Below, one piece after another: positions 1 to 64,000 of a DNA stretch of 64,000 nucleotides. The notes below the pieces were generated by a model, which saw nothing but the letters and a program-made list of their open reading frames with translations, did not search any database and was not told the origin of the DNA. Origin of the DNA: Candidatus Hydrogenedentota bacterium (GTDB lineage: Bacteria > Hydrogenedentota > Hydrogenedentia > Hydrogenedentales > GCA-2746185); assembly GCA_046583315.1 (NCBI GenBank), contig JAYGCN010000288.1, forward strand, positions 24,807 through 88,806, given 5' to 3'. Made by a program: the position numbers and the translations under genes. Numbering within the stretch: the first letter of the stretch is position 1; each line of letters begins with the position of its first letter.

Positions 1-1158
1 GGCTTCGATCCATTCGCGGTAGGGGGATTTGCCCTTGTTTTTCACCTGAACGCGTTCGATGGTCTGCTCAGGTTTAACAAAGTTCTTGAACTTACTTTCC
101 GGTAGAAGACGTGGACGGTCACCGTAGGTGTCGCAGGTCGCGTATCCATCGGTACCCACGAACAGCGTGCCGTTGTCGCCTTCACCGAGCTGCACGTCAG
201 CCGGAATATCCTTCGGACGCGGAGGCAGGTTGCCGCCGTCATACCAGTAGAGATCCACGGGCGGCTGATCGCCACGTGCCGGGAATTCATACTTGATGAC
301 CGACTTATTCGGGAAGGTTTCGTCATTGAGGCCATCGGAGGAGAGCAGTTCTACGCTGATAGGGCCAACCGAACTGAGGTTGAGCGCCCAGTTCGCGGGG
401 TCAGCAATGTGGCACGCCATATCGCCGAGCGCACCGGCACCATAATCCCACCAGCCACGCCAGTTGAACGGCAAGTACTTGCGACTGTAAGGGCGGTGTG
501 GAGCTGGACCTTGCCAGAGATCCCAGTCAAGAGTTTCGGGAACCTTATCCACTCTGTCCGGGCGACCGATGCCTTGCGGCCATACCGGACGATTGGTCCA
601 AATGTGTGCTTCTTTGATGTCGCCAATCGCGCCGCTCCAGATGAGTTCGCACATGTCGCGCACGCCGTTGAAGCTGTGGCCCTGATTACCCATTTGAGTG
701 ATGGCACCCGTTTCACGTGCGGTCAGAGTCAGGTGACGCGCTTCACCGATGCTGTAGGTCAGAGGCTTTTGGCAATATACGTGTTTGCCCTGGCGCATCG
801 CGTAATCGGCGGCGTAGGCGTGGAAGTGATCCGGCGTTGAAACAGTGACGGCGTCAATCTCCGGATGTTTATCCAACATTTCGCGGAAGTCTTTGTAACG
901 TTTAGCTTTCGGCATTTCTTCGAAGGTGCGTCGCGCGTTCTTCCAGTCGACGTCAGACAGTGCAACGATATTTTCGTCCGCACAACCGTTCGTGTCGGCG
1001 TGGCCTTTACCGCCCGCTCCAATCGCAGCGATATTCAGCTTGGAGGCTGCCAAGGTGTAATTCGGATTGTGGGTGTGGAATGGTTTTTTGAGTTGTGAAG
1101 CGACAGCAGCCGCAGCTGTGCCTTTCAGAAAGCCTCGACGGGTGAGTTTTTTTGCCAT
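1..1158 (-). CDS. Tat-exported Gfo/Idh/MocA family oxidoreductase (3' end runs off the window)
   Basis: Absent from the ORF track because no stop lies in the window. Manual translation from ATG 1158 gives MAKKLTRRGFLKGTAAAA (Tat motif), NIAAIGAGGKG (Rossmann), STPDHFH, HVYCQKP and WRGWWDYGAGALGDMACH. GAGGA RBS upstream. Confidence 0.9.
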   Translation of the reverse strand, partial: MAKKLTRRGFLKGTAAAAVASQLKKPFHTHNPNYTLAASKLNIAAIGAGGKGHADTNGCADENIVALSDVDWKNARRTFEEMPKAKRYKDFREMLDKHPEIDAVTVSTPDHFHAYAADYAMRQGKHVYCQKPLTYSIGEARHLTLTARETGAITQMGNQGHSFNGVRDMCELIWSGAIGDIKEAHIWTNRPVWPQGIGRPDRVDKVPETLDWDLWQGPAPHRPYSRKYLPFNWRGWWDYGAGALGDMACHIADPANWALNLSSVGPISVELLSSDGLNDETFPNKSVIKYEFPARGDQPPVDLYWYDGGNLPPRPKDIPADVQLGEGDNGTLFVGTDGYATCDTYGDRPRLLPESKFKNFVKPEQTIERVQVKNKGKSPYREWIEA

Positions 1159-1327
1159 GAATGGGTCCTCTTATGTTGCAATGACAGGGTATAAATACAG
1201 TTGTATCGCCTTACACGCAATACCCGTCAAGCATAACCAAAAAGTTTTGTCCGATCAATCCCCTATTGTAGAAGAAAACAGGTGTCGGTGAATCCCGTTG
1301 AGTCCCATTCCAGATCCCCCTAAAGAA

Positions 1328-1356
1328 TTGAAAATTAAGGAGATACCCTGTATGAT
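1328..1356 (+). promoter_or_regulatory. Putative sigma70 promoter of the pfa-ole operon
   Basis: TTGAAA(1328-1333)-17 bp-TATGAT(1351-1356), about 130 bp upstream of pfaD. Confidence 0.55.
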
Positions 1357-1484
1357 ATTGTCCTCGATTCAGAGTGTTTTTTGATAGGCTGAGGGAAACT
1401 GTTGACGAATCGAAGCTGCGACGCTGAGAAGCGTTCTTTTTTGTTCGTAACATAAGTATTGACAGTTAGTTATAAGGATTACAT

Positions 1485-3137
1485 GTGAGCACTATTTCGA
1501 CCCAAAATACCGTTGGAAACCGTCCAATAGCCGGATTCACCTCCGAAGAGGCCGTGGCCCAAGCCCGAAATGACCGCTCGATGGGTGATCTAATCGGGCA
1601 GATCGATGCCGGATTGGCCGTAATCGCTTCGGGTGACCAATTGGAATGCGTATACGCCGTGGACATCTCCGCGGCCTCTTCCGAACAGGTCAACATCCCT
1701 GTGCTCGGCACCATCGCTGCCGTCAATCCTGCAACCTTGGGCGATCCGAGTTTCTGTCAAGATCACGGGCTGCGATTCGCGTATGTCGCGGGTGCCATGG
1801 CCAACGGAATCGCGTCCGTCGAAGTCGTGGAGGCGATGAGTCGCGGTGGAATGCTCGGATTTTTTGGTGCAGCAGGACTCGTCGTGCCACAGGTCGAGCA
1901 CGCGGTTGATAGACTCAAGGCATCTCTCGGCGATGAACCCTTTGGCGTGAATCTGATTCACTCGCCCAACGAGTCTGCCGTGGAAATGGCCATCGCGGAT
2001 ATGATGCTGGACAAAGGCGTTCATTTGATAGAGGCGTCGGCGTTTTTGAAAATTACTCCGGCTGTTGTCAAATACAGACTCACCGGAATTCACCGTGCTG
2101 AAGATGGCACGATGGTAACGCCGAACAAGATTGTGGCGAAGGTTTCACGCGAAGAGCTGGCCGAAAAATTCTTCTCTCCGGCACCCGAAAAGATCGTGCA
2201 AAAATTGCTTGATGCCGGAGAAATTACGGCAGAGGAAGCAGAACTTTCTAAACACGTTCCCATTGCGCAAGACATTACCGCTGAAGCCGACTCAGGCGGT
2301 CATACCGATCATCGTCCCGCGCTCTCCTTGTTGCCAACGCTTCTTTCCTTGCGTGACCGTATGCAAACAGAACACGGATATGATGTGCCGTTGCGTGTCG
2401 GTCTTGGCGGAGGCATATCTACGCCGGAATCCGCCGTCGCTGCATTTGTGATGGGTGCGGCCTATATCGTTACGGGTACGGTGAATCAGGCCTGCCAGGA
2501 ATCGGGGACTTCTGACCTCGTACGCCAGATGCTTTCTGAAACCAAACAGGCCGACGTCGCCAAGGCGCCCGCCGCGGACATGTTTGAAATGGGCGTGACG
2601 GTGCAAGTGGTGAAACGCGGTACCATGTTTGCCATGCGGGGCAATAAGCTATACGAACTCTATCGCGCCTACAACAGCCTTGAAGAAATTCCTCAGGCCG
2701 AACGGGAAAAGCTGGAGAAGCAGGTATTTCGGGCGACCTTTGAGGAAACGTGGGCGAGTACGAAAGCATTCTTCGAAGAACGCGACCCGCGCCAGATTGT
2801 ACGTGCCGAGGAAAATCCCAAACATAAAATGGCGCTCGTGTTTCGTTCGTATCTTGGGCAGGCGTCGATGTGGGCAAATCGCGGTGTCGAAGATCGCAAG
2901 ATGGATTTTCAAATCTGGTGTGGCCCGGCCATGGGCGCGTTCAACGAATGGGCCAGCGGTTCGTTTCTGGAAGAGTACACCCAGCGCGGCGTGGAAGTCG
3001 TCGGCAAGAATATTCTCTACGGCGCGGCGGTATTAACCCGTGTGCAACAGGCCCGCAATCTCGGCCTGCGTGTTACGGCAACAGACCTGAATCTTCAGCC
3101 CCGTTCGCTCGACGAGTTGAGCGGCTTTTTCGAATAG
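1485..3137 (+). CDS. pfaD: PfaD family enoyl-ACP reductase (FMN-dependent, PUFA synthase)
   Basis: YVAGAMANGIAS, EADSGGHTD, APAADMFEMG and QIWCGPAMGAFNEW motifs; GTG start with AAGGA RBS; directly upstream of pfaA. Confidence 0.95.
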   Translation: MSTISTQNTVGNRPIAGFTSEEAVAQARNDRSMGDLIGQIDAGLAVIASGDQLECVYAVDISAASSEQVNIPVLGTIAAVNPATLGDPSFCQDHGLRFAYVAGAMANGIASVEVVEAMSRGGMLGFFGAAGLVVPQVEHAVDRLKASLGDEPFGVNLIHSPNESAVEMAIADMMLDKGVHLIEASAFLKITPAVVKYRLTGIHRAEDGTMVTPNKIVAKVSREELAEKFFSPAPEKIVQKLLDAGEITAEEAELSKHVPIAQDITAEADSGGHTDHRPALSLLPTLLSLRDRMQTEHGYDVPLRVGLGGGISTPESAVAAFVMGAAYIVTGTVNQACQESGTSDLVRQMLSETKQADVAKAPAADMFEMGVTVQVVKRGTMFAMRGNKLYELYRAYNSLEEIPQAEREKLEKQVFRATFEETWASTKAFFEERDPRQIVRAEENPKHKMALVFRSYLGQASMWANRGVEDRKMDFQIWCGPAMGAFNEWASGSFLEEYTQRGVEVVGKNILYGAAVLTRVQQARNLGLRVTATDLNLQPRSLDELSGFFE

Positions 3138-3174
3138 ATCGAAACGAACCAGGCAGTGCAAAGGAGTCGTCCCA

Positions 3175-6100
3175 GTGAGTGACGCGACCGACAAGAACAA
3201 AGCGAACGGTGAACAGCTCAAACCTTTGGCCATCGTGGGCATCGGCAGCATGTTCCCCAAAGCGCAGGACCTTGAACAATACTGGTCCAACATCAAGGAA
3301 GGTGTGGACGCGATCACGGAGGTGCCGGACTCGCACTGGAGCCCGGACGACTACTACGACGCCGATCAGAAACGTCCCGACTTCACCTACGGTCGCCGCG
3401 GGGGCTTTATCGAACCCTACAAATTCGACCCGCTCAAATACGGCATGCCGCCGACCACCATCGAAGCGACCGACACCGCTCAACTGCTCGGTATGGTTGT
3501 GGCCGAACAAGCGATGGAAGATGCGGGCTATGGAGTGACGGACGATTTTGATCGTGATAAAGTCAGCGTGATCCTCGGTGTCACGGGTGCGTTGGAGCTC
3601 GTTATCCCTCTTGGCGCACGTTTGAGTCATCCGCAATGGCGCAAGGCGATGCAGGACGCGGGTATGGAAGCGGCTCAGATCGAAGATGCCATGTCACGCA
3701 TGAGCGATTCTTATGTGGATTGGCAGGAGGCATCGTTTCCCGGACTGCTCGGCAATGTCGTGGCCGGACGCATCTCGAAATACCTGAATACGGGTGGCAC
3801 GAATTGCGTGGTGGATGCGGCCTGTGCGAGTTCTTTCAGCGCGTTGCATCTTGCTGCATTGGAACTCGAATCCGGCAAGGCCGACATGGTCATCACCGGC
3901 GGCACAGATACTTTCAACGATATTTTCATGTACATGTGTTTCTCGAAAACGCCTGCACTGTCGCCGACAGGAAATTCCAAACCATTCGCCAATGATTGCG
4001 ATGGCACGATTCTCGGCGAAGGCCTGGGCATGGTTGTGCTCAAACGTCTCGAGGATGCCGAACGTGACGACGATAAAATTTACGCCGTGCTCAAAGGCGT
4101 GGGATCGTCGAGCGATGGTAAAGGCGATGCTATCTATGCGCCAAGCTCACCCGGACAAAAGAAATGCCTCGAATCAGCCTACCGTGCGGCCGGCGTAACC
4201 CCGGACACTATCGAATTGCTTGAAGCACATGGTACCGGCACGATGAAGGGCGATGCGGTGGAAGCGTCTGCCCTGTGCGATGTCTACGGAAACGGAAGCG
4301 AACGTGTCGGCACATGGTGCGCGCTTGGTTCCGTGAAATCACAGATCGGTCACACGAAATCGTCAGCGGGTGCTGCTGGACTCATCAAAGCCGTTCTCAG
4401 TCTTTACAACAAAGTATTGCCTCCGACCATCAAAGTTGATCAGCCTGCGGATGCCGTCGCTCCGGGCACGACACCCTTCTACGTCAACACAACAAAACGT
4501 CCCTGGGTCAGTAGCGATGGTCACCCACGTCGTGCGGGCGTCAGCGCCTTCGGTTTTGGAGGCAGCAATTTCCATTTAGTGTTGGAAGAATATGTGCCCA
4601 AGAAAACCGAGGTCGATTGGGATGGATTGACCCAGATACTCGCCTATTCCACCGACACGCCCGAAGAACTCAAGGTGACGGTCAATAAAGTTGCTGACTC
4701 TGACTGGGCCACGTTGCGCGCGGAAGCGAAACTGAGCCGCGAATCCTTTGATGCGACTAAGAATTGCCGTCTTGTGCTTGTAATCGAGTGTGGCAAATCG
4801 AATTTCTCAAAACTGAAGTCCGCCGTGACCGCTGGCTTTGACAAACACGGCGGCACCGAATCCTGGTCATCGCCCGAAGGCATTTACTACGGCACGGGCA
4901 CGCCCGACGGACAACTCGCATTTATATTCCCCGGACAGGGCGCGCAATATACCGACATGCTGAAGGATCTCGCTTGTCAGTTCCCCGAAATGATCGATGC
5001 ACTCGATCTCGCGGACGAGGTCTACGGAATCGGGGAAGACGGTACACGACTCAGCGATCGCATCTATCCGCACCCAACCTTTGACAAAGAATTCGCCAAA
5101 CGAGATACCGCCGCGCTCACGAAAACCGGCGTTGCGCAACCCGCTATTGGTTGCGTCAGTCTCGGAGCGATGAATGTGCTGAGCCGTTTTGACATTGCAC
5201 CCGAAGCCGCCGCTGGACACAGCTACGGCGAATTGACCGCGCTTCATGCGGGAGGCGTACTTACCGCCGATGGACTCGTGCAAGCCTCGAAGCTTCGCGG
5301 TGAACTCATGGGAGCAGGCGAGGGTGATTGCGGAACGATGCTCGCTGTGCGCGGGGACATTGCAGCGACCCAGGCTGTCATCAATGAAGAAGAACTCGAT
5401 GTCGTCATTGCCAACAAGAATTCTCCTGAGCAAGCGGTGCTTTCCGGTACGACGGAAGCGATTCAACAAGCCAAAGGCGTATTTGACGCGCGCAAGATTT
5501 CCAGTACCCCGCTCACTGTCGCTGCGGCGTTCCACTCGAAGCTGGTGGCCGATGCTGCGAAACCTTTCGCTGAGGGACTGGCCGACGTGGAATTTTCGAA
5601 AGCGACGATTCCGATATTTTCAAACACAACAGGCGAACAGTATCCGAAAGATATCAAAGAAGCCCGCACACTTCTCGCCAATCAGCTCGCGAATCCAGTT
5701 GAATTCGTCAACGAAATTACGGCGCTTTATAAATCCGGCGTACGCACCTTTATCGAAGTGGGACCCGGCGCACGCATGACGGGACTCATAAAAGCGATTC
5801 TCAAAGACACGTCGCCTAATGCTTACGCCCTCGACGCATCAAACGGTAAACAGTCGGGCATCACTGACCTCGCGAAAACGCTCGCGCAAACGGCCGCGCT
5901 GGGACATACGGTCGATCTGGCACCGTGGGACGAACATTTTGTTGTGCCGCCTGCGTCCGACGGCAAGAAACGCCTTATCCTGGAACTGACCGGCGCCAAC
6001 TATCGGTCCGACAAATCGCTCAAGCGTATGGAGAAAGCCGCTACGCCGCCGAAACCTGTGGCACCTGCAACTCCGGCATCTCAGCAAGCAGTGGTATCGA

Positions 6101-9100
6101 ATCCTGGAATCGCTTCGATGCCTCAACCCGTCGCGCCACCCGTACAATCTGCGCCTATCCCTACGGATAATTCCGCGCTGAGCAATTTGCTCGCTCAGAC
6201 GCAATCGAATATCGCGGCCTTGCAACAGATGCAACAACAGACCGCGCAGCTACACGCGCAATTCCTGCAAGGCCAGGAACAGGCCAGTAAAACCTTTACT
6301 ACGCTTATGCAACAGCAACAGGCGCTCTATTCCCAGACCGGACAGGTTGCGTCGATGCCTGTCATGCCTGCGGCGACACCCGTACAGCCGATTGCTCAAA
6401 CACTTCAGCCGATCGTTCCGGAACCGATGACCGCACCTGCGCCGACGGTTGCTCCGGCACAAGCGAAAACAAGTGAGCTGGTGGTGAAGACGCTGATGGC
6501 GGTCGTTTCCGAGAAGACCGGGTATCCCGAAGACATGCTTGAACTTTCGATGAGTCTTGATGCCGATCTCGGGATTGACTCCATCAAACGAGTCGAAATT
6601 CTTTCTGCCTTGCAAGAACAAATCCCCGAATTACCAACCATCGAAGCCGACGAGTTGGGTTCAATCGAGACGCTTCAGGATATCGTCGGTAAACTCGACA
6701 CCGTCGTTACGGACGACACGCTTGCCGGTTCACCCGCGGCGGCGCAGGCATCACAAGAACAGCTCACGCTGGTACTGTTGGATATCGTGTCTGAAAAAAC
6801 CGGGTACCCCACGGACATGCTCGAACTTTCGATGAGTCTTGACGCCGATCTTGGCATTGATTCCATCAAACGGGTAGAAATTCTCTCCGCCTTGCAAGAG
6901 TCCATGCCCGAGCTTCCGACGATTGAGGCCGAAGTCCTGGGTAGCCTGGAGACATTGCAAAATATTGTCGATCACTTGAAGGAATACGCCCCTGTAGGCA
7001 CACCCGTATCCGTTCCCGGCGCGACCGTTCAGCGCCTGCTGATGGAGATTGTTTCAGAGAAAACAGGTTATCCCGAGGATATGCTAGAGCTCGAAATGAG
7101 TCTCGACGCCGATCTGGGAATCGACTCAATAAAACGCGTAGAGATATTGTCTGCGTTGCAAGAAGAAATGCCTGAACTGCCCAGCGTAGAGGCCGAAGAC
7201 ATGGGCGCACTGGAAACGCTTCAGGACGTGCTCGATTATCTTGCCGACCGTAGCGCTGCAGAAGCGCCCGCAGCGGTCGCGACATCGTTGAGCGTTAATC
7301 TGGACACCATGCGTTCCGATTTACTCGATATCATTTCTGACAAAACGGGGTATCCCGCCGATATGCTCGACACCTCGATGAGCCTCGACGCGGACCTTGG
7401 CATCGATTCGATCAAACGCGTTGAAATTTTGTCGGCGATGCAAGAAGCGCATCCCGAATTGCCCACCGTCGAGGCCGAAGCACTCGGTAACCTGGAAACC
7501 ATCGACGATGTGTTGCGGACGCTGAGCGAATCGGCACCGAATCCGGCACCCGCGCAGACCGAGAATGTATCTGCACCAACAGTAGAATCGCCAGTCGACA
7601 AAATTGACCGCATTCAGCGTCAGGTCATCACTGTCGGATCGGTTCCCGCGAAACGGGCGCGCTTTAATTTGAACGCCGACGCACTATGGACCATTCTGGG
7701 CGACGAAAGTGATGCACTTACGAAAGCCGTCACCAATGAATTGTCCGAGCGTGGGTTTTCTACCGCACTCACACCCTCCGAAGATTCACAGGCTGTCCTT
7801 TTGATTGCACCCGAAGACGGTTTCGATGATGATGCACTGAAATCAGCGTTCTTCGATGTGCAAGCCGCAACTCGACATCTTTCCGAACTTAAATCGAAGA
7901 CTCTTTTTGCCACCGTGTCGCGCATGGATGGTCAATTTGGGTTGACGGGTGCGTGTTCCGAGTCACAAGCCCTGACTGGAAGCCTCGCGGGTCTCGCCAA
8001 GACCGCTTCCCACGAATGGGACACGGTCAATTCTCGCGCGTTGGACATCGCATCTGATTTTGAGTCGAAAGAAGTCGCTGCAAAAGCCGTGGTTGATGAA
8101 TTGCTTCAGGATGCGCCTGTCGAAATGGGACTTTCTGCGAATCGTATCGTAACGCTTGAACTCGAAGACGTGTCCGTGGATGAATCGGCACCTCTTAATT
8201 TCACTTCCGAGGATGTCATTGTCATCTCCGGTGGCGCGCGCGGGGTTACCGCTGAAGTCGCCGCGAGTTTTGCCGAGGCCGGAGCGCCTACACTGCTGCT
8301 TCTTGGTCGGAGTGCAGCCCCCTCTGACGAGGAAAGCTGGCTGGCGGGTGTTGACTCGGAAGCCGAGATCAAAAAAGCCATCATGCAGAATACAGACGAA
8401 AAGTTGTCGCCGAAAGATCTGCAATCGGTCTATGATGCCATCGCACGTAACCGTGAAATGGCGCAGATGATTGGCCGGATGGAAGCGGCGGGGTCGACCT
8501 TGATTTATCGCAGTGTTGATATCCGCGATGCCGAGTCCGTTGCAACAATTCTAGCCGAAGTACGCGCGGAACATGGCCCGATCACTGGGTTTGTCCATGG
8601 CGCAGGCGTTCTTGCTGATCGATTCATTCATGATAAGACGCGCGAACAGTTCGATAACGTCTACGATACAAAAGTTCTCGGGTTACGCGCGTTACTGAGT
8701 GCCCTTTCAAACGATCCGCTCAAGGCGATGGTATTATTCTCTTCTTCTACGGGACGTTTCGGTCGCAAGGGTCAGGTGGATTACGCCATGGCGAACGAAG
8801 TGCTCAACAAGATCGCCCACACTCAGTCGAAAGCGCGTCCCGACTGCCGCGTTGTCTCCGTGAACTGGGGGCCTTGGGCCGGAGGCATGGTGACACCGTC
8901 GCTGCGTGCGGTATTCGAAAGTGAAGGCATCGGTCTCATCGGATTGCAAGCCGGAGCTGATTATCTCCTGCGTGAGCTCAATCAATCGCCACAAGGAAAT
9001 CAGGAAATCGTCATCCTGGGATGCGCGGGTGACGCTCCGGTGAGTACTTCGACAACCGACGAAGAGATTGTTCCTACGTTGACCACAACGATCGACACGC

Positions 9101-9933
9101 AAAGCCATTCCTTTCTGAAGTCACATGTAATCGATGGCAAGGCGGTCCTGCCGGTCGCGATTTTTGTGGAATGGTTTGCGCATACCGCGCTGCATGCGAA
9201 TCCGGGACTGCATTATCTTGGCATTGATGATGTGCGCGTATTCAAAGGCGTACGCATCGGCGAGTCCGAATCGCTTGAACTTGCACTGGTCGCTACGAAA
9301 TCTGACCAACGGAATGGCAAAAATCTCGTTCATGTCACGCTGCGTTCGGGAGGCAACTGGTCCACGCTGCATGCGCAAGGCACCGTGCGACTCGGAACGC
9401 GTTATGAGGTCGCTGAAGAAATCGATTCGGAAAACTCGCTCGGTGATTATCCCCATACCATGAACGAAGTTTACGATAACGGGCTACTTTTCCACGGTGA
9501 AGCCTTCCAGGGAATCTGTGCGGTGACCGGATACGGTGAGGGCGGTGTCGACGCAACCGTTCAACCCGCGCCATCCCCGACCGATTGGATGACGAAGCCG
9601 TTGCGGCGTAAATGGGTCGGTGATCCCATGGTGATGGACTGCGCGTTTCAGGCGATGATTCTGTGGGTCTTTGAAAAATACAAAGCGGGATCGTTGCCGG
9701 TATCGTTCAAGCGCTACACGCAATATCAATCCTCATGGCCCAAAGGAGAAGTTTCCATTCGGGCGCGCATCGAAAAAGATTCTGCTCATCAGGCCGTCGC
9801 CACGATTGACTGTCTTAGCACCAAGACCGGCGCACTGCTCGCGCGTATCGAAGGATACGAATGCGTCATTGATGCCAGCCTGAACGAAGCCTTTCAGCGC
9901 GCACACCTCGCCGATAACCCGTCGAAGGGATAG
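3175..9933 (+). CDS. pfaA: PfaA-type iterative PKS/PUFA synthase: KS-MAT-ACPx4-KR-DH
   Basis: KS triad (DAACASS, EAHGTGT, IGHTK), AT (GHSYGE, AAFHS), four LGIDSIKRVE ACPs, KR (SGGARGVT, HGAGVLAD, YAMAN) and a C-terminal PKS-type DH (HVIDGKAVLP). Confidence 0.95.
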   Translation: MSDATDKNKANGEQLKPLAIVGIGSMFPKAQDLEQYWSNIKEGVDAITEVPDSHWSPDDYYDADQKRPDFTYGRRGGFIEPYKFDPLKYGMPPTTIEATDTAQLLGMVVAEQAMEDAGYGVTDDFDRDKVSVILGVTGALELVIPLGARLSHPQWRKAMQDAGMEAAQIEDAMSRMSDSYVDWQEASFPGLLGNVVAGRISKYLNTGGTNCVVDAACASSFSALHLAALELESGKADMVITGGTDTFNDIFMYMCFSKTPALSPTGNSKPFANDCDGTILGEGLGMVVLKRLEDAERDDDKIYAVLKGVGSSSDGKGDAIYAPSSPGQKKCLESAYRAAGVTPDTIELLEAHGTGTMKGDAVEASALCDVYGNGSERVGTWCALGSVKSQIGHTKSSAGAAGLIKAVLSLYNKVLPPTIKVDQPADAVAPGTTPFYVNTTKRPWVSSDGHPRRAGVSAFGFGGSNFHLVLEEYVPKKTEVDWDGLTQILAYSTDTPEELKVTVNKVADSDWATLRAEAKLSRESFDATKNCRLVLVIECGKSNFSKLKSAVTAGFDKHGGTESWSSPEGIYYGTGTPDGQLAFIFPGQGAQYTDMLKDLACQFPEMIDALDLADEVYGIGEDGTRLSDRIYPHPTFDKEFAKRDTAALTKTGVAQPAIGCVSLGAMNVLSRFDIAPEAAAGHSYGELTALHAGGVLTADGLVQASKLRGELMGAGEGDCGTMLAVRGDIAATQAVINEEELDVVIANKNSPEQAVLSGTTEAIQQAKGVFDARKISSTPLTVAAAFHSKLVADAAKPFAEGLADVEFSKATIPIFSNTTGEQYPKDIKEARTLLANQLANPVEFVNEITALYKSGVRTFIEVGPGARMTGLIKAILKDTSPNAYALDASNGKQSGITDLAKTLAQTAALGHTVDLAPWDEHFVVPPASDGKKRLILELTGANYRSDKSLKRMEKAATPPKPVAPATPASQQAVVSNPGIASMPQPVAPPVQSAPIPTDNSALSNLLAQTQSNIAALQQMQQQTAQLHAQFLQGQEQASKTFTTLMQQQQALYSQTGQVASMPVMPAATPVQPIAQTLQPIVPEPMTAPAPTVAPAQAKTSELVVKTLMAVVSEKTGYPEDMLELSMSLDADLGIDSIKRVEILSALQEQIPELPTIEADELGSIETLQDIVGKLDTVVTDDTLAGSPAAAQASQEQLTLVLLDIVSEKTGYPTDMLELSMSLDADLGIDSIKRVEILSALQESMPELPTIEAEVLGSLETLQNIVDHLKEYAPVGTPVSVPGATVQRLLMEIVSEKTGYPEDMLELEMSLDADLGIDSIKRVEILSALQEEMPELPSVEAEDMGALETLQDVLDYLADRSAAEAPAAVATSLSVNLDTMRSDLLDIISDKTGYPADMLDTSMSLDADLGIDSIKRVEILSAMQEAHPELPTVEAEALGNLETIDDVLRTLSESAPNPAPAQTENVSAPTVESPVDKIDRIQRQVITVGSVPAKRARFNLNADALWTILGDESDALTKAVTNELSERGFSTALTPSEDSQAVLLIAPEDGFDDDALKSAFFDVQAATRHLSELKSKTLFATVSRMDGQFGLTGACSESQALTGSLAGLAKTASHEWDTVNSRALDIASDFESKEVAAKAVVDELLQDAPVEMGLSANRIVTLELEDVSVDESAPLNFTSEDVIVISGGARGVTAEVAASFAEAGAPTLLLLGRSAAPSDEESWLAGVDSEAEIKKAIMQNTDEKLSPKDLQSVYDAIARNREMAQMIGRMEAAGSTLIYRSVDIRDAESVATILAEVRAEHGPITGFVHGAGVLADRFIHDKTREQFDNVYDTKVLGLRALLSALSNDPLKAMVLFSSSTGRFGRKGQVDYAMANEVLNKIAHTQSKARPDCRVVSVNWGPWAGGMVTPSLRAVFESEGIGLIGLQAGADYLLRELNQSPQGNQEIVILGCAGDAPVSTSTTDEEIVPTLTTTIDTQSHSFLKSHVIDGKAVLPVAIFVEWFAHTALHANPGLHYLGIDDVRVFKGVRIGESESLELALVATKSDQRNGKNLVHVTLRSGGNWSTLHAQGTVRLGTRYEVAEEIDSENSLGDYPHTMNEVYDNGLLFHGEAFQGICAVTGYGEGGVDATVQPAPSPTDWMTKPLRRKWVGDPMVMDCAFQAMILWVFEKYKAGSLPVSFKRYTQYQSSWPKGEVSIRARIEKDSAHQAVATIDCLSTKTGALLARIEGYECVIDASLNEAFQRAHLADNPSKG
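6481..7530 (+). repeat. Four tandem ACP-coding repeats inside pfaA
   Basis: Four copies of (V/I)S(E/D)KTGYPxDML...SLDADLGIDSIKRVEILSA(L/M)QE separated by Ala/Pro-rich linkers; boundaries approximate. Confidence 0.9.
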
Positions 9934-9942
9934 TCCAAGGTC

Positions 9943-12900
9943 ATGCCGGACAAATCACCCATAGCCATCGTCGGTATCGGCGGCATATTTCCCGGGGCCT
10001 CCGATCTGGATGGCTTTTGGCAAAATGTCGTGCAGGGGAAAGATTCCGCGCGCGAGGTGGACGATGATCGCTGGATTTTGTCCAAGGATGACGCGTTTGC
10101 TGAAGCCAAAGCCACGCCCGACAAGGTGTACTCAACACGCGGCTGTCTGATAGATGCCATTCCGAAATTGCCCGCCCATGGTTTGGAAATATCGCCTGAA
10201 CTGGTGGCTGAATTGGACCCGGCAGTCCAGTTGTTACTCGCCGCAGGGCATCAGGCGTTCTACGACGCGAGAGTGGCCGATGTGGATCGAAGTCGCGTAG
10301 GCGTAATGATTGGTAATCTTGCACTGCCGTCCGAATCTTCCTCTACGATCACACGCGAGTTCTTCGGGCGCATCCTGGAAGAAAAAGTTCTTGGTCAGAG
10401 CACTCTGCACAACCCTTCCAAGACCTCTCCCATGAATCGATACGTGGCGGGTCTGCCTGCTGGCGTGTTGGCCAACGCGCTTGGACTCGGTGGTGGCAGT
10501 TTTACGCTGGATGCCGCGTGCTCATCTTCGTTATATGCGCTAAAACTCGCAATAGATGAGTTGCAATCCGGGCGTGCTGACGCGATGTTGACGGGAGGTC
10601 TTTCGCGACCCGATTGTTTATACACCCAAATGGGATTCTCTCAGTTACACGCGCTTTCGCCGACGGGCACATGCTCTCCCTTCGACCAGAACGGAAACGG
10701 ACTCGTCGTGGGAGAAGGCTGTGGGATCTTGCTGCTCAAACGACTCGACGATGCGCAGCGCGATGGCGACACCATTCATGCGGTGATTCGCGGCATCGGT
10801 TTGTCCAACGATGTCGGTGGAAGCCTGCTTGCGCCGATGACGGATGGACAGCTCAGGGCCATGCACGAAGCCTACGAAAATGCCGGATTGCGCCCGCAAG
10901 ACATGGATCATGTCGAATGCCACGCCACCGGTACGCCACTGGGCGATGCGACCGAAGTCAGAAGTTTGAAAGCCCTCTGGGGCGGCGATCACTGGCAACC
11001 CGAGCAGTGTGTTCTCGGTTCCGTGAAGTCCAACATTGGACATTTACTCACCGCAGCGGGTTCGGCCGCCATTATCAAAACCATTCTGGCGATGAAACAC
11101 CGTACCTTGCCGCCGACGGCCAATTTCAAACAACCCAATCCGGAGATGGAACTCTCCAAGAGTCCCTTCGCCGTGTTGTCCGAGAGTAAAACATGGGAAA
11201 AACGCGATAAACAGACGCCCCGCCGCGCTGCCGTGAGTGCCTTCGGTTTCGGCGGCATCAACGCCCATGTCATCCTCGAAGAATGGGATCCTGAATTCAA
11301 TCTTTCACAGAGTCGTAGCGTCACCCCGATAGAAATCGACTCGGCATCCGAAGAACCCGTCGCCATTGCTGTCGTAGGAATGGACGCCAGCTTCGGACAG
11401 TGGGACACGTTGCGCGCATTCCAGGAGCGTGTGCTCGGTGGTCGTAACGAAGACGAACCCACGACGCCGTCAGGATGGTGGGGCATTGAACAGAGCGCGT
11501 GGTATCGCCTGCAAGGCTTGAATCACACTCCGTTCAAGGGGTTTTATTCCGACACGGTCGAAATACCTCGCGACATGTTTCGTATTCCTCCAAAAGAACT
11601 CGAAGAGATGTTGCCCCAGCAGTTGTTGATGCTCAAAGTCGCCGCGCGTGCACTCATCGATAGCGGACTGAACCCGAAAGAGGCCGCTAGCGGTATTCAC
11701 GACAAAACCAATGAACGCACTGGCGTCTTCATCGGCATCGGTATGGATTTGAACGCGACCAACTTCAGTTTCCGATGGTCTCTGGCCAATAAAGCGAAGG
11801 AATGGGCCAGGCAGCTTGGACTTTCGCTCAGTCCCGACGAGTTGGACGACTGGATAGAGTCTCTGCGCGACGCCTTCATACCGCCACTCTCCGCGAACAG
11901 AACGATGGGCGCGCTCGGTAGCGTCGTGGCGAGTCGCATTGCGCGCGAATTCCGTATCGGCGGACCCAGCTATACGATCTCCAGCGAAGAAAATTCCAGC
12001 GCACGCGCCATCGAGGTCGCTGTGCGTGCATTGCAAAGTGGAAGTCTCGATCAGGCCGTCGCGGGTGGTGTCGACTTGAACGGTGACATGCGATCCGTGT
12101 TGACGAGTCACCAGGAACGCGCGTATTCGCCATCGGGCACGTGTCGACCCTTCGATGCGCAGGCCGACGGAAGTCTGGTCGGTGAAGGAGCCGCTGCCGT
12201 AGTCCTGAAACGTCTCGACGATGCCGTGCGGGACGGAGATCGGGTCTATGCGGTCATCAAGGGAATCGGAACCGCATCGGGCGGCGGCGTTGAATCTTCC
12301 ACGCCCACCGAATCGGCTTATACGGACGCTCTGAAACGTGCGTATGCTGATGCGCAGGTTGAAATCGACAGCGTCGGTCTCATCGAAGCCAGCGGAAGCG
12401 GCAGTCCCGACGAAGATTATATCGAATCCCGCGCGCTCAGTCGTTCGTTCAAAGAAAACGACGATGGACGATGCATGGTGACCAGCGCGAAAGCGGACAT
12501 CGGTCATGCCGGAGCCGCATCGGGAATCGCGAGCCTTGTAAAAACATGCCTGTCGCTCTATCAGGAAATACTGCCGCCTCTGCGCGGTATTGATGATTTG
12601 CGCGAAGAATTTCAACCCTCCGGGCACCGCCTGTTCTGCTCCAAAAAGCCTCAATACTGGTTGCGCAACAGTGACCAAGGCCCACTGCGCGCAGGGGTGA
12701 GTTCGTTTGGTTTCGATGGCAATTGCACGCACATGGTGCTTGAGTCCTTCGAATATAAAAACGAACCGCATATTCAGACCGAACGACTTCAACCCCTGGG
12801 GAGTCGAGCCGAAGGGCTGTTCTTCGTTGAAGCAAACAATGTGCAGGCACTTGAGATCGGACTAGGGCGTTTGCGCGCATTCATAGAACGCGACCCTGAG

Positions 12901-15900
12901 GCACCGGTTGAAATCCTGGCACGTCGCTGGTGGCATGACAATCGCGAGGACAACGGCAAAGCACTCGCCGTGGCCTTCGTCGCACGCAACGGTTCGGAAC
13001 TGGTTACGCAGATTGATTTTGCGAAACCGGGACTGCGCGAATCGGCTGAGAAGGGATATGGTCTATCCTCGCGACAACACGTCCCACCTCATGTGCGCGA
13101 CCGCGTTTTCTTCAACGCTAATCCCTTGGGCGCACAAGGCAAAGTAGCTTTCGTATATCCGGGTTCCGGCAATCAATATTTGCGGATGGGGCAGGATTTA
13201 TCCGTGCAATGGCCCGAAATTTTCCGCGAACAGTCGCAGGACAACGCGACGCTTAAGAGTCAGTTTCAACCCGATGTGTTTTGGAATAGCGAATCGGCCA
13301 CGGCACTCAATGAAAATCACAAGGCTACGCTGTTCGGCCAGGTCGCGCTCGGTACGGCCGTCAGCGATCTCATTTTCAGTTTCGGCGTAAAAGCCGATGC
13401 CGTACTCGGCTACTCACTCGGCGAAATGGCGGGATTTTTCTCGCTGAAGGCCTGGACCCAACGCGACGAGATGCACCGCCGCATCGAAGAGTCCACCTTG
13501 TTTACCGAAGATCTCGCTGGCGAGTACAAGGCCGCCCGCAAGCTCTGGAAAGTTCCCAGCAATACGACGGTAGACTGGGCGCTTGGCGTCATTGACCGAC
13601 CCGCAAAGGTTGTGCGTGCCGCGTTAACCGATCACAAAAAAGTCTACAACCTTATCGTGAATACCTTGCACGAGTGCGTAGTCGGTGGCGATCCCCACGC
13701 AGTTGAAAAGCTCGTGAAGAAACTAGACTGCGAATTCTTTCCCTTGCAGGGCGTGACCACCGTACACTGCGAAGTCGCCGAAGAAGTTCAGGAACCGTAT
13801 CGTGAACTGCACGTGTTGCCGACGACCCAACCGCGCGATGTTCAGTTTTACAGCGGCGCATGGGGAACGGCCTACAACCTGACCTCTGACAGTGCCGCAG
13901 ACTCCGTGCTCGCGCAAGCCCTTTACGGTATCGATTACCCCAAGGTTGTCGAAGCCGCCTACGACGATGGCGCGCGCATTTTTATCGAAATGGGACCGGG
14001 GGGCTCTTGTTCGCGCATGATCGGTGAAATTCTGGGCGACCGACCCTACGTCGCGCGGACGGTATGCAAGCAGGGTCAGGAAATCACGACCACTGTGCTG
14101 CGCACGCTCGGGCAACTCATCGCCGAACGCGTACCGGTTGATCTCAGCGTTTTGTACGGTCAGGAGACGACCATCGCGGATCCCGCACTCGACACGCACG
14201 ATATGCCGATGCTTCGGGTACACACTGGTGGCGATCCGATTCAGGTGGTGATGCCTCATCGCGAAACAACGTCCGAGCCAATCGATGCCACACCAATATA
14301 CGAAGAACCCGAGCCTGCGCCAGCCTCGGCCACTCCCGCGCCTGAATTCGAGGTGCCTGTATTTGCAGCTCCAGCGCCTGTCGCGGTCGGCACGACAGAC
14401 CCCGCTATGCAGCAATGGCTCGACACCGAGGAGGTAAAGGTTCAGGCGCACGAAACCTACTTGCGATTTGCTCAGCAAACGACCAAAGCTCTCGAAGAAA
14501 CGATTGCCTATCAATTATCCCTGACGCAGGCGCTGATGACCGGTGCGGAAATCATAGCCACCGAAGTCGCCACGACCCCGGCGCCTCCAGCTGCGCCTCC
14601 GCCGCCATCACGTTCCGCTTACACTGGGTCGTCCGTCGCCATGACACGCGAGCAATGTATGGAATACGCAATCGGCTCGATTGGCGCATCGATGGGCCAG
14701 GAATGGCGCGAAATCGATTCCCATCCCACGCGCGTGCGACTGCCTGATGAGCCGCTTATGCTTGTAGACCGAATCATTTCCTTCCACGGGGATGCCCGCT
14801 CCATGACGAATGGCCGCGTGGTGACCGAGCACGATATTCTGCCGAACGCGTGGTATCTCGATTGCGGACGCATCCCGACCTGCATCGCGGTCGAAGCCGG
14901 ACAGGCCGACCTTGTTTTGTCTGCCTATCTTGGCATCGATTTCGAGACCAAAGGGTTGGCGATGTATCGTCTCCTGGATGCGGACGTGACCTTTCATCGT
15001 TCCTTGCCCGGTCCCGGTGAGACCATTCACTTCGACATCCGTATTGAACGATTTTTTCAGCAGGGTGATACCTACTTATTCAAATTTAATTACGACGCGA
15101 CCGTAAATGGTGAATCCTTTTTGACCATGCGCAACGGATGTGCGGGATTTTTCACGCGCGAAGAACTTGATGCCGGGCAAGGCGTTGTGAAAACCGAGTT
15201 GGATTTGCGTCCGATGCCGGGTGTGCGACCCGATGACTGGCGTGATCTCGTGCCCATGCGACAAGAATCCTATTCTGACGCGCAAGTCACCGCGCTACGA
15301 GGCGGAGACTACGTCGCGTGTTTTGGTGATGCCTTTTCAGGTATCGGATTAAACAATCCCGCTGGTCTGCCCGATGGCAAGATGTGCCTCGTTGAGCGAA
15401 TTACGGATGTCGAACCCGGTGGCGGACGTTTTGGGCTTGGACTCATTCGCGGCGAGATGGACATTCATCCCGATGACTGGTTCCTGACCTGTCACTTTGT
15501 CGATGACCGCGTGATGCCGGGCACACTCATGTACGAATGCAGCCTGCACACGATGCGGATTTATTTGATGCGCATGGGCTGGGTGGGTGAAGCCGATTCG
15601 GTTGTGTATGAACCGGTTCCAGGCGTGACGGGTAAGCTCAAATGCCGCGGTGAGGTGAATGAATCGTCCGACAGGGTCATCTACGAGATCACCATCAAGG
15701 AACTCGGCTACAATCCGTCGCCCTACGCCATCGCGGACACCATGATGTATGTCGATGGTAAACCCGCCGTCGAAATGAACGACCTCTCCATTCAGATGAC
15801 CGGGTGGACGCGTGAATCGCTGGAGACGATGTGGGAGCGGGGCATACAAGGAATCATGCAGCCTCGGCAATCTCTTTTTGATTACGAATCGATTCTCGCA

Positions 15901-16953
15901 TTTTCTTCCGGTAAACCTTCCGAAGCATTCGGGGATCGCTACAAGATTTTTGACGAAGGACGCATCATTGCGCGCCTTCCACGCCCACCGTTCCAATTTC
16001 TCGATCGCATTATGGAAGTCAACGCGGAGCAGTGGGTGATGAAAGCAGGCGGTACCATCGTTTCCGAATACGACGTGCCGTCGGACGAATGGTATTTCGA
16101 CGCGAACCGTCAAGAACTCATGCCTTTCAGTGTTCTGCTCGAAATCGCGCTGCAACCCTGTGGATGGCTCGCGGCGTATATCGGCTCGGCACTCACCAGC
16201 GATGTCGATCTGCATTTCCGAAATCTGGGCGGGAAAGCTACCCATGTGATGCCCGTAGGCCGCGATGTCGGGACGCTTGGCGTACATGTGAAGTGTACCG
16301 GCGTATCCAGTTCAGGCGGTATGATCATCCAGCACTACGACTATGAAGTGAAAGCGGGCGCACAGACTGTTTATATCGGCAACACCTATTTCGGTTACTT
16401 CTCCGACGAAGCCCTTGCCAATCAGGTCGGTTTCACCAACGTGCAGCTTCACGAACCCACCGAAGCCGAGCGCACCGTAACAAAACCTTTCGACTATCCG
16501 AAAACCGGCTCCTATCCCGACGAGCAGATGCGCATGATCGACACGATTGAAATTTTTGATCCACTGGGCGGCGACAATGGACTCGGATTTATTCGCGGAA
16601 CGCTCGACGTGAATCCGGATGCGTGGTTCTTTAAGGCCCACTTCTATCAGGATCCCGTATGCCCCGGCTCACTTGGACTCGAATCCTTCTTGCAACTGGT
16701 CAACCATGTCGCCATCGAACGTTGGGCGGTCACAGAAACGCCGCGCATCGAAGCCTTACTTTCAGGATGCGAACACGAATGGGGCTACCGCGGCCAGGTC
16801 ATCCCAAAAGACAAACGTGTCACCGTCGAAGCCACCATCACCGGCTCCGACGACGCTACCCAAACGCTTACCGCCGAAGGTTTCTTGTGTGTCGATGGGC
16901 GCATCATCTATCAAATGAAACGATTCTCCGTGCAATTGAAACCGGGTACCTGA
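9943..16953 (+). CDS. Fused PfaB/PfaC-type subunit: KS-CLF-AT-FabA-like DH domains
   Basis: Active KS (DAACSSS, ECHATGT, IGHLL); second KS lacking the catalytic Cys (SSEENSS, chain-length factor); PfaB-like AT (GYSLGE); FabA-like DH motifs HFVDDRVMPG and HFYQDPVCPG. Confidence 0.92.
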   Translation: MPDKSPIAIVGIGGIFPGASDLDGFWQNVVQGKDSAREVDDDRWILSKDDAFAEAKATPDKVYSTRGCLIDAIPKLPAHGLEISPELVAELDPAVQLLLAAGHQAFYDARVADVDRSRVGVMIGNLALPSESSSTITREFFGRILEEKVLGQSTLHNPSKTSPMNRYVAGLPAGVLANALGLGGGSFTLDAACSSSLYALKLAIDELQSGRADAMLTGGLSRPDCLYTQMGFSQLHALSPTGTCSPFDQNGNGLVVGEGCGILLLKRLDDAQRDGDTIHAVIRGIGLSNDVGGSLLAPMTDGQLRAMHEAYENAGLRPQDMDHVECHATGTPLGDATEVRSLKALWGGDHWQPEQCVLGSVKSNIGHLLTAAGSAAIIKTILAMKHRTLPPTANFKQPNPEMELSKSPFAVLSESKTWEKRDKQTPRRAAVSAFGFGGINAHVILEEWDPEFNLSQSRSVTPIEIDSASEEPVAIAVVGMDASFGQWDTLRAFQERVLGGRNEDEPTTPSGWWGIEQSAWYRLQGLNHTPFKGFYSDTVEIPRDMFRIPPKELEEMLPQQLLMLKVAARALIDSGLNPKEAASGIHDKTNERTGVFIGIGMDLNATNFSFRWSLANKAKEWARQLGLSLSPDELDDWIESLRDAFIPPLSANRTMGALGSVVASRIAREFRIGGPSYTISSEENSSARAIEVAVRALQSGSLDQAVAGGVDLNGDMRSVLTSHQERAYSPSGTCRPFDAQADGSLVGEGAAAVVLKRLDDAVRDGDRVYAVIKGIGTASGGGVESSTPTESAYTDALKRAYADAQVEIDSVGLIEASGSGSPDEDYIESRALSRSFKENDDGRCMVTSAKADIGHAGAASGIASLVKTCLSLYQEILPPLRGIDDLREEFQPSGHRLFCSKKPQYWLRNSDQGPLRAGVSSFGFDGNCTHMVLESFEYKNEPHIQTERLQPLGSRAEGLFFVEANNVQALEIGLGRLRAFIERDPEAPVEILARRWWHDNREDNGKALAVAFVARNGSELVTQIDFAKPGLRESAEKGYGLSSRQHVPPHVRDRVFFNANPLGAQGKVAFVYPGSGNQYLRMGQDLSVQWPEIFREQSQDNATLKSQFQPDVFWNSESATALNENHKATLFGQVALGTAVSDLIFSFGVKADAVLGYSLGEMAGFFSLKAWTQRDEMHRRIEESTLFTEDLAGEYKAARKLWKVPSNTTVDWALGVIDRPAKVVRAALTDHKKVYNLIVNTLHECVVGGDPHAVEKLVKKLDCEFFPLQGVTTVHCEVAEEVQEPYRELHVLPTTQPRDVQFYSGAWGTAYNLTSDSAADSVLAQALYGIDYPKVVEAAYDDGARIFIEMGPGGSCSRMIGEILGDRPYVARTVCKQGQEITTTVLRTLGQLIAERVPVDLSVLYGQETTIADPALDTHDMPMLRVHTGGDPIQVVMPHRETTSEPIDATPIYEEPEPAPASATPAPEFEVPVFAAPAPVAVGTTDPAMQQWLDTEEVKVQAHETYLRFAQQTTKALEETIAYQLSLTQALMTGAEIIATEVATTPAPPAAPPPPSRSAYTGSSVAMTREQCMEYAIGSIGASMGQEWREIDSHPTRVRLPDEPLMLVDRIISFHGDARSMTNGRVVTEHDILPNAWYLDCGRIPTCIAVEAGQADLVLSAYLGIDFETKGLAMYRLLDADVTFHRSLPGPGETIHFDIRIERFFQQGDTYLFKFNYDATVNGESFLTMRNGCAGFFTREELDAGQGVVKTELDLRPMPGVRPDDWRDLVPMRQESYSDAQVTALRGGDYVACFGDAFSGIGLNNPAGLPDGKMCLVERITDVEPGGGRFGLGLIRGEMDIHPDDWFLTCHFVDDRVMPGTLMYECSLHTMRIYLMRMGWVGEADSVVYEPVPGVTGKLKCRGEVNESSDRVIYEITIKELGYNPSPYAIADTMMYVDGKPAVEMNDLSIQMTGWTRESLETMWERGIQGIMQPRQSLFDYESILAFSSGKPSEAFGDRYKIFDEGRIIARLPRPPFQFLDRIMEVNAEQWVMKAGGTIVSEYDVPSDEWYFDANRQELMPFSVLLEIALQPCGWLAAYIGSALTSDVDLHFRNLGGKATHVMPVGRDVGTLGVHVKCTGVSSSGGMIIQHYDYEVKAGAQTVYIGNTYFGYFSDEALANQVGFTNVQLHEPTEAERTVTKPFDYPKTGSYPDEQMRMIDTIEIFDPLGGDNGLGFIRGTLDVNPDAWFFKAHFYQDPVCPGSLGLESFLQLVNHVAIERWAVTETPRIEALLSGCEHEWGYRGQVIPKDKRVTVEATITGSDDATQTLTAEGFLCVDGRIIYQMKRFSVQLKPGT

Positions 16954-16969
16954 GGATGCATGGGGGAAT

Positions 16970-18013
16970 ATGAAGTATTCACGCGTATATATTGAAGCAT
17001 TGGGTTATGAACTCGCCCCGGATGTGGTTACTTCTGACGAGCTCGAAGAACGTCTTGCGCCGTTGTATACCTCTAAGCGTATGTCGGTCGGACAGTTACA
17101 AGCACTCACCGGTATTCGCGAGCGTCGCTGGTGGGATGAAGGCTATACCCTGACCGAGGGCGCGACCGCTGCGGCCCAGTATGCGTTGAATCAATCGAAG
17201 GTGGAGCCTGAAGACATTGGCACCTTCATCTACGCAGGCGTGAACCGTGAGAATTTTGAACCCGCGACCGCGTGCCACGTGGCTTCGGCACTCGGAATCA
17301 AAGGCAACACTCACATTTACGACATCAGCAATGCGTGCCTCGGCGTGTTGAACGGCATCTTCGACATCGCCAACCAGATCGAGCTCGGGCAAATTCGCGC
17401 GGGCATGGTCGTATCCTGCGAAACGGCCCGCGAAATCAACGACATCATGATTCAACGTATGCTTGAAGATACCAGCATCGAATTTTTCTCTACGGCCATG
17501 GCCACATTGACCGGAGGATCGGGTGCGGCGGCCGTTTTACTCACGGACGGTTCTTTCGACGCCAAAGACGCGCACAGACTGTTGGGCGGTGTATCGCTGT
17601 CCGCGCCGGAGCATCATGGCCTGTGTTTCTGGGGACTTGCTCCGGAATCGGGACAGGACGTTCGGCAGTTGATGTACACCGATGCGGTCAACGTACTGAA
17701 ATACGGCGTCCATCTTGGCGCGGACACGTGGAATGCACTGTGCGCAGAACTGGATTGGACCAGCGCCTCGGTCGACAAAGTCATCTGCCATCAAGTGGGT
17801 AAGGCCAATCGCGAAATCATCTTGAATACCATCGGCGTACCTGAAGAAAAGGATTTTTCTACCTTTGAATACCTCGGTAACATTGGTACGGTATCCGTTC
17901 CGCTCACTGCCGCGCTCGCCGATGAACGGGGATTCCTTGAACCAGGTGATACGGTCGCGTTCCTGGGCATCGGTAGCGGACTGAATTGCATGATGCTCGG
18001 TCTCGAATGGTAA
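16970..18013 (+). CDS. oleA: OleA, thiolase-fold head-to-head acyl condensing enzyme
   Basis: LTGIRERRWW, EPATA, SNACLG, TLTGGSGA, CHQVG, GNIG and LGIGSGLNC motifs; first gene of an oleABCD-ordered run. Confidence 0.92.
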   Translation: MKYSRVYIEALGYELAPDVVTSDELEERLAPLYTSKRMSVGQLQALTGIRERRWWDEGYTLTEGATAAAQYALNQSKVEPEDIGTFIYAGVNRENFEPATACHVASALGIKGNTHIYDISNACLGVLNGIFDIANQIELGQIRAGMVVSCETAREINDIMIQRMLEDTSIEFFSTAMATLTGGSGAAAVLLTDGSFDAKDAHRLLGGVSLSAPEHHGLCFWGLAPESGQDVRQLMYTDAVNVLKYGVHLGADTWNALCAELDWTSASVDKVICHQVGKANREIILNTIGVPEEKDFSTFEYLGNIGTVSVPLTAALADERGFLEPGDTVAFLGIGSGLNCMMLGLEW

Positions 18014-18040
18014 TTCGGACAACTCCAGACGGAAAACTAC

Positions 18041-18928
18041 ATGGCCTTTGACATATCCAACGAAATATATCCCTATACCGGGAAATTCCTCGACCGTGAC
18101 GGACTGAAATACCATTACCTCGACGAGGGTGATGGCGATCCGGTCGTCATGGTACATGGCAATCCGAGCTGGTCCATTTACTATCGTAATCTCGTGAACG
18201 CGTTAAAGGATGACTATCGTTGCATCGTACCCGACCACATCGGTTGCGGCCTCTCGGACAAACCCGGCGATGATAAGTATGACTACACTCTTGAGTCTCG
18301 CGTTGCAGACCTCGAAGCATTGCTCAACTCGCTCGGTATTGTCGACAATATCACACTCGTCGTGCATGATTGGGGCGGCATGATCGGCATGGTCTATGCC
18401 ACGCGCCACCCCGAATGCATCAAACGTCTCGTGGTGCTCAATACATCGGCCTTTCATCTGCCGAAATCGAAACCACTCCCGCTCGGACTCTGGATATGCC
18501 GCAACACCCTGCTCGGCACCTTCCTCGTTCGCGGTTTCAACGCGTTTAGTGCCGGAGCGGCGTACGTGGGATGCAAACGCAACCCCATGTCAGGCGACCT
18601 CAAGCGGGCCTACTGCGCACCCTACAATTCCTGGGCCAACCGCATTGCAACCCTCCGCTTTGTACAGGACATCCCGTTGCATCCCGGCGACAAGGCATAC
18701 AAACTGGTGACCTCCGTTGAGAGTAATATAGATAAACTCGCCAAGGTGCCGCTACTCATCTGCTGGGGCCTCAAAGACTTCGTGTTCGACAAACACTTCC
18801 TCGCCGAGTGGGAGAAACATTGTCCGCAGGCAGAAATATATCGCTTCGAAGACTGTGGCCACTACATTCTCGAAGACGCGCAGGATGAAGTGATTCCGCT
18901 GATCGAAACATTCATGGGCAAGACCTGA
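18041..18928 (+). CDS. oleB: OleB, beta-lactone decarboxylase (haloalkane dehalogenase-like alpha/beta hydrolase)
   Basis: HGNPSW, PDHIGCGLSDKP, HDWGG, RFVQDIP and GHYILED motifs; position between oleA and oleC. Confidence 0.9.
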   Translation: MAFDISNEIYPYTGKFLDRDGLKYHYLDEGDGDPVVMVHGNPSWSIYYRNLVNALKDDYRCIVPDHIGCGLSDKPGDDKYDYTLESRVADLEALLNSLGIVDNITLVVHDWGGMIGMVYATRHPECIKRLVVLNTSAFHLPKSKPLPLGLWICRNTLLGTFLVRGFNAFSAGAAYVGCKRNPMSGDLKRAYCAPYNSWANRIATLRFVQDIPLHPGDKAYKLVTSVESNIDKLAKVPLLICWGLKDFVFDKHFLAEWEKHCPQAEIYRFEDCGHYILEDAQDEVIPLIETFMGKT

Positions 18929-18935
18929 CGCGGTC

Positions 18936-20585
18936 ATGGCAGATTCCTCCGCAAATATCGCCGCGCATCTCCCTATCATGGCTGCCGCACAGCCGGACGC
19001 GCTTGCCGTTGTGGTGCAGAAGTATGCCTCGAAACATCCGACGTATCTTTATGATGAGATGACTGCAGCGCGTCTTGAAGAAGAGAGCAATCGCGTTGCG
19101 CATGGGCTTCGGCGACTTGGAATCTCCGAGGGCACGCGCACGGTGCTGATGGTCAAGCCGAGTATCGAATTTTTTGTGCTGACCTTTGCGTTGTTCAAGG
19201 TTGGAGCAATTCCTGTCATGGTTGATCCGGGCATGGGCATCAAGAATCTCAAGACTTGCCTCGCCGAAGCAGAACCCGAAGCGTTTATTGGCATTCCCAA
19301 GGCGCATGTCGCTCGTCTTTTGTTCGGATGGGGCCGTGAGTCGATTCGCATCAACGTGACCGTCGGTCATCGACTCTTCTGGGGCGGCGAAACCTATACG
19401 GGCATTCGTTCGGAGTCATCTGAACCCGTCATGGCATCCGTCGATGCTGACGCGATGGCGGCCGTCCTCTTCACCAGCGGCAGCACGGGGATTCCCAAGG
19501 GGGTGGTCTATACGCACGCTCTTTTCAACGCTCAGGTCGACTCGTTACGCGACAATTACGGTATCGAGCCCGGTGAGCGCGATCTGGCGACCTTCCCGTT
19601 GTTTGCACTGTTCGGTCCTGCGCTCGGCATGGCGTCGATCGTGCCGGATATGGACGCGAGCAAACCGATCACAGCCGATCCTGCGAATCTTTTCGCCGCG
19701 ATGCACGACTACGACACGACCAACCTCTTCGCGTCGCCTGCATTGATCGAAAAAATTGGACGATATGGCGAATCCTGCAACATGCCGATACCCTCATTGC
19801 GACGCGTCATCTCAGCCGGAGCTCCAGCGGATCCGGATTCCCTTGCCAGATGTGCGACGTTGTTGCGTGACGGTGTGTCAATCATTCCATCGTATGGCGC
19901 CACCGAGGCATTACCCGTCGCGTCGATCGCCCATCAGGAACTTATCGCGGAAACGAAAATCAGAACCGAAGAAGGAAACGGCCTCTGCATCGGTCGCGCG
20001 AACGGCGGACTTGACGTGCGCATCATCCGAATCGATGATGAAGCGATCGAAACATGGAACGATTCTCTCGAAGTTGAACCCGGCGTCATCGGAGAAATTT
20101 GCGTTTCCGGACCCATCGTCACAGGCGAGTATTTCGAACGGCCTGAATCGACCAAACTCGCCAAGATAGTTGTCCTCGATTCCGATACATTCTATCACCG
20201 CATGGGCGACCTTGGACATCTCGACGATCAGGGCCGTATCTGGTTCTGTGGACGCAAGGCGCATCGGGTTGTTTGCGGCGGCACGACCTATTTCACCATC
20301 CCCGTCGAACGCGTCTATAACGTGCATCCCGATGTTCGCCGTACGGCGCTGGTCGGCATCGACAGTGGGGGAGAGACGATTCCGGTGTTGTGTGTGGAGC
20401 TAAAAGAGAATGTAGACTCCCAATGCTTTGACGAGATTGTTGCAGACTTGAATCGGATCACGGAGAAATACGATCATACGCGCGGAATCACGACTTTTTT
20501 GCGGCATGACGGCTTCCCGATGGATGTGCGGCATAACGCGAAGATATTCCGCGAAAAACTGGCTATATGGGCGGGGAAAAACTGA
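18936..20585 (+). CDS. oleC: OleC, beta-lactone synthetase (AMP-dependent ligase)
   Basis: FTSGSTGIPKG, DLATFPLFALF, YGATEALPV, HRMGDLG, WFCGRK and DVRHNAKIFRE motifs. Confidence 0.92.
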   Translation: MADSSANIAAHLPIMAAAQPDALAVVVQKYASKHPTYLYDEMTAARLEEESNRVAHGLRRLGISEGTRTVLMVKPSIEFFVLTFALFKVGAIPVMVDPGMGIKNLKTCLAEAEPEAFIGIPKAHVARLLFGWGRESIRINVTVGHRLFWGGETYTGIRSESSEPVMASVDADAMAAVLFTSGSTGIPKGVVYTHALFNAQVDSLRDNYGIEPGERDLATFPLFALFGPALGMASIVPDMDASKPITADPANLFAAMHDYDTTNLFASPALIEKIGRYGESCNMPIPSLRRVISAGAPADPDSLARCATLLRDGVSIIPSYGATEALPVASIAHQELIAETKIRTEEGNGLCIGRANGGLDVRIIRIDDEAIETWNDSLEVEPGVIGEICVSGPIVTGEYFERPESTKLAKIVVLDSDTFYHRMGDLGHLDDQGRIWFCGRKAHRVVCGGTTYFTIPVERVYNVHPDVRRTALVGIDSGGETIPVLCVELKENVDSQCFDEIVADLNRITEKYDHTRGITTFLRHDGFPMDVRHNAKIFREKLAIWAGKN

Positions 20586-20586
20586 A

Positions 20587-21588
20587 ATGAGAGTATTGGT
20601 CACAGGTGGCGGCGGGTTTCTCGGGAAAGCACTCGTGCGCAAGCTTCTCTCGCAAGGTCATAGTGTGCGCAGTTTTTCGCGTGGCGATTATCCTGAACTT
20701 CGCGAGCTGGGCGTGGAAACAATCAGCGGTGATCTTTCTGACTACAAAGCCGTGCATGAGGCCGTGCGTGACTGTGAACTTGTGTATCACGTTGGCGCGA
20801 AGGCTGGGGTTTGGGGAAGGTATGACGATTATTACGCAACCAACGTTATGGGCACGCAGAATATTATCGAAGCGTGTCTTGCGCAGGATGTTGAGTATCT
20901 TGTCAATACGAGTTCGCCGAGCGTTATCTTCGACGGACACGATCAGGAAGGCAACGACGAGTCCACGCCGTATCCGAAGAAGTACCTCGCATATTATCCG
21001 CAGACCAAAGCTCTTGCTGAACAGGCGGTGACACAGGCGAACAGCGATCAACTCAAGACCGTATCGTTGCGGCCGCATTTGATTTGGGGACCGGAGGATA
21101 CGCAACTCATTCCGCGACTCGTCGAACAAGGGCGCGCCGGAAAATTGCGGCTCATCGGCTCCGGCACGAAACGCATCGATGCGGTGTACATTGATAACGC
21201 GGTGGATGCCCACATTAATGCGGCGACTCAACTGATGCACGGGGGCAAGTGCGCGGGCAAGACGTATTTCATCACCAATGACGATCCGTGGCCCTTTGAA
21301 CAGATCGTGAACGGCATATTGGAGGCCGCGGGGGTTGCCCCGGTTACTCGGCATGTATCGCCTTCCCTCGCTTATACGGCAGGCGGGTTGCTGGAGTGCG
21401 TGTATCGGATTACAGGCAAGACCGATGAGCCGCGCATGACCCGTTTCGTGGCGCGTCAATTGGCGACGGCACATTGGTACGACATTGCTGCGGCCAAGGA
21501 TGACCTCGGATATTCTCCGGCCGTCAGCATGGAAGAGGGTCTCGCGCAACTCAAGCAATGGTTTGAACAAAAGGAAGAGGTCTCATGA
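20587..21588 (+). CDS. oleD: OleD, 2-alkyl-3-oxoalkanoate reductase (3-beta-HSD-like SDR)
   Basis: Start placed at ATG 20587 (MRVLVTGGGGFLG); AKAGVWG, TSSPSV, YPQTK and LRPHLIWGP motifs. Confidence 0.92.
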   Translation: MRVLVTGGGGFLGKALVRKLLSQGHSVRSFSRGDYPELRELGVETISGDLSDYKAVHEAVRDCELVYHVGAKAGVWGRYDDYYATNVMGTQNIIEACLAQDVEYLVNTSSPSVIFDGHDQEGNDESTPYPKKYLAYYPQTKALAEQAVTQANSDQLKTVSLRPHLIWGPEDTQLIPRLVEQGRAGKLRLIGSGTKRIDAVYIDNAVDAHINAATQLMHGGKCAGKTYFITNDDPWPFEQIVNGILEAAGVAPVTRHVSPSLAYTAGGLLECVYRITGKTDEPRMTRFVARQLATAHWYDIAAAKDDLGYSPAVSMEEGLAQLKQWFEQKEEVS

Positions 21589-22283
21589 GTGAATCCCAGT
21601 TCGAAACGCTGGCCCAGTTGCTCGGGCATCTGTTCAAGGCGCATCCCTGGCACGGCATTCCCATTGGGGACAAGTCGCCGGCCATCGTGAATGCGTACAT
21701 CGAGATTGTGCCGAGCGATACGGTCAAGTTTGAAGTCGATAAAGCGACCGGACACTTGCGCCTTGATCGTCCGCAACGGTATTCGAATGTGAACCCGACG
21801 CTTTACGGTCTTGTTCCGCAGACCTATTGCGGCGAAAAGGTTGCTGCGTTGTGCAACGATGCTATGCAACGCACCGATATCGTCGGCGATGGCGATCCGC
21901 TGGACATTTGCGTTCTGAGCGAAAAGACTTTTAGCCACGGCGATTTTCTGATGGAGGCGGTACCCATCGGCGGGATTCGAATGATCGACGGCTACGAGGC
22001 GGATGACAAAATTATCGCGGTCATGGTGGATGATGCGTCCTTCGGGGACTGGAAAGATCTCACTGAGTGTCCGCAATCCGTCATTGATCGACTGACCCAC
22101 TATTTCCTCACCTACAAAGATGCTCCGGGTGATACCCACCGGGAAGTCGAGATTGCGGCCTTCTACGGCGCGTACGTTGCCAAAGATATCATCAAGCGTA
22201 GCGTCGAAGATTATCAGGCGAAATTCCCGGACCCCCAGGAACTCCTCAATTCCCTCTCTAAAGTTGGTACAAGAGAAAAATGA
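21585..22283 (+). CDS. ppa: Family I inorganic pyrophosphatase
   Basis: HPWHG, VKFEVDK, YGLVPQTY, DGDPLD and DDKIIAV motifs; ATGA overlap with the oleD stop. Confidence 0.92.
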   Translation: MSESQFETLAQLLGHLFKAHPWHGIPIGDKSPAIVNAYIEIVPSDTVKFEVDKATGHLRLDRPQRYSNVNPTLYGLVPQTYCGEKVAALCNDAMQRTDIVGDGDPLDICVLSEKTFSHGDFLMEAVPIGGIRMIDGYEADDKIIAVMVDDASFGDWKDLTECPQSVIDRLTHYFLTYKDAPGDTHREVEIAAFYGAYVAKDIIKRSVEDYQAKFPDPQELLNSLSKVGTREK

Positions 22284-22325
22284 AAGCGATTTTGTTCTCA
22301 ATCTTTCACCGCGCTACAGTGGTTC

Positions 22326-22406
22326 AACTCCTTCGGAGTTCCGATGGCGGGATCTTTTTACTCCGGGTATCACCAAGACTATTCATCATGAAGCGCTTCA
22401 GGCTTC
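22326..22406. repeat. Pair of short palindromes, possible degenerate REP-like element
   Basis: AACTCC-TTC-GGAGTT (22326-22340) and GAAGC-N7-GCTTC (22390-22406) in the ppa/abrB intergenic region. Confidence 0.35.
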
Positions 22407-22563
22407 CGGGACCCCTCGTTGGTGGATCGACCTCCTTTATGTTATTGCATATTGGTTGCGTGCTACGAAAGTGGGAGCTGGGATACAATAGGGTGTTGCG
22501 CGTAACTCGCTCTAATTGTTGAGTTTAAGGTTGTTTATTGTTTACATATCTGGGAAATGAAGA

Positions 22564-22604
22564 GCTTTTCCTTGCCTGCTTTATTTTCTCGAAAGGAAAG
22601 TAGG
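22564..22604 (+). repeat. Intergenic palindromic repeat, copy A
   Basis: TTTCCTTG-CCTGCTTT...AAAGTAGG; resembles the reverse complements of 29447-29515 and 61634-61680. Confidence 0.45.
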
Positions 22605-22638
22605 TTGACAAATCAGTATAATCAGATTATATTGATTT
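22605..22638 (+). promoter_or_regulatory. Sigma70 promoter overlapped by a 14-1-14 inverted repeat (candidate operator)
   Basis: TTGACA(22605-22610)-17 bp-TATATT(22628-22633). AAATCAGTATAATC-A-GATTATATTGATTT (22610-22638) has one mismatch. Confidence 0.75.
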
Positions 22639-22670
22639 TAGTTTAGTTGCTGAATATTTGGAGAAACGAT

Positions 22671-22928
22671 ATGTCTGACGATACTACGGGTTGCTCAACC
22701 AATGGGGCGGGATTCAATGTGGATGCGATTGTGTCCGTGGATGAACGCGGGCAGATGGTTTTGCCCAAAGAATTGCGATCCAGGGCGAATATACAGCCCG
22801 GCGACAAGTTTGCGCTGATCAGCTGGGAGAAGGATGGGGAGGTCTGTTGCATGTCGCTGGTGAAAACTGATGCATTGTCGAATATGGTCAAAGATTTTTT
22901 AGGGCCGATGATGTCCGAGCTTTCCTGA
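22671..22928 (+). CDS. AbrB/MazE/SpoVT-fold DNA-binding protein with vicinal Cys-Cys (resembles proteins annotated HgcAB-associated)
   Basis: VSVDERGQMVLPKELRSRANIQPGDK swapped-hairpin signature; EVCCMSLVK; ATG 22671 with GGAGA RBS. Confidence 0.85.
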   Translation: MSDDTTGCSTNGAGFNVDAIVSVDERGQMVLPKELRSRANIQPGDKFALISWEKDGEVCCMSLVKTDALSNMVKDFLGPMMSELS

Positions 22929-22961
22929 ACGTAAACCCAAGCTCAGAAGAAGGATACGAAT

Positions 22962-23810
22962 ATGAGTGATGCGGATGTGAAAGAACAAGTACGTGCACGA
23001 TACGGCGCACTGGCGAGTAAAGACAGTGGTGGATGCTGCGGGTCGTCGGTCGCGCAGGAGCCGGTGAGTTCGTGTTGTGGTGGCGAAACGACTCAGGAAA
23101 AGATGAGTAAATCTGTGGGTTACAGTGAAGAGGAACTCTCTTCACTGCCGGAGGGCGCGAATCTTGGTGTGGGATGCGGCAATCCGTTGGCCTTTTCTGC
23201 CGTGAAAGAAGGCGATACCGTGGTAGACCTTGGTTCGGGTGCGGGCATCGATTGTTTCCTCGCAGCGAAACGGGTGGGTGACTCAGGTCAAGTGATTGGC
23301 ATCGACATGACCCCCGAAATGCTTGCGAAAGCGCGGGCGAATGCAGAACATGCTGGATACGCCAATGTTGAATTTCGTGAAGGTGAGATTGAAGCGCTGC
23401 CTATTGAGGATAATTCGGTCGATGTGATTATTTCGAACTGCGTGATCAACTTGTCGCCGGATAAAGAAAAGGTGTTCTCCGAAATGCATCGTGTGTTGAA
23501 GCCTGGCGGAAAGTTTTTCGTGTCGGACATCGTATTGCGTCACGAGTTGCCCGAAACGATTCGCAGTTCTGCGGCAGCCTACTCGGCATGCGTGGCGGGT
23601 GCGTTGTTGAAAGATGACTACGTGGGAATTCCTGAGTCGTTGGGGTTCAATGGCATCGACGTGATGAGCGAGGCGACTTATCCGATTGATATTCTGACTG
23701 CCGATCCGACGGTGTCGAGTTTGAAGTCACAACTCAAGGAGGTGAGCGAGGAAGATTTCGATCGTGCGGCTACGGCTTTGGTGAGCATTAAGTTGACGGG
23801 AGAGAAGTAA
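22962..23810 (+). CDS. arsM: Arsenite S-adenosylmethionine methyltransferase
   Basis: ANLGVGCGNP, VDLGSGAGIDC, IISNCVINLSPDK and ACVAGAL motifs; N-terminal CCG motifs. Confidence 0.9.
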   Translation: MSDADVKEQVRARYGALASKDSGGCCGSSVAQEPVSSCCGGETTQEKMSKSVGYSEEELSSLPEGANLGVGCGNPLAFSAVKEGDTVVDLGSGAGIDCFLAAKRVGDSGQVIGIDMTPEMLAKARANAEHAGYANVEFREGEIEALPIEDNSVDVIISNCVINLSPDKEKVFSEMHRVLKPGGKFFVSDIVLRHELPETIRSSAAAYSACVAGALLKDDYVGIPESLGFNGIDVMSEATYPIDILTADPTVSSLKSQLKEVSEEDFDRAATALVSIKLTGEK

Positions 23811-23864
23811 CGGAAGGGATTTTCAGGTAAATTGGGGCGATTATTGGGATTAAGCTGTGTTTTA

Positions 23865-23904
23865 GCCCTGACCGAGTGTCTTCGGGCAGGGCCCCCCTTT
23901 TTTT
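23865..23904 (+). terminator. Putative intrinsic terminator after arsM
   Basis: GCCCTGACCGAG-TGTC-TTCGGGCAGGGC hairpin followed by a C run and a T run; lies between convergent genes. Confidence 0.55.
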
Positions 23905-23915
23905 CGTGATCCGTG

Positions 23916-24395
23916 CTAAGTAATTTGCGATGCTGAATGCTGAATTGATTTGATGAGTTCGGAATTCTTCGTGTTGATGCGGTTGGCGTTTTCAAGATGC
24001 GAACTGAGTACGTGAATGATGTTCAGCAGCAACCGTACCGCGACCTGCGATTTCAGAATCCGGTTGATGTCTTTTTCGTAGAGCGTAAAGAGTTTACAAT
24101 CTGACGCGGCCTCAGCACTGGCGCAGTGGGGACGATGATTGAGCGCGGACATTTCCCCGAACGCATCGCCGGGTCGGCACTTGGCGATCACCGTTCCGTC
24201 GATCGAGATGTCGACCATGCCGTGCAGCACAATAAAAATGTTTGCTCCCATCTGTCCCTGAAAGAAAATGGAGTCCCCTGCTCGATATTCGAGCTTGCTG
24301 CCCTGGTGTAGAATTTCGGAAACATCATCTGGATCCAAGCCGTTGAAAAGTTTTATCTTTCGTGCATACTCCTGGTACCTTCTCGCGTCTCCCAT
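23916..24395 (-). CDS. Stand-alone cyclic nucleotide-binding domain protein
   Basis: IFFQGQ, FIVLHGMV, PGDAFGEMSAL and HCASAEA; no C-terminal HTH. Confidence 0.85.
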   Translation of the reverse strand: MGDARRYQEYARKIKLFNGLDPDDVSEILHQGSKLEYRAGDSIFFQGQMGANIFIVLHGMVDISIDGTVIAKCRPGDAFGEMSALNHRPHCASAEAASDCKLFTLYEKDINRILKSQVAVRLLLNIIHVLSSHLENANRINTKNSELIKSIQHSASQIT

Positions 24396-24610
24396 ACTGC
24401 ACCGCCTTTCAATTCTATTACGACAGTTTATAGATTAATGCTACTCCTCTTTTGTGCGATATGTAAACTTATTTTTGCACACACTGAGATGGATTGGAGC
24501 GGGTGTTCAGTAACTGAACATTCTAGATCGCTACTCAATGAGACTGCGATTCGGCGGGAAAAGTTACAGGAGTATTCGGGGCGTGTGACAAAATTATCAG
24601 TAAAAGGCTA

Positions 24611-25867
24611 TTACGGTAATTCGCGGCGGGTTTCACCGGTGTATATTTGGCGTGGGCGATGAATGCGTCCGCCGTCGTTGCGCATTTCGAGCCAATGCGC
24701 TATCCATCCGGGCATGCGTCCGATGGTGAAGAGCACGGTAAACATGTTTACGGGAATGCCCATGGCGCGGTAGATGATGCCGCTGTAGAAGTCGACGTTT
24801 GGATAGAGGTTGCGCTTCACGAAATAGTCGTCTTCGAGCGCTATTTTCTCGAGGTTTTTGGCAATATCGAGCAAGGGGTCGGTCACACCGAGTTCGGCGA
24901 GCACTTTGTCACAGGCTTCCTTAAGAATGGTTGCACGGGGGTCGAAGTTTTTGTAGACCCGATGGCCGAATCCCATGAGTCGAAAACCGGAATCCTTATC
25001 TTTGGCCATTTCCATGTATTTCGCATAGTCGCCGCCGTCGTCCTGTATATCTTGCAACATTTCGATGACTGCCTGATTGGCACCGCCGTGGAGGGGACCC
25101 CAGAGTGCGGACATGCCTGCGGCCATTGAGGCGAATAAACAGGCTTGACTGCTACCGACCATGCGCACGGTTGAGGTGGAGCAGTTCTGTTCATGGTCGG
25201 CGTGTACGATCATAAGCATGTTCAGGGCATGTTCGAGTACTTCGGGGACTTGGTAGGAGCCATCTGTGTTGCCAAACATGCCGTTGATAAAGTTAGCGCA
25301 ATAGCTTAGGTTCGCGTCAGGCGCGACAGGGGCTTCGCCTTGTGAGTGTTTATGGAACGCCGTTGCAATGGTCTGAATATGACCGATAATTCGTTGTACG
25401 TTGGTGTCGATGGATTCGTCGTTATCATAGTCTTCGTAGACGGAGGACATCGCTGCGGCCATTGAGCTGACGACGCTCATGGGGTGGGCGTTCTTGGGGA
25501 ATTTGGTGATAAGTTCGGCCAAGGCATCTGGCAATTCACTGTGCGCGGCGATTCCGGCTTCGAATTCGGCGAGCTGGTCCGCGTCGGGCAGATTGCCGTG
25601 GATGAGCAGATAGGAGACGGCGGAGAATGTAACACCATTCGCGAGATCGGCAATGGGATATCCGCGATGCTGGAGGATTCCTTCTTCCCCGTTGATAAAC
25701 GTGATAGAGGATGTGCATGAACCGGTGTTCCCGTATCCCGGATCGAAGGTGATTGCTTTGGATTGGTTTCGCAATGAGCCGATGTCGATTCCGACTTCGC
25801 CTTCGGTGCCTGTAAATGTAGGTAATGTGTATTCTTGACCTTCAACAACGAGTTTCGCGTCGCTCAT
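24611..25867 (-). CDS. gltA: Citrate synthase
   Basis: HADHEQNCST, GPLHGGAN, LMGFGHRVYKNFDPRA and YPNVDFYSG motifs. Confidence 0.97.
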   Translation of the reverse strand: MSDAKLVVEGQEYTLPTFTGTEGEVGIDIGSLRNQSKAITFDPGYGNTGSCTSSITFINGEEGILQHRGYPIADLANGVTFSAVSYLLIHGNLPDADQLAEFEAGIAAHSELPDALAELITKFPKNAHPMSVVSSMAAAMSSVYEDYDNDESIDTNVQRIIGHIQTIATAFHKHSQGEAPVAPDANLSYCANFINGMFGNTDGSYQVPEVLEHALNMLMIVHADHEQNCSTSTVRMVGSSQACLFASMAAGMSALWGPLHGGANQAVIEMLQDIQDDGGDYAKYMEMAKDKDSGFRLMGFGHRVYKNFDPRATILKEACDKVLAELGVTDPLLDIAKNLEKIALEDDYFVKRNLYPNVDFYSGIIYRAMGIPVNMFTVLFTIGRMPGWIAHWLEMRNDGGRIHRPRQIYTGETRRELP

Positions 25868-26231
25868 AACAGAATGGTTCCAATCTATCGCAGAGTATAA
25901 GGGTAAATAAACAAACGAGTTATAGTAATTCGAGCTGTCCGGCCTGTGATGCCTTTGCGCAGATTTCGGCCTTGACCCGCAGTCGGAAGCACGTTAAAAG
26001 TACACTATTTGCATCGATTGGTTCAAGGAATCGCTCGCGTACCGGGTGTAGTCGAATTGAGCGTGGGCATGGTCGGAACCGACGCATCCTATTTTTTGAA
26101 ATATGATTCGGAGGGTGGATAATTCAGAAGGCGTGTGCTACCATTTGGAATCGCCTGTAGTTTGCTCGTTTTACGCATTTATGGTGCGCCGATGGTGGTG
26201 ATCGGGGAGAAATGATGGAGATTTTACTCGT

Positions 26232-27722
26232 ATGGGTGTAGATGACGATAAGGATACGCCTGGAAGTGAGCCGGAATCGACGCCGCGAGAGTCTGCGCTG
26301 TTGAAGCAACGAAGTCTGGGGCCAGGCTTGCATGATGTTCCGGAGCTTGGCTACAAATCGTCTTTCAAGCGATTCCTGCATCACGATATGGTCGGTTCTG
26401 TATTTTTGCTGCTCGCGGCCGCCGCCGCAGTGATCATCGCGAATTCTCCTTTCGCTGATCAGTATCATGAATTTTGGGAATACGAGTTCGGCTTGGCGTT
26501 AGGGGACGATGGCGGCTTCAAGAAGACGATGCATCACTGGGTGAACGATGGCCTGATGGCAATATTTTTCTTTCTGGTTGGTCTTGAAATCAAGCGTGAG
26601 TTACTTGCCGGCGAGTTGCATTCGGTGCGCAAAGCATTGTTGCCCGCCGCTGCGGCGGTGGGTGGCATGATTGTTCCTGCACTTTTGTTCATGATGTTGA
26701 ATCGGGGCGAGGCCAGCGGTGTCGGTTGGGGTATTCCGATGGCGACGGATATTGCCTTCGCTGCGGGTTGTGTTGCGCTGCTGAAAAAGTGGGTACCCAC
26801 ATCGCTCATGGTTTTCCTGGTCGCCTTGGCCATTGTTGATGACTTGGGTGCGGTAACGGTAATCGCGTTATTTTATACGGACCAGATTGCCTTCGGCCCT
26901 CTCGTGGTTGGCGGAAGTCTGATCGTACTCTCGTTTTGCCTGGGACAATTGGGTGTTCGCACCACGTTTCCCTACGTGATAATTGGGATTATCGTCTGGT
27001 TCGCGTTTTTGCAATCGGGCGTTCATGCGACAATCGCCGGTGTTCTGTTTGCGTTTACCATCCCGGAAAAAGCCCGTTATCATACGCACAATTTTCATGG
27101 TCGCGTAACAGAGTTATTGTCTCGATTTGATCATGCAGAGAAGTTATGGGACGATGATCTGAATGTGGTTGAGAGCGATATCAAGGATTTGATGGTGAAC
27201 AACCAGCAGCAACATCTGATTCGAGAGATGCACCAGGAATGTGGTTATGTGGAGTCGCCCTTGCAACGCATTGAGCATAATATTGAACCCTTCTGCGTAT
27301 TTATCATCATGCCCATCTTCGCGTTTGCGAATGCTGGAGTGCATCTGGAACTGGATCATTTTGGCGAAATGATGACGCATCCGCTTACACTGGGAATCTT
27401 GTTAGGGCTGGTTATCGGAAAACCACTGGGCATTTTCCTGGCCTGCTTTATTACTGTAAAGCTGGGACTGGCTGCCTTGCCACGCGGTGTGACCTGGCCG
27501 CAGTTGTTGAGCGTAAGTTGCTTGGCGGGCATCGGCTTTACGATGTCGCTATTTGTCAATGAGCTCGCCTTTATGGGCGTTGAGGGGGAACTGCGCGAGG
27601 AGCTGATCGCGTCCGGCAAGATAGGCATCTTCCTGGCCAGCATAATTGCGGCTGTTGTGGGATTGGTCGCCTTGAGGCTCACGTGCCGCACGCCGCAAAA
27701 TGTCTCGGGCGGGCATCATTAG
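26232..27722 (+). CDS. nhaA: Na+/H+ antiporter NhaA
   Basis: HWVNDGLMAIFF, GWGIPMATDIAF, LAIVDDLGA, GKPLGI and LAGIGFTMSLFV motifs. Confidence 0.95.
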   Translation: MGVDDDKDTPGSEPESTPRESALLKQRSLGPGLHDVPELGYKSSFKRFLHHDMVGSVFLLLAAAAAVIIANSPFADQYHEFWEYEFGLALGDDGGFKKTMHHWVNDGLMAIFFFLVGLEIKRELLAGELHSVRKALLPAAAAVGGMIVPALLFMMLNRGEASGVGWGIPMATDIAFAAGCVALLKKWVPTSLMVFLVALAIVDDLGAVTVIALFYTDQIAFGPLVVGGSLIVLSFCLGQLGVRTTFPYVIIGIIVWFAFLQSGVHATIAGVLFAFTIPEKARYHTHNFHGRVTELLSRFDHAEKLWDDDLNVVESDIKDLMVNNQQQHLIREMHQECGYVESPLQRIEHNIEPFCVFIIMPIFAFANAGVHLELDHFGEMMTHPLTLGILLGLVIGKPLGIFLACFITVKLGLAALPRGVTWPQLLSVSCLAGIGFTMSLFVNELAFMGVEGELREELIASGKIGIFLASIIAAVVGLVALRLTCRTPQNVSGGHH

Positions 27723-27836
27723 GCACCCTTTCCAGTAGATTTTTCTTTCGGCCTGCACATTGAATATCCCCGTATCATTCAGTAAGGTATATCCTTATTG
27801 ATATTCATGCCACCCTTTTTGCAGGAGATAGAGATC

Positions 27837-29447
27837 ATGGGTTCGTTTGACGAAGTGTACAAGAGTTTTTTGACGCCATTGAGTTTCATTCGCCGGAGCG
27901 CGGCGGTGTATCCGGATAAGGTGGCCATTGTTCATGGCGATCAGCGCATTACCTATCATGAATATGGCGAACGCGTGAATCGGCTTGCGTCTGCGCTCAA
28001 GGCCAACGGTCTGAAGAAAGGCGATCGTGTAGCATTCCTCTGTCCGAATATTCCGCAGATGCTGGAGGCGCATTTCGGGGTATTGCTGGCGGGTGGAGTC
28101 CTGGTTGCGATTAATACGCGGTTGTCTCCGGGGGAAATCGAATATATTTTGAATCATTCTGGAGCATCATTCCTGTTCGCGGACACGGAACTGGGCGACG
28201 GAATTCGTGGGGTGCATAGCGGATTGGAAACGGTCACGCAAACGATCAATATCGTTGATGCTGAAGGATTCGAACAATTGCCGGGTACGGACTACGAAAC
28301 CTTTCTGACGCAAGGCAGCCGGGATGAACTCGAGTGGGTCATTGAAGACGAGGACGAAACGATTACGATTAACTATACCTCGGGCACGACCGGACGTCCG
28401 AAGGGTGTTGTGTTCTCGCATCGGGGTGCCTATCTGAACGCGATCAACGAAGCTTTTGAAACCCACATGACCGCGGACTCAAAATACCTGTGGACGTTGC
28501 CGATGTTTCATTGCAATGGCTGGTGTTTTACCTGGGGCGTAACGGCAATTGGCGCCACGCACGTGTGCCTGCGCAAATTTGAACCCGCAGATGTATGGCC
28601 GCTCGTCGATAAAGAACGGGTGACTCATTTCAATGGCGCGCCAGTTGTGTTGATAGCGCTGCTGAATGACCCGGGACGTCCAGAAAAGCTGGATCGACCG
28701 ATCACGATTACCACCGCAGGCGCACCGCCGTCGCCGACGCTGATTGAAGACATGCAGGCCATCGGTGCTGAAATCATACACGTGTACGGGTTGACGGAGA
28801 CTTATGGTCCGACCACGATCTGCGCACCGCAACCGGATTGGTCATCGCGGTCATCCGAGGAACAAGGCAAGTTGCTGGCGCGTCAAGGCGTCGCCTTTGC
28901 GATGTCAGATCCCATTCGTGTGGTGGATGACGACATGAACGATGTGCCGAAAGACGGGAAGACGCTCGGCGAGGTGGTCATGGTCGGTAATATGGTCATG
29001 AAAGGCTATTACGACGACCCGGAAGCAACCGAGACGGCTTTCCGGGGAGGGCATTTCCATTCGGGTGACGTGGCCGTATGGCATCCTGATGGATATATTG
29101 AACTGAAGGATCGTTCGAAGGACGTGATTATTTCGGGCGGAGAGAATATCTCGTCGATTGAAGTGGAACAGGTGATTTATCGCCATTCCAAAGTGCTGGA
29201 ATGCGCCGTAGTGGGTGCGCCGCATGATAAATGGGGCGAAACTCCCGTGGCGTTCGTGACCTTGAAGCCGGGCGAGTCCGCCACGGAAAAAGAGATCATC
29301 GACTTTTGTCGCGACAACATCGCGCACTTCAAATGCCCGACTTCCGTGGATTTCATCGATCTCCCGAAAACGAGCACGGGGAAAATCCAAAAGTTCGTGT
29401 TACGTGATCAGGTATGGGGCGGCGCGGATAAGAAGATACAAGGTTAG
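27837..29447 (+). CDS. Acyl-CoA synthetase (AMP-binding, fatty acid-CoA ligase)
   Basis: YTSGTTGRPKG, LPMFHCNGW, YGLTETYGP and KTSTGKIQK motifs; ATG 27837 follows an AGGAG RBS. Confidence 0.9.
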   Translation: MGSFDEVYKSFLTPLSFIRRSAAVYPDKVAIVHGDQRITYHEYGERVNRLASALKANGLKKGDRVAFLCPNIPQMLEAHFGVLLAGGVLVAINTRLSPGEIEYILNHSGASFLFADTELGDGIRGVHSGLETVTQTINIVDAEGFEQLPGTDYETFLTQGSRDELEWVIEDEDETITINYTSGTTGRPKGVVFSHRGAYLNAINEAFETHMTADSKYLWTLPMFHCNGWCFTWGVTAIGATHVCLRKFEPADVWPLVDKERVTHFNGAPVVLIALLNDPGRPEKLDRPITITTAGAPPSPTLIEDMQAIGAEIIHVYGLTETYGPTTICAPQPDWSSRSSEEQGKLLARQGVAFAMSDPIRVVDDDMNDVPKDGKTLGEVVMVGNMVMKGYYDDPEATETAFRGGHFHSGDVAVWHPDGYIELKDRSKDVIISGGENISSIEVEQVIYRHSKVLECAVVGAPHDKWGETPVAFVTLKPGESATEKEIIDFCRDNIAHFKCPTSVDFIDLPKTSTGKIQKFVLRDQVWGGADKKIQG

Positions 29448-29515
29448 TTACTTTCTCTCTACCGTCCGGCAGGACCTTTTAGGAAAAAGAAGAAAGTAAG
29501 CAAAGAAGGAAACCG
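29447..29515 (-). repeat. Intergenic palindromic repeat, copy C
   Basis: Minus strand reads CGGTTTCCTTCTTTGCTTACTTTCT...AGAAAGTAAC. Confidence 0.5.
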
Positions 29516-29524
29516 ACGGATGCA

Positions 29525-31687
29525 TTGCATCCTCATGGGATGAGATACGTGGGGCAGAGTCCGCATGACATACTCCGATCCATTTTCGGCTATGATTCCT
29601 TCCGGGGGGATCAGGAGGCGATTGTTGAGCAGGTGCTGGTTGGGGGGAATGCCTTTGTTTTGATGCCGACGGGTGGCGGGAAGTCGTTGTGTTATCAGAT
29701 TCCGGCGATTTGTCGTGAGGGCGTGGGCATTGTGGTGTCGCCGTTGATTGCCTTGATGCAGGATCAGGTGACCGCGCTGGAACAGGCGGGCGTGCATGCG
29801 GCGGCGTTGAATTCGACGTGTTCGGAGGAGCAGGTTCGCGAGGTGAAACGACGCCTTCGCGCGCGTGAGCTGGACCTGTTGTATGTCGCGCCGGAACGTC
29901 TCGCGACGCAACCCCTGGATCAGATGGTGCAGGGCTGTCCGGTCGCGGTGATCGCGATTGATGAGGCGCATTGCGTATCGCAGTGGGGATATGATTTTCG
30001 GCCGTCGTATCAGCAGTTGAGTATTCTGCGCGAGGAATATCCGAATGTTCCGTTTATCGCGTTGACGGCGACGGCGGACGAGTTGACACGCGCGGACATC
30101 GTTAAACAATTTCGACTGACCGGACCGCAGGACAAGACCTTTATCGCCGGATTCGATCGTCCGAACATTCGGTACGCAATATCGCCGAAAGACAGACCCA
30201 ATCAGCAGTTGCTGGAATTCATAAAAAGCGATTACGCGAACTCCGCGGGCATTGTGTATTGCATGTCGCGCAAAAAGGTGGAGACGGTTGCGCTGATGTT
30301 GCTCGACAAGGGATTCAACGCTTTGCCCTATCATGCCGGACTCGATGCGGATGTGCGCGAGAACAATCAGAATCGATTTTTACGCGAAGACGGTATCATT
30401 ATGGTAGCCACAGTCGCATTTGGTATGGGTATCGACAAGCCGGACGTGCGGTTTGTGTTTCACATGGACCTGCCGAAGAGTATTGAGGCGTATTATCAGG
30501 AAACGGGACGTGCGGGGCGCGATGGGGAGCCGTCGGACGCGTACATGGTTTATGAAACCAGGGACATCGTGCGTATTCGGGGTTTCGTGACGGATTCGGA
30601 TGCTCCACCTGAACAAAAGCAGATCGAAATGCAGCGCATCAACGAATTGGTGGCGCTGTGTGAATCGGCGACTTGTCGACGTCAGACCGTATTGCGATAC
30701 TTTGGCGAAGACGCGGAATCGTGCGGGAATTGCGACATCTGTTTGGATCCACCCGAGACCTTTGACGGACTCATTGCCGCGCAGAAGTTGTTGTCCTGCG
30801 TGCATCGGATTCGGGAGGGCTTCGCGCTGGGCCACGTCATCGATATTTTGATGGGCAATCGAACGCCGCTGGTCAATACGTGGAATCATGACCAGCTGCC
30901 GACTTTTGGCGTAGGGAGTGAATTGTCGCAAGACGAATGGAAAGAAGTAGGGCGTCAGATGATATCCGGCGGCATGCTGGAGATGGATACTCCCGAAAAC
31001 TTCAGCAAACTCAGCCTGGGTGCCGAGTCAAAGTCCGTGCTCAAAGGCGATGCCGATGTAAAATTCACAAAGCGACCCAAGGTACAACGCAAAACGCAGG
31101 GGAGATCATCCGCTTCCAGGAAAGCCACCGCCGATCTCAGTGCGCCGCAGTTGGAGGTGTTTGAGCAGCTGCGTGCGAAACGTGCTTCCCTGGCGGCTGA
31201 GCAAGATGTGCCTGCCTATTTTGTGTTCTCTGACAAGTCGCTGGTGGACATGGTGATGAAAATGCCACAGTCGATGGGGGAGATGTCGAGTATTTCCGGA
31301 GTCGGTGCCGCGAAACTGAAGCGATACGGGGAGGTTTTTCTCGGCGTATTGAATGGGGAAACCGATGGTGAGCTGAGATATGTATCGGATGATGTTGGGG
31401 AGATGCCGGAGGCAAAAGTACAGTCGGATAAGCCATCACCGAATCGTCGCGGCAAACGTTGGACGGATGAAGAGGACGAGGAGCTGATCTCGCAGATTTG
31501 TGCGGACATGCCATTGACCGAGATCGGGAAATTGCACGGTCGAACAATAGGGGGCATTGCGTCGCGCGTGCCGATACTGTGCGAGAAACGGTTTGGCCAA
31601 AAAATCTTCCGCGATGACCTCGCGGAACTAATCGCCGAACAATCGTTGGGCGCGTATGTGCGGAGCCTCTCCAAGATATCCGGGTAG
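29525..31687 (+). CDS. recQ: ATP-dependent DNA helicase RecQ with C-terminal extension
   Basis: MPTGGGKSLCYQ, DEAHCVSQWG, YYQETGRAGRDG, Zn motif CRR...CGNCDIC, RQC and HRDC domains. True start may be 29540 or 29549. Confidence 0.95.
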   Translation: MHPHGMRYVGQSPHDILRSIFGYDSFRGDQEAIVEQVLVGGNAFVLMPTGGGKSLCYQIPAICREGVGIVVSPLIALMQDQVTALEQAGVHAAALNSTCSEEQVREVKRRLRARELDLLYVAPERLATQPLDQMVQGCPVAVIAIDEAHCVSQWGYDFRPSYQQLSILREEYPNVPFIALTATADELTRADIVKQFRLTGPQDKTFIAGFDRPNIRYAISPKDRPNQQLLEFIKSDYANSAGIVYCMSRKKVETVALMLLDKGFNALPYHAGLDADVRENNQNRFLREDGIIMVATVAFGMGIDKPDVRFVFHMDLPKSIEAYYQETGRAGRDGEPSDAYMVYETRDIVRIRGFVTDSDAPPEQKQIEMQRINELVALCESATCRRQTVLRYFGEDAESCGNCDICLDPPETFDGLIAAQKLLSCVHRIREGFALGHVIDILMGNRTPLVNTWNHDQLPTFGVGSELSQDEWKEVGRQMISGGMLEMDTPENFSKLSLGAESKSVLKGDADVKFTKRPKVQRKTQGRSSASRKATADLSAPQLEVFEQLRAKRASLAAEQDVPAYFVFSDKSLVDMVMKMPQSMGEMSSISGVGAAKLKRYGEVFLGVLNGETDGELRYVSDDVGEMPEAKVQSDKPSPNRRGKRWTDEEDEELISQICADMPLTEIGKLHGRTIGGIASRVPILCEKRFGQKIFRDDLAELIAEQSLGAYVRSLSKISG

Positions 31688-31718
31688 TAGACTTTTCCTC
31701 TGCGCTAAATCTTGGTAC

Positions 31719-34700
31719 TTACTCCACCCGCATCGGCTTCGGTCCGCGCAAATCGCCGGTTGGTTTCAGGTCGGGTTTGGGTCGATTGGTGAATTTTTCG
31801 TGACTGCGTTCGTGCAGGCTGTCTAGGGTGACGGGTTTTCCGGCGATGAACATGCCCACGGTGCGTGTGCCGGCTTGTGTGGGGTCGCCAGTGGTGATGA
31901 TGACGTCGGCGATTTTTCCGGATTCGAGCGAGCCAACGGAGTCTTCGAGGCCGAGAATTTTTGCGGCGTTGATGGTGATGGATTCAAGTGCGGCCTGTTG
32001 CGTCATTCCTTGGGCTACGGCGAAGCCTGCGTTGCTTGCAAGTTGTCGTGCGAATTCGGTCCCCGTAGAAGCGGTTGCGACGAGCACGCCTGCTTCGTGA
32101 AGTTTTCCCGGGTTTTCATAGTGGGCATCGAAACGTTCGTAGGAATCCCCACCTCCAAAGGAGGAAAACGGCAAGGTGTAAATCGACGTGACGATGACGG
32201 GAACGTTTTTCTCTGCGAGCGTGTCCGCTAGTTTCCAGGCATCGGCTCCGCCAAGGATGACGGCCTTCAGGTTGTAGGTTTCGGCGAATTTGAGCGATTG
32301 CAGGATCTTTTTGTAGGATTGTGCACGGAAAAATACCGTTTTCGTACCGGTTACGTACGGACGCATCGCTTCGAGACGCATGTTGATTTTCATATTCGGA
32401 GTGCTACTGCGCAGATCGTTGTAATGTTTCGCATCGCGCATGAAGGCCTCGGTTTTTTCGAAGGATTCCTGATGTTTTTCCAGGCGTTTCTTGTACTTTT
32501 CTTCGTCGTCGATGTTTTCCTTATTGGGCAACACCGGAAGATCGATCACGAGTCCCGTTTCGTTGCTACGAAGTAACTCGGGAGTCGTCCAACCGACCAT
32601 CTGGATGGCGCTACCTTGTCCGGAGATGATGCCGCCACGCGGTACGGAGTGGGAGAGGGTTATGCCTTCGCAGAGGGACACGGGGATGTGTTCGCTGTGC
32701 GGGTTGATGGCGGAAAGCGCGCGTAGTTCGGGTTGGTATGTTGCCAGGTCGCGGGAGTCAACCGTTTGGGACAATCCTGAAATTTCGGAGAGACCCATTT
32801 GCGTTGCGGCGTTGATGAGGCCGGGATAGACGTGCAGTCCGGATGCATCGACAATGGAAGCACCAGCGGGTCGCGAGTCACTGGCAAGCACGTCAACGAT
32901 TTTCCCGTCGCGTATAAGCAGCGTGCCGTTTTCGACGGTGTCTCCGGTAACGGGATGAATCGTCGCGCCAACAATCGCGTAGGTGGATGAGGGTTCGGGC
33001 AGGGGCAAGAGATCGCGCGGCGGCTCTGGAATGAAGGTGGATGCTGGGCCCGGCGTCGAACCGTCGAGTTTCAGATCGGGATGTACGAAGAAGATGTCTC
33101 CTTCGATGATGGTCATCATGTTTTTGGAATGAGTGTCTAGCGGATGTCCGGTGAACACGGCGAGGTCGCCATCTTTTCCGACTTCGATGCTGCCGATACG
33201 AGAATCGAGACCAATCTGAATCGCGGGATTGATCGTGATGAGTTTGATCGCATCTTCAGCAGAGAGGCCACCGTAGCGCATCGTTTTGCCCGCTTCCAGA
33301 TTCAGATGTCGAATGTCGTCGGACGAATCCGAGTTGAGACTGGTCACGATGCCTTCTTTCATCATCATCGCGGCATTGTAGGGAATCGCGTCGAAGGCTT
33401 CTTTCTTGTAGGACCACCAATCGGCAAAAGTAGAGCCGCCCACACCGTGGTTGTACATTTCCGGGGCGACGCGATAGCCTTCCAGCACGTGTTGAAGCGT
33501 GGCGATTCGGAATCCGTAATCCTGGGCGACATTCAAGAGCCGCAGCATCTCGTCGCCGCGGTAACAATGCGAATGCACCCAGATGTTGCCCGCGAGAATG
33601 TCGGAGATAGCATCCAGGCGGAGATCGCGCCGGGGAATGCCGAGTATTTTACCTTGGCTGAATCCTTCTTCGTAGGCCGCCCACTCTGCGTTGTATTTGA
33701 TGGCCTCGTTGAAGGCGTGGCGGAATACCGATTCGACACCCATGCGGCTGTTGGGGAAGCGGGGGATGGGTCTACCGCGAGTAACGTTCTCGCCGAGCGC
33801 GAATTTCACGATGCGCGGGCCGCTGGTGACCAGCATGTCGCGGGGGGACGTCATGTATTTGAGTTTGAGCACGGCATTTTGACCGCCCATGGAGTTTGCT
33901 GAGCCGTGCATCGTGTGAATCGTTGTCACGCCGCCAGCCAGTGCGTTGTAGATGGACAGGGCTGTATGATCGACGACATCGGCCTGGCGTACTTCGCTGG
34001 ATATGGATTGCGTCCACTCGTTGATTCCGGTCACCGCGATGTGGGAATGCGGGTCGATGATGCCGGGCATGATCCAATAGCCAGTCAAATCGATCATTGT
34101 AACCCCGTCGCGTACAGCTCTTGGAAGGATATCCGTACCGATTGCACGAATTTTTCCGTTGCGAATCAGGATATCCGTGTCGTATTGAATGGGGCCTGTG
34201 ACCGGAACGACGGTTGCATTCTGAAGCAGGATGTTTCTATTCGTCTGAAGTTCTATCTTTCGATCCGAGGCGAATTCGGCGCTCCATGAATGCACATCGA
34301 CAGCTTCGGTGTCCTCGGACTCTTCGTCTTCACCTTCTTCATCCGCCTTTTCGTCGTCGGATTCGTCATCTTCTTTGTCGCCATTGGTTTGGAACGTGAA
34401 CTGTTCTCCGTCTATGAATACGTGGCGCACCTGGCTATCTTCTTCGCCGAGGGGGGCCGTGAGCAGCGTGATATTGGCCAGTTTCCCGGGGGTCAAGGTG
34501 CCGATCTGGTCGTCGAGCCCCAGAATGCGCGCCGGGGTGCGGGTGAGGGCTTCGAGAAGCTCCTTGGGGCTCAATTCTAGTTCCAGGGCTTTTTCGATCT
34601 GCTCCATCAGCTTGTCCGGTTTCTTCTGATCACGGCCGGTGATGGCGACTTGAACGCCGGCGGCTTGCAAGGCGTGCAGATTATTGACCTGCTCCTCCCA

Positions 34701-35789
34701 AAGGCGCACCCGATCTTCACGAACGGCTTTCGGCTCCAGGAAATCCTTTTCGAATTCAGGTGTCCAGGAGACGGTGGTGTAGGTCTTGTTGCCTTTCGAG
34801 GGTTTGGGTGCGAGTTTCGGTTTTTCATCGAAGTCCAGCGACACGATAACGGGCACATTTTCGCGCGCGAGGCGGTCTGCGACTTTCCAGGCTTCTTTGC
34901 CGCCGAGTATCGCAATGCGCTGATTGAATTCCAGCGCCAGATCGAGCGCGTGATGAATTTCATTGGGGGTGTCAACCGAGAAAATCCACATCTGATCGCG
35001 ATCAAGGAGCGGCTGCATGGCATCGAGTACCGGATCGATTGGAGGGCGTTCTAATAGATTCGGTTGCTGTACATAGAGATCGTTTCGTGCTCGATACCAT
35101 TCGGCATCCATATAGAGTTGACGCAACATCGCGACGCTGCCCATTTTGGAGCCCGGGTAGGCGCGTCCGTCGGAATAGCTGATGTCTTCGAAATCGCCGA
35201 AGCCGAGGATTTGCGTGATGCGTGAGGCAAGGGTCGCGCTGCGCAAGGGGCTGCCACTCAATTGGATGACATCACCGGCACCGGTCATGATGTCGGGGTG
35301 AGGAGTCACTAGCGCAGTCGTAAAACCGGCGGCACGGTATGCGTCCATTGCGTCGTCGTCTTGTTTATAGAAATCCGATACGCCGAGATGCGGCCATACG
35401 CCGAGCCGGTTTGCCTGTTGCATGTGCGTGCGCGGTCCCTGGTTGACCGGATACTCGTCTTCTTTGACCAAATCGAGCTTGTCGTCGGATGGTTTTTTGT
35501 CTTTGATACCGAGATGTGTAGCCGCGTCAATGAATCCGGGGTAGGCATAGAGTCCGGAAGCGGAAATCACGCGGGCGTTGCGCGGCAGATCAGATTGGTT
35601 GCCGATGGCCGTGATGCGTCCGTGATGAATGATGATCGTCGCATTTTCGATGGTCGAGTTTGGATCGGGTGAGGCGGTCACCCCTGTGATGGCGATGGGT
35701 GTGTCAAAACTGTCTTGCGCCCAACATGGTCCAGCAAGCGCACAGAATACCCCAAACAAACTTAGAAATAGCGTGGTTATTCTCATCAT
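31719..35789 (-). CDS. Secreted amidohydrolase-family protein with three tandem amidohydrolase modules
   Basis: Signal peptide; three PG(F/I/L)I(D/N) module starts (DAATH, DPHSH, NAATQ) and three G(T/S)(L/I)xxGKx(A/G)(N/D) module ends. Confidence 0.88.
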   Translation of the reverse strand: MMRITTLFLSLFGVFCALAGPCWAQDSFDTPIAITGVTASPDPNSTIENATIIIHHGRITAIGNQSDLPRNARVISASGLYAYPGFIDAATHLGIKDKKPSDDKLDLVKEDEYPVNQGPRTHMQQANRLGVWPHLGVSDFYKQDDDAMDAYRAAGFTTALVTPHPDIMTGAGDVIQLSGSPLRSATLASRITQILGFGDFEDISYSDGRAYPGSKMGSVAMLRQLYMDAEWYRARNDLYVQQPNLLERPPIDPVLDAMQPLLDRDQMWIFSVDTPNEIHHALDLALEFNQRIAILGGKEAWKVADRLARENVPVIVSLDFDEKPKLAPKPSKGNKTYTTVSWTPEFEKDFLEPKAVREDRVRLWEEQVNNLHALQAAGVQVAITGRDQKKPDKLMEQIEKALELELSPKELLEALTRTPARILGLDDQIGTLTPGKLANITLLTAPLGEEDSQVRHVFIDGEQFTFQTNGDKEDDESDDEKADEEGEDEESEDTEAVDVHSWSAEFASDRKIELQTNRNILLQNATVVPVTGPIQYDTDILIRNGKIRAIGTDILPRAVRDGVTMIDLTGYWIMPGIIDPHSHIAVTGINEWTQSISSEVRQADVVDHTALSIYNALAGGVTTIHTMHGSANSMGGQNAVLKLKYMTSPRDMLVTSGPRIVKFALGENVTRGRPIPRFPNSRMGVESVFRHAFNEAIKYNAEWAAYEEGFSQGKILGIPRRDLRLDAISDILAGNIWVHSHCYRGDEMLRLLNVAQDYGFRIATLQHVLEGYRVAPEMYNHGVGGSTFADWWSYKKEAFDAIPYNAAMMMKEGIVTSLNSDSSDDIRHLNLEAGKTMRYGGLSAEDAIKLITINPAIQIGLDSRIGSIEVGKDGDLAVFTGHPLDTHSKNMMTIIEGDIFFVHPDLKLDGSTPGPASTFIPEPPRDLLPLPEPSSTYAIVGATIHPVTGDTVENGTLLIRDGKIVDVLASDSRPAGASIVDASGLHVYPGLINAATQMGLSEISGLSQTVDSRDLATYQPELRALSAINPHSEHIPVSLCEGITLSHSVPRGGIISGQGSAIQMVGWTTPELLRSNETGLVIDLPVLPNKENIDDEEKYKKRLEKHQESFEKTEAFMRDAKHYNDLRSSTPNMKINMRLEAMRPYVTGTKTVFFRAQSYKKILQSLKFAETYNLKAVILGGADAWKLADTLAEKNVPVIVTSIYTLPFSSFGGGDSYERFDAHYENPGKLHEAGVLVATASTGTEFARQLASNAGFAVAQGMTQQAALESITINAAKILGLEDSVGSLESGKIADVIITTGDPTQAGTRTVGMFIAGKPVTLDSLHERSHEKFTNRPKPDLKPTGDLRGPKPMRVE

Positions 35790-35882
35790 TCAGCCCTTCC
35801 ATAAAATGAAATTGTTTGCAATAGCAAGGAAACCATAGTACAAGCTGAAGTGAAATGGTGCAAGTTCAGTGTGGGATGAGGT

Positions 35883-38810
35883 CTAGTCTCTGGAGCCGGG
35901 CGTGAGTTCCAATTCGATCGTTTCACCATCACGCAGGACTTTTACTGTGATCGTCTCGCCAATTTTCAGGGCTTCAATGGCGAAGGTGTAGTCGTAAATG
36001 TTTTCGATTTTCGCGCCTCCGAGTTCGGTAATGATGTCGCCCGTTTTCAGGCCCGCGTCTTCGGCGGGTGCGCCTTTGGTCACGCCGGAGAGTTTGAGGC
36101 CTTTGATGTCGGTCGCGTAATCGGGGATGGTGCCGAGATAGGCGTGCAGGTTCGCCCGGCGTTCTATATTTTCCGGTCGTTTGACGACCTGGTAGTCAGG
36201 AATATCGTCGTTCATGACGAGTGAGCGCGCGATAAGGCCCATCAGTTTCACAATCTGCGTGGTGCCTTCATAATTAATCTTGTCGGCCGTGTCGCGGGGG
36301 GAATGATAGTCTTCGTGTGCGCCGGTGAATGCGTTCAGCACGGGCACGCCGCGTTGGTAAAAGGGTGTCGTGTCGGTGGGCAGGTTCGCTTCCTCCACTG
36401 GTGTGATGGACAGGCCGATGGGCGCATTGCGACGTTCGATTTCACGGGTCCAAAGAGAGCTGGAGCCGATACCCTGAATGACGAGTTCCTGGTCCAGGCG
36501 ACCGATCATGTCCATGTTTAGATACGAGGACACTTCGGGATAGAGGTCGTCACTCGCGTTCTTGCCTGGGTAGGTGCTCGTAAAGTGATTGGAGCCAAGC
36601 AGGTTGATTTCTTCGCCGGACCAAGCGGCAAAGATCACGTCGCGTTTGAGTTCGAGGCCATTGGCTTTTTGGTGGGTAAGAAATTGCGCGATTTCGAGTA
36701 CCCCGCTTACGCCGGAAGCGTTGTCGTCGGCACCGTGGTGGATGGCATCGACTTCATCATCGTGGGCAAGGGAGGATTGATTGCGCCCCACGCCGAGATG
36801 GTCCAGGTGTGCGCCCACGACCATGATCTGATTGCCGGGGGAATCACCTGCATTGAGTCGCGCGACGACGTTGCGGCCTGTTGCTTTGGTTTGCAGAATG
36901 TCGATGGTGCCGCCAATGAGTATGTTTTCCAGTTCGAAACCCATTGAAATTTCGCCGGTATCCAGGAAAGTCTGCAATTCGGCAAGGTTTTTTCCGCCAG
37001 GTTCAAGCATGCGCTGGGCGAGTTCATCCGTGATCGAAATGGTGTAGAGGCTGATGCCTGCGATGGAGCCGTCCGTGCCCATTCGGACGAGATCGTTTTT
37101 GACTTTGGAATTTGGACCGGATACGACAATCATGCCTTTGGCACCCAGATCGCGCAGCTTCATCGCTTTGTAGCGCAGGCTAGAGTGGGTGTTGAAGTGT
37201 TGCCGTGTGGTTACATCGATTTCGTTGGGCATGTATCGCAACACCATGACCCATTTATCGGTCACGTCGAGGTGAACGAAAGAATCGTATTCGGGAATGT
37301 CTTCTTCGTCCTGGACACCTGTTTTTTCGGGAGCCTGAATTCCGTATCCCGCGAACACGACTTTGCTACGCTTGATGTCGCCGACATCGGAGAACGCAAT
37401 GGGGCGCCAGTCGATGTTGAGTTCTGACTTTTCAGCAGCCAAACCGTTTCGCACGTTGAGGGCACTGTTCGGGCCTGTGTTGAGTCCAGCCGTGAATTCG
37501 AATTCCTGGAAATAGGTCCCGTTGTCGCCGGCGGGTTCGAGGCCGAGCGCCTTGAAGGTGTCCGCGACGTAGGCCGTCGCTTTGAGCTCACCCGGCGTCC
37601 CGGTACCGCGGCCCTCAAGCTGATCGGAGGCAAGGAATTCGATGTGTCCTCGAATGTCGTCAACGGAGATGGCTGCCGTGGATAAATTCGGATCAGGCGC
37701 GTCGGTGTATTTGGCGTCGTCGGCGTTGTTGAGTCCGAGGGCTTCGCGCGCGGCCTTGTCATTCCAGGAGGCCATGAACAGTTGGGATTGCTTGGCTGTG
37801 GTGCGATTCGTGGTCCAGGCCAGTTTCGTGCCGTCCGGCGTGAACACCGGCAGGCCGTCGAATCCGTCGGTGAAGGTGACGCGGACGGGGTCTTTTTTGC
37901 CTTGGGCATCGACGATGAAGAGCTCGAAGTTAGCGAATCCGAGGCTGTTGTTGGTGAAGATGAGGTAGTCGCCGGAAGGGTGGTAGTACGGTGCCCACGA
38001 CATCGCTTTGACGTGGGTGAGTCGTTTCTGATCGCTGCCGTCGATGTTCATGGTGTAGATTTCTGCTGTCGCGCCATTGGGTGCGAAACGTCGCCAGGTG
38101 ATGCGCGTGCCGTCGGGACTGAAGAAGGGGCCGCCGTCGTAACCGGGAGAGTGGGTGAGTCGTTTGACGTTGGAGCCGTCCGCGTTCATGACGTAAATTT
38201 CCGTCATGTAGGCGGGGTCGAGGTCGAAGGCATCTGAATCTTCTTCGGACATGGGTTCTTCGTATGCGGGACGGTTGGACGCGAAGGCGATGAGTTTTCC
38301 GTCTGGAGAGTAGGAACCCTCCGCATTGTAACCGCGCGCGTTAGTGAGATTTTTGAAGTAGCTACCCTTGATATCGGACTCGTAGATCTCGTAGTGCTCG
38401 TCGTAGTCCCAGGAGTAGCGACGTTCCTGGCCCGACGCGCGAAAATCCAGCTCGTCTTGTTGAAGTTTTCTAGATTGCGGGTCGCCGTGGGTTGACGCGA
38501 AGAGCACACGTTTGTTGTCGGGGTGAATCCATGCGCAGGAGGTCTTGCCGTGACCGGGGGAGACGCGATTGATGTCGCCCATCTCCAGGTCGAGCAGATA
38601 GATTTGGTACCAGGGATTATCGTCCATGCGCTCGCTCTGGAAGAGGAGTTTCGTTCCGTCGGCGTTAAAGTACCCCTCGCCCGCGCGTAGGCCTTCGAAG
38701 GTGAGTTGCCGGGTGTCGGAGAGGTAGGTGGGCTCATCCTGGGCATGCGCAAATGGCGTGGCAATGGTTAGAAACAGGGCTACAATGGAGCAGATACGCG
38801 TGCGAATCAT
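35883..38810 (-). CDS. Secreted PD40/TolB-like propeller + PA + M28 peptidase + PDZ protein
   Basis: Signal peptide; repeated (F/Y)SPDG propeller blades; GAHLDHLG, GADDNASG, WSGEE, NMDMIGR and YHSPRD motifs; C-terminal YLGTIPD...GDII PDZ. Confidence 0.9.
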   Translation of the reverse strand: MIRTRICSIVALFLTIATPFAHAQDEPTYLSDTRQLTFEGLRAGEGYFNADGTKLLFQSERMDDNPWYQIYLLDLEMGDINRVSPGHGKTSCAWIHPDNKRVLFASTHGDPQSRKLQQDELDFRASGQERRYSWDYDEHYEIYESDIKGSYFKNLTNARGYNAEGSYSPDGKLIAFASNRPAYEEPMSEEDSDAFDLDPAYMTEIYVMNADGSNVKRLTHSPGYDGGPFFSPDGTRITWRRFAPNGATAEIYTMNIDGSDQKRLTHVKAMSWAPYYHPSGDYLIFTNNSLGFANFELFIVDAQGKKDPVRVTFTDGFDGLPVFTPDGTKLAWTTNRTTAKQSQLFMASWNDKAAREALGLNNADDAKYTDAPDPNLSTAAISVDDIRGHIEFLASDQLEGRGTGTPGELKATAYVADTFKALGLEPAGDNGTYFQEFEFTAGLNTGPNSALNVRNGLAAEKSELNIDWRPIAFSDVGDIKRSKVVFAGYGIQAPEKTGVQDEEDIPEYDSFVHLDVTDKWVMVLRYMPNEIDVTTRQHFNTHSSLRYKAMKLRDLGAKGMIVVSGPNSKVKNDLVRMGTDGSIAGISLYTISITDELAQRMLEPGGKNLAELQTFLDTGEISMGFELENILIGGTIDILQTKATGRNVVARLNAGDSPGNQIMVVGAHLDHLGVGRNQSSLAHDDEVDAIHHGADDNASGVSGVLEIAQFLTHQKANGLELKRDVIFAAWSGEEINLLGSNHFTSTYPGKNASDDLYPEVSSYLNMDMIGRLDQELVIQGIGSSSLWTREIERRNAPIGLSITPVEEANLPTDTTPFYQRGVPVLNAFTGAHEDYHSPRDTADKINYEGTTQIVKLMGLIARSLVMNDDIPDYQVVKRPENIERRANLHAYLGTIPDYATDIKGLKLSGVTKGAPAEDAGLKTGDIITELGGAKIENIYDYTFAIEALKIGETITVKVLRDGETIELELTPGSRD

Positions 38811-38886
38811 GAGGCAATCCCGATAATTTTATTGTGGGCGAAAAGAGTTATGATACAGAACGAATCCGGTGATTTCGACCTTACGA

Positions 38887-40578
38887 TCAGGCCATTTTAG
38901 CGGCGGCGGCTTCCTGGAGCCCGTATTCTTCGATACCCATGTCGCGCAGCTTGAATTTCTGGATTTTTCCGGTGACGGTCAGGGGGAATTCCTGGAGTAG
39001 CGTGACGTAGTGCGGAATTTTGTAATGGGCGATTTTTTCTTTACAGAAGGCCTTGATGTCGTCGGAGGTTAGGGTCGAGCCGGGCGTTGGGATGATCCAC
39101 GCGCAGACTTGCTCGCCGAATTTCATGTCGGGCAGGCCAGCAACCTGCACCTCGAGAATGTCCGGATGACTCAACAGAAAGTTTTCGATTTCGGCGGGGT
39201 AGACGTTTTCGCCGCCACGGATGATCATGTCCTTGATGCGACCGGTGATCTTGTAGAAGTGATCCGGTGTTTCCGTCGCGAGGTCACCCGTGCGCAACCA
39301 GCCGTCCGGCGTGATCGTATTCGCCGTCGCTTCAGGATTGTTGTAGTAGCCGAGCATAATGTTGTGACCGCGTGCCCAGAATTCGCCCTGTTCGCCCAAG
39401 GGAACATCTTCCAGCGTATCGGGATCGACGATGCGGCATTCGACACCGGGTATGGCTGAGCCGACGGTCGTCACGCGTTGTTCCAGGGAGTCGCTTGATT
39501 TGGCTTGCGTGATGATGGGAGAGGTTTCCGTCTGGCCGAATCCGATTGTCACTTCGTCCATGTGCATGTCCGTGCCGACTTGCTTCATCAGTTCGATGGG
39601 GCATGGACTTCCCGCCATCATGCCGGTACGAAGAGTGGAGGTGTTGTACTGGCTGAAATTTGGATGATTCACCTGCGCGCTGAACATGGTCGGCACGCCG
39701 TAGAGCACCGTGCATTTTTCTTTGGTGATCGCGTCGAGCGTTGCTTCTGGTTCAAAGGAATCAGCAGGAATAACCATCGCGGAGCCGTACAACGCACAGG
39801 TCAAGGTCCCGATGACGCAGCCGAAACAGTGATAAAACGGAACAGGGATGCAGACGCGCTCGTGGTCGGTGAATTTTTGACCTTCGCCACAGTAGAAGGC
39901 GTTCATTAACAAGTTGCGGTGGGACAGCATAGCCCCTTTCGGAGCGCCGGTGGTGCCGGAGGTGTATTGCATGTTGACCGGGTCGCTGAATGTGACGGAC
40001 TGCGCCGCTTCTATCACGGACTGATCGGTAGCCCCTTCGGCCTTCGCGATGAACGCGTCCCACGAGCCAATACCTTGCGGTAGTGAGACGTTTTTGAGAC
40101 AGACGACATGGCGCAGTTTCGGGTACTCGGCGCTCTGGAGTGGCGTATCCCATGGAGCATCGTTTACTTCCGGGATGGAATTGCTCACGATCTCCAGATA
40201 GTCTGAAGTTTTATAGGTATCCGTAATAAGCAGCATTGAAAGGTCGGCCTGTTTCAGGATGTAGGCCAATTCGTGTTGGCGGTAGGCGGGGTTGACGTTG
40301 ACCAGCACCGCGCCGATGTAGGCTGTGCTGAACTGCGCGAGAATCCACTCCGGCCAGTTCGTGCTCCAGATGCCGATGTGGTGGCCCTTCTTCACACCCA
40401 GGGCTTGCAACGCGCGAGCCATCTCATAACATTTTGTCTGAAACTCGGCATAGGACCAGCGAAGATCGAGCTGGGGAAATACCACCGCGTCGTTATCCGG
40501 ATGATCCGCTACCGTTTTTGATACCACTTCGTGAAAGGTAAGGCCGTCGACCCAGGGAGTCTGCACTTCGTTATTCAT
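38887..40578 (-). CDS. Acyl-CoA synthetase (ACSF2/YngI-like AMP-binding protein)
   Basis: QYTSGTTGAPKG, PVPFYHCFG, GQTETSP, GRIKDMIIRGGEN and TVTGKIQKF motifs. Confidence 0.9.
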   Translation of the reverse strand: MNNEVQTPWVDGLTFHEVVSKTVADHPDNDAVVFPQLDLRWSYAEFQTKCYEMARALQALGVKKGHHIGIWSTNWPEWILAQFSTAYIGAVLVNVNPAYRQHELAYILKQADLSMLLITDTYKTSDYLEIVSNSIPEVNDAPWDTPLQSAEYPKLRHVVCLKNVSLPQGIGSWDAFIAKAEGATDQSVIEAAQSVTFSDPVNMQYTSGTTGAPKGAMLSHRNLLMNAFYCGEGQKFTDHERVCIPVPFYHCFGCVIGTLTCALYGSAMVIPADSFEPEATLDAITKEKCTVLYGVPTMFSAQVNHPNFSQYNTSTLRTGMMAGSPCPIELMKQVGTDMHMDEVTIGFGQTETSPIITQAKSSDSLEQRVTTVGSAIPGVECRIVDPDTLEDVPLGEQGEFWARGHNIMLGYYNNPEATANTITPDGWLRTGDLATETPDHFYKITGRIKDMIIRGGENVYPAEIENFLLSHPDILEVQVAGLPDMKFGEQVCAWIIPTPGSTLTSDDIKAFCKEKIAHYKIPHYVTLLQEFPLTVTGKIQKFKLRDMGIEEYGLQEAAAAKMA

Positions 40579-40592
40579 CGGTATATTTTTTC

Positions 40593-41555
40593 CTAGTAAA
40601 GATTGCGCTTTTTGTCTTTGTACATATCGGCGACCTGTTCGCCGTATCCGTTGTAGAATTCGGTGGGTTTGTCTTTCATCGAGGTACCCAGATATTGCTC
40701 TTTGGCCTGCGACCAGCGCGGATGCGGTACTTCGGGGTCAACGTTCGAGTAGAATTTGTACTCGTCGCGAATCGCCGTGTTCCAATACGTCGGCGGTTGC
40801 TTGTCGGTGAAGGTCATTTGCACGATGGACTTTGGCCCCTTGTAGCCATATTTCCACGGTGTGATGATGCGAAGTGGCGTGCCGGACTGAGGCAGGAGTC
40901 GTTTGCCGTAGTAGCCGGTGCTGATGAGTGTGAGGTCGTTCATTGCCTCGTCAAGGCGCAATCCCTCAAAATACGGCCAGCGGTAGCGCGTGTCCCTTTG
41001 ACCGATCGCGATATCGGGGGCGTAGAAACATTTGAAGGCCACGTACTTCGCGTCATTGGTCGGTTTGGCTTGTTCGATAAGTTTACGAAGCGGAACACCG
41101 ACCCACGGAACGGTCATCGACCAGGCTTCCACACATCGGAACCGGTAGACACGTTCTTCGAGGCCGAGTTTTTCAATCTGATCGAGATCAACGTCGCCGG
41201 GATTTTCGCATAAGCCGTCGATTTTCAATGCGTAGGGGTCAAGCTTGAAATTTTGTGCATTCTTGATCGGATCGGTCTTGCTGAATCCGAATTCGTAGAA
41301 GTTGTTGTAGCCCTGCACCAGATTTTGTTTGGTGATTTCACGTCCCGCATCGGTAAAATCGGCATTCTTGGTGAACGCGGGTAATGGTGGCATGTTTTCG
41401 TTGATGACTTCAGCGCGGCAATTGGGCAAGGTACCGATCATCAATCCGCCGATGCCCATGGTCTTCAAAAAAGACCGTCGATTGACGAGCATACTCTCGG
41501 GCGTGACTTCGTGCTCGGGCAGTTTCCAGCTTGGTGGGAAGTGGAAGGCAGTCAT
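40593..41555 (-). CDS. msrP: Protein-methionine-sulfoxide reductase catalytic subunit MsrP (Tat, molybdopterin)
   Basis: NRRSFLK Tat motif, YNNFYEFG, RFRCVEAWSM, PWKYGYK and HPRWSQA; start placed at ATG 41555 (GGAG RBS). Confidence 0.93.
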   Translation of the reverse strand: MTAFHFPPSWKLPEHEVTPESMLVNRRSFLKTMGIGGLMIGTLPNCRAEVINENMPPLPAFTKNADFTDAGREITKQNLVQGYNNFYEFGFSKTDPIKNAQNFKLDPYALKIDGLCENPGDVDLDQIEKLGLEERVYRFRCVEAWSMTVPWVGVPLRKLIEQAKPTNDAKYVAFKCFYAPDIAIGQRDTRYRWPYFEGLRLDEAMNDLTLISTGYYGKRLLPQSGTPLRIITPWKYGYKGPKSIVQMTFTDKQPPTYWNTAIRDEYKFYSNVDPEVPHPRWSQAKEQYLGTSMKDKPTEFYNGYGEQVADMYKDKKRNLY

Positions 41556-41751
41556 GGTTGTACTCCTGTGTATTTTCCGGATGCTGAGGGTATCACAATG
41601 TCCCTCCGCGGAAACGTATCCAGATAGTATTATTTCACATTCCTGCTTTCGGCTCAACGGGGATTATTGAATTACGGGTTAATGGCAATTTTCGCTTACT
41701 GCTGATATACTGACTAACGATCGCGAGCTGTATTTAGGGAGTATTTCCGTC

Positions 41752-42387
41752 ATGTCTGAAGTCCAGAGGCCACAAGTTTTGATCGTGGATGATTCATCAC
41801 TCGCCCGGCAGATAACGGAAAAACAGCTGGATTCGTTGGATGTGGAGGTGTTGACGGCGACCAGTGGCGAGGAGGCGGTTGAGGTCTTCAGGGGCCGGGA
41901 TCTCGCGATTATATTGATGGATGTAGTCATGGGAGGCATCGATGGTTTCGAAACTGCCCGGCGCATTCGTGATTTGGATCATCCCAACAACAGCGTGCCC
42001 ATTATTTTCCTCACAGCATCACTGACCGACTCCGAGAACGTGTTCAGGGGCTACGAATCCGGCGCGGTGGATTATTTGCTGAAATCCGTAGACGTGAAGC
42101 CCTTGTGCAGCAAGGTAGGTGTCTTTTGTCAGCTTCATGCGCAACGAGCGGAGATCATTGAAAAGAACCGCGAGTTGGAAACGTACATTGAAGAAATCAA
42201 TCAGCTGCGTGGGCTAGTTCCGATTTGCGCGCAGTGTAAAAATGTGCGTGACGACGAAGGATTTTGGCATTCGGTCGAACACTATTTTACGAGCAACTCG
42301 GACACGGAATTCAGCCATTCGATTTGTCCCGATTGTAGGGAGGAGTTGTATCCGGGAGTGGGTAAGAATAGAAAGGGGATCCAGTAG
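41752..42387 (+). CDS. Response regulator with C-terminal CxxC...CxxC putative Zn-binding module
   Basis: LIVDD, LMDVVM and IFLTA receiver motifs; PICAQCKNVRDDEGFW...FSHSICPDC. Confidence 0.9.
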   Translation: MSEVQRPQVLIVDDSSLARQITEKQLDSLDVEVLTATSGEEAVEVFRGRDLAIILMDVVMGGIDGFETARRIRDLDHPNNSVPIIFLTASLTDSENVFRGYESGAVDYLLKSVDVKPLCSKVGVFCQLHAQRAEIIEKNRELETYIEEINQLRGLVPICAQCKNVRDDEGFWHSVEHYFTSNSDTEFSHSICPDCREELYPGVGKNRKGIQ

Positions 42388-42391
42388 AAAC

Positions 42392-42745
42392 ATGTCCACC
42401 CCCCCGGTAAATACCGATCGACTAATCGAATCGTTTGGAGCGGACTTTAAGTTCTTGAACGATATCTATACGGCCTATCTCGTCGATTCCGGTGAGCGCA
42501 TCAAGTTATTGAAAGGTCATGTCGCGGCCGAACAGGTCGACGCCTGCGGTCATTCGGCCCATGCGCTCAAGGGGGCGAGTGTCAATATCGGTGCGGACAC
42601 ACTGGCCACGCTCGCAGGCGAGCTGGAGTTGATGGCTCGATCGGGGGATCTGTCGAAGGGTCCGGCGATGATGAACGAAATTACGCCTGAGTTCGAATCC
42701 GTGCGTACATTTTTAATCGGATACCTCGACTCGATTAGACCCTGA
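42392..42745 (+). CDS. Stand-alone Hpt (histidine phosphotransfer) protein
   Basis: AHALKGASVNIGA motif; ATG 42392 lies 4 bp after the regulator stop. Confidence 0.88.
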   Translation: MSTPPVNTDRLIESFGADFKFLNDIYTAYLVDSGERIKLLKGHVAAEQVDACGHSAHALKGASVNIGADTLATLAGELELMARSGDLSKGPAMMNEITPEFESVRTFLIGYLDSIRP

Positions 42746-42799
42746 CACCCGTGTAACAATTTTGGTATCCTTGCACCCTGATTTCTTCGGGATAAATCC

Positions 42800-43528
42800 A
42801 TGGCTCAACTTAGCGTAAATCTAAATAAAATTGCCCTCATTCGCAACAGTCGGGAGGGGCATGCGCCGAATGTCGTCGATTTCGCGCTCTCCGCTATCGC
42901 TTTTGGAGCGCAGGGTATTACGGTGCATCCGCGGCCCGACGCTCGCCATATTCGGCGTGATGATGTGTTTACGTTGGGGAAGGCTATCAATGTCGAGTTC
43001 AACATTGAAGGCAATCCGATGCCCGAGTTCAACGCCTTGGTGCATGAGGTCAAGCCGGCTCAGGTGACCCTGGTTCCGGATGATCCAGCGCAACTCACGT
43101 CGGACCATGGATGGGATCTGAAAAAAGAAGGGGAAGCACTCAAGCCGATCATCCAGGCGTATCGCGATGCGGGCATCCGCGTAAGTTTGTTTATGGATCC
43201 GGTTGCGGAAGAAATTGCCAGGGCTAGAGAATGTGGCGCGGATCGTGTTGAGTTGTATACAGAAGCCTACGCCGCCGCATATGGCAGCGACGATGAAGCC
43301 GCTATATTGAAAACCTACGTGGAATCGGCACAGGCGGCGTTGGATGCCGGGCTCGGTGTCAATGCGGGCCACGATTTGAATCAGGCGAACCTAGGCCTAT
43401 TTTGCCGCGAGGTGCCTGAGGTGTTGGAGGTCTCCATCGGACACGCACTAATATCCGAGGCGTTGGTGGATGGTTGGGAGACGACCATTCGAAATTACGT
43501 CTCGATTTTGCAAGATGCGGCAGGATAA
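42800..43528 (+). CDS. pdxJ: Pyridoxine 5'-phosphate synthase
   Basis: LSVNLNKIALIRN, GITVHPRPDARHI, NAGHDL and EVSIGHALI motifs. Confidence 0.95.
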   Translation: MAQLSVNLNKIALIRNSREGHAPNVVDFALSAIAFGAQGITVHPRPDARHIRRDDVFTLGKAINVEFNIEGNPMPEFNALVHEVKPAQVTLVPDDPAQLTSDHGWDLKKEGEALKPIIQAYRDAGIRVSLFMDPVAEEIARARECGADRVELYTEAYAAAYGSDDEAAILKTYVESAQAALDAGLGVNAGHDLNQANLGLFCREVPEVLEVSIGHALISEALVDGWETTIRNYVSILQDAAG

Positions 43529-43533
43529 ATCCA

Positions 43534-43728
43534 ATGGATGCCACGCCTTCGCACCCGGACTTTGAATCGTCTGTGGGACTGTGCTCGGTTTGTCGTTACG
43601 CACGAATTGTCCGTCATCCAAGAGGTGGGTTCGATTATCGCATGTGTCAGCTCTCAGAGTCCGATTCCAATTTCAATAAATTTCCGCCGTTACCCGTGCA
43701 GATCTGTTCGGGATTCGAGGACAATTAG
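43534..43728 (+). CDS. Small four-cysteine protein (64 aa), function unknown
   Basis: GLCSVCRYA...RGG..Y..C.LS..D..F.KFPPLPVQICSGFE; ATG 5 bp after the pdxJ stop with AGGA upstream; followed by a terminator. Confidence 0.65.
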   Translation: MDATPSHPDFESSVGLCSVCRYARIVRHPRGGFDYRMCQLSESDSNFNKFPPLPVQICSGFEDN

Positions 43729-43733
43729 GCGTA

Positions 43734-43765
43734 AAAAGGCCCTGCGCGTATTGGCCGGGCCTTTT
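43734..43765. terminator. Bidirectional intrinsic terminator
   Basis: AAAAGGCCC-N14-GGGCCTTTT between convergent genes. Confidence 0.65.
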
Positions 43766-43789
43766 ACACTTTGCAATTTGTGTCGTCGA

Positions 43790-44695
43790 TTACTTGCGCA
43801 TCTCCAGCCACCATTTCATGGTGTCGGTGACCATGTCAGGGGCTTCGTGATGCGCCCAATGGCCGACTCCGGGAATCGTGACCAGCGTATAATCCTTGGT
43901 CAGATGTTCCCAAGTATCGTTGAGTCCGCCTGCCAGCAAGGCTGTGTCGGCGAGACCGTGAAACTGCAGTACCGGCATCGTTACTTTGGGAAATTCGGAC
44001 CGGGCCTCATCGTAGGGCTCCGTGGGGTAGTTGCGACGGTAATAATTCATCATGGCATCGAAGCTCGAATTTTCGAAGGCGGTTTTGTAGTAGGCCTTCA
44101 GCTCCTCATCGCCGCGGGACACCATGGAAGACAGCATTTCGGCGCTCAGCATTTTTTCAGAGCCGGGTTGCTGGAAGCGACGCGCATAGGCGGCATTTTT
44201 TTGCTGCTGCGGATTTTCCGCCAGTTCGCGGAACATGCCTACGGGGTGGGGTAGGTTTACAATGATCAATTTCTCGGTCATTTCCGGGTGGGCCATCGCA
44301 AAACTCCATGCGATCATGCCGCCCCAATCGTGTCCGACGACGATGGCACTTTCCTTTCCTTCTTTTTCGATGACCGCTTTCACGTCACCCACCAGGAACG
44401 GCATGTCATAATTCTCGCCGCCTTCGGGTTTGTCACTTTTGTTGTAACCGCGTGTATCCATTGCGGCAACGGTATACTGGTCGGACAAGCCTTCCATCTG
44501 GTCTTTCCAAGAGTACCAGAAATCCGGGAAGCCGTGGACAAATACGATAAGCGGTCCAGATCCGGCCACGGCGTAGTGAATGTTGACACCGTCGCTGTCG
44601 GCAAATCGGTGCTCCACGTGGTCCATCCAGGAATGCGCGTGAACGGTTGGCAGACAAACGAGCGCAATCAGTGCACTCAATAAAAATTTCTTCAT
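43790..44695 (-). CDS. Secreted alpha/beta hydrolase, epoxide hydrolase-like
   Basis: Signal peptide; HGFPDFW, RGYNKSDKP, GHDWGG, YARRF, NYYR and GHW motifs. Confidence 0.88.
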   Translation of the reverse strand: MKKFLLSALIALVCLPTVHAHSWMDHVEHRFADSDGVNIHYAVAGSGPLIVFVHGFPDFWYSWKDQMEGLSDQYTVAAMDTRGYNKSDKPEGGENYDMPFLVGDVKAVIEKEGKESAIVVGHDWGGMIAWSFAMAHPEMTEKLIIVNLPHPVGMFRELAENPQQQKNAAYARRFQQPGSEKMLSAEMLSSMVSRGDEELKAYYKTAFENSSFDAMMNYYRRNYPTEPYDEARSEFPKVTMPVLQFHGLADTALLAGGLNDTWEHLTKDYTLVTIPGVGHWAHHEAPDMVTDTMKWWLEMRK

Positions 44696-44791
44696 GGTGA
44701 ATACCCTTTCCTTTGGAAAATTAAAAGAGTAGAATACCGGAAGTTTGTGTGAAATTCTAGCTTCCTTACCGTTCGGAGACCTTCAGGTCAA

Positions 44792-45508
44792 TTGAGTCCC
44801 CCTATCGAAAAGCTGCCCTCGACGCTTGCCGTACTGGTTCCAGCCTATAACGCGGGCGATCTCGTCTCCGGCGTGATCAAGGGCATCGAACCCTATGTAC
44901 ACGCGATTTGGCTGGTGGATGACGGTAGCACGGACGGTTGCGCAGAGGGGCTGGAGTCCGACGTGACCCGGATTCTGACGCTTCCCGAGAACCACGGCAA
45001 GGGCTATGCACTTATACAGGGTTATGCCAAGGCGCTGGAGGATGAGGCGATTCAGTGCGTTGCCGTGCTGGATGCGGATGGACAACACGACGTAGCGGAT
45101 TTACCACGACTCTATAATACTTTCGTGGAAGCCAGCGCGGATTTTCTGATCGGCTCGCGCGATTTTACCACCGGATACGTGCCGCTTCGTAGTCGTATCG
45201 GCAATCAGGTGACGCTGGTCGTCTCCGGTTTCATGCTGGGCGCGTGGCTAAAAGATACGCAATCCGGCTACCGTCTCGTATCCCGCAACTATCTCGAGTC
45301 CGTGTTGCCAACAATCCCGGGTGGACGCTACGAGACCGAAATGGAAATGCTGGCCATGGCGGTGCGCGGTGACTTTACTCTGGTCTCCGAGCCTATCCGG
45401 ACGATCTACGAAGAGGGGAATAAATCTTCGCACTTTAAGGTCGTCCGGGATTCAATTCTCATCTACCGTAAATTGCTGAGCATCTGGTTGAAAAATCTCT
45501 TTACCTAG
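44792..45508 (+). CDS. GT2 glycosyltransferase (DPM1-like)
   Basis: VPAYN, VDDGSTD, NHGKGYA, LDADGQH and DTQSGYR motifs. Confidence 0.9.
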   Translation: MSPPIEKLPSTLAVLVPAYNAGDLVSGVIKGIEPYVHAIWLVDDGSTDGCAEGLESDVTRILTLPENHGKGYALIQGYAKALEDEAIQCVAVLDADGQHDVADLPRLYNTFVEASADFLIGSRDFTTGYVPLRSRIGNQVTLVVSGFMLGAWLKDTQSGYRLVSRNYLESVLPTIPGGRYETEMEMLAMAVRGDFTLVSEPIRTIYEEGNKSSHFKVVRDSILIYRKLLSIWLKNLFT

Positions 45509-45514
45509 AAGAGA

Positions 45515-46495
45515 CTACCACTGAACGATTGCGACGCCCCAGGTGAGTCCTGCGCCATAGGATGCGAACATCACATAATCGCCGCGCTCCAGCCGGCCCT
45601 GCTCCACCGCTTCATGCAGTGCCATCGGGATCGTCGCCGCGATGGTGTTGCCCGTCTCGTTGATGTTGATGATGGTACGTTCCAAGGGCATGTTCAGTCG
45701 GGAGCACGCGGCTTCGATGATGCGCGCGTTGGCCTGATGTGGCACGTAGACTTTGATATCGTCGATAGTCAGTCCCGTTTCTTCTAATGCTCTTTCGCCC
45801 AGCTCTGCGAGTTTGCGCACCGCACGTTTGAATAGTTCCTGACCATCCATCAAGATACGATAGGGGTGGTCATTGACATTTTCGGAAGTAATCGGGACGC
45901 GCGACCCGTCGCCCGGTGCTTCCAGGACGTGATGGCTCTCGCCGTCTGTGCCGAGTTCGATATATTTCACGCCGTGGTCGCCTTCTTCTGCCTGCAAGAT
46001 GGCCGCACCCGCACCATCCCCGAAAAGCACGGAGGTATTCCGATAGTCCCAGTCCATGAATTTGCTGGCAACCTCAGCACCCACCAGGAGGATATTCTTG
46101 TATAAACCAGTCTCGATAAACGCGTTCGCGGTCGCCAGTCCACACATATAGCCCGAGCATGCCGCGTTAATGTCGAAAGACGGGATGTGATTTGCCTTGA
46201 GCATGCCTTGCAACAGATTTGCCGATGCCGGAAACAACTGGTCGCGGGTAACCGTGCAAAAGATAAGCGCATCGATGTCCTGCGCGGTAATTCCGGCGTT
46301 CTTCAATGCCATATTCGCGGCTTCAAGCGCCAGGTGGGACGAGCCGTGTTCGTCGTTCGCGACGTGACGACGTTCGATGCCTGAGCGTTTGCGAATCCAC
46401 TCGTCATTGGTATCGCACAACTTTTCGAGGTCAGTATTGGTTCGTATTTTTTCCGGGAGAAACATTCCCGTACCGGCGATGCGCATCTTGGGCAC
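45515..46495 (-). CDS. fabH: 3-oxoacyl-ACP synthase III (copy 2)
   Basis: Cys-His-Asn triad: NAACSG, PHQAN, TGNT; LFGDGAGA. Confidence 0.92.
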   Translation of the reverse strand: MPKMRIAGTGMFLPEKIRTNTDLEKLCDTNDEWIRKRSGIERRHVANDEHGSSHLALEAANMALKNAGITAQDIDALIFCTVTRDQLFPASANLLQGMLKANHIPSFDINAACSGYMCGLATANAFIETGLYKNILLVGAEVASKFMDWDYRNTSVLFGDGAGAAILQAEEGDHGVKYIELGTDGESHHVLEAPGDGSRVPITSENVNDHPYRILMDGQELFKRAVRKLAELGERALEETGLTIDDIKVYVPHQANARIIEAACSRLNMPLERTIININETGNTIAATIPMALHEAVEQGRLERGDYVMFASYGAGLTWGVAIVQW

Positions 46496-46542
46496 AATTC
46501 AAATCTATCCTTCTCTTATAAGCTATGTTTCAATCGTAAAAG

Positions 46543-47520
46543 CTACCAGCGAATAATCGCCGATCCCCAGGTGAGCCCTGCCCCAAAGGCCGCGAACAAA
46601 ACGTAATCGCCCGTTTTGATACGCCCTTCTTCATTGGCCTGGTGTAGCGCGATGGGTATGCTCGCCGCAGTCGTATTTCCTGTTTTGTCGATAGTGATAA
46701 CGACTTTTTCCGGATCGATGCCCAAGCGCTCTCCGGCGGCCTCAATGATGCGCTTGTTCGCTTGATGCGGCACGAACAGGCTGATATCGTCAATGGTCAG
46801 GCCTGTCGCCTCGAGTGCATCGTTGACCGTTTCCACGAATTTCACGACGGCGCGTTTGAACAGCTCGGGTCCCTTCATGTAAATCGTGTAGGCTTCCTCG
46901 TCGAAATTGTCCTTCGTATAATGATTCGCCGAGCCGCCTCGCGGAAGATGCAGGACTTTATAGTTCTCACCATCGGAGCCCAGGTGCGTCGTCATCACGC
47001 CTCTGTCCCCGTTGTCGGCCTGCAACACCATCGCCCCGGCACCGTCTGCAAATAATACCGCCGTATCCCTGTTCTTCCAGGTCATGCGATTCGTCTGAAT
47101 CTCAGAGCCGATCAACAACACGTTTTTGTATTTTCCGGATTGAATAAAGGCATCCGCTGTAGCCAGACCATTGAGAAAGCCTGAGCACGCAGCGTTCAAA
47201 TCAAAGGCCGTGGCATTCGTCGCGCCTATCTTTCCCTGGAAAATAGTACTGCTTCCCGGTAGCAATTGATCGGGCGAAAGGGTACAAAATATGATGAGTT
47301 CTACGTCTTTCGCGGTGAGTCCCGCGTTGGCGAGTGCTTCCTTGGCTGCGGGCACTGCGAGGTCGGACGTGCCTTCACCCGGAGCCGCCTGATGGCGCTG
47401 TTCGATACCGGTTCGTTGACGGATCCATTCATCGTTGGTGTCGCAAATTTCTTCGAGATCTTTGTTGGTCAGAATCGATTCGGGCAAATAACTACCGGTG
47501 CCGATCACGCGCGCTTTCAT
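46543..47520 (-). CDS. fabH: 3-oxoacyl-ACP synthase III (copy 1)
   Basis: NAACSGF, PHQANKRI, GNTTAASIP and FGAGLTWG motifs. Confidence 0.93.
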   Translation of the reverse strand: MKARVIGTGSYLPESILTNKDLEEICDTNDEWIRQRTGIEQRHQAAPGEGTSDLAVPAAKEALANAGLTAKDVELIIFCTLSPDQLLPGSSTIFQGKIGATNATAFDLNAACSGFLNGLATADAFIQSGKYKNVLLIGSEIQTNRMTWKNRDTAVLFADGAGAMVLQADNGDRGVMTTHLGSDGENYKVLHLPRGGSANHYTKDNFDEEAYTIYMKGPELFKRAVVKFVETVNDALEATGLTIDDISLFVPHQANKRIIEAAGERLGIDPEKVVITIDKTGNTTAASIPIALHQANEEGRIKTGDYVLFAAFGAGLTWGSAIIRW

Positions 47521-47691
47521 GGTAAATCCCCCCCAAGATCAGTCCGCTCAACTAATACTTCAAAAGTATATTGTAATAAGGCTAACAATTCAACAAATAA
47601 GTGAAAGCCGTCACTATTCTGAGTGATCATCGTCAATTATTTGCAAAAACACCCATTATCTCCAATAAAAAAGGCAAATTTTCGGCCCTAT

Positions 47692-47721
47692 TTGACAGTT
47701 GATTTTCAATACGCATACAAT
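47692..47721 (+). promoter_or_regulatory. Putative sigma70 promoter for smg-topA
   Basis: TTGACA(47692-47697)-18 bp-TACAAT(47716-47721). Confidence 0.55.
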
Positions 47722-47771
47722 ATGGGCAATACGGGGGCTGTAACCGAGTACAATCAGGGGTTTTCACAACA

Positions 47772-48224
47772 ATGAAACCACCCATAACAAAGTTGGTTGA
47801 CAAAATTATTCGAAAACTGCAGGAGAGCGGCGGTGACCTGCCGTCAAAAGCAGGTATTCGTACCTGGCTCACACGGCAGGGCTATGCGTCCAAGGATGTG
47901 GATGCCGCCATAGAGGTCGTCGGCACTGACTGGGGCGACACGAACAGCGCGGATGCGCCGTTGCAGACACGTGTGTTGTCCGCCTATGAATCTTATTTTC
48001 TGTCTGCCGAAGCACTCGCGGCCTTGGCACGATTGGAATTGTACGGGATGATTAGTCCTACTGAACGCGAATTGATTTTGGACAAACTGGATCAGTTTGA
48101 CGGAGAGATGGATCTGAGCGCGCTGGAGTATCTTATCTCGACGCAGATTTGTGCCGGGTATGATACTGCCCATCAACAAATGATTTACCAGGTTCTCGAT
48201 GGTAGAACCGATATATTTCACTAA
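47772..48224 (+). CDS. Smg/DUF494 family protein
   Basis: LTRQGY..KDVDAAI, RVLSAYE and L.RLELYGMISPTERELILD pattern, C-terminal His; usual position upstream of topA. Confidence 0.7.
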   Translation: MKPPITKLVDKIIRKLQESGGDLPSKAGIRTWLTRQGYASKDVDAAIEVVGTDWGDTNSADAPLQTRVLSAYESYFLSAEALAALARLELYGMISPTERELILDKLDQFDGEMDLSALEYLISTQICAGYDTAHQQMIYQVLDGRTDIFH

Positions 48225-48303
48225 TTAATACTCAACGATTTGTTCGGACACCGTTCCATGACGCTTGGAATTGGTGTCGTTGTCCGTAAGGGAGTAATAC
48301 GAA

Positions 48304-50757
48304 ATGGCGAAATACCTGGTCGTAGTCGAGTCGCCGGCAAAGGCGAAGACCATTAATAAATTTCTCGGGTCGAACTATTCGGTGAAGGCTTGTTTTGGCG
48401 CGGTGCGTGATTTGCCGCGCAGTAGCTTGGGCGTGGATGTGGACAATAATTTCGAGCCCAAGTACGTCACCATTCGTGATGAAAATAACCGTAAGGCGCT
48501 CAAGGAGATCAAAGATCGCGCCGCAAAAGTGGATGAGATTTTTCTGGCTTCTGACCCTGACCGTGAAGGGGAAGCGATTGCCTGGCATGTCGCTGAAATT
48601 CTGAAAAACAACAAAAAGACGGCGGACAAGCCTTCCCACCGGATCGTGTTTAACGAAATTACCAAAGAGAACGTTAAGAAGGCGGTCAAATCTCCGCGCG
48701 AGATTGACTACAACCTGGTCGATGCCCAACAGGCACGCCGTGTCATTGATCGCCTCGTAGGATACAAGATTAGTCCCCTGCTGGGTTGGGTCGTGCGCAA
48801 AGGCTTGAGTGCCGGGCGTGTGCAGTCGGTCACGGTGCGCATGGTGGTCGAGCGTGAAGAAGAGATTCGCGCCTTCGTGCCGGTAGAGTACTGGTCCATG
48901 GATGCCAAGCTCACGACGCCGCGGGACGATACGTTTACCGCGCGACTCTTCTCGCAAAAAGGCGATTCAATTGCTGTCGGCAAACCGGGACAGATACGAT
49001 CTCAGGCCGCAATGGAAACGATACAAGCGGCGGTTGTCGATGCAGACTTCAATGTAGGAACAGTGACGCGCAAAGAAGTGAAACGTCGCCCGTCTCCTCC
49101 GTTTATTACGAGTTCGTTGCAGCAGGATGCCTCCCGTAAACTGGGCATGAGCCCGGCAAAGACCATGGCCATTGCGCAGCAGTTGTATCAAGGCATCGAT
49201 GTGGGACAGGGGCAAGAAGGGCTAATTACCTACATGCGTACAGATTCGTTACGTCTGTCCAATGAAGCACTCGACTCTGCGCGCAGCTACATTTCCAAGA
49301 CATTCGGCAGTGCGAGTCTTCCCGAGAAGCCGAATTTCTATAAAAACAAAAAGGATGCCCAGGATGCGCATGAGGCCATACGCGCGACATCGGCGCACCA
49401 CACGCCGGAGAGTATCGAGAAGTATCTGAGCGCCGAACAGCTGAAACTCTATACACTTATCTGGAAACGCTATGTGGCGAGTCAGATGATGCCTGCTATT
49501 TTGGATCAAACCATCGTCGATATCCCTGTAAATGATTATGTATTCCGTGCGTCCGGTTCGATCATGAAGTTCGCCGGGTTTACCGCTCTCTACAAGGTCG
49601 CCGAAGACGAAGATAAGGAAGCGGACGATCAGAATCGTCTTCTGCCGGAAATCAACGAGGGAGAGAATCTCAACTCGGAAGAATTCCTGCCCGAACAGCA
49701 TTTCACGAAGCCGCCACCGCGTTATTCAGAAGCCTCGCTGGTGCGTGCCATGGAAGAAAACGGCATCGGCAGACCCAGTACCTATGCGGCGACGATCAAG
49801 GTTATCCTGGACCGCATGTATGTCGAGAAACAGAACGGTCGCCTCGTGCCGACCGAACTGGGTGAGGAAGTGAACACGTGGCTCGTCAAAAATTTCCCCG
49901 ATATTCTTTCCATCGATTTCACGGCGAGACTTGAAGACAGTCTCGATGAGGTTGAAGAAGGACACAAAAATTGGCGGGAAATCACAGGCCAATTTTTCAG
50001 TCCATTTTCGAAAGATCTCTCGGAGACCGAGACACGCATGGTCGCGGAATTGGTGGGTGACGATCCACGCTGTCCCGAGTGTGACTCGCCGTGTGTATTA
50101 AAGCAGAGCTGGTTCGGTATGTATATGGGGTGCACCAAAGAGGATTGCAAGGGTGTCATTCGCATCAACCGGACACCTCCGGAACCGACGGATGATAAGT
50201 GCGATCGTTGCGAGGCGCCGATGGTGATTCGCACTGGACGCTATGGTCGATTCATGGCCTGTTCCACGTACCCAAAATGCGACTTCGTTATCAATTTCGA
50301 TAAAGACGGAAACAAGTTACCACCCAAAGAGCCGTCCGTACGCACCGACGAAGAATGCCCGAAGTGCAAGAAGGGTAATTTGCTGATTCGGAAGAGTCGG
50401 CGTGGCGAAGAATTCTACGGCTGCGAGCGCTACCCAAAATGCAAACACACACGCCCGATGGAGTTGAACCTGCCATGTCCCGAAGAGGGATGCGACGGTG
50501 AGATGGAACACGGCCGCGTGGGAAGGCGTCGCGCTGTCGTCTGTTCGAAGTGCGACCTGCAGGCATTTGGTAACGTGGATAAAGAAACAGGATGTAGCGA
50601 GTGCGGGTTGGACTGGTCACTGGTACTCAACCGCACCAAGAAACGCCCGCGCAAACGTGTGTGTCCAAAAAGTAGCTGTGGACACGAGGTCGAAGAACTC
50701 GAGCCGGATGAGATTGAAGCGGAAGAAGCTGCCACAGCCGAAGCCGAAACGAAATAG
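48304..50757 (+). CDS. topA: DNA topoisomerase I (type IA)
   Basis: VVESPAKAKTI, DPDREGE, SAGRVQS, ITYMRTDS and GIGRPSTYA motifs; five C-terminal Cys4 ribbons. Confidence 0.97.
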   Translation: MAKYLVVVESPAKAKTINKFLGSNYSVKACFGAVRDLPRSSLGVDVDNNFEPKYVTIRDENNRKALKEIKDRAAKVDEIFLASDPDREGEAIAWHVAEILKNNKKTADKPSHRIVFNEITKENVKKAVKSPREIDYNLVDAQQARRVIDRLVGYKISPLLGWVVRKGLSAGRVQSVTVRMVVEREEEIRAFVPVEYWSMDAKLTTPRDDTFTARLFSQKGDSIAVGKPGQIRSQAAMETIQAAVVDADFNVGTVTRKEVKRRPSPPFITSSLQQDASRKLGMSPAKTMAIAQQLYQGIDVGQGQEGLITYMRTDSLRLSNEALDSARSYISKTFGSASLPEKPNFYKNKKDAQDAHEAIRATSAHHTPESIEKYLSAEQLKLYTLIWKRYVASQMMPAILDQTIVDIPVNDYVFRASGSIMKFAGFTALYKVAEDEDKEADDQNRLLPEINEGENLNSEEFLPEQHFTKPPPRYSEASLVRAMEENGIGRPSTYAATIKVILDRMYVEKQNGRLVPTELGEEVNTWLVKNFPDILSIDFTARLEDSLDEVEEGHKNWREITGQFFSPFSKDLSETETRMVAELVGDDPRCPECDSPCVLKQSWFGMYMGCTKEDCKGVIRINRTPPEPTDDKCDRCEAPMVIRTGRYGRFMACSTYPKCDFVINFDKDGNKLPPKEPSVRTDEECPKCKKGNLLIRKSRRGEEFYGCERYPKCKHTRPMELNLPCPEEGCDGEMEHGRVGRRRAVVCSKCDLQAFGNVDKETGCSECGLDWSLVLNRTKKRPRKRVCPKSSCGHEVEELEPDEIEAEEAATAEAETK

Positions 50758-50791
50758 TGCGTAGCTGAATCCGAAGAGTGCAGGGGGCACG

Positions 50792-51724
50792 ATGGAGCAC
50801 GACGGATTGCAAGAGTTCGTGAACTACCTGGAGACCGAGCGGGGATTCTCCGCGCATACGGTGAAGGCGTACGTGCAGGATCTCGATCACTATGGACGTT
50901 ATCTTGTACACGGTCCGGCGGCGTTTTCAGAATCTGTCGATACAAAATCGCTATGTGTCACCCCCAAAGTCCTTTCCAAGGCCACGCGCAACGATGTTCG
51001 CGCATTTCTGGGGCACGTGCAGACCACTGGCGGCACATCCCGAACGTCCGCACGCAAATTGGCATCCATTCGCGCCGCCTACAAGTTTTATGTGCGGGTT
51101 GATACGCTCAAAGATAACCCCGCCATCTCGGTGAAATCACCCAAGTTGCCGCGCGACCTGCCGGATGTCTTGACCATCCCGGAAATCACCGCGGTGTTGG
51201 AAGCGCCAGACCTTTCCGAGCCATTGGGGTTGCGCGACAAAGCTATAATGGAGACGTTGTATTCCAGTGGCATTCGCGCATCCGAGTTGGCCGCGCTGAG
51301 CATGAAAGACGTAGATCTTGTCGGTCGTACGGTGCTTGTGCTGGGCAAACGCAACAAGGAACGCATTGCCCAACTTGGCAGTTACGCCCTGGACGCGTTA
51401 GACGCCTACCTCAAGATTCGCGGTCAGCTGGGCAAACCCAATCACACCTTCGCCTTCGTCAATTTTCGTGGTGGTCCCTTAACCACTCGTAGCGTTCAGC
51501 GCGTGGTTGAGAAATACGTCAAACAGGAATTGCCCGGTCGTCGGGAGATATCGCCTCATACTTTTCGGCACAGTTTTGCGACGCACATGCTCGATGCCGG
51601 GGCCGATTTACGCGTGATTCAGGAGTTGCTGGGCCATGAGAGTCTTTCGACCACGCAAATCTATACCCACGTGAGTATTGACAGGCTGAAGCAGGTTTAC
51701 CACGAGACCCATCCGCACGCCTGA
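50792..51724 (+). CDS. xerC: XerC-like tyrosine recombinase
   Basis: LYSSGIRASEL, LGKRNKER, HTFRHSFATH, LGHESLSTTQIY; position after topA favours xerC over xerD. Confidence 0.85.
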   Translation: MEHDGLQEFVNYLETERGFSAHTVKAYVQDLDHYGRYLVHGPAAFSESVDTKSLCVTPKVLSKATRNDVRAFLGHVQTTGGTSRTSARKLASIRAAYKFYVRVDTLKDNPAISVKSPKLPRDLPDVLTIPEITAVLEAPDLSEPLGLRDKAIMETLYSSGIRASELAALSMKDVDLVGRTVLVLGKRNKERIAQLGSYALDALDAYLKIRGQLGKPNHTFAFVNFRGGPLTTRSVQRVVEKYVKQELPGRREISPHTFRHSFATHMLDAGADLRVIQELLGHESLSTTQIYTHVSIDRLKQVYHETHPHA

Positions 51725-51741
51725 CCCGGGAGTTATGATTC

Positions 51742-52089
51742 ATGAGCGACATCACCATCTATCACAATCCGCGATGCAGCAAGAGTCGCCAGACCTTGGC
51801 ACTGTTGAAGGAGAAAGGTGCTGACCCCGTCATCATCGATTACCTGAATGATCCGCCATCGGTAGAAGACCTCCGCGCGATTCACGAGAAACTCGGGGGA
51901 GAGGCGAGTGCGCTGCTTCGACGCAAAGAAGCTGAATATGCTGAATCAGGTTTGTCTTCCAATTCAGCACCCGAAGCGATCTACGAAGCGATCACCTGTT
52001 ATCCGAAGTTGCTCGAGCGCCCCATCGTTGTTCGAGGTGGGCAAGCGGTGATTGGACGTCCGCCGGAGACTATCGAGCAGCTATTCTAA
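51742..52089 (+). CDS. arsC: Glutaredoxin-type arsenate reductase / ArsC family protein
   Basis: YHNPRCSKSR and PKLLERPIV motifs; substrate not demonstrable from sequence. Confidence 0.8.
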   Translation: MSDITIYHNPRCSKSRQTLALLKEKGADPVIIDYLNDPPSVEDLRAIHEKLGGEASALLRRKEAEYAESGLSSNSAPEAIYEAITCYPKLLERPIVVRGGQAVIGRPPETIEQLF

Positions 52090-52637
52090 GAGTTCGCTTT
52101 CAGCAGGAAGTATATGGCGACACCCGTTAGGGACACATACAGCCAGAGCGGCACGGTGAATTTCACGATTTTCTTGTGCAAGTCGAAACGTTTGGTCGCC
52201 GCGAAATAGACTGCTGAGAAGATGAGGGGTAGGGTAAACACGGTGCACGCCACGTGGGATATCAGAATTCCGAAATACACCGAGCGAATGGCACCTTCTG
52301 TTACGAAGGTGGTGTTTCCGTGTACGGCGTGGTAGGTGATATAACTGATTAGAAATACGACTGAGAACAGAATCGCGGTGATCATCAATGCCATGTGCAC
52401 CGTGCGTCGTCCGGTTTTGATGGCGACCACTCCCAGCAGAATACACGTCGCGCACAGAGCATTCAGAGCCGCATTGGTCGCCGGGAGAAAGTTCAACGCG
52501 TCGGGGTTGACCGATTCAGAAGACGAACGAAAGAAAAGAAGCCACGACAGGAAACCGAATACTGCGGCGGATACAGCCAGAATTGTGATGACAGCAGATC
52601 GAACGCTTGTTTCGGTGGGTTGAATCGATTCGTTCAT
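52086..52637 (-). CDS. DUF420 family membrane protein
   Basis: LPATNAALN, H..LM..A, FLISYITYH, YFGILISH, H.K and LWLYVSLTG pattern; start placed at ATG 52637. Confidence 0.85.
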   Translation of the reverse strand: MNESIQPTETSVRSAVITILAVSAAVFGFLSWLLFFRSSSESVNPDALNFLPATNAALNALCATCILLGVVAIKTGRRTVHMALMITAILFSVVFLISYITYHAVHGNTTFVTEGAIRSVYFGILISHVACTVFTLPLIFSAVYFAATKRFDLHKKIVKFTVPLWLYVSLTGVAIYFLLKANS

Positions 52638-52861
52638 TGCGAAAAGCCCTTTCCGGGAATCTGGTTCGCGAGTTCCATGTGTGAGGGCCACAGTATATCC
52701 GTTGCGCATTCATAATTACGAAATTTTTGGAAATTTTTGTTGGCATTTCGTTGTAAATACCGGACAAAGTCGCTATAGTATTCACGTTATCCTTGATATC
52801 CGTCACGTGGCGTGCAGGGGGTATGTCACTAGGATAGCTGTTCGCAGGCAGGCCTCAACGC

Positions 52862-54792
52862 ATGAAACTTGGTACCTTAGTGAAACGAAGAGAGCGCTCG
52901 GGGAAGCGCGTTACCATTCCGCCTCGTGCATTGCTTTCCATGTTTTTGAGTGCCGTCGCGCTCACGGTTGCCCTGTCCTATTAGGCTCCCTTCTTCTATC
53001 GCTATCTGACGACCCCAACCTACGACAACGCGCTATTCGTGTTCGGATACAAGGATCGTCTGTTCAATTACGCGACGCATGAGACCTTGAAGTCGATCAG
53101 TTTCGAAGGCGATGCCTACAATGTGATCACCTCAAAAGCCGGTAGACGGCTGGACGAAATCATCGCGATTTACAACGCCGGCGAGGACCAGACCTTGATG
53201 GTCACATTGTTAAGCGGCATTCTGGGTGGAATGGGTCTCGTCATCATCTGGATCCAGGCCTACCCTCGGGAGAAGAAGGGACGCTCGACAGGAATCATCG
53301 CCATTTTACTGGTGGGGCCGCTGTATTTTTGAATTGGACAAATGTCTCGCTTCGCAGTGCCAAAGATATCAAGGCTCATGAAATCGCCCAACCCTTTGTC
53401 CAGGGTGACATGGCGATACTGAGTTTTTCATCCATTCACCAAAATGCGTCTGAGTTGCTGTCCTCTTTGATGAATCGGGGAGCACCGCACGACGCGCTTG
53501 ATCTCGAACGCAACAGCTATTTTCACCATGCGGCCGAATTCGGTCGCACCAAGATGCTCGTCATTTTGGCTTCCTACCCCGATGTGGAATTGAATTCGCA
53601 AAACGAACTTGGGCAGACCCCCGTCCAGATTGCAACTGAAAAGGGTTACGTGGAATCCGTAGAATTTTTTCTGAAACGCGGAATTGACGCGTCCAATGAA
53701 GATGCCGAAGGGCGAACGCTACTGCACAGGGCCGCCGCAAATGAAGACGCGCCGATGCTTGAACTTCTGCTGAAGTATACGCAGGGACTCAATGAACTTG
53801 ATGACAATGGTATTTCGCCCTTGTCATTGGCGGCCGATCGTTTGAATTTGGACACCATCACCATGCTGCTCGATAGTGATGCCGATGTAAATTCCCTGGT
53901 GGACGATGCGTCGACATTTTTTGAGGCCGCCTTAGTGGGGATATTGAACACGGCACAATCGAAAGAAGCGTTCACCGCTGAAGACGAGACGCGCGTGATT
54001 GATTTGACGCGACGCATGCTGGAAATGGATGCCGATCTGACACGTCGGAACGCGGAAGGCGAGAGGCCGTTGCATTGGGTTACCGATGCGCACGATACTG
54101 TATATGATGGCACCGACAATGATTCACTGCTCTCAGCACTCACCGCACTACTCGTGGAATATGACGCGCCTACCTCTGCCGAAAACGACGATGATGTTCA
54201 GGCGCTGCCGTTGGCGCACGTTATCCGGCATGGATACGACCAGTGGCTGGAACAGGTCATCGACGCGAACCTTGCGAGTTTGAACTCGATAACAATCGAG
54301 AAAACGACCCTCTTTCAATATGCGGTTGAATACGGAGACGCCAAAACGCTTGCCATGCTGTTCGATAAAGGGATGAAGACGAAGCCCTGGAGCCCCAAGT
54401 CTATCGATCCGCTCAAGTATCTCATCGAGAAAAACGATCTGGCCACCGCGCGCATTTTATTGGAGCAAGGGTATGCCAAGCCGAAAGAAAGCGCTATTCC
54501 AATAGATGGCCCATTGCATCTTGCAGCACGTCTTAACCTGGCGCAGATGATCGAACTGCTTCTGGAGTTCGGCTACGATGTGAATGTTCCGGGATCCCGT
54601 GGGAATACGCCCTTGCATGATGCCGTGACGACAAAGAGCACGTTCGCGATCCTTACGCTAGTCGAAAATGATGCCGATCCGCTCATCTGGAATAGCGATG
54701 CGCTCACGCCGATGCAACGCGCGCGCGATCTGGGCAATCCCAGTGTGCTTGATGTCCTCAAGCGTGCCGTGCGTGAGAAACAATCGAAATAG
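52862..54792 (+). pseudogene. Membrane-anchored ankyrin-repeat protein interrupted by in-frame TAG (52982-52984) and a frameshift in T5 (53326-53330)
   Basis: ATG 52862 reads MKLGTLVKRR...LTVALSY*APFFYRYL, in frame with ORF 53039..53332; one extra T joins that ORF to ankyrin ORF 53329..54792. Confidence 0.65.
53329..54792 (+). CDS. Ankyrin-repeat region (intact 3' part of the interrupted gene)
   Basis: GQTPVQIA, GRTLLHRAA, GISPLSLAA, GERPLHWV, GPLHLAA and GNTPLHDAV repeats. Confidence 0.85.
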   Translation: MNWTNVSLRSAKDIKAHEIAQPFVQGDMAILSFSSIHQNASELLSSLMNRGAPHDALDLERNSYFHHAAEFGRTKMLVILASYPDVELNSQNELGQTPVQIATEKGYVESVEFFLKRGIDASNEDAEGRTLLHRAAANEDAPMLELLLKYTQGLNELDDNGISPLSLAADRLNLDTITMLLDSDADVNSLVDDASTFFEAALVGILNTAQSKEAFTAEDETRVIDLTRRMLEMDADLTRRNAEGERPLHWVTDAHDTVYDGTDNDSLLSALTALLVEYDAPTSAENDDDVQALPLAHVIRHGYDQWLEQVIDANLASLNSITIEKTTLFQYAVEYGDAKTLAMLFDKGMKTKPWSPKSIDPLKYLIEKNDLATARILLEQGYAKPKESAIPIDGPLHLAARLNLAQMIELLLEFGYDVNVPGSRGNTPLHDAVTTKSTFAILTLVENDADPLIWNSDALTPMQRARDLGNPSVLDVLKRAVREKQSK

Positions 54793-54845
54793 CTGGCAGA
54801 CCACTCGCCGAAACAATCGAATGAGCCCCCTTCGGTGATGGCAGA

Positions 54846-56111
54846 TTAGGAGTAGGTGACAATTTCCTTTTCGGTATCCCAAGCGACCATTTTTCGTTCG
54901 AACCAGGAGAGATTGCCCATACGCGCTGCGGCCACGCCGTAGAGGCCCAGTTCCGGCGGGCAATTCAGCTCGGCGCCATTACGAATCGCATCATGGTGGT
55001 TCTTGTGATGCGGAACCAAATCCTCGGCACCGGTTTTCTTGTGGGATTCGATGGTTTTACCGTCTTTTTCAGAAATAATGTCCCAGCCGGTACCCGAAAA
55101 TACTAGCGTCGCTTCCTGACCACGAATGCAGTGCGCGTTTTGCCGCTTGTTGTTCATCGTGCCAAGGAGATGCACCGTCATGCCGTTCGTTATTCCGTCG
55201 ATAGCCGGGTATTCCAGCAGCACTTCCATGCTGTCGGGAAGATCACGACCGTCGTCCCAGGTATAAATGCCGCCCATGCTCGCCACACGCGTCGGGAATT
55301 CCAGGCCGCATGACTTGATAAGCCGTGTCACGCGATGCACGAACAGATCGGTCGAGATGCCGCCGGAATAATCCTTGTAACAACGCCACTCATAGTAATG
55401 ATGCGGATTCCACGGGCGTTTATCGCGCGGATTCACCCAATCCTTCCAATTCAAATCCTTGGGTTTCGGCGTATCGTCCTTGATGCCCGCCTTACGCCAG
55501 GGTCCTCGCTTCTTGGGGTGATTGCGCACGTAATCAATTTGCGCCTCCACGACGAGCCCAATCTTGCCCGCTTTGATGGCTTCGTGCGCACTGGAGTAAC
55601 TATCGTCCGCCGTACCTTGCACGCCGACCTGGAGTTTCAAGCCGGTCTCGTTGGCTTTATCTTTTAATGTCTTCGCCTCGCGAATGTCGTAACACATTGG
55701 TTTCTCACAATAGACATGTTTGCCCGCTTCCAACGCAGCCATCGCCAGATGAAAATGGGAATGCTCCGGTGTCGCTATCATCACATAATCGATATCGGGG
55801 TCGGCCAAGACCTTGCGGTAGTTACCCGTGACTTTGGCTTCTCCTCCGGCACCCGCCACTTGCTCCTGAAAATTCACCGCACGCTCGCGATACACGTCGC
55901 AGACCCAGCGAATCGCGATGTTTTCCTCTTCCAACATCGAGAGTAGCGCTCGCAGATGACTGCCCGCCATGCCGCCGCAACCGATCATGCCCACCTGAAG
56001 TTGACTATTGGCACCTTGCGCGTTTGCATATTGTTTGGCCGTAAGCGCGACCGCTCCCGCAGCGGCTACGCTCGATTTAATGAAATGTCTTCGGGAAAGC
56101 GGGCTGGGCAT
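54846..56111 (-). CDS. Tat-exported Gfo/Idh/MocA family oxidoreductase
   Basis: SRRHFIK Tat motif; IGCGGMA, IATPEHSH, HVYCEKP and DLFVH motifs. Confidence 0.92.
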   Translation of the reverse strand: MPSPLSRRHFIKSSVAAAGAVALTAKQYANAQGANSQLQVGMIGCGGMAGSHLRALLSMLEEENIAIRWVCDVYRERAVNFQEQVAGAGGEAKVTGNYRKVLADPDIDYVMIATPEHSHFHLAMAALEAGKHVYCEKPMCYDIREAKTLKDKANETGLKLQVGVQGTADDSYSSAHEAIKAGKIGLVVEAQIDYVRNHPKKRGPWRKAGIKDDTPKPKDLNWKDWVNPRDKRPWNPHHYYEWRCYKDYSGGISTDLFVHRVTRLIKSCGLEFPTRVASMGGIYTWDDGRDLPDSMEVLLEYPAIDGITNGMTVHLLGTMNNKRQNAHCIRGQEATLVFSGTGWDIISEKDGKTIESHKKTGAEDLVPHHKNHHDAIRNGAELNCPPELGLYGVAAARMGNLSWFERKMVAWDTEKEIVTYS

Positions 56112-56263
56112 GGGGCGAATTCCTTTATCGGTCTGATTTCAGTACAGCCCGTAGCATAACGATTTTTTCGAGTCCAGTGCAATCTGCCCATTGGTGAGTA
56201 CCGCGACTGCCAAGCGATGTGTTAAAGTAGTCACGTTCGTATGCAGGCCAAAGGGGCGAAACT

Positions 56264-57238
56264 GTGTTGCTGATGTACATTTATCTCGTGGTGGGGCTGG
56301 TTCTCGTCATCAAGGGAGCCGATTTTCTGGTCAACGGGGCCTCCACCATTGCGCGACGATTCAGCGTATCCGAATTCGTCATCGGTCTGACCGTCGTTTC
56401 CTTCGGCACGTCGCTGCCCGAGCTTATCATTACGCTCATTTCCGGCTCCGAAGGCAAGACTGACCTCATCATCGGCAACATTGTGGGTAGCAACATCGCC
56501 AACGTCCTGCTCGTGCTCGGCATCGCCGCGATGATTCGCCGATTGCCCACGCCGAACAGCACGGTGACCAGGGAAATCCCCTTTACGGTGATCGCGTCAA
56601 TTGTACTCGTATTCTTGTTGAACAACGGATTCATGGATACGGATCAACCACTCGCACTGAGTCGCTGGGACAGCGGAATATTATTCGTCTTCTTCGTTGT
56701 ATTCATTGGATATACCGCAGCGATCGTACGCAATCAGAAAAGCGACGAAAAGGAGTGGGTCGGAGAAGTGGCGCATCACTCGCCGCTTCGTTCAGGGGTA
56801 GAGATTGTTGCAGGAATGCTTGCGTTGTATTTCGGCGGTGACATGGCCGTGATGAAGGGGGCCGTTCCAATAGCCGAGTCGTGGGGCATGAGCGAGGCCT
56901 TCATCGGTCTCACCGTCATCGCGATCGGAACTTCGTTGCCGGAGCTGGCTACTTCTGCAGTCGCTGCCTACAAGAAAAATGTCGACATCGCAGTGGGCAA
57001 TGTGGTGGGGTCAAACATTTTCAACATTTTGTTTGTGTTGGGCGTGAACAGCGCAGTACGTCCCATTGCATTCGACACGAAATTCAATATCGATCTTGGA
57101 ATCATGGTTGCCACGACGATGGCACTATTGGTTTTCATGTACGTGGGACATCCGAAACGCACGATTCAACGGCGCGAAGGCGCTCTTTTCTTCGCCTGCT
57201 ACCTCGCGTACATGGTTTTCGTGATCAGACGCGGTTAG
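56264..57238 (+). CDS. Calcium/sodium antiporter (YrbG/CaCA family)
   Basis: Two alpha repeats, each GTSLPEL...GN(I/V)VGSNI. Confidence 0.92.
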   Translation: MLLMYIYLVVGLVLVIKGADFLVNGASTIARRFSVSEFVIGLTVVSFGTSLPELIITLISGSEGKTDLIIGNIVGSNIANVLLVLGIAAMIRRLPTPNSTVTREIPFTVIASIVLVFLLNNGFMDTDQPLALSRWDSGILFVFFVVFIGYTAAIVRNQKSDEKEWVGEVAHHSPLRSGVEIVAGMLALYFGGDMAVMKGAVPIAESWGMSEAFIGLTVIAIGTSLPELATSAVAAYKKNVDIAVGNVVGSNIFNILFVLGVNSAVRPIAFDTKFNIDLGIMVATTMALLVFMYVGHPKRTIQRREGALFFACYLAYMVFVIRRG

Positions 57239-58271
57239 CGTCTACCACCACGACCGGCTCCGTTGTACTCAGTTTCACTTTTTCACCCTCGCGAAATTCA
57301 CTGCGGTGATCCGTCATGACCACAAAAGTTGTCGTGTCGGTGCCAACGGTGTAGTACTGATCGTGCCCCTTGAAGTCACGCGTGAGCACCGTACCTTCGA
57401 TTCCCGAGGCCCCATTGGCAGGTGCGATGGTAAGTTGTTCGGGTCGTACCGACACCAGCACCGGGCCTTTGGATTCGCTGCGTAATTCAAGGCGGCCCAA
57501 CGCGCAATCCACGCAACACCCCACCGCATTGCCGTGGATAAGATTCGTCTCGCCCAGAAATTGAGCCACAAAGGCCGTGGCCGGATTCCGGTAGATTTCG
57601 ATAGGCGTACCACATTGTTCAATGCGCCCGTGGTTCATCACGGCGATGCGATCCGCTGTGGTCAATGCTTCTTCCTGATCGTGCGTTACGAGAATGGCGC
57701 TCATGCCGGAGCGCAGCAGGATGTCGCGCACCTCACGCCGCGTATCGGAACGCAACGAGGCATCCAGATTGCTGAACGGTTCATCCAGCAGAATAACCTT
57801 TGGGCCCGGTGCCATTGAACGTGCCAAGGCGACCCGCTGTTGTTGTCCACCCGAGAGCGCGTGTGGCGAGCGCTTCGCCAGTCCACCGAGTCCAGAAATT
57901 TCGATCGCGTATTCAACCCGGGCTTTGCGTTTGGCGCGGGGCAGATGTTTGAGGCCAAAGGCGATGTTTTGTGCCACGTTGAGATGAGGAAAAAGTGCGT
58001 AATCCTGAAACACGATTCCGATACCGCGCTTCTCAGGTTTTACCCAGTGCGTATCATCGGACAACACCCGATCATCCAGTGTGATGGTCCCCGTCTCCGG
58101 TTTTTCGAAGCCGGCAATCGCGCGCAAGGTCGTCGTTTTTCCGCAACCGGAGGGTCCGAGCAACGCCAGGATTTCACCCTCCTTAAGATCGAGATCGATC
58201 GAACGAATCACGGGCTCTTCGTTCTTCTCGTAGCGTTTGGTCACGTTATCTACAGTCAAGATGGGTTTCAT
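57225..58271 (-). CDS. Fe3+-type ABC transporter ATP-binding protein (FbpC-like)
   Basis: GPSGCGKT, VFQDYALFPHL, LSGGQQQR and LLDEPFSNLD motifs; TOBE tail. Confidence 0.92.
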   Translation of the reverse strand: MKPILTVDNVTKRYEKNEEPVIRSIDLDLKEGEILALLGPSGCGKTTTLRAIAGFEKPETGTITLDDRVLSDDTHWVKPEKRGIGIVFQDYALFPHLNVAQNIAFGLKHLPRAKRKARVEYAIEISGLGGLAKRSPHALSGGQQQRVALARSMAPGPKVILLDEPFSNLDASLRSDTRREVRDILLRSGMSAILVTHDQEEALTTADRIAVMNHGRIEQCGTPIEIYRNPATAFVAQFLGETNLIHGNAVGCCVDCALGRLELRSESKGPVLVSVRPEQLTIAPANGASGIEGTVLTRDFKGHDQYYTVGTDTTTFVVMTDHRSEFREGEKVKLSTTEPVVVVDANRV

Positions 58272-59824
58272 GTGTATTTCTTTTCCTGCATCAGCAATAC
58301 TCCGACAAAAAGGCCTGAGAACAACAGAATCAACATGGCAAAGGGAGCCGCCTCAGCGAAAAAGGCCTCTTCGATGAACGACCACACGTTCACCGCGAGT
58401 GTGTTGTAGCCCAGCGGAGAGAGAATCAGTGTCAGGTGCAGTTCTTTCATGCACGACAGAAAAATAAAGGCCGCGCTGATCAACATACCGTTTTTGATTA
58501 GCGGCAGGGTCACCGAAAAAATCGTACGGAATCGGGAGTAACCCAGCGATTGCGCCGCTTCTTCTATCCGGGGACTTGTCTGATACAGCGCGCTGCGGAT
58601 GGGGCCAACCGCTTCTGCCAGATAGTGGAAGGTGTAGGCGTATACGAGCAAGAAGAGGGTCTGGTACAAGCTGGGGACCAGTTTCAGTGAGAAAAACACG
58701 AGACCCAGCGCGAAGGCCAGTGCCGGAATGGAGTAGCCGATATAGGTGGAACGTTCCAGCAGACGGGTGACACGCGATGGCATGCGAATGCTGAGGTAGG
58801 CGATGGGAATGACCAGTAGCGTGGCGAAAAACGCGGCGGGTAGACTCGCAAAAATGGAACCCTTGAGCGCGTCGATCAAATCAGGACGCAATCTGGACAA
58901 ATCCGCTTTTCCCATCCAATACAAAATCGTGCTCACCGGCGCGACGACACTGACGAAGAGAATCGACATCGTAAATCCATACGCGACGGGTGCCCACTTC
59001 CCGAGCGGTCTCGGTTTGATGGCACGAACGCCCGTTGAACCTGCTTTGTCAAAGCGAAGCCGTCGCAAAAACCAGGTTTCGATAAGCAAAAAGAGTCCCG
59101 TAATCGCAATGAGCATAATGGCGATGCAGGCCGCATAGGATCGATCAAAAGCCGAGTTGTATTGTGTGTACAAGGCATAACTCAAGGTCTCGTAACGCAT
59201 CAGGCTCACCGTGGCGAAATCGGATAACACATGCAGCGAAATCAGCATCGAGCCGGACAGCAATGCCGGTTTGAGTTGCGGGAGCAGCACGCGCCAGGTT
59301 ACACCACGCGCACCATAGCCCAACGAATGAGCGACGTCTTCAAGAGCGGGATCGAGCGTGAGCATGGCCGCGCGCAGGTTGAAAAAAATATACGGGAAAT
59401 TGCAAAGACTGAGGATGACCACCGCGCCCCAGTATCCGTGAAAACGCGGGAAGACCCAATCGGTCAGTTGAGCCACCGCACCGATATTACCGCCCATCGA
59501 AAGTAGCGCATAGGCCATCAAATAAGATGGGATCGCCAATGGGAGAACACCCACCAGCGCCCAAAAGCGTTTTCCGCGCATCGCAGAACGGGTCGTGAGC
59601 CAAGCCAGGGGATAAGCCACGAGCGTGCTCATCGTAAGTACCCCCAGCACCAGCAGCATCGTGTTTTTCAGCAGCTCCCAATTGCGCGGACGCAACAGGA
59701 GTTCCATGAACGCTTCAGGCCCCGCCTCCATCGCACGCATCGCCAGATACAGCAAGGGAAGAAAGCCTCCCAGTAAAAGGAGGGCGATTCCCAGCACGAC
59801 CAATTTCGGCGGCGTACGTGTCAT
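58268..59824 (-). CDS. Fe3+-type ABC transporter permease (FbpB-like)
   Basis: Duplicated permease with LEDVAHSLG and IEEAAQSLG EAA loops. Confidence 0.92.
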   Translation of the reverse strand: MTRTPPKLVVLGIALLLLGGFLPLLYLAMRAMEAGPEAFMELLLRPRNWELLKNTMLLVLGVLTMSTLVAYPLAWLTTRSAMRGKRFWALVGVLPLAIPSYLMAYALLSMGGNIGAVAQLTDWVFPRFHGYWGAVVILSLCNFPYIFFNLRAAMLTLDPALEDVAHSLGYGARGVTWRVLLPQLKPALLSGSMLISLHVLSDFATVSLMRYETLSYALYTQYNSAFDRSYAACIAIMLIAITGLFLLIETWFLRRLRFDKAGSTGVRAIKPRPLGKWAPVAYGFTMSILFVSVVAPVSTILYWMGKADLSRLRPDLIDALKGSIFASLPAAFFATLLVIPIAYLSIRMPSRVTRLLERSTYIGYSIPALAFALGLVFFSLKLVPSLYQTLFLLVYAYTFHYLAEAVGPIRSALYQTSPRIEEAAQSLGYSRFRTIFSVTLPLIKNGMLISAAFIFLSCMKELHLTLILSPLGYNTLAVNVWSFIEEAFFAEAAPFAMLILLFSGLFVGVLLMQEKKYT

Positions 59825-59828
59825 GATT

Positions 59829-60830
59829 TTAGATTAATCCTACTTCCGTGAGCAGGGAGAGTGTGGCTTTCAAATCGTCCAGCTCATCCAGCTTTGTCTT
59901 TGGAACCAACGCGATCAACTCTTTACGAGGAACGAGTCGTGCATTGGGGATTACATTGTCCATCACCGGGTACTCGAAAATCTGACTCGTGAAATACTGC
60001 TGCGCCTTCGGACCAAGAAGATACTGAATTAGCTCCAGCGCGGAAACATTTCTCGCGCTGTTCTTCAGCACTCCGACACCGGAGACGAATACTAGATTGC
60101 CGATGTCGCCTGCTTCGAAAAACGTCTGCGCGACGGGATAATTTGAGTCAGACGTTTTGAATCGTAACAGGTAGTAGTGATTGGGAAGGCCCAGATCAAT
60201 TTCGCCGGCCGCTAGTGCCTGAATGATCGGCGTGTTCTTCGGGTAGGCCTTCGCGCCGTTCTTTTTCATGCCCAAGAGCCATGCCTTCGTTTTATCCTTG
60301 CCATACTCGCTGTACATGGCCGTGACAAATGCCTGAAACGAACCGTTTGTCGGTGCCCAGCCAACACGTCCTTTCCATTTCGAATCGGTCAATTCAAAAA
60401 CACTCTTCGGGAGCTCCGCTTCCTTCACGCGATCTGGCGCATACGCCAACACCCGCGCGCGACCACTCGTGCCAACCCATGTCTTGTCCGAACTGACGAA
60501 GTGGAGGGGGATCTCATTGGTAATCGAAGCGGGCAACTTCGCGAAAAGACCCATTTTGCTCACCGCACCAAGCGCGCCGGCATCCTGCGCCCAGAAAATA
60601 TTTGCCGGAGAGCGGTCACCTTCCTCTTGTAGTGTTAAGGCGAGCTGTGCCGTATTTCCATACTTGACCGTGACCTTGATTCCGGTTTCACGCTGAAACT
60701 GGTCGATAATCGGGGCGACGAGACTTTTACTGCGGCCTGAATAGAGGATAACCTCGTCGGCGGAAGCGAGACCGCTATCGAATAAAGGGAGGCTGACAGC
60801 GATGGCGAGCATGAGGATTACGCGATTCAT
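59829..60830 (-). CDS. Fe3+-type ABC transporter substrate-binding protein (FbpA/FutA-like)
   Basis: Signal peptide; LYSGR, WAQDAGALG, GWAPTNGSF, NHYY (tandem Tyr ligands) and FEYP; ATG 60830 with AGGAG RBS. Confidence 0.9.
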   Translation of the reverse strand: MNRVILMLAIAVSLPLFDSGLASADEVILYSGRSKSLVAPIIDQFQRETGIKVTVKYGNTAQLALTLQEEGDRSPANIFWAQDAGALGAVSKMGLFAKLPASITNEIPLHFVSSDKTWVGTSGRARVLAYAPDRVKEAELPKSVFELTDSKWKGRVGWAPTNGSFQAFVTAMYSEYGKDKTKAWLLGMKKNGAKAYPKNTPIIQALAAGEIDLGLPNHYYLLRFKTSDSNYPVAQTFFEAGDIGNLVFVSGVGVLKNSARNVSALELIQYLLGPKAQQYFTSQIFEYPVMDNVIPNARLVPRKELIALVPKTKLDELDDLKATLSLLTEVGLI

Positions 60831-60872
60831 GGTGGTGACTAAGCTCCTGAATATCAATGGTTTACTCTCGAA

Positions 60873-60891
60873 TTAAGTATAGTATACAAAT
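60873..60891. promoter_or_regulatory. Possible DtxR-type 9-1-9 operator upstream of the iron ABC operon
   Basis: TTAAGTATA-G-TATACAAAT with a perfect GTATA-G-TATAC core. Confidence 0.4.
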
Positions 60892-60962
60892 GTTATTCGA
60901 GTGAATCAATCGTAGATTGGAGCAAACTTGTGGTAGGGATAGTACCTTTTTTCGAAATGAAC

Positions 60963-60982
60963 TTATATGTTTGAACATATAA
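60963..60982. promoter_or_regulatory. Perfect 9-2-9 AT-rich palindrome, candidate operator
   Basis: TTATATGTT-TG-AACATATAA between the regulator and the binding-protein gene. Confidence 0.5.
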
Positions 60983-61021
60983 AACTATCGAATTAGTCCT
61001 AAGTCATTACAATGTGGTAGA

Positions 61022-61579
61022 TTACGACGTCTTTTTGCCGCTTTCGAGGAATGACCCCGAACAAATGGGGCATTCGGCACTACCATCGCAGGAATGCCCT
61101 CCCTCAGCGATATACTCCGAAAAACGCTTTGCCAGGTCCTTATCGCGCTCGATAAAGTGGATCAGCTCAATCAATTGACGGCCCGTCTCCTGGCTCATCA
61201 GATGCTCCATTTTACAGGCGTCGCTAAAGGCGATATCTTTGGGAATGGCAAGAATATCCCCGAAGAACTTGGACAGAATACGAAAGTTGTGTTCCACAAT
61301 GTTCGCCATCGCCGCGCCATCTTCGGCCAGCAGCAACATGCGGTTGGGATCTTCTTTCACCCAGCCCCGTTTCTTCAGGTGAGCGATGGACATCGAGGCG
61401 GCACCGCGGGACACTTCGAGCTTGTCAGCCACATCGGTCACCCGGGCATAGCCCAATTCCTCCCGAAGACTGTCTATCGCCATCAGATAATGGGCGGCGG
61501 AATGGGTGAGTTCGTTCTTCTCGAACTCCCGCCAGTAACTCGAATCGTTGATTTCTTTGGACACAACCGTATCTCCCAC
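61022..61579 (-). CDS. DtxR/MntR family metal-dependent transcriptional regulator
   Basis: HYLMAI, ARVTDVADKLEVSR HTH and DACKMEH motifs; Cys-rich C-terminus. Confidence 0.9.
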   Translation of the reverse strand: MGDTVVSKEINDSSYWREFEKNELTHSAAHYLMAIDSLREELGYARVTDVADKLEVSRGAASMSIAHLKKRGWVKEDPNRMLLLAEDGAAMANIVEHNFRILSKFFGDILAIPKDIAFSDACKMEHLMSQETGRQLIELIHFIERDKDLAKRFSEYIAEGGHSCDGSAECPICSGSFLESGKKTS

Positions 61580-61633
61580 AACACAACTTCCTTCTCAGCG
61601 CGTATTGTAATTCCCCAGCCAAACCCGAATCAA

Positions 61634-61680
61634 CTTACTCTTTCTTTGAGGGGAAAGAAAAAGTAGGCAAAAAGAAACCG
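61634..61680 (-). repeat. Intergenic palindromic repeat, copy B
   Basis: Minus strand reads CGGTTTCTTTTTGCCTACTTTTTCTTT-CCCCTC-AAAGAAAGAGTAAG. Confidence 0.5.
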
Positions 61681-61800
61681 GATTGCTGCTACGCAACCCT
61701 CTGGTGGGTAGGTAGAACTGATTGGGGAGGAGTTATTTGGGCTCTGGAGGAGGGGGCATAAACCTTACTACTAGCGGGAAAAGCACTTTTCCTATCATTT

Positions 61801-62952
61801 TCATGATTCCACCGGTTGGCTTCGAATTGGCTGCGCTGGCGAACTTGCCGAGGCCCAATGGTCGTGGATATCGCTGGACGCGGCCCGTGTCGGGGAATCC
61901 AACGCAATTCCCGTGGCATCGGCGATACGATTCATGCGCTCGAAGTTTCCGATGACCGCTGCGGAATCCACCAGCGCTTCGAATCCCAGCGTGTCGATGA
62001 TGGCTGCGTGCGCTTTGATGACTTGTGCATCCGATCCCTTGACGACCGCATCGACGATCGCGCACAACAGATCGGCATGTGCGATACCACTGTCTTCGGG
62101 CGCGGCACTATCGTTCACCACGTTGATGTCGACTCCGTCTCCCTGCATCTGACCACTCCCACGGAGCAGTAATGCGTGCGAAGACGTTCAGTAGAAACAT
62201 TCATTGATGGCGGACACGCGCGCCGCGATCAATTCAATCTGCAAGCGATCAATCACGCGATTTCCCGGTGCGCGAAAATCCGGTATGTCTTTCACGCTGA
62301 GATACATCGCGTCCGAAAGTCGCGCGAGGTTGCGCACTTCGTCGGGCACCAGACTCATCGAACGCAACACGTTCGGCATGCGCGGGTATCCGTGGTACAA
62401 CATTTTTTCCGGCTCGGCGAGATCGCTCACCTTGATCATCGGCACCCAACCGCCACTGTCGGACAAGCCTTGGGGTCGATAGCCCGTCGCGACATCCGAG
62501 GTTGACTCCGGCAACGGTTCCACGGGCAATCCCAACGCGCGATGAAACGCGTCGATACTTTTCAAGATGGAAGCGATGCCTACGATCTCCACCCACTGCG
62601 AATCTGACAGACCTGCGCGCAACGTCTTTTCGTAAAAACTTTTGCTGAGGCGTTCGGCGTCTGAAGAAATGCGATGCACCGTGTTGGTAGCCAAATCTGA
62701 AAGTACGCCGCTGCAATCATGGGTGCCCTTTACCGAATTGGGGGAGAGGGCGGCCTTGCTTTCCCTGCACAACGCGCAGGTTTCCGCGTAACGTGATTCG
62801 TCAGCTATAGCAACGCGTTCTGCACTCGACCAGCCCGGTCCAGGCGCGGCAATATGCGCCCATGCTGCCCGGAACGACTCCGCTAAATCCAGCCGAATCG
62901 ATTGCTCAAGCCCTGAAAAATCGAATTGTTCCAGCGTGTTCATGGAATCCAT
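61801..62952 (-). CDS. AhpD/carboxymuconolactone decarboxylase-like putative selenoprotein (TGA 62188-62190 = Sec); true 3' end may be 61733
   Basis: ORF 62188..62952 ends ELIAARVSAINECFY-TGA; the frame continues TSSHALLLRGSGQ into ORF 61801..62148, giving the AhpD motif CxxUxxxH. Confidence 0.8.
62145..62175 (-). promoter_or_regulatory. Candidate bacterial SECIS hairpin
   Basis: +13 to +43 after UGA: GCAU-U-ACUGCUC-[CGUGG]-GAGUGGU-CAG-AUGC; the apical loop carries GU at +26/+27. Confidence 0.7.
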
Positions 62953-62999
62953 TGTGGCCCAATCGATCCCAGATTACAAATTCGTATCGGTCCCGCCAA

Positions 63000-63629
63000 T
63001 TACCGATAATCCTGCACACGCGTTTTCTTGGTGAAGGGATTGTAGTAGAGTTCCATGATCATTACGTCGTCCTCAATGACCAGCATCGTCGCTCCCGAAG
63101 AATCGAATTCGCGTTGCAGCGCGCGGATCGATTGCGATGCCAGCGCTTCCAGATCGCCTTCCTGAATGTCCGACGCCGTGTTGCTTACGTACAGCGTCAG
63201 CAGATTCTCGCGCACTTCAACCCCTGTGATGAGTCTCGGCGCAAAATTATTCCATGCGTCAATCAGACGATGCGCAAATGCCTCCGCCTGTTCCGTCTCC
63301 GCGATGATCGTACCAGCGTTGCCCGTTAACACGCCGCTACTTTTTAGCGAGGACGCATCCGCCCCAGAATCCTGCCCCGCCAAGTCCACCATCCACCGAC
63401 TGCCGAACATCGCAATCACCACCAACCCTACGCCGATTCGTATCAGCATCTGATGCCGACGTTTTTTCTTGCGACGTTTGTGTCGATACTCCTTCGCGTC
63501 CTCCAGAAAGGTGCTGACCAATCCGTTCTCGCGCAGGATACGTCGCGCGTCCCCAATCGTGTGCGCCGCGATGGTACCTGAGCGTTGCTCTCCATAGGCG
63601 TTGTCAGCTTTGTACACATACTTAATCAT
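63000..63629 (-). CDS. Single-pass membrane protein with a PilC/GspF-like N-terminal motif
   Basis: YVYKADNAYGEQRSGTIAA...ARRILRENGL, basic stretch, one TM helix, then an unknown soluble domain; GGAG upstream. Confidence 0.7.
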   Translation of the reverse strand: MIKYVYKADNAYGEQRSGTIAAHTIGDARRILRENGLVSTFLEDAKEYRHKRRKKKRRHQMLIRIGVGLVVIAMFGSRWMVDLAGQDSGADASSLKSSGVLTGNAGTIIAETEQAEAFAHRLIDAWNNFAPRLITGVEVRENLLTLYVSNTASDIQEGDLEALASQSIRALQREFDSSGATMLVIEDDVMIMELYYNPFTKKTRVQDYR

Positions 63630-64000
63630 GGAGAAACTCCATTGTTACATCGGCATGTGACGGTACTGTCGCGATCGTGCTCGGCCGACGTCGGATTGTG
63701 GTGGTACGTCTGGACTCGATAATATATCTTTTACAATAACACGAATTGTGATTTTTCGCCATAAAAAAGATTGATTCCAGGAGTGCTAAATTCTATTAAA
63801 TGCTGGTATCTCTCCCATGGTATACGTGCGATGAAATTGAATCGCAGGCTCAAGTGCTTTAACGCAAAGGGGCAAAGGCGTGAAGAGGCAAAGGAGGAAA
63901 GTGAAAACTGCTTCGTTCGACCGTGGATGATGGCGGAATTGGACATGCGCAAGGCCATTGCTCCTTTCCGTGTCATTTTCAGCGTGACCGGGAATCTTAT

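Follow-up and report, generated by a model that had tools for sequence, protein, structure and literature searches.

A split AhpD-type gene that is very probably read through its UGA as one selenoprotein, and a frameshift allele of its conserved tail

Two neighbouring ORFs lie on the minus strand near the end of the window (the whole stretch of DNA that was analysed, 64 000 nucleotides). Are they two genes, or one gene interrupted by a UGA that is read as selenocysteine? ORF 62188..62952 (254 aa) ends with the residues NECFY, followed by TGA. Beyond this TGA the frame continues as TSSHALLLRGSGQ and runs into ORF 61801..62148 with no further stop. The earlier note had described this junction and a read-through product of 383 aa, and the open frame was confirmed. 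The product carries Sec at position 255 (U255), in the motif C252-F-Y-U255-T-S-S-H259. The gene and its UGA are located as follows.

61733..62952, minus strand: whole NF041238-family gene in its intact-allele form (406 aa with Sec255); the window allele, one base shorter near 61858, stops at 61801 and gives 383 aa
62188..62190, minus strand: in-frame UGA, very probably selenocysteine 255

Family membership and the UGA column

The read-through product was compared with the NCBIfam model NF041238 (AhpD_rel_CFYUT; curated cut-off 175 bits). It scored 407.6 bits over model positions 1-348 of 357 and, since the E value is 4.9e-122, the observation is beyond chance. The CFYUT (CxxU) motif of the model is present as C252-F-Y-U-T, and by score the gene is certainly a member of the family. 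The genome has no second copy. According to excerpts of a 2026 review (PMC13188914), NF041238 equals the selenoprotein 'hypothetical protein 1' from the Sargasso Sea, 2005. Excerpts of the 2005 paper (PMC1088965) give four Sec sequences for this protein, a CXXU motif, homologues with Cys and a SECIS prediction, which makes the family a known one. The window gene shares with it the full-length match above the cut-off, the CFYUT motif, CxxU, a single Sec and a SECIS 3' of the UGA. It differs in that the C-terminus of the window allele is frameshifted, and its intact allele is of a long-tailed subtype (about 400-410 aa). No biochemical study of the family was found in the excerpts and listings of the literature search, and supplements may list further members; the excerpts of PMC2398784 and PMC13326102 hold nothing specific to NF041238.

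Family genes were matched in 48/201 and 85/151 genomes of two sampled classes and in 3/135 genomes of the window's own phylum. The copies in two genomes of the same taxonomic family (L009 and L010) are 35% and 29% identical to the window gene, which stands apart from them in a FastTree tree with midpoint rooting. Tandem copies were seen at L031 and L073. A tblastn search of plasmids returned zero matches to the gene.

Among protein homologues (120 listed of 448), 117 end at CFY or CYY and three read on, with Cys, Cys and Arg; gene callers do split this gene in two, as the earlier note had expected. Representatives (150 listed of 1464) comprise 104 that end at C-x-x, 32 that span the site and 14 that are partial. 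Alignment rows, read by eye, show Cys in 29 of the 32 listed site-spanning representatives. At the DNA level, TGA with an open frame beyond it was found in 70/70 genes from 68 loci, window gene included; these genes are not independent because the loci are related and were picked as best hits to the family model. Most of the 68 loci are the best 30 matches from each of the two class searches. TAA or TAG occurs at this column in none of the 70 genes. Apart from a few members, the column holds Cys or TGA with similarity on both sides, as proposed. When residues 250-362 were searched alone, 237 candidates were obtained, none of them significant. In four proteins (P0033, P0152, P0164 and P0252) the Sec column is occupied by Arg, Gly or Leu and the N-terminal Cys/His set is kept; they are possible non-redox members.

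SECIS hairpin and selenocysteine machinery

62152..62170, minus strand: upper stem-loop of the SECIS, from +18 to +36 past the UGA, with CGUGG as its loop

The 91 nt of the window sequence fold as a long hairpin that is unexceptional on its own (z -1.54; 19/200 shuffles fold equally well). Conservation was then measured across the 70 genes against 500 synonymous recodings that followed the codon usage of these genes. For the 7-pair stem (+18 to +36), pairing reaches 97.8% in the genes, versus 55.0% (maximum 62%) in the recodings. Pair +19:+35 switches between C-G (51), A-U (15) and G-C (2). Codon +8 is CTC in 70/70 genes, and codon +9 is CGT, CGG or AGG, never CGC. The hairpin is conserved at silent sites. 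Its loop, C-G-(U/G)-G-N from +25, agrees with the bacterial SECIS consensus given in excerpts of PMC13188914: a loop of 3-9 nt, 16-37 nt past the UGA, with a G within the first two loop positions. The window loop, CGUGG, starts at +25.

The earlier note had asked for selA, selB, selC and selD, and all four are present in the genome. Contig C271 carries selA (576 bits) and selB (329), and contig C299 carries selD (268) and tRNA-Sec (78), all above cut-off; ARAGORN calls the tRNA SeC(tca). GC content is 0.53-0.54 in C271, C299 and C207. In other genomes that bear the gene, selA scored above cut-off in 5/6 tested; G003 (88% complete) has the family gene and no selA match. With machinery and hairpin both observed, SelB carrying Sec-tRNA would bind the hairpin 25 nt past the UGA and insert Sec255.

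Could the UGA instead be a true stop or a nonsense mutation, leaving two separate genes or a pseudogene? Databases do list the two halves as separate proteins, and the window's downstream ORF of 115 aa is one such entry (P0149). Against this stand the TGA in 70/70 genes and never TAA or TAG, the Cys of full-length homologues, the SECIS conserved at silent sites, the complete Sec machinery and the position of the split, which falls within the CxxCxxxH motif. We consider a true stop hardly credible. The UGA at 62190-62188 (minus strand) is very probably read as selenocysteine, as the earlier note held, and the two called ORFs are very likely a single gene for a selenocysteine-containing AhpD-type antioxidant enzyme.

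Other signs of Sec use in the same genome were also looked for. SelD (G000:C299:31379-32287, L004) lies inside a 771-codon open frame, of a size that matches an oxidoreductase-SelD fusion; its motif CAGCGSK is the Cys form, and SelD was rejected as such a sign. Formate dehydrogenase-like matches were rejected too, with an internal stop in 0/6. A crude genome scan, with a hairpin filter similar to the one applied to the window site, let 154 TGA sites with a Cys motif pass, most of them noise. Of seven sites picked from it by eye, one is above the Trx7/PDZ selenoprotein cut-off, five have looser redox- or selenoprotein-related matches and one is unmatched. Other selenoprotein genes are likely in this genome (G000:C46:31955-33307, C309:1639-2892, C94, C272, C101, C77 and C303): a Trx7/PDZ frame (NF041199 above cut-off), a PrdB-like frame and five peroxiredoxin-like W-U-P-x-C frames, three of them scanned. 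A read-through frame of 502 codons at G000:C186:25761-27266 (L090, minus strand) has a DF-family (seleno)protein domain above cut-off, MerT- and CopZ/MerP-like parts and a final part with an in-frame TGA in SPT-U-PAC. It is a candidate multi-domain heavy-metal selenoprotein.

Two predicted AhpD-fold halves and their sites

62176..62235, minus strand: C-terminal AhpD active-site hairpin with E240, C252, Y254, U255 and H259, the five relay positions of PMC3141380
62476..62952, minus strand: N-terminal domain of AhpD fold (residues 1-159) that has no AhpD proton relay, from the predicted model and profile comparison
62674..62778, minus strand: C59, C62, H78 and H93, predicted Cys2His2 metal (probably Zn) site, from co-variation

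According to excerpts of PMC3141380 (also PMC6300522), AhpD uses Glu118, Cys130, His132, Cys133 and His137, and PA0269 uses Glu36, Cys48, Tyr50, Cys51 and His55. In the window protein the AhpD relay, Glu(-12), Cys, His/Tyr(+2), Cys(+3) and His(+7), is found at the C-terminal site: the five residues have the AhpD spacing and are nearly invariant in the family. U255 stands at the place of Cys133 of Mycobacterium tuberculosis AhpD, the residue that cross-links to AhpC in the source excerpts. In Burkholderia thailandensis AhpD, excerpts of PMC6626918 give the first Cys as more important than the second. From these sequence features, the NF041238 protein is probably an AhpD-type reductase, a thiol-dependent peroxide or disulfide reductase acting via C252-x-x-U255. 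By analogy with AhpD, the E240/Y254/H259 relay would activate U255 for attack on a hydroperoxide or on the disulfide of a peroxiredoxin; C252 would then resolve U255 to a selenenylsulfide, to be reduced by a donor.

AhpD-like peroxidase-related proteins (TIGR01926; PDB 2pfx, 2prr and 6k40; M. tuberculosis AhpD; PA0269) have the same fold as the C-terminal half and agree with it at all five relay positions (Glu, Cys, Tyr/His, Cys/Sec, His). Compared with TIGR01926-type proteins, the window protein is twice as long and has an extra degenerate AhpD domain and Sec in place of the second Cys; it scores 34.6 bits against TIGR01926, under the cut-off of 81.8 bits. Another chemistry at the Sec site, such as reductive dehalogenation as in the AhpD-fold debrominase Bmp8 (PDB 6ohi), would seem improbable. 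Bmp8 is a single domain of 187 residues and is not among 11 profile hits, peroxidase-related AhpD proteins are matched more strongly in sequence, and no neighbour family of any kind recurs around the gene. A literature search on Bmp8, debrominase and AhpD found no paper. The AhpD-type reductase is kept as the preferred reading.

The earlier note had taken the protein for a tandem-AhpD redox enzyme with one CxxC and one CxxU site. The separate CALC of the N-terminal half is there, at residues 59-62, and nearly invariant in the family. The tandem AhpD fold holds up as a prediction: two AhpD-fold halves, with relay residues only at the C-terminal CxxU. The idea of two equivalent catalytic sites does not, the relay being lost at the N-terminal one. 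The N-terminal CxxC has V47 at -12 and K66 at +7; in the family V/L/I and K/R replace the relay Glu and His of AhpD, which makes a metal site probable. C59, C62, H78 and H93 are all kept in 316/330 sequences and all lost in five, and H78 is replaced by Cys in two of about 330 sequences (one clear, one ambiguous). From these alignments, the N-terminal CxxC is likely part of a putative Cys2His2 metal site, in which the four residues would bind a metal such as Zn.

That CxxC and CxxU are both redox-active, for instance with the CxxC passing electrons to the Sec site, appears unlikely. It would agree with the AhpD fold of the N-half, with the near invariance of the CxxC and a conserved E52 nearby (282/about 330), and with a comparison of the N-half and C-half profiles that aligns C59xxC62 with C252xxU255, a weak match (probability 40%, E 3e-4). 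The replaced relay residues speak against it, as do the joint retention or loss of C59, C62, H78 and H93 with His-to-Cys swaps, and P0152, P0164 and P0252, which keep all four although one or both C-terminal redox residues are lost. The N-terminal half would be a degenerate AhpD domain that, as in Sestrin2, stands in for the partner subunit of an AhpD-like dimer.

Two AhpD-fold domains in one chain, as in sestrins, are found in the predicted model. Sestrins have a single catalytic Cys with its relay in the N-terminal domain and have lost the motif in the C-terminal domain (PMC4674687). The arrangement is reversed here: in human Sestrin2 (PDB 5cuf; 11% identity) the active site is a single Cys of the N-terminal domain, and in the window protein it is the CxxU of the C-terminal domain. 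Neither predicted model has a Foldseek match at E <= 0.001. When 72 members were compared with Pfam at E 0.1, no sestrin family was hit; Pfam presumably includes the sestrin model PA26. By title, none of the papers listed in the literature search deals with a bacterial tandem form. It is a long shot that NF041238 selenoproteins are the bacterial counterpart of sestrins. They would then be AhpD pseudo-dimers in a single chain that go back to the same ancient duplication as sestrins; one half would hold the Sec active site and the other a Cys2His2 zinc site, and a C-terminal helix would bring the protein to lipid peroxides of the membrane.

Frameshift allele of the tail and genomic context

61858..61859, no strand: site of the one-base deletion
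61733..61858, minus strand: the conserved tail at the C-terminus (41 codons plus stop), which is out of frame here
61680..61699, minus strand: terminator-like hairpin, 34 bases past the intact-frame stop

A single protein of 383 aa had been proposed in the earlier note. This stands as the read-through product of the window allele; its end differs from the family C-terminus through a one-base deletion. Homologues end in L-G-L-x-x-F-A-S-A-A-N-T, and in the window this end is found in another frame from 61858 downwards, that of ORF 61733..62065. A profile of 68 homologue tails gives 36.2 bits for the out-of-frame tail versus -0.8 for the frame of the 383-aa product, and the best of 500 shuffles reached 7.6 bits. 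The window allele has 19 unrelated residues in place of the last 42.

Alleles were read in eight of the 20 sequencing runs listed (all contigs), at low depths of 2-12.6. Five are intact, with one extra base after 61858 (X2, X5, X6, X8 and X9, from five studies; in X8 one side is covered by just 25 letters). Three are deleted like the window: X1, possibly its source, X3 from the same study (P1) and X7 from another (P4). An assembly error was ruled out, X3 and X7 also being without the base. Because public contigs carry both alleles, the deletion is a natural allele, low depths notwithstanding. The loss of the base looks recent because X9 has a window-like tail haplotype with the base present. 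Between 61748 and 61853 there are at least 14 haplotype differences among those listed, nine of them synonymous in the tail frame; inside the frame of the 383-aa product, 0/6 of those listed are synonymous there.

Even with the Sec read-through right, the window allele might be inactive, a serious alternative that we hold to be somewhat less likely than not. The lost tail motif is present in 66/69 homologous genes (by a loose pattern), and the apparent recency of the deletion points the same way. Conversely, the deleted form occurs in two studies, neither the SECIS nor the remainder of the frame is damaged, and the frame shifts past the last long core helix (residues 324-347). The window protein may accordingly be imagined to retain some activity while losing the LGLxxFASAAN helix and the tail extension. 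The hydrophobic moment of the window's out-of-frame tail is 0.56, versus 0.61-1.02 in 42 long homologue tails, an uncontrolled comparison; that the tail binds the membrane is a guess.

The gene lies 47 bases downstream of a 209-aa ORF (window 63000-63629, minus strand). In this ORF a basic stretch precedes a hydrophobic helix, and the GspF N-terminal match is weak. The family gene lies upstream of a DtxR-like regulator and an ABC transporter with solute-binding protein, permease and ATPase (window 57225-61579, minus strand), which probably takes iron. Clustering of 909 ORFs of the loci, mostly from 1.5 kb flanks, gave a largest group of five loci and no conserved operon; no conserved neighbour points to a substrate. 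A peroxiredoxin-like ORF, recognized by eye, is found 3' of the gene at L048 and L054. Promoter and terminator counts are close to chance (four terminator-like hairpins found, 3.4 expected). Further off, an ankyrin-repeat-like ORF (window 53329-54792, plus strand) and an ArsC-like ORF (window 51742-52089, plus strand) were named by eye. The runs that contain this DNA are marine or vent metagenomes, and no RNA run is among the matches listed.

The selenoprotein call is an annotation correction, correct but ordinary in a family that was already known. The additions made here are modest: the frameshift allele and the sestrin-like architecture. For specialists they offer a structural reading of an uncharacterised, widespread selenoprotein family, with a sestrin-like tandem AhpD fold, one catalytic CxxU and a probable metal site. 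The segregating frameshift allele provides a natural test of the function of the conserved tail.
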